Assembly: GCA_050633785.1 (NCBI GenBank) | Contig: JBOEHE010000055.1 | Span: 24,490-48,489, forward strand | From: Arenicella sp. | Lineage (GTDB): Bacteria; Pseudomonadota; Gammaproteobacteria; Arenicellales; Arenicellaceae | Reading direction: 5' to 3' | Length of the DNA: 24,000 nt | In this document: in pieces, positions 1-24,000 of the stretch | Numbering within the stretch: position 1 is the first letter of the stretch | Layout of the letters: each line of letters opens with the position of its first letter | The notes under the pieces: generated by a model | The model's database searches: none | The model's input: only the letters and a program-made list of their open reading frames with translations | What the model was told of the DNA's origin: nothing | Made by a program: the position numbers and the translations under genes

Positions 1-26
1 TCTCAAACAACTGAACCGATTTATTC

Positions 27-248
27 GTGGCAAAAGAAGATCATATTGAAATGGAAGGCGTCGTTATTGACGCGCTACCCAACACACAATTTAAAGTGGA
101 ACTTGAAAATGGGCATGTCGTTCATGCACATATCTCGGGGAAAATGCGTAAGAACTATATCCGTATATTACGCGGCGATAAAGTGACTGTAGAATTAACC
201 CCTTATGACCTGACAAAAGGCAGAATTACCTATCGTCACCGTGAGTAA
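27..248 (+). CDS. infA: Translation initiation factor IF-1
   Basis: 73-aa ORF with a GTG start. The sequence [54 protein letters not shown] is the canonical IF-1 S1/OB-fold sequence and length. Confidence 0.97.
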
Positions 249-404
249 TTGCTGATATCAGATAATTTCCTGTAATATTGACTAAATGTATACCGTTTGA
301 CATATATTTTTCAACGTTAATCATTTTTTACAGACGAAATCGCAGTATTGTTATATAATACGTCTAAGTGATTGGTGTTTATAGGTAATTATAGGTTAAG
401 TGCT

Positions 405-896
405 ATGGAACAAGTTCTAGTAAAAGGTAAATTAATCCTTCAAGAAGTCAAACCAAATGTTTGCAAATTGTTTTTCACTCCGGAAAACCCCGCCCTGTTG
501 AGACAGGTTGAAGGTCATTATAATTATGACTCGAAAAAAGCATTGACTGTTGTCTTGGATGGCATTGAAATAGTTGAACAAGAATTCTCTGATTTCAAAA
601 TTCAGACATGGTGGGAAAAATTTTCAAGCAGTAGTCTTAATAACAGCCATGATCATCTGGTTGAACGTTATCTGCGTCCCAATAAAGAATACTCAGCATT
701 CATCTTCACCAGCCGTTTAATGCCTGACAATGAAGTTATCTGCTTTTTATACAAAGGTAAAACTGATGTCAGCGATGGCCTGAAAATGGAATTAACACCT
801 TTTGTCATTCAAAAGAGCGTTAATAGCAAGATTTTGTATGCAATGGACGTTGGCCACAGCCAGTTGGACGAATACTCTGTTTCTTCTTATCATTGA
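405..896 (+). CDS. Hypothetical protein (orphan, no recognisable motif)
   Basis: Long uninterrupted ORF followed by a rho-independent terminator at 1021-1050. I place the start at ATG 405, with a weak AGG 9 nt upstream. The track's TTG at 372 is an alternative start. No signal peptide, TM segment or family motif recognised. Confidence 0.6.
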   Translation: MEQVLVKGKLILQEVKPNVCKLFFTPENPALLRQVEGHYNYDSKKALTVVLDGIEIVEQEFSDFKIQTWWEKFSSSSLNNSHDHLVERYLRPNKEYSAFIFTSRLMPDNEVICFLYKGKTDVSDGLKMELTPFVIQKSVNSKILYAMDVGHSQLDEYSVSSYH

Positions 897-919
897 GATA
901 ATTTAGACGAGATAATTTA
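895..919 (+). repeat. Direct repeat GAGATAATTTA x2 (895-905 and 909-919), with a third AGATAATTT copy at 260-268
   Basis: Read directly from the sequence. The first copy overlaps the stop codon of the orphan ORF. The copy at 260-268 lies just after the infA stop. Confidence 0.85.
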
Positions 920-1020
920 AACAACAGCTTCAAACAGATAAATTGGCAGTACAGCTACAATATTACAACTACAGTATTTAAAATTTAAATTTATTTTTCG
1001 CATTAAGAATACTGATAAAA

Positions 1021-1050
1021 GGCGTCAACCCAAGTGGTTACGCCTTTTTT
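1021..1050. terminator. Bidirectional rho-independent terminator
   Basis: GGCGT(C)AACC-caagt-GGTTACGCC stem-loop followed by TTTTTT on the plus strand. An A-rich run (gataaaa) precedes it, giving a U-rich tail on the minus strand. It sits between the convergent orphan ORF and the DUF1178 gene. Confidence 0.7.
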
Positions 1051-1084
1051 AATGGGTTTATAAAGTACACCCCCATCATTCAAA

Positions 1085-1600
1085 TCAGTTCAAATCATTC
1101 TTTCCAGGTAATTTTGCTGGCAAAACAAACGTGTCAATCCCCTCTTCTTGCAATTCCGTTATTTCCTCAGCAGTAGCCTGACCTCGGATATTCCGTTTAT
1201 CAGACTCTCCATAATGCATCTTGCGTGTCTCGCGTGAAAAGTCTTCACCAACATTTTCGAAGTTCTTTTCAACAAAATTATGCACAAAGCGAAGAATTTC
1301 TGCCGGACTGCCTGGCCCTGCACTGACTTTTGTTCCAATATCAGATCGATTTAGTTCCTTTTTATGCTCTCCAGTTACTTTTAGAGAACCGTCATGGCCT
1401 CCAACACCCCCAGCTTCATTGCCTTCTTTATGTGAATGACGTGCAATTTTTGCAGCAACTGGTTTTTTAACAATTTGAGTGTCGGCACAAAATGGACACT
1501 CCAACAATTCACTACTCCATTGTTGGTCATAGTCTGAAGGACTTTTAAACCAACCTTCAAACTCATGACCAAATGAACAGACTAAATCATAGATAACCAT
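1085..1600 (-). CDS. DUF1178 family zinc-ribbon protein
   Basis: The N-terminus MVIYDLVCSFGHEFEGWFKS..DYD.Q....L.CPFC matches the characteristic DUF1178 opening (C-x2-GH ... CPxC). It lies 26 nt downstream of typA on the same strand, so it is probably co-transcribed. Confidence 0.8.
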   Translation of the reverse strand: MVIYDLVCSFGHEFEGWFKSPSDYDQQWSSELLECPFCADTQIVKKPVAAKIARHSHKEGNEAGGVGGHDGSLKVTGEHKKELNRSDIGTKVSAGPGSPAEILRFVHNFVEKNFENVGEDFSRETRKMHYGESDKRNIRGQATAEEITELQEEGIDTFVLPAKLPGKNDLN

Positions 1601-1626
1601 GATGCCTATTATACACTATACAATCA

Positions 1627-3435
1627 CTACGATGCTCTCGAAGCTCTTTTGCGTTCGTGTTCCTTTAAGAAACGTTTACGTACTCGGATGCTTTCCGGAG
1701 TGATTTCAACCAACTCGTCATCATCAATAAATTCCAGAGCACCTTCCAAACTATGCTTGATAGCAGGAACTAACTGAATAGCATCGTCTTTACCAGAAGC
1801 TCGGACATTGGTTAATTGCTTGCCTTTAAGCGGGTTAACCGTTAAATCGTTATCACGTGAGTGGATACCAACTACTTGCCCCTCATAAACCATTTCCGTA
1901 GGTTTAATCATTATGCGGCCTCGTTCCTGCAAATTAAACAGAGCAAAAGCCAGGGCTTTACCACTGCCATTAGAAATCAAAACCCCATTTTTGCGTTGTC
2001 CATAAGATTTTTCTTTCTTCGGACCGTATTTATCAAATACGTGATAAATCAGACCTGAACCAGAAGTCAGAGTCATGAACTCGGTTTGAAAACCAATCAA
2101 ACCACGCGATGGGATAACGAAATCCAAGCGAACGCGCCCTTTACCATCCGGATTCATGGACTGCAAATCGCCACCACGTTCTTGCAGAGCCTGCATAACC
2201 GAACCTTGGTTCTCGTCAACTATATCCACTGTAAGTTGCTCATAGGGCTCGTGAATCGCCCCATCAACGTCCTTAAAGATAACTTCAGGCCGAGACACCG
2301 CCAATTCAAAACCTTCACGGCGCATGTTTTCGATCAATACCGACAAGTGCAATTCACCACGTCCAGATACTTTAAACTTCTCCGGATCCGGTGTATCTTC
2401 AACGCGCAAAGCAACATTGTGCAATAATTCTTTTTGTAAACGATCACGAATCTGTCGCGAAGTCAGGTATTTACCTTCCTGGCCAGCCATAGGCGACGTG
2501 TTAACCTGAAAAGTCATGGTAACCGTAGGTTCATCTACAGATAACGGCGGCAAAGCCTCTACAGCATCACGGTCGCATAAGGTATCCGATATATTGAGAA
2601 CTTCGAGGCCGGTAATCGCTACAATGTCTCCTGCAGTCGCCTGTTCAACTTCAACTCGCTCTAGACCTTTAAAACCAAACACCTGCATGACCCTACCATT
2701 ACGGGTACTTCCATCAGAAGCAACAACAGTAACAGGCGTATTCTTCCCAGCACTGCCCTGCTTGATTCGACCAATACCGATAACACCAAGATAATTGGAG
2801 TAATCCAACTGCGATATCTGCATTTGAAATGGTTCATCAATTTCAACCGGTGGTGGTGGGACATGATCAACAATCGCTTGAAATAAAGCATCCATATTTC
2901 CAGGACGTTCGTCAGCTGACTCGCAGGCAAAGCCTTCCAAGGCGGAGGCATAAATCACCGGAAAGTCCAACTGTTCATCGGTTGCACCCAAAGTGTCAAA
3001 CAAGTCGAAAGTCTGTTCCAGAACCCAGTCTGGGCGGGCACCTTCACGGTCAATTTTATTAATCACAACAATAGGTTTTAAATTGTGTTCAAAAGCCTTT
3101 TGGGTCACAAATCGAGTTTGTGGCATAGGTCCGTCTACGGCATCGACCAATAATAATACTGAGTCGACCATAGATAAAATACGCTCTACTTCGCCACCAA
3201 AATCAGCATGCCCTGGCGTATCAACGATATTAATACGATAGTCATTCCATGTAAGCGCCGTTGGCTTTGCCAAAATAGTGATACCTCGCTCTTTCTCGAT
3301 ATCATTACTGTCCATTACTCGTTCAATTAGCTCAGCGCGTTGGTCGAATGTACCAGATTGTTGAAGCAATTTATCAACCAAAGTGGTTTTACCATGATCG
3401 ACGTGCGCAATGATGGCTATGTTACGTAATTTCAT
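1627..3435 (-). CDS. typA: Translational GTPase TypA/BipA
   Basis: 602 aa. G1 motif [29 protein letters not shown] and NKID are present. The EF-G-like domain order and the C-terminal basic tail are typical of BipA. Confidence 0.97.
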
Positions 3436-3476
3436 AGGAATATTCCTGCAATAGGCGAAAAACTAAATAAGGCGCG

Positions 3477-3505
3477 ATTATAGGGAAAAACCGGCTAATT
3501 GCCAG
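3477..3505 (-). promoter_or_regulatory. Candidate sigma70 promoter for typA
   Basis: On the minus strand, TATAAT lies at 3482-3477 and CTGGCA at 3505-3500 with a 17-nt spacer, about 40 nt upstream of the typA ATG. This is pattern matching only. Confidence 0.3.
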
Positions 3506-3630
3506 TTAAAACTCCGTTTATAAACATAAACTCAAACACAAAAGTTTATTACTTGGCTTTATTTGAGGTTTAAGGGGTTAAAATACTGCCCTATATGCAG
3601 GAAATAATACAATTAGCTATTTTGATATTG

Positions 3631-3665
3631 TTATCCACAAACTCTGTGGATAACTTTGTGTATAA
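3631..3665. promoter_or_regulatory. Cluster of three consensus DnaA boxes (DARS-like arrangement)
   Basis: TTATCCACA at 3631-3639, TGTGGATAA at 3645-3653 and TGTGTATAA at 3657-3665. All three match TTATNCACA or its complement perfectly. The first two form a 10-bp-arm perfect palindrome (3630-3654). The third overlaps a plus-strand TATAAT at 3661-3666. Confidence 0.6.
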
Positions 3666-3712
3666 TTAGCCGGACCGCAGTACAAGCGTAGGAAATCACT
3701 AACTCGAAGAGA

Positions 3713-3733
3713 ATTGATTAATTTTTAATCAAT
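3713..3733. promoter_or_regulatory. Perfect palindrome ATTGATTAA-ttt-TTAATCAAT (possible operator)
   Basis: 9-bp arms and a 3-bp spacer, read directly from the sequence. The surrounding DNA is AT-rich, so chance occurrence is possible. Confidence 0.3.
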
Positions 3734-3805
3734 TTAAAAAATACAAAAAAATCAAACACTTACAGATGTTTGCAATATTTTACTTTAGAAACATCTATCT
3801 ACTCA

Positions 3806-3832
3806 TTGACTTTTGTAACACGACTGTAATAT
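3806..3832 (+). promoter_or_regulatory. Candidate sigma70 promoter for the RDD-family gene
   Basis: TTGACT at 3806-3811 and TAATAT at 3827-3832. The 15-nt spacer is suboptimal. It lies about 50 nt upstream of the ATG at 3882. A one-mismatch DnaA-like box, TGTTGATAA (3842-3850), lies just downstream. Confidence 0.3.
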
Positions 3833-3881
3833 TGCCCTGCTTGTTGATAACCCACTTCCAAATAAACGAAATTTAAACAAA

Positions 3882-4319
3882 ATGCTAGCAAAACCTGGAT
3901 TATTTATTCGATTACTGGTGATTATTTATGACGGCTTGTTACTGGCTGGCGTCATATTTGCCTCATACGCAATTTTATTCTCATTAAGCTTATTATTGCC
4001 TGAGAACATCAATGAAATGCAGTTGATCAAAACAATTAAGTTCATTATTTTGCTGTTGGTATCTTTTGTATTTTATGGCTGGTTCTGGGTAAACGGCGGC
4101 CAGACGCTGGGAATGAGAGCCTGGCACCTGTATCTTGTCAACGAACATGGTAAGTTTATTAGCTGGCGCCAAGCTGCGATACGCTACCTGTGCGCAGCTC
4201 TATCATGGGCGACAGTGGGTTTAGGCTTCTCCTGGATTCTAATAAGCAAAGACAAGAGTGCCTGGCATGATACGATCTCTGACAGTTTTATCGTCAAACA
4301 TAAACCGGCAAAGAGCTAG
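3882..4319 (+). CDS. RDD family membrane protein
   Basis: 145 aa with 3 predicted TM helices. The G.TLGMRA..L.LV...G..IS..QA.IRY pattern is typical of the RDD domain. Confidence 0.85.
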   Translation: MLAKPGLFIRLLVIIYDGLLLAGVIFASYAILFSLSLLLPENINEMQLIKTIKFIILLLVSFVFYGWFWVNGGQTLGMRAWHLYLVNEHGKFISWRQAAIRYLCAALSWATVGLGFSWILISKDKSAWHDTISDSFIVKHKPAKS

Positions 4320-4336
4320 CTGCTTAACTTGCCCGA

Positions 4337-5401
4337 TCAGGTTACTCGCTTTACCAAAGCCATACTGACAACAAAAATAAGTAAAGTGGGAATTATAGCG
4401 CCGATAAATGGCGGAATATTGAACAGCAATACAAAATAATTAAACGCTTTATTGAGGATAAAAAAGCCCAGACCCAACATAATTCCTGAGAATAAACCTC
4501 TACCCAGCGCCCCACTTCTAACTTGTCGAAAGACAAACGGCACCGCTAAAATCAACATTACCAAGGTTGATATAGGCGTAACGATTTTAGTCCAAAATGA
4601 CAGTTCGTAGGCCTTGGTTTCCTGCTTATTGACGTTCAGGTGTTTTATATACCGAACCAACTGCCAGATGGATAATTGATCGGGCTGAATTAAAAACACC
4701 TTGAGAATAGCAGGGCTAACTTTTGTCTCCCAATACGCTGCTTTCAAGCGGTCAGAAAAAGCATCTTCAGGATTAATAACGGTTCGTTCAATATTTTCCA
4801 GAATCCATTTGCCTTCAGCATATCGACCATTTTTGGCATTCGATAAATGGCGCAGTTGGTTTTCCTTGTCAAACTCAAATACTTTGACATTTAATAATGT
4901 CAGATCCGGCAACACTTCACCAATATTGACAAAACTTTTTTCATCACGCATCCACAAGCCAAAATCAGACTTCTGTTTAACATTTTTCTGAATAGATTCA
5001 GCCCGTATCTTGATAGCCTTGGTTTCCGTAATTGGCGCAACAATCTCCCCCAACACCATAGCTACAGCAGCTAATATAGCACCAACTTTAAGTGTGGAGA
5101 ATATAATACGCCTGATAGAAACGCCCACTGATCGCATAACAACCAATTCAGAGTCTTTGGCCATGGTCGACAAGCCAAGAATGGCACCAATCAAAGCTGC
5201 GATTGGAAAGATTTCATACAATATTTTGGGAATGCTCAAAATAACGTATTGTACTATTTGAAAAATACCATAGCCGCCATTGTCAATTTTTCCCAATTCA
5301 TCAATAAACGTCATAAAGACAAACAGGCTCACCAGTACTCCTAATACAATAGCGAACTGATTCAGCAGGTGGCGAGCAATATATCGATCAAGAATTCGCA
5401 T
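4337..5401 (-). CDS. lptG: LPS export ABC transporter permease LptG
   Basis: 354 aa. The opening MRILDRYIARHLL, the 6-TM YjgP/YjgQ architecture with a central periplasmic domain, and a 14-nt overlap with upstream lptF all fit LptG. Confidence 0.93.
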   Translation of the reverse strand: MRILDRYIARHLLNQFAIVLGVLVSLFVFMTFIDELGKIDNGGYGIFQIVQYVILSIPKILYEIFPIAALIGAILGLSTMAKDSELVVMRSVGVSIRRIIFSTLKVGAILAAVAMVLGEIVAPITETKAIKIRAESIQKNVKQKSDFGLWMRDEKSFVNIGEVLPDLTLLNVKVFEFDKENQLRHLSNAKNGRYAEGKWILENIERTVINPEDAFSDRLKAAYWETKVSPAILKVFLIQPDQLSIWQLVRYIKHLNVNKQETKAYELSFWTKIVTPISTLVMLILAVPFVFRQVRSGALGRGLFSGIMLGLGFFILNKAFNYFVLLFNIPPFIGAIIPTLLIFVVSMALVKRVT

Positions 5402-6503
5402 GAGATGTTTTCAATGGTTTTGAGAAAAAATGAGGGAACAATGACAAGTTAGCATTTCGTCGATACAGACAATATAAGGCTAGCAATAAAAATATGATGT
5501 GTACCCACCAAATTCCAGCTCCAGTTTTAACGGTACCTTTTTTGACCAGAGCCACGGAATAAGTAAACAGGTTTGAATAAATAAAGTACACCAGAAAAGC
5601 CAGCATAATGCCACTGGACTTGGCTCTTCGCGGATCAACAAAACTCAATGCTAAACCGAAAATAGCCAGAACCGGCACCAGCATGACTTTCGCAATACGC
5701 CAATACCATTCCCCACGAAGCTGAGGTTGATCAGAGTTCATGACTTCAGTATTACTGCGAGCTCGAATAGGCAAGACTGATATAGGCTTTTTCTTCGACT
5801 CAATTCGCAATGCATAGGTCTCGTAATCAATCACTCGATATTGAGTTGTTCCAGGACGACCTTCATAACGAGTACCATTTTTTAATACGAGAAATTCGTC
5901 ATTCGTTTCATCATCTACAATCTGATAGGCAGTATCGGAAACCACCACACCTTCTCTATCAAAAGAATTTTTATAGACAAATACATTCTCATAACGACTT
6001 TCACGTTTATTATATTTTTCAACAAAATATACTGCCTGACCAGTCTTTGACTCGACAAATATTCCAGGGACTACGCCAGTAATTTCATTGGCCTGCCGGT
6101 AATCATTTTCAATAGCATAACCTTTAGATAAAGTCAGCGGAGTCAAATAAAACGAGAACAAAGCAACAATCGCAGAGATAAATAAAGCCAACAACAAAAC
6201 CGGTTTGAGCAAATCAATCAGACTAAAACCCGCACTGGCCAATACTGCCATTTCATGGTCTTTATACCAACGTCCAAGCACCATGATCAGGGCTATATAA
6301 AACATCAGAGGAATCATCACATCCAAATAGGCGATCATTTTCAGAAAGACCAAGGTCAAAACAGCGTCAACCGGTATCACACCTTCCGCTGCCTGAGACA
6401 AAAAGCCCATAACTCGCAAAATCAAGAATATACAAACCACAATCACTGTCACGACAATCGCTGTTCGTAACACTTCCTGGATCAATGAACGACTGATAAT
6501 CAT
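5388..6503 (-). CDS. lptF: LPS export ABC transporter permease LptF
   Basis: 371 aa with YjgP/YjgQ topology. It is divergent from pepA, as in E. coli and most Gammaproteobacteria. Confidence 0.92.
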   Translation of the reverse strand: MIISRSLIQEVLRTAIVVTVIVVCIFLILRVMGFLSQAAEGVIPVDAVLTLVFLKMIAYLDVMIPLMFYIALIMVLGRWYKDHEMAVLASAGFSLIDLLKPVLLLALFISAIVALFSFYLTPLTLSKGYAIENDYRQANEITGVVPGIFVESKTGQAVYFVEKYNKRESRYENVFVYKNSFDREGVVVSDTAYQIVDDETNDEFLVLKNGTRYEGRPGTTQYRVIDYETYALRIESKKKPISVLPIRARSNTEVMNSDQPQLRGEWYWRIAKVMLVPVLAIFGLALSFVDPRRAKSSGIMLAFLVYFIYSNLFTYSVALVKKGTVKTGAGIWWVHIIFLLLALYCLYRRNANLSLFPHFFSKPLKTSHANS

Positions 6504-6619
6504 AAAATTTCTAATTGAACCACTTTATTTTCTGAACCGTATGATACAAACTTAAGCGCCGCTAGGTATAGAAAATTATGCACAAATTAACGATTACGGA
6601 AGAATTAGGAGTCCAATAA

Positions 6620-8098
6620 GTGAAATTTGCCCTAAAAACAGCAGTATTAAGCAGCGTAAAAACCGATTGCCTTGTTATCGGTGTCCACAAAAACAACACA
6701 ACTGAACTCTCGGACCTGCTTGGCGTTGATGTAAAATCGCTTTGCAAACAGCACTTAGACAAACAAAATGACTATGTCACATTGCATTCTCCATCACAGA
6801 TAACAGCAGAAAATGTTATTTTGGTGCGTCTTGAAAAAGACAGTAAGGGTTTACCAAAGGCAGTGATCAACGAAGTCAAACGACTTCATTATAAAGAATT
6901 AACCCTTGACATCGACACCCTTGTAGGTGAAGCAAAACAAACCGAAGAGTTTCTGCAACAACAGGACCTCTGGCTGAGACGCAGTATAGAGAGTATCGGA
7001 GACAACCTATATCAAGTAAAAAAAGAACCCTCAGGAACCGCTAAAGACACTAAATTCAATTTAAAGAAAATTGACTTTATCAGTAGCGACAAAAAGGCTG
7101 TCAAACAACTCAAACCCAGTTTACAATTGCTTGCAGCAACCGTTCAAGGCAAGAAATTTGCTCGTGATGTCAGTAACCTTCCTGGCAACATTTGCACACC
7201 AACCTACCTTGCTGCACAAGCGACTAAATTAGCTAAAGACAAAAACATTAAGACCAAAATTTTGACAGAGAAGCAAATGTCAGACCTTGGCATGCACTCT
7301 TTATTGTCCGTCAGCCGCGGTAGTCGACAACCAGCAAAACTAATCGTCATGGAATACAATGGCGCAAAAGACAAAAAAGCAGCGCCCTATGTACTCGTGG
7401 GCAAAGGCTTAACATTTGATGCCGGAGGCATATCGATTAAACCGTCAGCGAAAATGGACGAAATGAAATACGATATGTGTGGTGCGGCAAGTGTCATGGG
7501 TACCCTATTATCCGTAGCAGAACTGGAACTAGCCATTAATGTTGTTGTTATTGTTCCATCTTCTGAAAACCTGCCTGATGGCGATGCCAATAAGCCCGGT
7601 GATATCGTCACCAGCATGGCCGGCCACACCATCGAAATTCTCAATACCGATGCCGAAGGCCGTTTGATCCTGTGCGATGCTCTGACCTATGCAGAGCGTT
7701 TCAAACCTAAAATTGTGATCGATGTAGCAACTTTGACCGGTGCTTGCATTGTTGCTCTGGGTGCTCATGCCAGTGGTCTGATGGGCAATGATCAGGAACT
7801 CATTGACGATCTATTAAACGCTGGTGATAAGAGTGCAGACCGAGCTTGGCAACTACCTTTATGGGATGACTATCAAAAGCAATTGCATAGCAATTTTGCA
7901 GATATCGCCAATATCGGTGGACCAGGTGCAGGCACAGTGACCGCAGCCTGCTTTCTATCGCGCTTTACTGAAGATTATCGCTGGGCCCATTTGGATATCG
8001 CTGGCACAGCTTGGCAAAGCGGTGCACAAAAAGGGGCCACTGGCCGTTGCGTGCCACTATTGACACAATATTTATCTGACCAGGCTGAGTCGAAGTAA
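6620..8098 (+). CDS. pepA: Leucyl aminopeptidase (M17) PepA
   Basis: 492 aa with a GTG start 8 nt after AGGAG (6607-6611). M17 signature regions [30 protein letters not shown] and DVATLTGA are present. Confidence 0.95.
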
Positions 8099-8099
8099 A

Positions 8100-8591
8100 G
8101 TGTCAGGCATTCATCAACAAGTCGATTTTTACCTGCTCAACAACTCAGTTGAGCAGGGTCGATTGAAATTAACAACCCGCCTGTGCCAGAAAATTTTGAA
8201 AACAGGCAGTTCTGCACTTATTTACCTTGATGACATGGATGACTGTCATGGCTTGGACGATTTACTATGGTCTTATCAGGCCAGTAGCTTCATTCCTCAT
8301 GCTACAACAACTAAGGCTTCAACAATTTCTGCAAAAAAATATCCTATAATGCTACATCATGGTCTACACTTAGTAGAAGATGTTATGCAGTTCGATGTTT
8401 TGATTAACTTGACAGCCAATGCAGATGACTCTTTCTTAGCATTTCCAAGAATTGTTGAAATTGTTGACAATGATTCGGATGCTAAAGTTTTAGCTAGAAA
8501 ACGGTATAAATTTTACCAGAGTCAAAGTTCATTAATGCAATCTGACAAGTCACTCAACCTCACTCTCAAAACTCATGACATAATGATTTAG
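8100..8591 (+). CDS. holC: DNA polymerase III subunit chi
   Basis: 163 aa. It starts 1 nt after the pepA stop. The N-terminal VDFYLL pattern and the pepA-holC-valS synteny fit chi. The C-terminus is about 15 aa longer than E. coli chi. Confidence 0.85.
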   Translation: MSGIHQQVDFYLLNNSVEQGRLKLTTRLCQKILKTGSSALIYLDDMDDCHGLDDLLWSYQASSFIPHATTTKASTISAKKYPIMLHHGLHLVEDVMQFDVLINLTANADDSFLAFPRIVEIVDNDSDAKVLARKRYKFYQSQSSLMQSDKSLNLTLKTHDIMI

Positions 8592-8629
8592 TTTTTTTAG
8601 TCTTTGTAAAATTAAGTACCCATTCGTAA

Positions 8630-9064
8630 ATGACTCCCAAACAACAACAAATAGAAAAACAATTGGCAGCTCTTCGAGGATTACTTGAAGATGATATAGC
8701 AGCGGCTAAACAAGCCGAAAAGAGTGCTTCAACATCCGATAATTTTTCCATCGATGATTCCTTATTGGAACTTGAGGAATTAGAACTTGAAGAATTGGAA
8801 GAACCCGGTAAAGACACTGCTTATCTTGCAGATGAGCCAGTCCCATCTGCTGAAGCCAGTTCAATCCCTGTAGCACTAAAGTCTATTCAACCTGGTGATT
8901 TTTTGAATTTCAAAAAACATAAAAACACTCAAGTTATGTTCCTGATTCAACAGTATTTAAAAAAGCACGGTAAACCAAGTGCAAACAGCCCTGAATTAGA
9001 AATTTTAAAGAAAGCCATTAACCGAATTCTCAGCAAAGGTCAGCAAGCTCGCTCACAAAATTAA
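8630..9064 (+). CDS. Hypothetical acidic/coiled-coil protein in the holC-valS slot
   Basis: 144-aa ORF. It has a Gln/Glu-rich N-terminal half with LELEELELEELEE and a basic helical C-terminal half. No family recognised. A small hypothetical gene occupies this position in other Gammaproteobacteria. Confidence 0.6.
   Translation: MTPKQQQIEKQLAALRGLLEDDIAAAKQAEKSASTSDNFSIDDSLLELEELELEELEEPGKDTAYLADEPVPSAEASSIPVALKSIQPGDFLNFKKHKNTQVMFLIQQYLKKHGKPSANSPELEILKKAINRILSKGQQARSQN
8768..8797 (+). repeat. In-frame 15-nt tandem repeat (gaacttgaRgaattR x2 plus a partial third)
   Basis: Units at 8768-8782 and 8783-8797 differ at 2 positions. They encode the ELEEL repeats. Confidence 0.8.
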
Positions 9065-9097
9065 CGAGCTTGATTTTTACAGCACCCAATGGAATAG

Positions 9098-9139
9098 CTG
9101 ATTTCTCATTGTTACAAGCATATGGCAATGAAAAATCAG
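9098..9139 (+). other. Long imperfect hairpin between the acidic ORF and valS
   Basis: CTGATTTCTCATTG (9098-9111) pairs with CAATGAAAAATCAG (9126-9139) at 13 of 14 positions, with a 14-nt loop. No clear U-tract follows (ttgttgctg). Confidence 0.35.
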
Positions 9140-9266
9140 TTGTTGCTGCAAACCAATAGCGTAATAAGAAGCAGGCTTGTAAATACTGCAAAATAATTCT
9201 GTCAACGGACGAACGATAAAACTATAATCCGCTTGTTAATCTTCACCAACAAGCACTAATACGTCT

Positions 9267-12050
9267 ATGAGCAAAACTTCTCTAGCCAGCCAATATAATC
9301 CAGCCTCAATTGAGCAGTCCATTTATCAACGATGGGAATCAAACAAACAGTTTGCCCCAAACCCTGATGGAGAAGGCTCCTACTGTATTGCTATCCCTCC
9401 TCCCAACGTAACTGGGAGCCTGCATATGGGTCATGCTTTTCAGGATACGATTATGGACTTGTTGATTCGCCATCAACGGATGCTTGGAAAAAAAACCCTG
9501 TGGCAAGTAGGCACAGACCACGCAGGTATTGCCACACAAATGGTCGTAGAACGGCGTTTAGCTGCCCAGGACACCACCAGGCATGACCTTGGCAGAGAGA
9601 AATTCATTGAAGAAATCTGGCGTTGGAAAGAACAATCCGGCGGTACAATCACCCAACAATTAAGGCGAATGGGAGCTTCTGTTGATTGGGAACGAGAACG
9701 GTTCACCATGGATGAAGGCTTATCTGATGCGGTTAGTGATGTGTTTATCCGTTTATACAATGAAGGCTTAATCTATAGAGGCAAACGTTTAGTCAACTGG
9801 GATCCGGTTCTGCATACCGCCGTATCAGACCTGGAAGTAGAACCTTCAGAAGAACAAGGCCATTTATGGCATCTTCGCTACCCCTTAGTTGACAAACCAG
9901 GCCAGTTTCTGGTGGTTGCCACTACGCGGCCCGAAACAATGCTCGGAGATAGCGCCGTAGCGGTACACCCAGAAGATGAACGCTATCAGGACTTAATCGG
10001 ACAGCAGATACAGCTGCCCTTAACGGATCGCACAATTCCAATCATAGCCGACGATTATGTCGATCCTGAATTTGGCTCCGGTTGCGTAAAAATCACTCCA
10101 GCGCATGACTTCAATGACTATGAAGTAGGCAAACGTCATGACCTGCCCTTAATTAATATTCTTGATAAGAATGCTGCCATCGACTTGCCTGACTCTGATT
10201 ATCATGGACAAGATCGTTACGTTGCCCGCAAAAAGATTATTGCCGACTTCAAAGCACTAGACCTGCTTGAAAAAATTGATGATCACAAATTGATGGTACC
10301 TCGAGGTGATCGCTCTAACTCCGTCATAGAACCCTTTCTGACCGATCAATGGTATGTCAAAGTGGCACCACTGGCAGAACAAGCCATCAAGGTAGTCAAG
10401 GAAGGTGATATTAAATTCATCCCAGAAAACTGGTCAAACACGTACTTTGAGTGGATGAACAATATCGAAGACTGGTGTATTTCCAGACAAATATGGTGGG
10501 GACATCGAATTCCGGCCTGGTATGATAGCGATGGAAACATTTACGTTGCCGAAACTGAAGAAGAAGCTCAGAAACAAGCCGGAGAAGGTGTTGCAATCAA
10601 GCAGGACAATGACGTTCTGGATACCTGGTTCTCCTCTGCTTTATGGCCTTTTTCTACGTTGGGCTGGCCTGAACAGACGACTGAATTAGATGATTTTTAC
10701 CCGAACAATGTCTTGGTCACTGGGTTTGACATCATATTCTTCTGGGTTGCTCGTATGATTATGTTCGGCACAAAATTCACTGATCAAGTGCCTTTCAAAG
10801 AAGTGTATATTCATGGCCTGGTCCGCGATCAGGATGGTCAAAAGATGTCCAAGTCAAAAGGCAATGTACTTGACCCTCTGGATCTTATAGATGGAATCGA
10901 ATTGGAACCATTAGTAGAAAAACGCACTGCTGGTTTGATGCAACCTCAAATGGCTGCCAGAATTGAAAAATCCACACGCAAACACTTTGCCGATGGCATC
11001 CCTGCTTTTGGCACTGATGCTCTACGCTTCACCTTTGCCAGTCAGGCCACTCTAGGTAGAGATATTCGTTTTGATTTAGCCCGTGTTGAAGGTTACCGTA
11101 ATTTCTGTAACAAATTGTGGAACGCAGCGCGATACGTTCTGATGAACATTGAAGAGCATGATTGTGGCATTGACCATGATAATTTTGAACTATCACTTGC
11201 TGATCAATGGATTATCTCTCGACTGCAACAAGTTGAAGAATTGGTTGATAATGATATCAAGCACTATCGCTTTGACCAGATGGCTCAGCACTTATACCAA
11301 TTCGTCTGGGATGAATACTGTAGTTGGTATCTTGAATTGAGTAAAATCACACTCAACAATGACAATGCGACTGTGGCACAGTTGGCAGGCACTCGTCGCA
11401 CTCTTATTTTAGTGCTCGATGCAATTTTACGTTTATTGCACCCTATCACCCCGTTTATAACAGAAGAACTCTGGCAAGAAATCAAACCTATCATTGGTGC
11501 AGAGCAAGACACTATCATGTTGTGCAATTACCCACAGATTCAACAAAGCAAAATCAATGACGATGCATTAAACGCTATGCAATGGGTACAAGCCGTGATT
11601 ACTGGAGTTCGAAATATTCGCGGTGAGATGAATATAAAACCGAACAAACAGTTCCCAGTTTTGTTAGATCAGGCATCACCGTCAGACATTGCATTATTAG
11701 AACAACATGAAGCTTACATTCTGCAATTGGGCAGAATAGAGTCCATCACTGTTGTCAACGAAAGTGAGACTCCTGAGTCGGCAACGGCATTAGTTGGGGA
11801 TATGCAGGTTCTGGTTCCACTGGGAAGTTTAATTGACCCCGCTGAAGAATTGGCTCGTTTGCAAAAAGAATTGGAAAAGGTGGCCAAAGATATAGCTGCC
11901 TGCGAACACAAAATGAACAACGAACAATTTGTTTCCAAAGCTCCAGAAGCTGTTATAGGCAAGGTTAAGGACTCATTAAACCAAGCTCAACAGTCCAAGC
12001 AATTACTGTTGGAACAAAAGAAAAAAATAGAACAGTTATTGCCGAAATAG
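9267..12050 (+). CDS. valS: Valine--tRNA ligase
   Basis: 927 aa. HIGH motif [19 protein letters not shown] motif QKMSKSKGN, the CP1 editing region and the C-terminal coiled coil are typical of ValRS. Confidence 0.98.
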
Positions 12051-12081
12051 TATATCTAAACAGGCAAGGTTCGTTTCAATC

Positions 12082-12115
12082 AAGGTCAGGCTCTATGTTA
12101 TTAGAGTCTGGCCTT
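12082..12115. terminator. Hairpin terminator between convergent valS and the SGNH gene
   Basis: AAGGTCAGGCTCT-atgttatt-AGAGTCTGGCCTT forms a 13-bp stem that includes two positions pairing as G:U in plus-strand RNA but mismatched (A.C) on the minus strand. The T-tract that follows is weak (agctttatt). Confidence 0.5.
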
Positions 12116-12155
12116 AGCTTTATTGAATCAGGCTTTTGACTCAAAGTTCAATTCA

Positions 12156-12920
12156 TTAGTCCAACAACAACAATAAAATAGGCGCTGCGGCATTCACATT
12201 GTCTTCTGGCAGACTGGCAAACCATTCATCCGCCATTCTGGAGTTTCCTGCACTATTGAAATGCAATTTATCCCCTGAATGATAGGCATTAAAGTTACTT
12301 ACCAGTTTCGTGTATTGGTCTGCCAGAGAGAATTTTTTTGAATTCTGTAAAGCAATGATATTAGGATTATATGACTGAACCCGAGCATCCAATGAACCCG
12401 TGCTCTGATTGGGAGTTACCGTAGCAACCAAAGGAAAAGTATCTCTTGCATTTGCCTGATCAATCATGACACCGATATTAAACGCAACTGTTGTGCGCGA
12501 GACATTCGCATACGCATCATTGGCACCTCCCATTATCGCAATATAATCCGAAGGGGTCGCATTCATGACACTATTAATGCGATTCACCATTGAACTGGTT
12601 CTCTCACCATTGACTCCCCAGTTATAAACAACTCCTGTATCACCCTCTGCATTGATCAGATCAGCCAGATCAGAAGTATAGCCACCTCGATTAACACGTC
12701 CATTACCAATACAGGTTGGGTCAGAGCTGGAGGTCTGGCCTGTGGCACCACAATATAAATAAGTACCATTGGAATTACGATATAAGCCTGCAGTTATACT
12801 GTCACCGAAAGCTATTACCCGTATTGTCTCGGCCTGAACATGCGTGGGAAGTAGCAACATAAGTGCTGACATAAGCCCAGCAATAGACATATATGAACAT
12901 TTAAATCGTCGAAACATCAT
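12156..12920 (-). CDS. Secreted SGNH/GDSL-family hydrolase (lipase/esterase)
   Basis: Signal peptide ending ..LLLPTHVQA/ET. All SGNH blocks are present: FGDSITAG (Ser), NWGVNG (Gly), MGGANDA (Asn) and GDKLHF (DxxH). Confidence 0.85.
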   Translation of the reverse strand: MMFRRFKCSYMSIAGLMSALMLLLPTHVQAETIRVIAFGDSITAGLYRNSNGTYLYCGATGQTSSSDPTCIGNGRVNRGGYTSDLADLINAEGDTGVVYNWGVNGERTSSMVNRINSVMNATPSDYIAIMGGANDAYANVSRTTVAFNIGVMIDQANARDTFPLVATVTPNQSTGSLDARVQSYNPNIIALQNSKKFSLADQYTKLVSNFNAYHSGDKLHFNSAGNSRMADEWFASLPEDNVNAAAPILLLLLD

Positions 12921-12924
12921 AAAT

Positions 12925-12932
12925 CCCCCCCC
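12925..12932 (-). repeat. Homopolymeric G8 tract (C8 on the plus strand) in the 24-nt gap upstream of the SGNH gene start
   Basis: Read directly. The minus strand reads ...TAAAGGGGGGGGATTTATGATG..., so the tract is the only purine-rich SD candidate, 4 nt from the first ATG. Confidence 0.9.
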
Positions 12933-12944
12933 TTTACATACAAT

Positions 12945-13712
12945 TTAAGCAGTTTTTTCTGCTTTCTTTCGGTGCTTAATCGTTTTTACCGGCACTCCAG
13001 CGGACACTTCATATGCCCCTATCGATTTATTCACAACTGAACTGGTTCCTACAATACTACCTGTTTGTATTGTAACACCATCCATCACCTGCACATTACT
13101 GCCCAACCACACATTATTGGCTACAGTAATGCCACCCTGAGGCAAAAAGCCCTGCTGCTTAAAAGGAACATCCAGTTCTTCTGATATATAGGGCCCACTA
13201 CCAATAAAGTAACAATATGCACCACATAAAACATCGTCTCCAATATTTATATCACTGCCAGGCATTGAATGCACTAGAGAATTAATACCAATTGTACACC
13301 GAGCGCCAATATTTATGTTGCCATCTTTGCAGGATAAAATCGTATTTCGACTGAGTATAGTACCTGCACCGACAGACAAACCAGAATTATCGCTACCTTT
13401 AGCATCAAGCAATACATTGTCATCAATTGTAACATTATCTCCAACATGAACTTTGAGCCCATGTCGTATTCCCACATTTCGTCCAAAAATGACTCCAGTA
13501 CCAACCGAACCCAAAAGGCTTGGATAAAACAGTTTACGCAGAATAAACCCTAAAGCACCCGGCACCCATGAAGTGAATAACATGACTAATTCATATTTGC
13601 ACAAATACCAGAGACTATCATTGCCAACTGCCAACAAACGATAACGTTCAAAGGCCGATTTTGACTCATCTTTCAATTGGTCTTGCAGATTTTTTTCTGG
13701 TTTATATGACAT
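12945..13712 (-). CDS. Hexapeptide-repeat (left-handed beta-helix) acyl/acetyltransferase with a hydrophobic N-terminal segment
   Basis: 255 aa with repeated [LIV]-G-x4 hexapeptides (IGDNVTIDDNVLLDA, INIGARCTIG, INIGDDV, VWLGSNVQVMDGVTIQTGSIVG). The N-terminal YELVMLFTSWVPGALGFILRKLFYP segment resembles those of WcaF/NodL-type O-acetyltransferases. Confidence 0.8.
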   Translation of the reverse strand: MSYKPEKNLQDQLKDESKSAFERYRLLAVGNDSLWYLCKYELVMLFTSWVPGALGFILRKLFYPSLLGSVGTGVIFGRNVGIRHGLKVHVGDNVTIDDNVLLDAKGSDNSGLSVGAGTILSRNTILSCKDGNINIGARCTIGINSLVHSMPGSDINIGDDVLCGAYCYFIGSGPYISEELDVPFKQQGFLPQGGITVANNVWLGSNVQVMDGVTIQTGSIVGTSSVVNKSIGAYEVSAGVPVKTIKHRKKAEKTA

Positions 13713-13811
13713 ACTAAATACACTGTGGGCTGAGGATTAACTGGTAATACGATAAAGCGGCGTATTATAGCCTAAAAAACAAGGACTGAGGCTAGAAGTA
13801 ATGACAGCGGG

Positions 13812-14216
13812 TCACAGAGCTGGCTGTGTTTTTTCTAATGCCAGGGTATAACTGAAGGCATAAACAGTGCTGACTATACAACCCGGTAGAATAGTCATCA
13901 AAATTTCTGGAGTATTCGCCAGGTAGTTCACAGTCCAGGAAAAAAGACATACCAGAATAGAAGAACTCAAAAAAGTCGCTAAAAAACGTAACAAGGCAAG
14001 GCTAAAGCACTTAAAGAACTGCTCCATAACAATGGACATGACAAAAGTAAGAAAAAAACTGTTCATACCTTGAATAATTCCAGCTTTCATTGCCACCGAA
14101 AAACCATAAGCCGAATTAACATAAAATGCCCATGCTCCATAAAATAGCAACCCAGCCATTGCAGAAAGCAAACTGCGTTGGAAAGTTCCCATTTGATCAA
14201 ATAACTTTAGCATCAC
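13812..14216 (-). CDS. Small integral membrane protein (about 4 TM), family unknown
   Basis: 134-aa ORF. Its GTG (14216) or ATG (14213) start lies 3-6 nt after the olsA-like stop. It has four hydrophobic segments, no His residues and no recognisable motif. Confidence 0.65.
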   Translation of the reverse strand: MMLKLFDQMGTFQRSLLSAMAGLLFYGAWAFYVNSAYGFSVAMKAGIIQGMNSFFLTFVMSIVMEQFFKCFSLALLRFLATFLSSSILVCLFSWTVNYLANTPEILMTILPGCIVSTVYAFSYTLALEKTQPAL

Positions 14217-14219
14217 TAT

Positions 14220-15041
14220 TTACTGATCAGTGCTTCCAGAATTGCGCAACTCATTTTCCAGTGATTTTGACACAACATCAGTGCAGTGCTCAGCGCATGC
14301 TTTACGATCCGAGAAATCAGACAACTGCACGGGTTGGTGAAATTGAACAATAGCATCCAAGCGCTTCAAACCCAGAACACGTACGAAATGTGATCCAAAG
14401 GGCATATCCGCGTACCAGGCAAAATTATCTCTGGTCGCTTGGTTCATGCCCTCACCCGCATAGCGCGTATACACTATTGTGACGGGTTGTATCATAATAT
14501 TTTCGGCACTTGCAGCTGCCAACAAGCTACTTTTAAAGGGTTTAACTTCCGCACCATTAGTGCTGGTCCCTTCAGGAAATAAAATTAAATTAGTACCCGC
14601 TTGTAAGTGTTTACTTAAAATATTAATGTGCTGTCTGGCTTTACTCGCTTTACGCTCAATAAAAATAGTATTCTGCAACCGAGCAAGCTTATTAATTACG
14701 GGCCATGAACCAATTTCAGACTTTGCTACAAACCAACCTGGCAAATTTTGACCCAGAGCAAAAATATCCAGATAAGAAACATGATTACTGAGAAACAGCG
14801 TTGGCTTATGTTTAGAAACCTCTCCCTTAAACTGGACCCTCAAACCAATAATTCGGCACATAATTCCATGAAAGCAGATAATCATGCCTTCTGGTTTAAA
14901 TCCCGGAGCCAACCTGCATAGACAAAAAAGCAAAGGCATGATGGTAGCCCAAACGATAAAAGCCACAAAAAAAATGGCAAAACGAACCGGATTGAATTTA
15001 GCAAAGTCCCGGCTGACAGTTTCAGACACAATGTCAGTCAT
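14220..15041 (-). CDS. olsA: Lysophospholipid/lyso-aminolipid O-acyltransferase (PlsC/LPLAT family, OlsA-like)
   Basis: 273 aa with an N-terminal TM helix, the HX4D motif NHVSYLDI, and the FIERK and FPEGTSTNG motifs. It starts 8 nt downstream of an OlsB-like gene, which is the canonical olsB-olsA order. The symbol is inferred from motifs and context, not proven. Confidence 0.75.
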   Translation of the reverse strand: MTDIVSETVSRDFAKFNPVRFAIFFVAFIVWATIMPLLFCLCRLAPGFKPEGMIICFHGIMCRIIGLRVQFKGEVSKHKPTLFLSNHVSYLDIFALGQNLPGWFVAKSEIGSWPVINKLARLQNTIFIERKASKARQHINILSKHLQAGTNLILFPEGTSTNGAEVKPFKSSLLAAASAENIMIQPVTIVYTRYAGEGMNQATRDNFAWYADMPFGSHFVRVLGLKRLDAIVQFHQPVQLSDFSDRKACAEHCTDVVSKSLENELRNSGSTDQ

Positions 15042-15049
15042 AAACGTAC

Positions 15050-15874
15050 TTACTCTTCATCTTTGGTAACCAATACATGATTTGACGAACGCATTTCATT
15101 GCCATCGACATAAATACACAGAAACGTTGTATTAAAGACCGGATCTATAATTGCCGTTTCACTGACCTTCGCACCAATTTTTAAATAGCCACGTAACATC
15201 GTTGGAATATCAGCACGTTTTCCTGAACTGCCGACGTGCTCCAGATTATCAGCATCATATTCAATCTCGGAAATATTAATAAAATTATCAACAACAGGAA
15301 CTGGCATTAATTCATCTGGAGCCAGGTTATTTTCATACAAAAAACGCAAAATTGGAGCGTGTTTCTGGTATTCGGTAGAATGGAAGCTGGCACACCCCAA
15401 CATCAAGTCATAATCATTTTCGTTGATAAATCGCATGGTAAATTTCCAAATCAGCAATAATATCAAACCACCTCTCTTACCTGGTGCGACACAAGCCCGG
15501 CTCAGTTCAAGAAGTTTGTCATATTTTTCACGCAAGGGGTCAAGGTTATACGCTTTTTCAGTGTAAAAGCACTGCCCTTGCTGCAAACGGTGATTGCTGA
15601 CCAGCCGCATAGTGCCAACAACATCACCTGTTTTTTTATGTTTGACAATAACGTGATAAGCGATTGGATCCCATTCATCAATCTCACGTCCTTTGGCTGC
15701 CATTTCGTCGTTCATGACGCCCTTACCTTCTTTGAACAGCACATTAAAACGTAAGGTTTGAGCCTCTATTATGTCTTGCTCAGTCTGTGCAAAACCAACT
15801 TCATAAAGACCAACTTCTAAGGTTTTAGCCAACGCAGCAGCCATTTTTTTAAAAACTTTGGGTTTTATCGCCAT
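15050..15874 (-). CDS. olsB: GNAT-fold N-acyltransferase, OlsB-like (aminolipid N-acyl amino acid synthase)
   Basis: 274 aa. The LEV.LA.T..DI.EAQ.LRF.VF opening, D.WD..A.H.IV, G..RL, LSR..V and the C-terminal P..LRGYLK.GA pattern match the OlsB/hemolysin-like acyltransferase family. The amino-acid head group cannot be told from sequence. Confidence 0.75.
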   Translation of the reverse strand: MAIKPKVFKKMAAALAKTLEVGLYEVGFAQTEQDIIEAQTLRFNVLFKEGKGVMNDEMAAKGREIDEWDPIAYHVIVKHKKTGDVVGTMRLVSNHRLQQGQCFYTEKAYNLDPLREKYDKLLELSRACVAPGKRGGLILLLIWKFTMRFINENDYDLMLGCASFHSTEYQKHAPILRFLYENNLAPDELMPVPVVDNFINISEIEYDADNLEHVGSSGKRADIPTMLRGYLKIGAKVSETAIIDPVFNTTFLCIYVDGNEMRSSNHVLVTKDEE

Positions 15875-15996
15875 GATATTTTAAAATTTACACACTGTAT
15901 CAATAATACTTTAAGTGACTAGAGTATTTCTAGGCAATATTCCATAAAGGTACACAACTGATTAGCACTGTACTCTGGAGGAAATTCAGCACTCCA

Positions 15997-16737
15997 TCAT
16001 GCGGCATCATGCTTAATCGATGTCCTGAGAGGTACGCCAATAGGCTGAGATAATTCAGCTTTACAAGGGGCCCCATCTGCATAAGCAAAAGTCACTTCCT
16101 GCTTGTTAACCACGATATGACTCAAGCTGACACTATTCGCATCATCCCGATGCATACACACTGAATAAGCCGACGCTGAAGGATCATGACTGCAATGAAA
16201 AGCTAAAAAGGCTTCTCTGTCAGTAGACTCATGCAAACCTTGTGATACAAATTGCTGTTTACGACCCGCTCGAACCTTCTCTGGTTCAAATGATGATGAG
16301 GAGCGCGGAGTTACTATGTCAAATTCTTTCGTGGTTGTCTCTCCATCCCAGGTAAAGAAAACAGATTTGCCTTGAGCATCCAAGGCGAATAAGCGAAATG
16401 GCTTGTATTCATTTAAATCAATTTGAGCAAATGTATATTCGATAACGCTCAATGACGCATGAGTTGCCAGACTTCGAATAATCCCCCCTCGGCTTATCCA
16501 GTCTATATGAGGAATGCGTTGTTCCTTTTCATAATGGTTCAACAGACAAAGACTCAAACCAAAATGATTGACACTTACCCAAGTCCCACCAGCATCGGTA
16601 TCCGTCGGGGAAATAACATCAACTCCAGATTGTGTAGTCAACACCGGTATATCAGCTCTGCGCCTAGTCTTATGTTCATCTCGGTTAAAAAACAACTCAT
16701 AACCATCTTCAGTTTTAAACCAACTCATCGTGCACAT
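15997..16737 (-). CDS. NRDE family protein (DUF833/TANGO2-like)
   Basis: 246 aa. It begins MCT (Cys2) and carries the eponymous FNRDE motif at residues 17-21. Its start is separated by 1 nt from the upstream stop (TGAtATG). Confidence 0.8.
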   Translation of the reverse strand: MCTMSWFKTEDGYELFFNRDEHKTRRRADIPVLTTQSGVDVISPTDTDAGGTWVSVNHFGLSLCLLNHYEKEQRIPHIDWISRGGIIRSLATHASLSVIEYTFAQIDLNEYKPFRLFALDAQGKSVFFTWDGETTTKEFDIVTPRSSSSFEPEKVRAGRKQQFVSQGLHESTDREAFLAFHCSHDPSASAYSVCMHRDDANSVSLSHIVVNKQEVTFAYADGAPCKAELSQPIGVPLRTSIKHDAA

Positions 16738-16738
16738 A

Positions 16739-17263
16739 TCAAGCTCTCTTCTCTAGTGTTCGTTGAAAGTTTAAGGTTGCATTAGCCACACCGAATTGTT
16801 GATCCACGGGATATCCAAGCAAGCGCAACATCGCTGCTATCATAGCCGAGTGATGTTCAGTATGCCCAATCAAAAACATCAACTCACGGTGAATGGAAGA
16901 ATGAACTTCATGGCAACTGTGATCATCTTGAACCAATAGCTTATGCGGTTGCCCCTGTTCATTTTGACAATTAAACGACGCTATATTGTTTTTTATCTGC
17001 TGCAATTGTTCACGACAGTATTTCATGTCGGTTTCTAAACGTAAATTGCGTTCACGCTTGTCATAGTTGATCGTCGCTTTTTCTGAAAGTTGTGCAAAGA
17101 AGCACTGGTAATGTTCAATGATATGGCGGTAATGTGCGCCTATAGATGATTGAAAGGCTGGAGTAGCCACCGCTTTATAGACTTTGGCGGGAAAATCATC
17201 CAGAGCCCTGATCAAAAAATCAATGGATGTATCGTTTGCTTCAACATAAATGCCCAAGCTCAT
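16739..17263 (-). CDS. DinB/YfiT-like four-helix-bundle protein (putative metal-dependent enzyme)
   Basis: 174 aa with a strong AGGAG RBS 9 nt upstream. The His-rich helices HYRHIIEHY and GHTEHHSAMIAAMLRLLG resemble the DinB-superfamily His triad. The assignment is by pattern only. Confidence 0.5.
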   Translation of the reverse strand: MSLGIYVEANDTSIDFLIRALDDFPAKVYKAVATPAFQSSIGAHYRHIIEHYQCFFAQLSEKATINYDKRERNLRLETDMKYCREQLQQIKNNIASFNCQNEQGQPHKLLVQDDHSCHEVHSSIHRELMFLIGHTEHHSAMIAAMLRLLGYPVDQQFGVANATLNFQRTLEKRA

Positions 17264-17471
17264 AAGCTGAATCTCCTATCTGTAGGTGACAATCCGTGCA
17301 ACAACACTGTTGGCAGACAGAACAAAACGCCAGCTTCGGCATTTTTAAATACATTACATTCACTCATCAATTACTCTTCTTTTAATATATTCGCTCAGTA
17401 ATGAGACCGATATTACCCCAATATGCTTACTCACTACCTAACAAATCCTTCATTTATTAATACCAGACTCA

Positions 17472-18173
17472 CTATTGGGCCGCGACAAACACTGCTGCAG
17501 CTGAGATTGCTGCGGTTTCTGTACGTAGAATATGACTGCCAAGCTTCACAGCAGTTACCCCTTTATTCTGAAAGTACTGCATCTCATTTGCTGAAAAACC
17601 ACCTTCAGGCCCGATCATAATCAAAGCATTTGAATGAGCTATCTGGGGGACACTGACCCCTTCCTGATCAGCATAATAAGTCAGCACATCACTCTGCGTC
17701 ACTGATTCAACAGCTTGCTGCGGAGTCATAAGACTTCGAAGTTCAGGAATAAAGGGATTTTCAGACTGCTTGCAGGCTTCAATAATACCACGTTGCCATT
17801 TATCCATATGCTTATCATTTATCTTGCTTACAGAAAACTCACATTGCAATGGAATAAACGCCTTAATCCCAAGTTGAGTTAACATATCCAGCATAGTTTT
17901 AGACCTATCTCCTTTGGGAACAGCAGCAGCAATAGTTATCTCAAAATCAGGACTTGCTACTATTTCTACCTCGTTGATTCGAACCGATACCTGACGTTTC
18001 CTGATAACGTCAATTACTGCATTCGCTTTAACACCTTTGCCATTGATCAGAATAACCGAATCACCTTCATGCAAACGACGAACTGAAACCGCATGGTGAC
18101 TCTCACCCTCAGATAAAACCACAAGCTCTCCCGACAACAGAGCCTGATCATGAAAAAATTTAGGAGTAGCCAT
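17472..18173 (-). CDS. rsmE: 16S rRNA (uracil1498-N3)-methyltransferase RsmE
   Basis: MATPKFFHD aligns with the E. coli RsmE opening MRIPRIYHPE. The C-terminal IGPEGGFS..E, G...V.LG..ILRTETA motif is present. I prefer the ATG at 18173. The track's GTG at 18182 is the alternative. Confidence 0.9.
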   Translation of the reverse strand: MATPKFFHDQALLSGELVVLSEGESHHAVSVRRLHEGDSVILINGKGVKANAVIDVIRKRQVSVRINEVEIVASPDFEITIAAAVPKGDRSKTMLDMLTQLGIKAFIPLQCEFSVSKINDKHMDKWQRGIIEACKQSENPFIPELRSLMTPQQAVESVTQSDVLTYYADQEGVSVPQIAHSNALIMIGPEGGFSANEMQYFQNKGVTAVKLGSHILRTETAAISAAAVFVAAQ

Positions 18174-18182
18174 CAGTTTCAC

Positions 18183-18947
18183 TCACGCTTTAAGGTAAAC
18201 ATCATAACGCAATAATTTGCCCTGCAATTTCTGTGATGGCAGAACCCCCGTTGACGCCCCCAGACTAGGTGCATAATCAGGGCGTTTAACCACAACCCGA
18301 CGAGTTGCCTTAGAATAGGCAAGGCCAAACAAACATTCTTCATCCTGGTCCAAACCAACAAGCTCTTGCAAGACTTGCATATTTTTTTTGGCCAGTGCAG
18401 AAGATTTAGCTTTATGCGGAAACATCGGATCAAGATAGATACAATCAGCTATTTGTTCAGAGTTTTGCAAAAAATTAAGTGTATCTTCAGGAATAAATCG
18501 TGGAACCGAGACTGCATTTTTTTGAACCCAATCAGACCGGCCCAACCTGCCCATAGCTTCTGCAAGAAACCCTTGTAACAACCAATGCCTTTCCAGTATT
18601 GTCACCGTGTAGCCTTGTGAGCAAAACAACAAACTGTCACCAGCCCAACCACCGGTTGCATCTAAAACTGACACCGTCTTGCGCCCAATCGCTTGAGCAA
18701 GAAGGTTTTTCTTGCTGGCAGGAAATGTGGTTTGTTGGCGTAAGAATTGATCAATATCAATAATATGATAGCGATATTTCAACTTCCGGCCCTGCACGAC
18801 TGGCTCACAAAGCGTCATAACCCCAGCATGAGAGTCAACCCGATAAACCTTGTCGAACGCAGTATTATTTTCTGCATTCAACAAGGTTACTGCATTAGGA
18901 ATTGAACTAAACCATTGCAGATATTCTGGAGCAATTGCAATTTGCAA
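18183..18947 (-). CDS. rsmJ: 16S rRNA (guanine1516-N2)-methyltransferase RsmJ
   Basis: 254 aa with a TTG start. VLDATGGWAGDSLL, IYLDPMFPHKAKSSALAKKNMQVLQELVG and RRVVVKRPDYAP match the E. coli RsmJ (YhiQ) blocks. Confidence 0.88.
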   Translation of the reverse strand: MQIAIAPEYLQWFSSIPNAVTLLNAENNTAFDKVYRVDSHAGVMTLCEPVVQGRKLKYRYHIIDIDQFLRQQTTFPASKKNLLAQAIGRKTVSVLDATGGWAGDSLLFCSQGYTVTILERHWLLQGFLAEAMGRLGRSDWVQKNAVSVPRFIPEDTLNFLQNSEQIADCIYLDPMFPHKAKSSALAKKNMQVLQELVGLDQDEECLFGLAYSKATRRVVVKRPDYAPSLGASTGVLPSQKLQGKLLRYDVYLKA

Positions 18948-18968
18948 CTTGCTTAAACTCGCCAGCGA

Positions 18969-20162
18969 TCAGAGAAAGTTAACCTCAACCAAGGGACTGA
19001 CGTCTTCCTCATAATCAACTCCAGCAATACCAAAACCGAATAAACGCAGAAACTCTTCTTTATAAAACGCAAAATCGGTCAATTGAGTCAGATTTTCAGT
19101 AGTAACTTCCGGCCAGATGGCTTCAACTTTAGCTTGAATTTCGGGATCCAACTCTAAATTATCAACACGGAAACGATTATCTTTATCCAGACGAGGTGAA
19201 TCGTTATACAAGCATTCATTGTATAAGCGCTCCAACTGTTCAATACAACCTTCATGCGAACCATCAGCCTTCATTACTTTAAACAGAATTGCCAGATATA
19301 GCGGCATGACAGGAATAGCTGAGCTTGCCTGGGTTACTACCGCTTTGAGCACCGACACATTTGCCTGCCCACCTAAAGGCTCTAAGCTCTTAGTTAATTC
19401 ACTGGCAACACGATCCAGATCTTCCTTAGCTTTTCCGATAGTTGCATGTCCATAAATTGGCCATGTCAGCTTGTCACCTAAATAGGTGTATGACACAGTT
19501 TTGCAGCCCTCAGCTAATACGTCGGCTTGCTGCAAAGCATCAATCCATAATGCCCAATCTTCCCCACCCATTACTTTAACCGTGTTGGCAATTTCTTCAT
19601 CTGAAGCAGGTTCAACTGTGATTTCACCAATTTGCAGGTTATCCGTATTCAGATTTTTTGCTGTATACGATTTACCAATAGGCTTCAAAGTTGAGTTAAA
19701 TACCTCACCAGTGTCTGGATCCTGACGTCGAGGTGATGCCAGACTATAAATCACCAGATCAATTTTCCCCATGTCCTGCTGAATTAAATCAATCACTTGT
19801 TGCTTACAGGCATGAGAAAAAGCATCGCCATTAATGCTCTTAGAGTAAATACCCGCTTCAGCCGCAGCCTTATCCAGAGCAGCGGCATTATAGTAACCTG
19901 CCGAAGCTGTGCGCTTTTCTGTGGGTGGTTTTTCAAAAAACACACCGAGAGTCTTAGCACCATAACCGAACGTTGCCGTTATTCGCGATGCCAGACCATA
20001 GCCGGTTGATGAACCAATGACCAATACATTCTTTGGGCTATTGTCATCTAGGTCAAACGATTGCTGTTTAATATAGGCGATTTGTTCAGCCACATTAGCC
20101 GCACAGCCTTTGGGATGAGCGTTGGTGCAAATAAAACCTCGAACCTTTGGAGAAATAATCAT
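18969..20162 (-). CDS. fabV: Enoyl-[acyl-carrier-protein] reductase FabV (NADH)
   Basis: 397 aa. [45 protein letters not shown] and [14 protein letters not shown] are close to Vibrio cholerae FabV along the full length. Confidence 0.95.
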
Positions 20163-20418
20163 AAGTTAGCGACCTTCCGAGAATAACGTTCAATTGATAA
20201 AGCGCGCCATTATAAACGTAATTACCAGCATTGAGTATATTTGCTGACATTAAATCCATTCAAACTCTGCAATCAACGGCCAAGACTTTATTCATCTAAC
20301 TGATTCCTCTAGAATCAACGCCTTTGAAACCAATCAATTAATCACCTGTTTCAGTCAGCAATGAAGTAGTCTCACGGTCTATTACAGGTCAACACAAGAA
20401 AATACAACGGAACTCTAT

Positions 20419-21666
20419 ATGTTTAAATCTTTTTTTCCTCGTCCCACCCTGTTTTTTCTGTCACTAGTTATCTGGGCTGCTATTGCTATCAGCACCTGGT
20501 ATTCATTTAATACAACCATTGGTGGCTGGTTGGGTTTAAATTTAGTTGATGAGGAAATAGTCATTGGCTTAGGTCATTTCACGACCCCTTCTTTTTTATT
20601 ATTTTATTTATTCTACTTTACAAGTACACTTATTTTTGCCGCTTTCTGGTTTATTTGGGCACCCCACAAGTGGCAATGGTGGGCGATTCCAGGATCTGCA
20701 TTTATATTGTTTTCCACATATTATTCTGTGCAAGTTTCCGTAGCATTAAATAATTGGCGAGGTCCATTTTTCAATGCAGTACAAGATGCTCTATCGGGAA
20801 AAAGAGAAGTGCCAGCTCAAGAACTATACGACCACATGCTTATTTTTGCTGAAATTGCCTTTATGGCAATATTCGTTTTTGTCATCACTAGATTTGTTGT
20901 CAGTCACTATATTTTCCGTTGGAGAACTGCGATGAATGATTACTATACAGAACAATGGAAAAATTTAAGACACATCGAAGGTGCATCACAGCGAATTCAG
21001 GAAGACACTATGCGCTTTGCACAAATCATGGAGGGCCTCGGGGTATCCCTAGTCGATGCGGTCATGACACTTTTTGCTTTTCTGCCTGTATTGTGGACAT
21101 TATCCATCCACGTAACTGAGTTACCCTTTGTTGGTAACATTGCAGCACCATTGTTTTTTGCAGCTCTATTCTGGTCGATTTTTGGTACATTTTTGCTTGC
21201 CGCAGTCGGCATTAAACTACCTGGCTTAGAATTCAAAAACCAACGAGTAGAAGCCGCTTATCGTAAAGAACTGGTCTATGGGGAAGATTACGAAGATCGA
21301 GCTCAGCCTCTTGCCCTCAAAGAACTGTTTAATAATGTCAGAAAAAACTATTTTCGCCTGTATTTCCACTATATGTATTTCAACGTCGCTCGCAGTTTAT
21401 ACATCCAGGCAGATGGCCTTTTCGCCTATTTTATTTTAGTGCCCACAATCGTTTCGGGAAAAATCACACTGGGCATCTTACAACAGATCCTTTCTGCCTT
21501 TTCTCATGTCAGTAACTCCTTTCAATACCTAGTTAACTCATGGACGACCATCGTTGATTTATTATCTGTATACAAGCGACTCACTTCATTTGAAGCCGCA
21601 ATTAAGAATGAACCATTACCAGAAATTGATCGAGATTTTTTAGAAAACAAACAAACCAATCAATAG
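20419..21666 (+). CDS. sbmA: Peptide antibiotic/peptide uptake transporter SbmA (BacA family)
   Basis: 415 aa. MFKSFFP.P..FFLS, RWRTAMN.YY, LRHIEGA.QR.QEDTMRFA, IKLPGLEFKNQRVEAAYRKELVYGED, RKNYFRLYFHYMYFN and FQYL.NSWTT closely match E. coli SbmA from end to end. Confidence 0.93.
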   Translation: MFKSFFPRPTLFFLSLVIWAAIAISTWYSFNTTIGGWLGLNLVDEEIVIGLGHFTTPSFLLFYLFYFTSTLIFAAFWFIWAPHKWQWWAIPGSAFILFSTYYSVQVSVALNNWRGPFFNAVQDALSGKREVPAQELYDHMLIFAEIAFMAIFVFVITRFVVSHYIFRWRTAMNDYYTEQWKNLRHIEGASQRIQEDTMRFAQIMEGLGVSLVDAVMTLFAFLPVLWTLSIHVTELPFVGNIAAPLFFAALFWSIFGTFLLAAVGIKLPGLEFKNQRVEAAYRKELVYGEDYEDRAQPLALKELFNNVRKNYFRLYFHYMYFNVARSLYIQADGLFAYFILVPTIVSGKITLGILQQILSAFSHVSNSFQYLVNSWTTIVDLLSVYKRLTSFEAAIKNEPLPEIDRDFLENKQTNQ

Positions 21667-21705
21667 ACTTGTCTTACCTTGAAATGTATTGACGGTTAAT
21701 TAAAG

Positions 21706-21737
21706 GATCAGCTGCACTTTGCAGCTGGTCTTTTTTC
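21706..21737 (+). terminator. Rho-independent terminator of sbmA
   Basis: GATCAGCTGC-acttt-GCAGCTGGTC stem followed by TTTTTTC, 40 nt after the sbmA stop. Confidence 0.8.
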
Positions 21738-22073
21738 ATTTTATTTAGGACATTCTAAACCAGGATCTAGCAAAAGTGCCCGACACAGGCAACTCACAAT
21801 CAGTTTATTATCATTCTCAGCAAACATACCTCAACAATAATCTTGACCACCACTAACAAGGAGAGTTTCTTTGCTTTTTCTATTCATCTTGATATCCATA
21901 TAATTAACAGTACAGCCCACATCTGTGGAAAAGGTATAATTCCTGATCGTTTCAGGGAAAAACGATACTTCCTGCATCGTGCTTTTCCACACTTTATAGT
22001 TTACATACAAGGATTTAGATAATATTAACAACAAGACAAAGATGTTCCCTAGCCTTTAACTTGAAATAAAAAA

Positions 22074-22096
22074 GGCGCTCAATGAGCGCCTTTTTT
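22074..22096. terminator. Bidirectional rho-independent terminator (ppiD side)
   Basis: GGCGCTC-aat-GAGCGCC flanked by AAAAAA upstream and TTTTTT downstream, 24 nt beyond the ppiD stop. Confidence 0.85.
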
Positions 22097-22119
22097 ATTA
22101 TTTAGACAAACAGTGTTGT

Positions 22120-24000
22120 TTACAACAAGCTGTAATCAATCTCCACATCCATTGATTCACGCTTGCTTTCCAAAAACTTATTAACCACCTCAGAACCATC
22201 ACGACGGGATGCTATCTGCCTGGTTGAATCTTTAAGCTGTTCAGTAACTTCTGTTTCTACAGCGTCAATAACACCATTGAATTTGAATAAGTAGTAATCA
22301 CCAATCGCATCAGACACCTTACCAACACTTGCAGGAAAGTCTTTGGTCGAAGCAGCGAACACCTGTTCAACCAAAACAGGATCAAGATCACTTGCATTAT
22401 CCACCGAGGAATGAATCTGCGCTTCAGACTGCAATTTCAACGCCTCAACTGTCGCAGACCAATCGTTTGCGGATAATAAACGCTCATAGGCCGCCTCAGC
22501 CAGCTCAGCGGCTTTTGCACTGGCCTTTTCCTGCTTTAATATAGTATCGATTTGTGCTTTAACCGAATCCAGAGACTTAGGCTTGCTTTCAACAAATTCC
22601 TGCTTACGAATAGCGATAAAATCTGTCGCTGAAAGTTCAAGAACCTCACTGTTTATACCTTCGCTAAGAACCGTTTCGCCAAACGCAGCCTCTCGAACCA
22701 CGGCATTACTCGCGACACCCTGACCATTATCTCTACTGAATAAAGGTGTTGTTTGAACAGTCAAACCCAATTCATCCGCAGCAACCTGCAAACTATCAGA
22801 ATTCTCATAAACAAGATTTCTCAAATCTTCAGCTCGTTCAAAAAATAAGTCTTCTGCTTTACGAGACAACTCCTGTTGCTCAATTTCAGCTTTCACTTCA
22901 TCAAACGGCTTAGGCTCTGGCCTGTCAATAGACGTCACTTGTATTAGATGATGACCATATTCTGTTTTAACGGGTTCACTGATTTCATTTTCCTGCAACG
23001 AAAAAGCCCTATCATCAAAAGCCTTAACCATGATTCCTTTTTCTATAACTCCTAGATCACCACCGTTTTGAGCTGAGCCAGGGTCTTGTGACAACTCTGT
23101 TGCCAATGCCGCAAAGTCATCACCGCTGTTTAAGCGTTCTGCAGCAGTTTGAGCCTGTTCCAATGAATCATCACCAGTAAACAGAATATGTCTTGTCTGA
23201 CGCTTTTCCTGGTCGATATATGAGGCGTTATCTTGCTCATAGACACTCAACAACTCTTCATCTGTGACAGTAACCTGACTTTTCAGATCGTCAGTATTAA
23301 GCCTTATGTATTCAACAGACACCTTTTCTGGTTCATTGAAGTCTGCAATATTAGCTTGATAATAAGCATCCGTTTCACTATCAGATACCTCCACTGATGT
23401 AAGGTAGTCTGAAGTTGAAAACTTCACCAGATCAAAACTGCGTTTCTCTGTACGCAATGCCAACAAATCATCCAAACGTCCTGCTGGAACAAAGCTGGAC
23501 TCAGCAAAACCTGAAGCCACTTGTTGCAAACGTGCACGCTGACGAAAATCATTCTCAAACTGTGCTTTTGATTGCCCTCGTGATGCTACATAATCATTGT
23601 AAGTTTCAAGGCTAAACTTTCCATCAACCTGAAACTGACGGTTTTCCCTAATCAGATTGCCCAACAAAACATCATTGACCTGATAGTTATCTTTTTCTGC
23701 GGTTTCTTCAAGCAAAGCTCGATTAATTAGATTATCAAGAACATTCTTTTTAAAGTCATCGCTATTTAAATCGATACTGACATTGTCGCCCATAAAGCGT
23801 CGCATCTGCTGCTGCTGAGCCTGCAAAGCATTACGAAAGCTATATTGGGTGATTGATTGTTTACCAACACTAGCTACAGTTGGTATAGGCTCTTGCGAAA
23901 CGTAAGAACTAACACCAAAAAATGCCATAGTGATGATAATCAGAATAGCAATGCCCCAGGCAATGACTCCAGATGAATTTTCTCGAATGTTTTCTAACAT
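22120..24000 (-). CDS. ppiD: Periplasmic chaperone / peptidyl-prolyl isomerase PpiD
   Basis: 626 aa. It has an N-terminal membrane anchor (GVIAWGIAILIIITMAFFGV), SurA-like N-domain pattern and a parvulin domain (RHILF...DPGSAQNGGDLG......V.AFDD..F.L...EISEPVKTEYGHHLI.V). The start ATG occupies 23998-24000, so the CDS is complete but its promoter is outside the window. Confidence 0.92.
   Translation of the reverse strand: MLENIRENSSGVIAWGIAILIIITMAFFGVSSYVSQEPIPTVASVGKQSITQYSFRNALQAQQQQMRRFMGDNVSIDLNSDDFKKNVLDNLINRALLEETAEKDNYQVNDVLLGNLIRENRQFQVDGKFSLETYNDYVASRGQSKAQFENDFRQRARLQQVASGFAESSFVPAGRLDDLLALRTEKRSFDLVKFSTSDYLTSVEVSDSETDAYYQANIADFNEPEKVSVEYIRLNTDDLKSQVTVTDEELLSVYEQDNASYIDQEKRQTRHILFTGDDSLEQAQTAAERLNSGDDFAALATELSQDPGSAQNGGDLGVIEKGIMVKAFDDRAFSLQENEISEPVKTEYGHHLIQVTSIDRPEPKPFDEVKAEIEQQELSRKAEDLFFERAEDLRNLVYENSDSLQVAADELGLTVQTTPLFSRDNGQGVASNAVVREAAFGETVLSEGINSEVLELSATDFIAIRKQEFVESKPKSLDSVKAQIDTILKQEKASAKAAELAEAAYERLLSANDWSATVEALKLQSEAQIHSSVDNASDLDPVLVEQVFAASTKDFPASVGKVSDAIGDYYLFKFNGVIDAVETEVTEQLKDSTRQIASRRDGSEVVNKFLESKRESMDVEIDYSLL

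Follow-up and report, generated by a model that had tools for sequence, protein, structure and literature searches.

To our knowledge, control of the DnaA-ATP/DnaA-ADP balance by sites outside the replication origin is experimentally known only in Escherichia coli, in which DARS1, DARS2 and datA are the closest described systems to the element reported here. Fujimitsu 2009 is said to be the original DARS paper. The DARS core geometry, with a 5-bp spacer between DnaA boxes I and II, has been stated explicitly (PMC6868365, PMC5742627), and the preference of DARS sites for ADP-DnaA was attributed to the box I/II arrangement (PMC5742627). DARS2, the main site, which is located in the rppH/ygdT-mutH spacer, needs both IHF and Fis at defined positions and in a defined helical phase (PMC4245941, PMC8682772), and DARS1 needs neither of them (PMC11724364). 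The third site, datA, is located in the glyVXY-queG spacer and acts in DnaA-ATP hydrolysis, an effect on DnaA opposite to that of DARS; its essential boxes 2, 3 and 7 come with one IBS, boxes 2 and 3 being adjacent. Sequences homologous to DARS2 are published for Vibrio cholerae, Shewanella denitrificans, Aeromonas and enterobacteria (Kasho 2014 PMC4245941 Fig. S10A; Miyoshi 2021 PMC8682772 Fig. 8), altogether eight or nine close E. coli relatives with an E. coli-like map position. A literature search, with the original 2009 DARS paper outside its scope, returned no description of DARS-type elements of Arenicellales, Burkholderiales-type betaproteobacteria or Moraxellaceae, nor of the layout of core, Fis-like site, IHF site and fourth box presented below.

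The locus under study belongs to a 24,000-nt stretch of Arenicellaceae DNA (hereafter the window; contig C55, 24490-48489) taken from a 5.72 Mb draft genome of 144 contigs, 43% GC and 96% completeness. It occupies the spacer between typA, the gene for a translational GTPase (1627..3435, minus strand; TIGR01394, 928 bits), and the gene of an RDD-family membrane protein (3882..4319, plus strand; Pfam PF06271, E 1e-17). The spacer was described as a 446-bp AT-rich intergenic region, and its length is right, with 31.6% GC against 41.2% GC window-wide. As a side observation, a copy identical to the TypA protein of the window is encoded in GCA_041156805.1. Three perfect DnaA boxes, one opposed to the other two, are found at the coordinates and on the strands originally claimed: box I (TTATCCACA, 3631..3639, plus strand), box II (3645..3653, minus strand, reading TGTGGATAA on the plus strand), 5 bp past box I, and box III (3657..3665, minus strand, plus-strand TGTGTATAA), 3 bp past box II. 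Boxes I and II lie within a palindrome with 10-bp arms, GTTATCCACA and TGTGGATAAC, and a 5-bp spacer, which was likewise read correctly.

Six perfect DnaA boxes are present in the window against 1.27 expected, a count that 0 of 100 shuffles got to, and the whole genome of 5.72 Mb has 269. Positions 3631-3665 are the sole cluster in the genome with at least three perfect boxes within 100 bp, for which the genome box density predicts ~0.0015 occurrences, and the exact core layout is expected by chance ~2e-7 times. The three-box cluster is real and far beyond chance.

In order to compare box spacings, the E. coli bioD-uvrB and rppH-mutH spacers were read directly from NC_000913. The DARS1 core consists of TTATCCACT, 5 bp, TGTGGATAA, 3 bp and TGTGTATTA, and the DARS2 core of TTATTCACC, 5 bp, TGTGGATAG, 3 bp and TGTGAAGAA. 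In the window, in DARS1 (boxes at 1608/1622/1634 of the locus read) and in DARS2 (3136/3150/3162) alike, successive boxes start at offsets of 14 and 12 and box I faces the other way, and box I of the window has the position and orientation of box I at both E. coli sites. The alignment to the DARS cores that the original prediction had proposed as a check thus returned equal offsets and orientation in all three, which supports its DARS-like reading. Written out in full, the DARS1 core (GTTATCCACT-ATTCC-TGTGGATAAC-CAT-GTGTATTA) and the window core (GTTATCCACA-AACTC-TGTGGATAAC-TTT-GTGTATAA) are almost the same. DARS2 shares with the window the orientation of its three-box core and both the 5-bp and 3-bp spacers, but each of its three core boxes carries one mismatch whereas those of the window are all perfect.

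Three further parts follow the core. The first is a predicted Fis site, the 15-mer GATTAATTTTTAATC (3716..3730, no strand assigned), which starts at +85 from the start of box I and matches the Fis consensus GNNYANNNNNTRNNC at every position; it is enclosed by the palindrome AATTGATTAA-TTT-TTAATCAATT (3712-3734). The second is a predicted IHF site, AATCAAACACTTA (3750..3762, plus strand; pattern WATCAANNNNTTR), starting at +119 from box I and 34 bp past the start of the Fis-like site. The third is box IV, TGTTGATAA (3842..3850, minus strand), a DnaA box with one mismatch, oriented like boxes II and III, at +211 from box I. Both the IHF match and the one-mismatch box had been noticed before, the former as lying near the cluster and the latter as lying near the predicted RDD promoter, and both are there; as shown below, the distance of the IHF site is fixed in relatives and across the class, and the one-mismatch box belongs to the module as its fourth, conserved part. 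ArgR, LuxR/HapR-type and other operators, considered as alternatives for the palindrome, seem to fit more poorly than the Fis consensus, whose outer G and C are invariant in the palindrome.

The comparison of these accessory sites with DARS2 is mixed. An IHF consensus at a DARS2-like spacing, about 100-125 bp from box I, is present at the level of sequence: IBS2 of DARS2 is located at +109, against +119 for the IHF site of the window, and +109 is also found in a shorter class of modules. DARS2 and the window module each have a Fis-consensus site, are non-coding and total ~220-260 bp. The order of parts, however, is different. DARS2 runs from the core to IBS1-2 (TAAAATATTCATT at +93, AGTCAATGCATTA at +109) and then to a Fis consensus at +145, the essential E. 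coli FBS2-3 lying beyond the IBS, whereas in the window module the Fis-like site precedes the IHF site. A Fis site beyond the IHF site, as FBS2-3, is absent from the window module, in which the only conserved Fis-consensus site is the one at +85. DARS2 does have a further consensus box, TTATCCACA, at +211, but in the opposite orientation to box IV of the window. DARS1 differs in another way, being independent of IHF and Fis whereas the window copy carries both consensus sites.

Starting from box pairs elsewhere in the genome we reached four extra copies, such that the same core is found at five loci: the window (C55), C116:4297-4331, C3:906-940, C49:30100-30134 and C74:12569-12603. All five have TGTGGATAAC-TT-TGTG in common, and in every copy the palindrome TTGATTAA-N3-TTAATCA (GTGATTAA in C74) is found downstream of the core, with a 15-mer that is the classic Fis consensus at every position. 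Two of the copies, C55 and C116, are full modules, in which the Fis-like site starts at +85, the IHF consensus lies at +119 in each, and another DnaA box, the fourth, follows in the II/III orientation at +211 and +200, respectively. The other three (C3, C49 and C74) are short modules of ~96 bp, made of the core and the Fis-like site, the latter starting at +74, one helical turn closer; their resemblance is confined to those ~96 bp, which run from box I to the palindrome, and does not extend to the flanks. Their size is similar to that of DARS1, which spans 101 bp of the bioD-uvrB spacer. Judging from this arrangement, a DARS2-like reading may be given to the window element, a full module, and a DARS1-like one to the three short copies. 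A mobile element or recent repeat was discarded as the source of the copies, which resemble one another over just 36-112 bp, inside the module, and not in their flanks. The scan-flagged intrinsic terminator at the box I/II palindrome was also rejected: no upstream plus-strand gene ends there and its run of T is weak. Since three of the paralogues have an imperfect box I, it is not the hairpin that is conserved.

As for their setting, the C116 copy is found between priA and a gene of unknown function encoding 283 residues, and the C3 and C49 copies are between the 3′ ends of convergent genes, for which reason these two cannot be promoters. This bears directly on transcriptional control by DnaA, named by the original prediction as the main alternative. 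Such an explanation would have DnaA, Fis and IHF regulate the RDD promoter and the gene beside priA in a replication-coupled manner, and there is a precedent in the repression of the dnaA and nrdAB promoters by DnaA through nearby boxes (PMC8682772). A putative sigma-70 promoter for the RDD gene (TTGACT, 16 nt, AATATT with TG; 3806..3833, plus strand) comes from a consensus scan only and may best be described as a neighbour of the module.

Conservation at the RDD locus gives arguments for this alternative and against it. We collected 18 loci on the RDD side, from three genomes of the same genus and about a dozen Arenicella, and in all 18 relatives' loci the core lies 235-270 bp upstream of the start of a same-orientation RDD homologue, so placed that the module always faces that gene. 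The original prediction had asked whether the cluster is kept upstream of typA in related genera; the cluster is indeed kept, but beside the RDD gene and not beside typA, which in relatives is on other contigs or about 8 kb off. Box IV coincides with the predicted −10 and start site of the RDD gene or adjoins them, and in same-genus relatives a −10-like TAATAT abuts it. Against this, about 170-205 bp separate the core itself from the predicted RDD start that lies downstream of it. The overlap of box III with a plus-strand TATAAT, also pointed out beforehand, is present in the window, but the hexamer is not conserved in paralogues or relatives, which removes the corresponding candidate promoter at box III.

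Within these loci the boxes are not equally constrained. Box I is perfect in 17 of the 19 cores at the relatives' loci and box III often has one mismatch (TGTGAACAA); box II (TGTGGATAAC) shows no variation among the five copies of the genome or among the family relatives examined. When 17 RDD-type orthologues are aligned, conservation is confined to four blocks: the core, AATTG.TTA..TTTTAATCA, ..AATCAA....TTA and TGTGTA.AAC. The IHF site is conserved among these orthologues and box IV reads TGTGTAYAA across all 17; given that both fall in conserved alignment blocks, the IHF site and the one-mismatch box are parts of the element. A 10-bp inverted repeat that brackets the boxes (CCGGCTAATT/AATTAGCCGG) was set aside as chance: its right arm is not conserved in aligned same-genus relatives, and a repeat of this kind is not rare in 446 bp. 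A structured RNA was dismissed too, the best Rfam match being sub-threshold (24.6 bits vs a gathering score of 56). Three Arenicella genomes have kept the priA-side copy together with both of its flanks.

The element is by no means restricted to this family. Allowing up to 2 mismatches over the 27 specified bases of the core, we searched 401 evenly drawn genomes of the class and found it in 264 of the 401 sampled Gammaproteobacteria genomes (200 of 309 genera), mostly one to three times per genome, while the reversed-pattern control of the core returned 0 of 401 genomes. A second pattern, boxes II/III with TTGATTAA 25-55 bp further on, is found at at least 80 loci in named genomes, and the matches listed include Nitrosomonas, Methylophilaceae, Sulfuricella, Stenoxybacter, Moraxella, Psychrobacter and Acinetobacter, along with Thiotrichaceae, Methylomonas, Porticoccaceae and Poriferihabitaceae. 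Among the matches listed, the span is 77-79 bp in 54 of 80 loci, and in nearly all of these 54 a box I with up to about three mismatches can be recognised 5 bp ahead of box II, even though it was not part of the pattern.

The accessory sites were evaluated in an unbiased sample of 40 cores taken on the core alone, 38 of which had enough flank, with chance expectations derived from the same sequences outside the tested windows. A Fis-like site is found at +85..87 in 14 of the 38 cores (about 0.06 expected), an IHF core at +119..122 in 17 (about 0.17 expected) and 28 of them have a box oriented like II and III at +190..213 (about 0.55 expected). A box in this orientation at +190..+213 is also found in 60 of 89 elements. 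Offsets are fixed, 34-36 for IHF minus Fis and 82-84 for box IV minus IHF, with minor classes about 10 bp away, such that the distances vary by whole helical turns. The window element is one ordinary member of a large, little-described family.

Genes around the members vary: priA, a SIS/DiaA-like gene, purM, a LysR regulator, transposases and others, often convergent, are all found, and dnaA, mnmG or rpmH never flank the module in the taxa examined. The core geometry, its conservation and its independence from neighbouring genes are all directly observed. Coming back to transcriptional control, the downstream gene in other taxa is often convergent or unrelated (for example at loci L098, L071 and L065) and the geometry is unchanged whatever the neighbour gene. 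Regulation of the adjacent promoters leaves the family unexplained, with two copies between convergent 3′ ends and flanks that vary by taxon, and we consider it improbable as the function of the module; it did not keep its place as main alternative, even if box IV may, at this particular copy, also affect the RDD promoter.

The same data argue against a replication origin or origin remnant, which the low GC content of the spacer (31.6%), its perfect DnaA boxes and its IHF site could otherwise bring to mind. The original prediction had placed the locus away from dnaA, and this is confirmed: dnaA is on contig C36 and the neighbours of the element are not dnaA, mnmG or rpmH. There are no origin-gene neighbours in the taxa examined either, the copies number two to five per genome, the window element has only four boxes, plain inspection of it showed no 13-mer or DnaA-trio unwinding element, and in the complete genome of a relative (G019) 1.30 Mb separate the orthologous copy from dnaA. 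We regard an origin as barely credible. The element is non-coding and outside oriC, being intergenic, with dnaA on another contig and several copies per genome.

Our best reading, to which we assign a probability of roughly 55%, is that positions 3631-3850 would form a ~220 bp non-coding cis platform for DnaA, that is, a DARS-type site controlling the nucleotide state of DnaA. From the layout, boxes I and II would hold two DnaA molecules head to head over the 5-bp spacer, and a third would join them head to tail at box III. A Fis dimer at the +85 palindrome and IHF at +119 might then bend the DNA in a fixed helical phase, and box IV, at about +200 to +211, might fold back to the core and stabilise an oligomer of ADP-DnaA. 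By analogy with E. coli, this oligomer would release ADP and the free DnaA would rebind ATP, becoming active for initiation.

Most of the protein parts that such a process would call for are encoded by the host. Hda, which produces ADP-DnaA (RIDA), is present with 205.8 bits, above the cut-off, and so are a dusB-fis operon and IHF beta (125.9 bits). IHF alpha was not found in the 96%-complete assembly and is present in four relatives. The host DnaA is 54% identical to E. coli DnaA and has kept its DNA-binding domain IV, from which recognition of the same box is expected.

One residue of DnaA does not follow the E. coli model. In E. coli, the Q208A substitution abolishes DARS-dependent ADP release (PMC6868365). 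The host DnaA differs from that of E. coli at this very position, where the equivalent of Gln208 is Ser188. Across 24 core-bearing genomes of 22 families, residue 208 is Ala in 12, Ser in 5, Gln in 4, Val in 2 and Arg in 1; Phe239, Lys243, Asp269, Arg285 and Leu290 are invariant in the 24. In six genomes that lack a close match to the core the residue is Ala (5) or Val (1), with no obvious association between the residue and the core. Ala, the commonest residue 208 in carriers, happens to be the substitution that disables the E. coli reaction. Either the head-to-head contact is built differently outside enterobacteria, or the module acts otherwise on DnaA.

The second option leads to the main rival of the DARS-type reading, a role in inactivating or titrating DnaA. 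The module would in that case be a datA-like or titration site that docks DnaA and IHF and lowers the initiation potential, by ATP hydrolysis or by sequestration. The overall order agrees: both datA and the module consist of a box cluster, one IHF site and a distal single box. Read on the other strand, the module presents a single box, 79 bp, the IHF site YAANNNNTTGATW and 98 bp to the cluster, and datA presents box 7, 65 bp, an IBS in the same orientation and 97 bp to boxes 2 and 3. The lack of conservation of Gln208 in module carriers, a residue needed for DARS action in E. coli, points in the same direction, and DnaA would be titrated by the high-affinity clusters, of which a genome has up to five. 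But in datA the head-to-head boxes 2 and 3 have a 3-bp spacer between them and no in-register third box, whereas the module has the DARS triplet, and datA lacks a Fis-type palindrome. It is the exact DARS geometry that is conserved class-wide, and the ADP-DnaA preference of DARS comes precisely from the arrangement of boxes I and II (PMC5742627). We therefore hold a datA-like or titrating role to be unlikely, though less so than transcriptional control, and keep the DARS-type site as the preferred reading.

We do not call the element an orthologue of DARS1 or DARS2, given that the residue at Gln208, the position of the Fis site and the map position all differ. With respect to the latter, the contigs that carry uvrB (C95), rppH (C45) and bioD (C46) have no module, and mutH was not found in the genome. 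Compared with the published DARS2 homologues, the Arenicellaceae element is found at other positions and has a different accessory order, and its family, unlike them, reaches Nitrosomonas, Methylophilaceae, Moraxellaceae and others.

A broader proposal, which we put forward tentatively and think possible rather than probable, is that the four-part module of ~215 bp could be an ancestral, class-wide device for the DnaA nucleotide state in Gamma- and Betaproteobacteria from which DARS1, DARS2 and perhaps datA would be derived, with a head-to-head contact that works without Gln208, the last point following from the Ala or Ser that most carriers have at this position. If this were true, the E. coli mechanism would be a special case.

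The exact DARS geometry, together with fixed accessory sites, is kept in a marine order as distant as the Arenicellales, and in about two thirds of the sampled genomes. A defined 220-bp fragment with clear point mutations is thereby at hand for a test of DnaA reactivation as a general bacterial mechanism, and with Gln208 mostly replaced by Ala in carriers the E. coli structural model becomes a testable comparative question. For genome annotation, the family would offer a function for AT-rich spacers with DnaA boxes that may otherwise be mistaken for origins or operators.

A second full module, with the three-box DnaA core, Fis-like palindrome, IHF consensus and box IV, is found in the source genome at contig C116:4100-4340 (about 4100-4340 of the fetched locus L005), between priA and a gene of 283 residues. 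The module is likewise adjacent to priA in Arenicella (L040-L042) and in two MAGs, one from Thiotrichaceae (L071) and another gammaproteobacterial one (L109), and in every priA-adjacent case priA is divergent from the box I side of the module.

The same genome also carries three short versions of the module, roughly 96 bp long, at C3:906-1000, C49:30040-30134 and C74:12569-12665, each made of a core with an imperfect box I, TTATCCAGT, and a Fis-like palindrome at +74 from the start of box I; the IHF site and box IV are absent from all three. The C49 and C74 copies share 87.5% identity over 96 bp and their flanks are unrelated. Separately, the short dnaA-dnaN spacer on C36 holds a perfect DnaA-box pair, TGTGGATAA and TTATCCACA, 14 bp apart (C36:73022-73053, about 1421-1452 of L001), which may be an autoregulatory site or a piece of an origin.

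Around the window boxes, a 10-bp inverted repeat, CCGGCTAATT/AATTAGCCGG (3491-3500 and 3664-3673), flanks the cluster on both sides. Its right arm shows no conservation in the aligned relatives, and the repeat is therefore probably a product of chance.

IHF alpha was not found in the whole draft genome and IHF beta is present; four relatives have both subunits. The draft measures 5.7 Mb, against 2.0-3.4 Mb listed for three genomes of the same genus, with contamination at 4.5%. The assembly may have gaps or be mixed.

Within the right half of the E. coli K-12 DARS2 region, a second DARS-core-like triplet lies inside ygdT (L007, 3452-3486), reading TTATCCCAG-5-TGTGGATAA-3-TGGTGTAAG, with offsets identical to those of the DARS core and 316 bp after DARS2 box I.

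Outside these genomes, six Halanaerobiales MAG loci (L052, L062, L083, L113, L118 and L127) match the search pattern over a 71-bp span and contain arrays of several additional TGTGGATAA/TGTGAATAA boxes. Rather than the module, these loci resemble a separate kind of DnaA-box array, of Firmicutes type and perhaps an origin. In the streamlined betaproteobacterium Methylophilaceae bacterium LSUCC0717 (L072, 3714-4860), the module adjoins a 202-residue SIS-domain gene (PF13580). The SIS domain is the fold of DiaA, which binds DnaA and, in E. coli, stimulates DARS1; the neighboring gene could be DiaA-like or, equally, GmhA.

Follow-up and report, generated by a model that had tools for sequence, protein, structure and literature searches.

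Which of the genes that surround an olsB-olsA pair act together with it in aminolipid metabolism? This question is raised by a 24,000-nucleotide stretch of DNA (the window) from an Arenicella sp. MAG, the OlsB-like protein of which is 100% identical to an NCBI protein from such a MAG. Here olsBA lies within seven consecutive minus-strand genes (12156-17263), which an earlier note had proposed to be functionally linked as a whole. Our reading of the sequence suggests instead a composite block, to which we assign a probability of about 0.65: a five-gene aminolipid cluster, in which a DinB-like protein (DinB), a TANGO2/NRDE-like protein (NRDE), and a small membrane protein (TM4) would act in the same pathway as OlsB and OlsA, plus a lineage-specific appendage formed by a hexapeptide-repeat transferase (Hexa) and an SGNH esterase.

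Organization of the gene block

The ORF list confirmed the coordinates of the seven genes and the gaps of 1, 122, 8, 3, 99, and 24 nt between them, and the family assignments held up against Pfam and NCBIfam profile matches, motifs, and predicted structures. There are six terminator-like sites in positions 11800-17700, compared with 5.0 ± 2.3 in shuffled sequences, and the minus-strand sites within the block all fall inside ORFs, so the statement that it contains no convincing internal terminator still holds. According to the terminator scan, a hairpin with a 14-bp stem (12082-12115) separates valS from SGNH, which converge on it, and likely terminates transcription in both directions and marks where the block ends on its 3′ side; another hairpin, in the 208-nt gap between rsmE and DinB (17324-17345, minus strand), could be a weak terminator-like 5′ boundary. 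Two promoter-like sites were found on the minus strand inside the block. The first, TAGAAA-18-TATTAT in the 122-nt NRDE-OlsB gap (15903-15932), comes from a consensus scan only and implies that the two halves of the block may be transcribed separately. The second is a perfect TATAAT read in the 99-nt TM4-Hexa gap (13764-13769), which could be an own promoter for the last two genes, with no good −35 element seen in that gap.

The OlsB and OlsA families catalyze the N-acylation of an amino acid and then the O-acylation of the 3-hydroxy fatty acid. In the window, the OlsB-like N-acyltransferase (274 aa; 15050-15874, minus strand), putatively lyso-aminolipid-forming, matches PF13444 and FeeM, as well as NF052554 over its full length (161 bits against an equivalog cutoff of 350). 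The OlsA-like lyso-aminolipid O-acyltransferase (273 aa; 14220-15041, minus strand) matches PF01553 and, also over its full length, NF052553 (193 bits against a cutoff of 300), and it presents the HX4D motif HVSYLD and one N-terminal TM helix (residues 23-41). Because both scores are well under the equivalog cutoffs, the matches point to the families but to no particular head group. From established family knowledge, the two acyltransferases would produce an acyloxyacyl aminolipid. A PF13444/FeeM N-acyltransferase and an LPLAT with HX4D are likewise adjacent in the ornithine-lipid pathway of Sinorhizobium meliloti and the Pseudomonas aeruginosa olsBA operon, and head-group variants of this pathway include the glutamine lipid of GluB/OlsA and a lysine lipid (reviewed in PMC12971839). 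Unlike that pathway, the window cluster carries DinB-like, TANGO2-like, and TM4 genes.

Conservation of the module

The comparison covered 79 genome loci with OlsB as the anchor, at identities reaching down to about 50%, as well as metagenome loci. Of the 79 genome loci, 46 have NRDE next to OlsB; among these, 45 contain DinB and 45 OlsA, these being counts of species-level loci. In 59 of the 71 loci having upstream sequence, DinB is no more than 6 kb away from OlsB, and it is adjacent to NRDE in 45/46 NRDE-positive loci, where the two genes usually overlap. The median spacing is −13 nt between DinB and NRDE, 88 nt between NRDE and OlsB, and 179 nt between rsmE and DinB (35 loci). The module occurs in two unrelated contexts: in 34 loci it follows fabV-rsmJ-rsmE, and at least seven others (L028, L029, L035, L040, L041, L043-45) have a divergent gene (c25) upstream of DinB and c20-c21 downstream. 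Furthermore, the metagenome loci L091 and L092, whose OlsB is only 26% and NRDE 44% identical to those of the window, contain a permuted cluster of overlapping genes in the order OlsB, OlsA, DinB, NRDE. In the closest relatives of the window the NRDE-OlsB gap is occupied by an ATP-grasp gene with spacers of 6 and 52 nt, which makes one continuous gene string, and in Cellvibrionaceae and Endobugula loci DinB lies directly upstream of OlsB without NRDE. Orthologs of OlsB and NRDE are also present in A. xantha and A. chitinivorans, both of which are in culture. The NRDE-positive loci belong mostly to one order-level lineage (Arenicellales-like MAGs) together with one unplaced metagenome lineage, so the two contexts, the single permutation, and some insertions make up only a small number of independent rearrangements. 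The conserved module consists of DinB, NRDE, OlsB, and OlsA, and it is by guilt by association, through this conserved neighbourhood, that DinB, NRDE, and TM4 are linked to olsBA.

Hexa and SGNH

The last two genes encode a WcaF/WbbJ-like hexapeptide-repeat acetyl/acyltransferase (255 aa; 12945-13712, minus strand) and a secreted SGNH/GDSL esterase (254 aa; 12156-12920, minus strand). The first one matches PF00132 and the WcaF-family model NF007797 (62 bits against a cutoff of 192); it had been described as membrane-anchored, which is unsupported, as no segment of the protein qualified as a TM helix by hydropathy. The second one matches PF13472 and PF00657 and has the GDS, GAND, and DKLH blocks, and its N-terminus resembles a signal peptide. 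If all seven genes constituted one operon-like system, Hexa would add a third acyl or acetyl group and the secreted esterase would deacylate the aminolipid in the periplasm. The gene order of the window is indeed kept in the metagenomic locus L089 and, with one or two inserted genes, in L086 and L087, no terminator was found between genes inside the block, and esterase-type genes recur by olsBA elsewhere (the alpha/beta hydrolase c34 and a hydrolase in L091), which makes a hydrolase slot in this neighbourhood plausible. However, Hexa and SGNH are found together only in these three close relatives (OlsB 68-77% identical), and the housekeeping flanks of the four loci are equally syntenic (valS and fabV 72-79% identical), so that their seven-gene conservation is uninformative. 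When co-occurrence and gene order were checked in the 79 genome loci, a hexapeptide homolog was present in only two (L002 and L075), away from TM4 and preceded by a 2-hydroxyacid dehydrogenase gene, and an SGNH homolog in none (0/79). The proposed seven-gene linkage therefore stood for DinB, NRDE, and TM4, which are kept with olsBA in differing contexts, in permuted order, and, for TM4, as fusions, but not for the hexapeptide and SGNH genes. The perfect TATAAT in the TM4-Hexa gap, the fact that the best family matches of Hexa are polysaccharide O-acetyltransferases (WcaF/WbbJ), and the presence in L086 of a TylF-type methyltransferase gene (PF05711, a family that typically O-methylates sugars) between Hexa and SGNH also argue against a single seven-gene system, which we consider unlikely. 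The membership of these two genes is doubtful: they would rather form a lineage-specific pair, probably transcribed separately, that more likely decorates another envelope component. Nevertheless, none of the four loci of the closest clade lacks either gene, so the pair may have a role on the aminolipid that is particular to this clade.

DinB and the TANGO2/NRDE-like protein

DinB, the first gene of the module (174 aa; 16739-17263, minus strand), encodes a putative metalloprotein that matches PF05163 (36.8 bits against a cutoff of 23, E 4.9e-9) and in which H47, H134, H137, H138, R46, Y52, Y67, R70, R72, R126, and E127 are invariant across 16 orthologs. NRDE (246 aa; 15997-16737, minus strand) matches PF05742 (49.5 bits against a cutoff of 22.6, E 8.6e-13) in residues 1-161 only, and its C-terminal 85 residues, outside the Pfam match, contain the subfamily-invariant H184, C194, H196, and C225. 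The protein begins with MCT, an N-terminus found in 46/47 orthologs, and carries an N18-R19-D20-E21 motif that is also conserved. Its AF2 model (pLDDT 91.5) has a predicted alpha-beta-beta-alpha fold, for which the best Foldseek matches were human TANGO2 (8sv7/9bwa, E 1e-9), followed by CV2077, isopenicillin-N acyltransferase, bile-salt hydrolases, NAAA, and acid ceramidase. Cys2 and the N-R-D-E motif are common to the family (human TANGO2, Shewanella HtpA, and Chromobacterium CV2077, 3gvz), and Asn67 is the equivalent of Asn75 of human TANGO2, although identity to the human protein is only about 15% and, unlike for the window NRDE, an olsBA context has not been described for HtpA or TANGO2.

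The crystal structure of human TANGO2 has been read as a Cys-Ntn hydrolase for fatty-acid derivatives of unknown substrate, no activity having been demonstrated for any NRDE-family member (PMC13044924), and TANGO2 binds acyl-CoA (PMC11867700). In the model, the fold and the arrangement of the N-terminal Cys nucleophile appear to match those of Cys-Ntn lipid-amide hydrolases and acyltransferases (bile-salt hydrolase/transferase, penicillin V acylase, NAAA, acid ceramidase, and acyl-CoA:isopenicillin-N acyltransferase), albeit with 10-14% identity and in a different Pfam family. The amide is the type of bond that OlsB makes, and these enzymes act on amides by cleaving or transferring fatty or steroid acyl groups. 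We infer that NRDE could carry out amide/thioester editing: Cys2 would become the N-terminal nucleophile once Met is removed and most likely form a thioester. The protein would then either act on the lyso-aminolipid (N-acyl amino acid), hydrolyzing its amide or using it for transacylation, or handle an acyl-thioester donor, leading to editing, remodelling, or turnover of the aminolipid. DinB, as a putative His-triad metalloprotein that travels with NRDE and olsBA, would act in the same pathway as a metal-dependent partner of NRDE.

Alternatively, DinB and NRDE could be a separate pair of genes that owes its place next to olsBA simply to inherited synteny and functions as an HtpA-like heme chaperone or as a thiol/detoxification pair. 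The DinB family includes thiol transferases, the 122-nt gap with its promoter-like site parts NRDE from OlsB, and a single lineage supplies most NRDE-positive loci. In addition, Shewanella HtpA, a bacterial TANGO2 homolog, has been reported to be a heme-trafficking protein (PMC10470608), although the heme role of TANGO2 homologs is contested (PMC12782551, PMC13044924). Moreover, the pair stays by olsBA despite changed flanks and, near a divergent OlsB, in permuted order, the pathway-type ATP-grasp gene bridges NRDE and OlsB in close relatives with 6-52-nt spacers, and DinB lies directly upstream of OlsB in lineages without NRDE, all of which makes an independent unit improbable.

TM4

TM4 (134 aa; 13812-14216, minus strand) is a four-helix membrane protein of an unnamed family, with no match in Pfam or NCBIfam; its AF2 model (pLDDT 94.9) consists of four long helices, and no fold match was found in the PDB. 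The family comprises 749 cluster representatives at E<=1e-3. TM4 comes directly after OlsA or YHS in 38/79 genome loci, the OlsA-TM4 adjacency is kept where the pair precedes OlsB or lies on the opposite strand, and OlsA is immediately upstream of TM4 in all six informative TM4-anchored metagenome loci. Furthermore, TM4 is fused to a FeeM/OlsB-like N-acyl amino-acid synthase (P0331) and to a penicillin/AHL-acylase-type amidase (P0284). It is absent within 10 kb in about 40% of the NRDE-positive loci, and distant family members are found in unrelated contexts. Conserved polar residues of the helices are R14, N34, Q49, S53, T57, E65, and T102-P103. From the OlsA adjacency and the fusions we infer a role in the membrane handling or flipping of the aminolipid: TM4, probably coupled translationally to olsA (3-nt gap), would receive the N-acyl amino-acid lipid and most likely flip it or pass it on from the cytoplasmic leaflet, or alternatively dock OlsA/OlsB. 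ArnE/ArnF are small SMR-like 4-TM flippases that flip a cationic lipid-linked sugar. TM4 is like them in that it is about 130 aa long, spans the membrane with four helices, has a conserved acidic residue inside the membrane (E65), and is encoded at the end of a lipid-modification operon, but without any Pfam match or PDB structural match the analogy is functional only.

Finally, the same-strand run extends to ten genes, as fabV, rsmJ, and rsmE precede DinB, which makes co-direction alone weak evidence. That these housekeeping genes share the strand and that GC skew is uniformly negative over the window would suit olsBA being the sole functional unit, with five unrelated neighbours packed between rsmE and valS in a strongly strand-biased region, but unless clustering is selected for, it is hard to account for the conservation statistics, the alternative contexts, the permuted order, and the fusions of TM4, and we disfavour this explanation as very improbable.

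Discussion

Several accessory enzymes are known to act on the finished aminolipid: OlsC and OlsD are LpxO-like Fe/2-OG hydroxylases, OlsE is a di-iron hydroxylase, and OlsG is an N-methyltransferase. The earlier description of the known modifiers as hydroxylases was thus incomplete, the more so as ornithine lipids are also modified by an ATP-dependent taurine transferase whose gene is not known (PMC12971839). It was right, however, that the other five proteins are unlike these modifiers, with no match to those families in Pfam or NCBIfam. An LpxO/OlsC-like gene comes after TM4 in eight related loci, and there is none in the window. In PMC open-access and bioRxiv full texts we found no paper containing both "DinB" and "ornithine lipid" and none linking olsBA with TANGO2. 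Two recent aminolipid reviews (2024 and 2026) name no such accessory genes; the word DinB is absent from the 2026 review, and flippase, transport, and degradation are absent from both. The conserved partners of olsBA, among them a bacterial protein related to human TANGO2, itself a disease protein, point to an undescribed step in the editing or moving of phosphorus-free membrane lipids.

Layout of the block

The seven consecutive minus-strand ORFs at 12156-17263 had been described as a co-directional extension of olsB-olsA, and their coordinates are as claimed, with gaps of 1, 122, 8, 3, 99 and 24 nt. The family calls made then were borne out by Pfam and NCBIfam matches: in order, a DinB-like protein, a TANGO2/NRDE-like protein (hereafter NRDE), an OlsB-like and an OlsA-like acyltransferase, a 134-aa four-helix membrane protein (TM4), a 255-aa hexapeptide transferase (Hexa) and a 254-aa SGNH esterase. 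Hexa had also been called membrane-anchored, and we found no segment in it hydrophobic enough for a transmembrane helix. The lack of an internal terminator holds as well, as terminator-like hairpins are not commoner than in shuffled sequences and those on the minus strand of the block all lie inside ORFs; a strong hairpin between SGNH and the convergent valS closes the block, and a weak one is located 3' of rsmE. Because the co-directional run is in fact ten genes long (fabV, rsmJ, rsmE and then the seven), co-direction by itself is no evidence.

The wider surroundings are ordinary chromosome, with the gene order bipA, RDD, lptG, lptF, pepA, holC, valS, the block, rsmE, rsmJ, fabV and an sbmA/bacA-like gene. 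An Rfam search of the window returned no RNA family, repeats within the block are limited to short two-copy chance matches, and a by-eye search of the 122-nt gap gave no convincing Pho box, the available relatives being too divergent for DNA-level footprinting. Two plus-strand ORFs have no Pfam family, one of 174 aa (372-896) and one of 144 aa (8630-9064), the latter between holC and valS.

Gene order around OlsB

The OlsB-like protein, found with 100% identity in an Arenicella sp. MAG, is a GNAT-like N-acyltransferase of the OlsB/FeeM type (PF13444, E 6.9e-22; PF21926 FeeM, E 2.5e-7) and aligns over its full length with NF052554 (residues 23-266 against 7-250 of 256). An equivalog-level OlsB match, which would imply ornithine specificity, was not reached (161 bits for a cutoff of 350, 132 bits for one of 320). 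Directly downstream, after 8 nt, lies the gene for the OlsA-like protein, an LPLAT O-acyltransferase (PF01553, E 6.4e-23) with the HX4D motif HVSYLD at residues 87-92, which scores 193 bits against NF052553 (cutoff of 300 not reached). Judged from these matches, the cluster is of the OlsBA type, a known kind, to which conserved and so far undescribed accessory genes are added.

We aligned 20 OlsB homologues and collected 79 genome loci around OlsB relatives, one per species with 10-kb flanks, which were compared by tblastn with the window proteins, all-against-all ORF clustering, and counts. In 71 loci the upstream sequence is 1.5 kb or longer; of these, 59 have a DinB-like gene near OlsB and 44 have NRDE. 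DinB and OlsA are each present in 45 of the 46 NRDE-positive loci, and the order is always DinB>NRDE>OlsB>OlsA. The median distances are operon-like (DinB-NRDE -13 nt, NRDE-OlsB 88 nt, OlsB-OlsA 32 nt, and 179 nt for rsmE-DinB), these values being approximate because start codons were picked by a simple rule. As in the window, 34 of the 46 lie downstream of fabV-rsmJ-rsmE, while at least seven (L028, L029, L035, L040, L041, L043-45) occupy another neighbourhood, with gene c25 divergent upstream and c20-c21 downstream. The four genes thus moved, or were kept, as a unit although their flanks changed. Loci of the Cellvibrionaceae and of the Endobugula type lack NRDE, and in these DinB is often directly upstream of OlsB. 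Furthermore, a metagenomic cluster carries the genes permuted and overlapping, OlsB>OlsA>DinB>NRDE, with an NRDE homologue 44% identical to that of the window and an OlsB only 26% identical. That the four families are kept together despite a changed order and a different OlsB lineage is the strongest argument for a selected association.

The functional linkage proposed in the earlier note for all seven genes is in this way partly supported: gene-order comparison links five of them (DinB, NRDE, OlsB, OlsA and TM4) and leaves out Hexa and SGNH, while the mechanism is only what we infer. This linkage rests on genomic association, concentrated in one gammaproteobacterial lineage. Three loci (L012, L038, L078) come from records labelled as Cryomorphaceae or Polaribacter MAGs and yet have Arenicella-type synteny and an Arenicella-like OlsB (47-55% identical), so that these contigs are probably bin contamination.

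Hexa and SGNH

Hexa reaches the cutoff of the PF00132 LbH domain (32.3 bits; cutoff 27), and its best subfamily matches are WcaF/WbbJ-type O-acetyltransferases, below their cutoffs (NF007797, 62 against 192; NF007240, 54 against 243). SGNH matches PF13472 (68.7 bits; cutoff 32.9), has a signal-like N-terminus, and contains blocks I, III and V (GDS at 39, GAND at 132, DKLH at 217). The protein (12156-12920) ends, after the catalytic domain, in a short hydrophobic tail, …NAAAPILLLLLD, which could be a sorting or anchoring signal.

Among the 79 genome loci no SGNH homologue was found and Hexa occurs in two (L002, L075), where a D-2-hydroxyacid dehydrogenase gene separates it from TM4. In the three closest metagenomic relatives (OlsB 68-77% identical) TM4, Hexa and SGNH all lie between OlsA and valS, and in one of them (L086) a TylF-type methyltransferase gene is placed between Hexa and SGNH. 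This conservation says little, since the fabV, rsmJ, rsmE and valS flanks are equally syntenic in these relatives. Given the rarity of both genes, the syntenic flanks and a perfect TATAAT in the 99-nt gap preceding Hexa, we treat Hexa-SGNH as what is probably a separate, lineage-specific unit, perhaps an envelope-glycan acetylation/esterase pair; alternatively, the two proteins may act on the aminolipid in a clade-specific manner.

TM4, a four-helix membrane protein that accompanies OlsA

TM4 has no Pfam or NCBIfam match, not even a Pfam match at E<=1. Since a word-indexed search gave just 6 relatives, an exhaustive profile search was used instead, and this returned 749 cluster representatives at E<=1e-3, 436 of them at E<=1e-10. 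With an HMM built from the loci themselves, TM4 was found in 38 of 79. It always follows OlsA directly or with one small gene in between, which encodes a secreted YHS-domain protein, and the OlsA-TM4 pair is kept also where it lies 5' of OlsB or on the other strand. For the reverse test, a locus scan with a 6-sequence TM4 alignment returned only 8 loci, a 60-sequence alignment being too diverse; OlsA was immediately upstream in all six TM4-anchored metagenome loci having upstream sequence. The contexts of three distant family members (P0390, P0376, P0345) are heterogeneous and uninformative, which makes the olsA link a feature of the present TM4 subfamily. In locus L044, about 1987-2250 bases past the OlsB start, TM4 is split into two weak HMM matches in adjacent frames, which could reflect a frameshifted pseudogene or a sequencing error.

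Two fusions in the family are instructive. P0331 consists of TM4 and an N-acyl amino-acid synthase of the FeeM/OlsB-like kind, and the cluster in which it lies also encodes an acyl carrier protein, an AMP-ligase and an acyltransferase-like DUF374 protein. In P0284 it is joined via a fifth hydrophobic helix to an Ntn amidase of the penicillin-amidase/AHL-acylase type. By their family assignments, both partners are enzymes that form or cleave the N-acyl amide bonds of amphiphiles. The AF2 model of TM4 (pLDDT 94.9) consists of four long helices that carry the conserved polar residues R14, N34, Q49, S53, T57, E65 and T102; P103 is also conserved. Foldseek of this model against the PDB gave no fold match (best E 0.99). 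Membership of the SMR/ArnEF-type small flippases was rejected, as TM4 matches them neither in Pfam nor in structure and has only the four-helix size class in common with them.

The TANGO2-like and DinB-like proteins

The NRDE protein (15997-16737) scores 49.5 bits against PF05742 (gathering score 22.6), a match that covers only residues 1-161. It begins MCTMSW, with a Cys directly after the initiator Met, and the MCT N-terminus is found in 46 of 47 orthologues. The motif N18-R19-D20-E21 is invariant in 28 sequences and aligns with N25-R26-D27-E28 of human TANGO2, and in a profile of 28 orthologues Asn67 aligns with human Asn75. Profiles were used for the PDB sequence comparison of both proteins because single-sequence phmmer searches of NRDE and DinB returned chance matches only. 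The profile alignment with 8sv7, in which counterparts of the human C-terminal catalytic residues Asn157 and Lys166 were sought, spans only residues 10-123; the subfamily shows no variation at S147, S148 and R159. The AF2 model (pLDDT 91.5, pTM 0.90) retrieved human TANGO2 as the first PDB match in Foldseek (E 1.3e-9), further matches being the bacterial NRDE protein CV2077, acyl-CoA:isopenicillin-N acyltransferase (IAT), bile-salt hydrolases (BSH), penicillin V acylase (PVA), NAAA and acid ceramidase. The protein is thus predicted from its model to have an alpha-beta-beta-alpha Ntn fold. Residues 162-246, outside the Pfam match, include the subfamily-invariant H184, C194, H196 and C225, which together with the likewise invariant C64 could form a metal site specific to the olsBA-linked NRDE subfamily.

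The DinB-like protein matches PF05163 (36.8 bits; cutoff 23), and its His triad H47, H134 and H138, plus H137, is invariant in 16 orthologues, as are several Arg, Tyr and Glu residues. Its profile matches the DinB-like PDB entry 3di5 weakly (E 0.033).

Recurrent neighbours at other loci

One neighbour of olsB that recurs, in 20 of 79 loci, encodes a RimK-like ATP-grasp protein with a membrane anchor and about 352 aa (cluster c11). In the closest relatives it fills the position of the window's 122-nt gap (L086 6893-7948, L087 6895-7950), it lies between NRDE or DinB and OlsB also in L010, L033, L039, L061, L063, L068 and L073, and it is divergent from OlsB in L047-49, L066 and L071. Since no gene is known for the ATP-dependent transfer of taurine to ornithine lipid (PMC12971839), we regard this protein as a candidate head-group ligase. 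In L091, a single called gene of 859 aa (7013-9592) directly after OlsB-OlsA-DinB-NRDE combines an alpha/beta-hydrolase, a VTT/DedA-like region and an ATP-grasp homologue that shares 44% identity with c11; in L047, L049, L065 and L071 the alpha/beta-hydrolase (c34) and the ATP-grasp protein are encoded by separate, adjacent genes.

In L003-L045 and others (e.g. L006 11488-11946) the gene immediately after OlsA encodes a secreted protein of about 152 aa with a YHS domain (c4). It follows OlsA in 34 of the 40 NRDE-positive loci whose flank is long enough, and neither the window nor its closest relatives have it. An LpxO/OlsC-like gene of the aspartyl beta-hydroxylase family (c19) lies directly after TM4 in L006 (12446-13348) and seven other loci, which sets TM4 within a row of known aminolipid genes. 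The window has no homologues of these ATP-grasp, YHS, LpxO-like and alpha/beta-hydrolase neighbours, nor of the 2-hydroxyacid dehydrogenase; a weak DoxX-like match (3040-3210; E 0.005, about 25% identity over 59 aa) is far from the block.

Discussion

Aminolipids stand in for phospholipids in many marine and pathogenic bacteria. Three synthesis routes of ornithine and related lipids are recognised (OlsBA, OlsF and OlsHI), together with five modifications, four of them by OlsC, OlsD, OlsE and OlsG and the fifth a taurine transfer with no known gene (PMC12971839). None of the five accessory proteins resembles the known modifiers (LpxO-like OlsC and OlsD, OlsE, OlsG), as the earlier note had said for OlsC, OlsD and OlsE: they have no such Pfam or NCBIfam matches, and Asp_Arg_Hydrox, fatty-acid hydroxylase and PEMT-type domains are absent from them. 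No such accessory genes are named in the 2024 and 2026 aminolipid reviews; the words DinB, degradation, flippase and transport do not occur in the text of the latter (PMC12971839), and the former, in ISME J, likewise has none of the words looked for on transport, flipping or degradation of aminolipids. Among PMC open-access and bioRxiv full texts, we found no paper on both DinB and ornithine lipid, and none on both Arenicella and aminolipid.

We propose, with a probability of roughly one in four, that DinB-like, TANGO2-like, OlsB, OlsA and TM4 form an unrecognised aminolipid module in which the TANGO2-family protein, as a Cys-Ntn enzyme, would hydrolyse or transacylate the N-acyl amino-acid lipid or its acyl-thioester donor, and TM4 would represent a new family of proteins that flip or otherwise handle aminolipids. 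More generally, we infer that the DinB-NRDE pair acts on the amide formed by OlsB or on the acyl-thioester donor, in editing, remodelling or turnover, either as hydrolase or as transferase. Two other readings were kept as analogies, since a defining domain, for example FGE-sulfatase, is missing: an ergothioneine-like logic (an EgtB DinB domain with the EgtC Ntn amidase) and a thiol-conjugate chemistry suggested by DinB, DoxX and YHS neighbours.

Loss of TANGO2 causes severe metabolic disease in humans. The function of the protein is disputed between heme trafficking, acyl-CoA binding and Cys-Ntn hydrolysis (PMC11867700, PMC12782551, PMC13044924): it binds acyl-CoA (PMC11867700), its role in heme trafficking is contested (PMC12782551, PMC13044924), and a 2026 crystal-structure paper argues that the human protein is a Cys-Ntn hydrolase for fatty-acid derivatives, of unknown substrate (PMC13044924). 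For a Shewanella homologue a heme-chaperone role has been reported, with no mention of an olsBA context (PMC10470608). The conserved bacterial cluster links a TANGO2-family protein to an enzyme that makes N-acyl amide lipids, and so gives a defined candidate substrate class. This connection and TM4, an unnamed family of about 750 sequence clusters and a candidate for the missing membrane-handling step of aminolipids, are the main reasons for interest in the cluster, in a field where the reviews themselves raise the question of why head-group and modification diversity exists (PMC12971839). If the proposal is true, it would provide the first substrate-level assignment for the TANGO2 family, and TM4 would fill a gap in how aminolipids leave the cytoplasmic leaflet.
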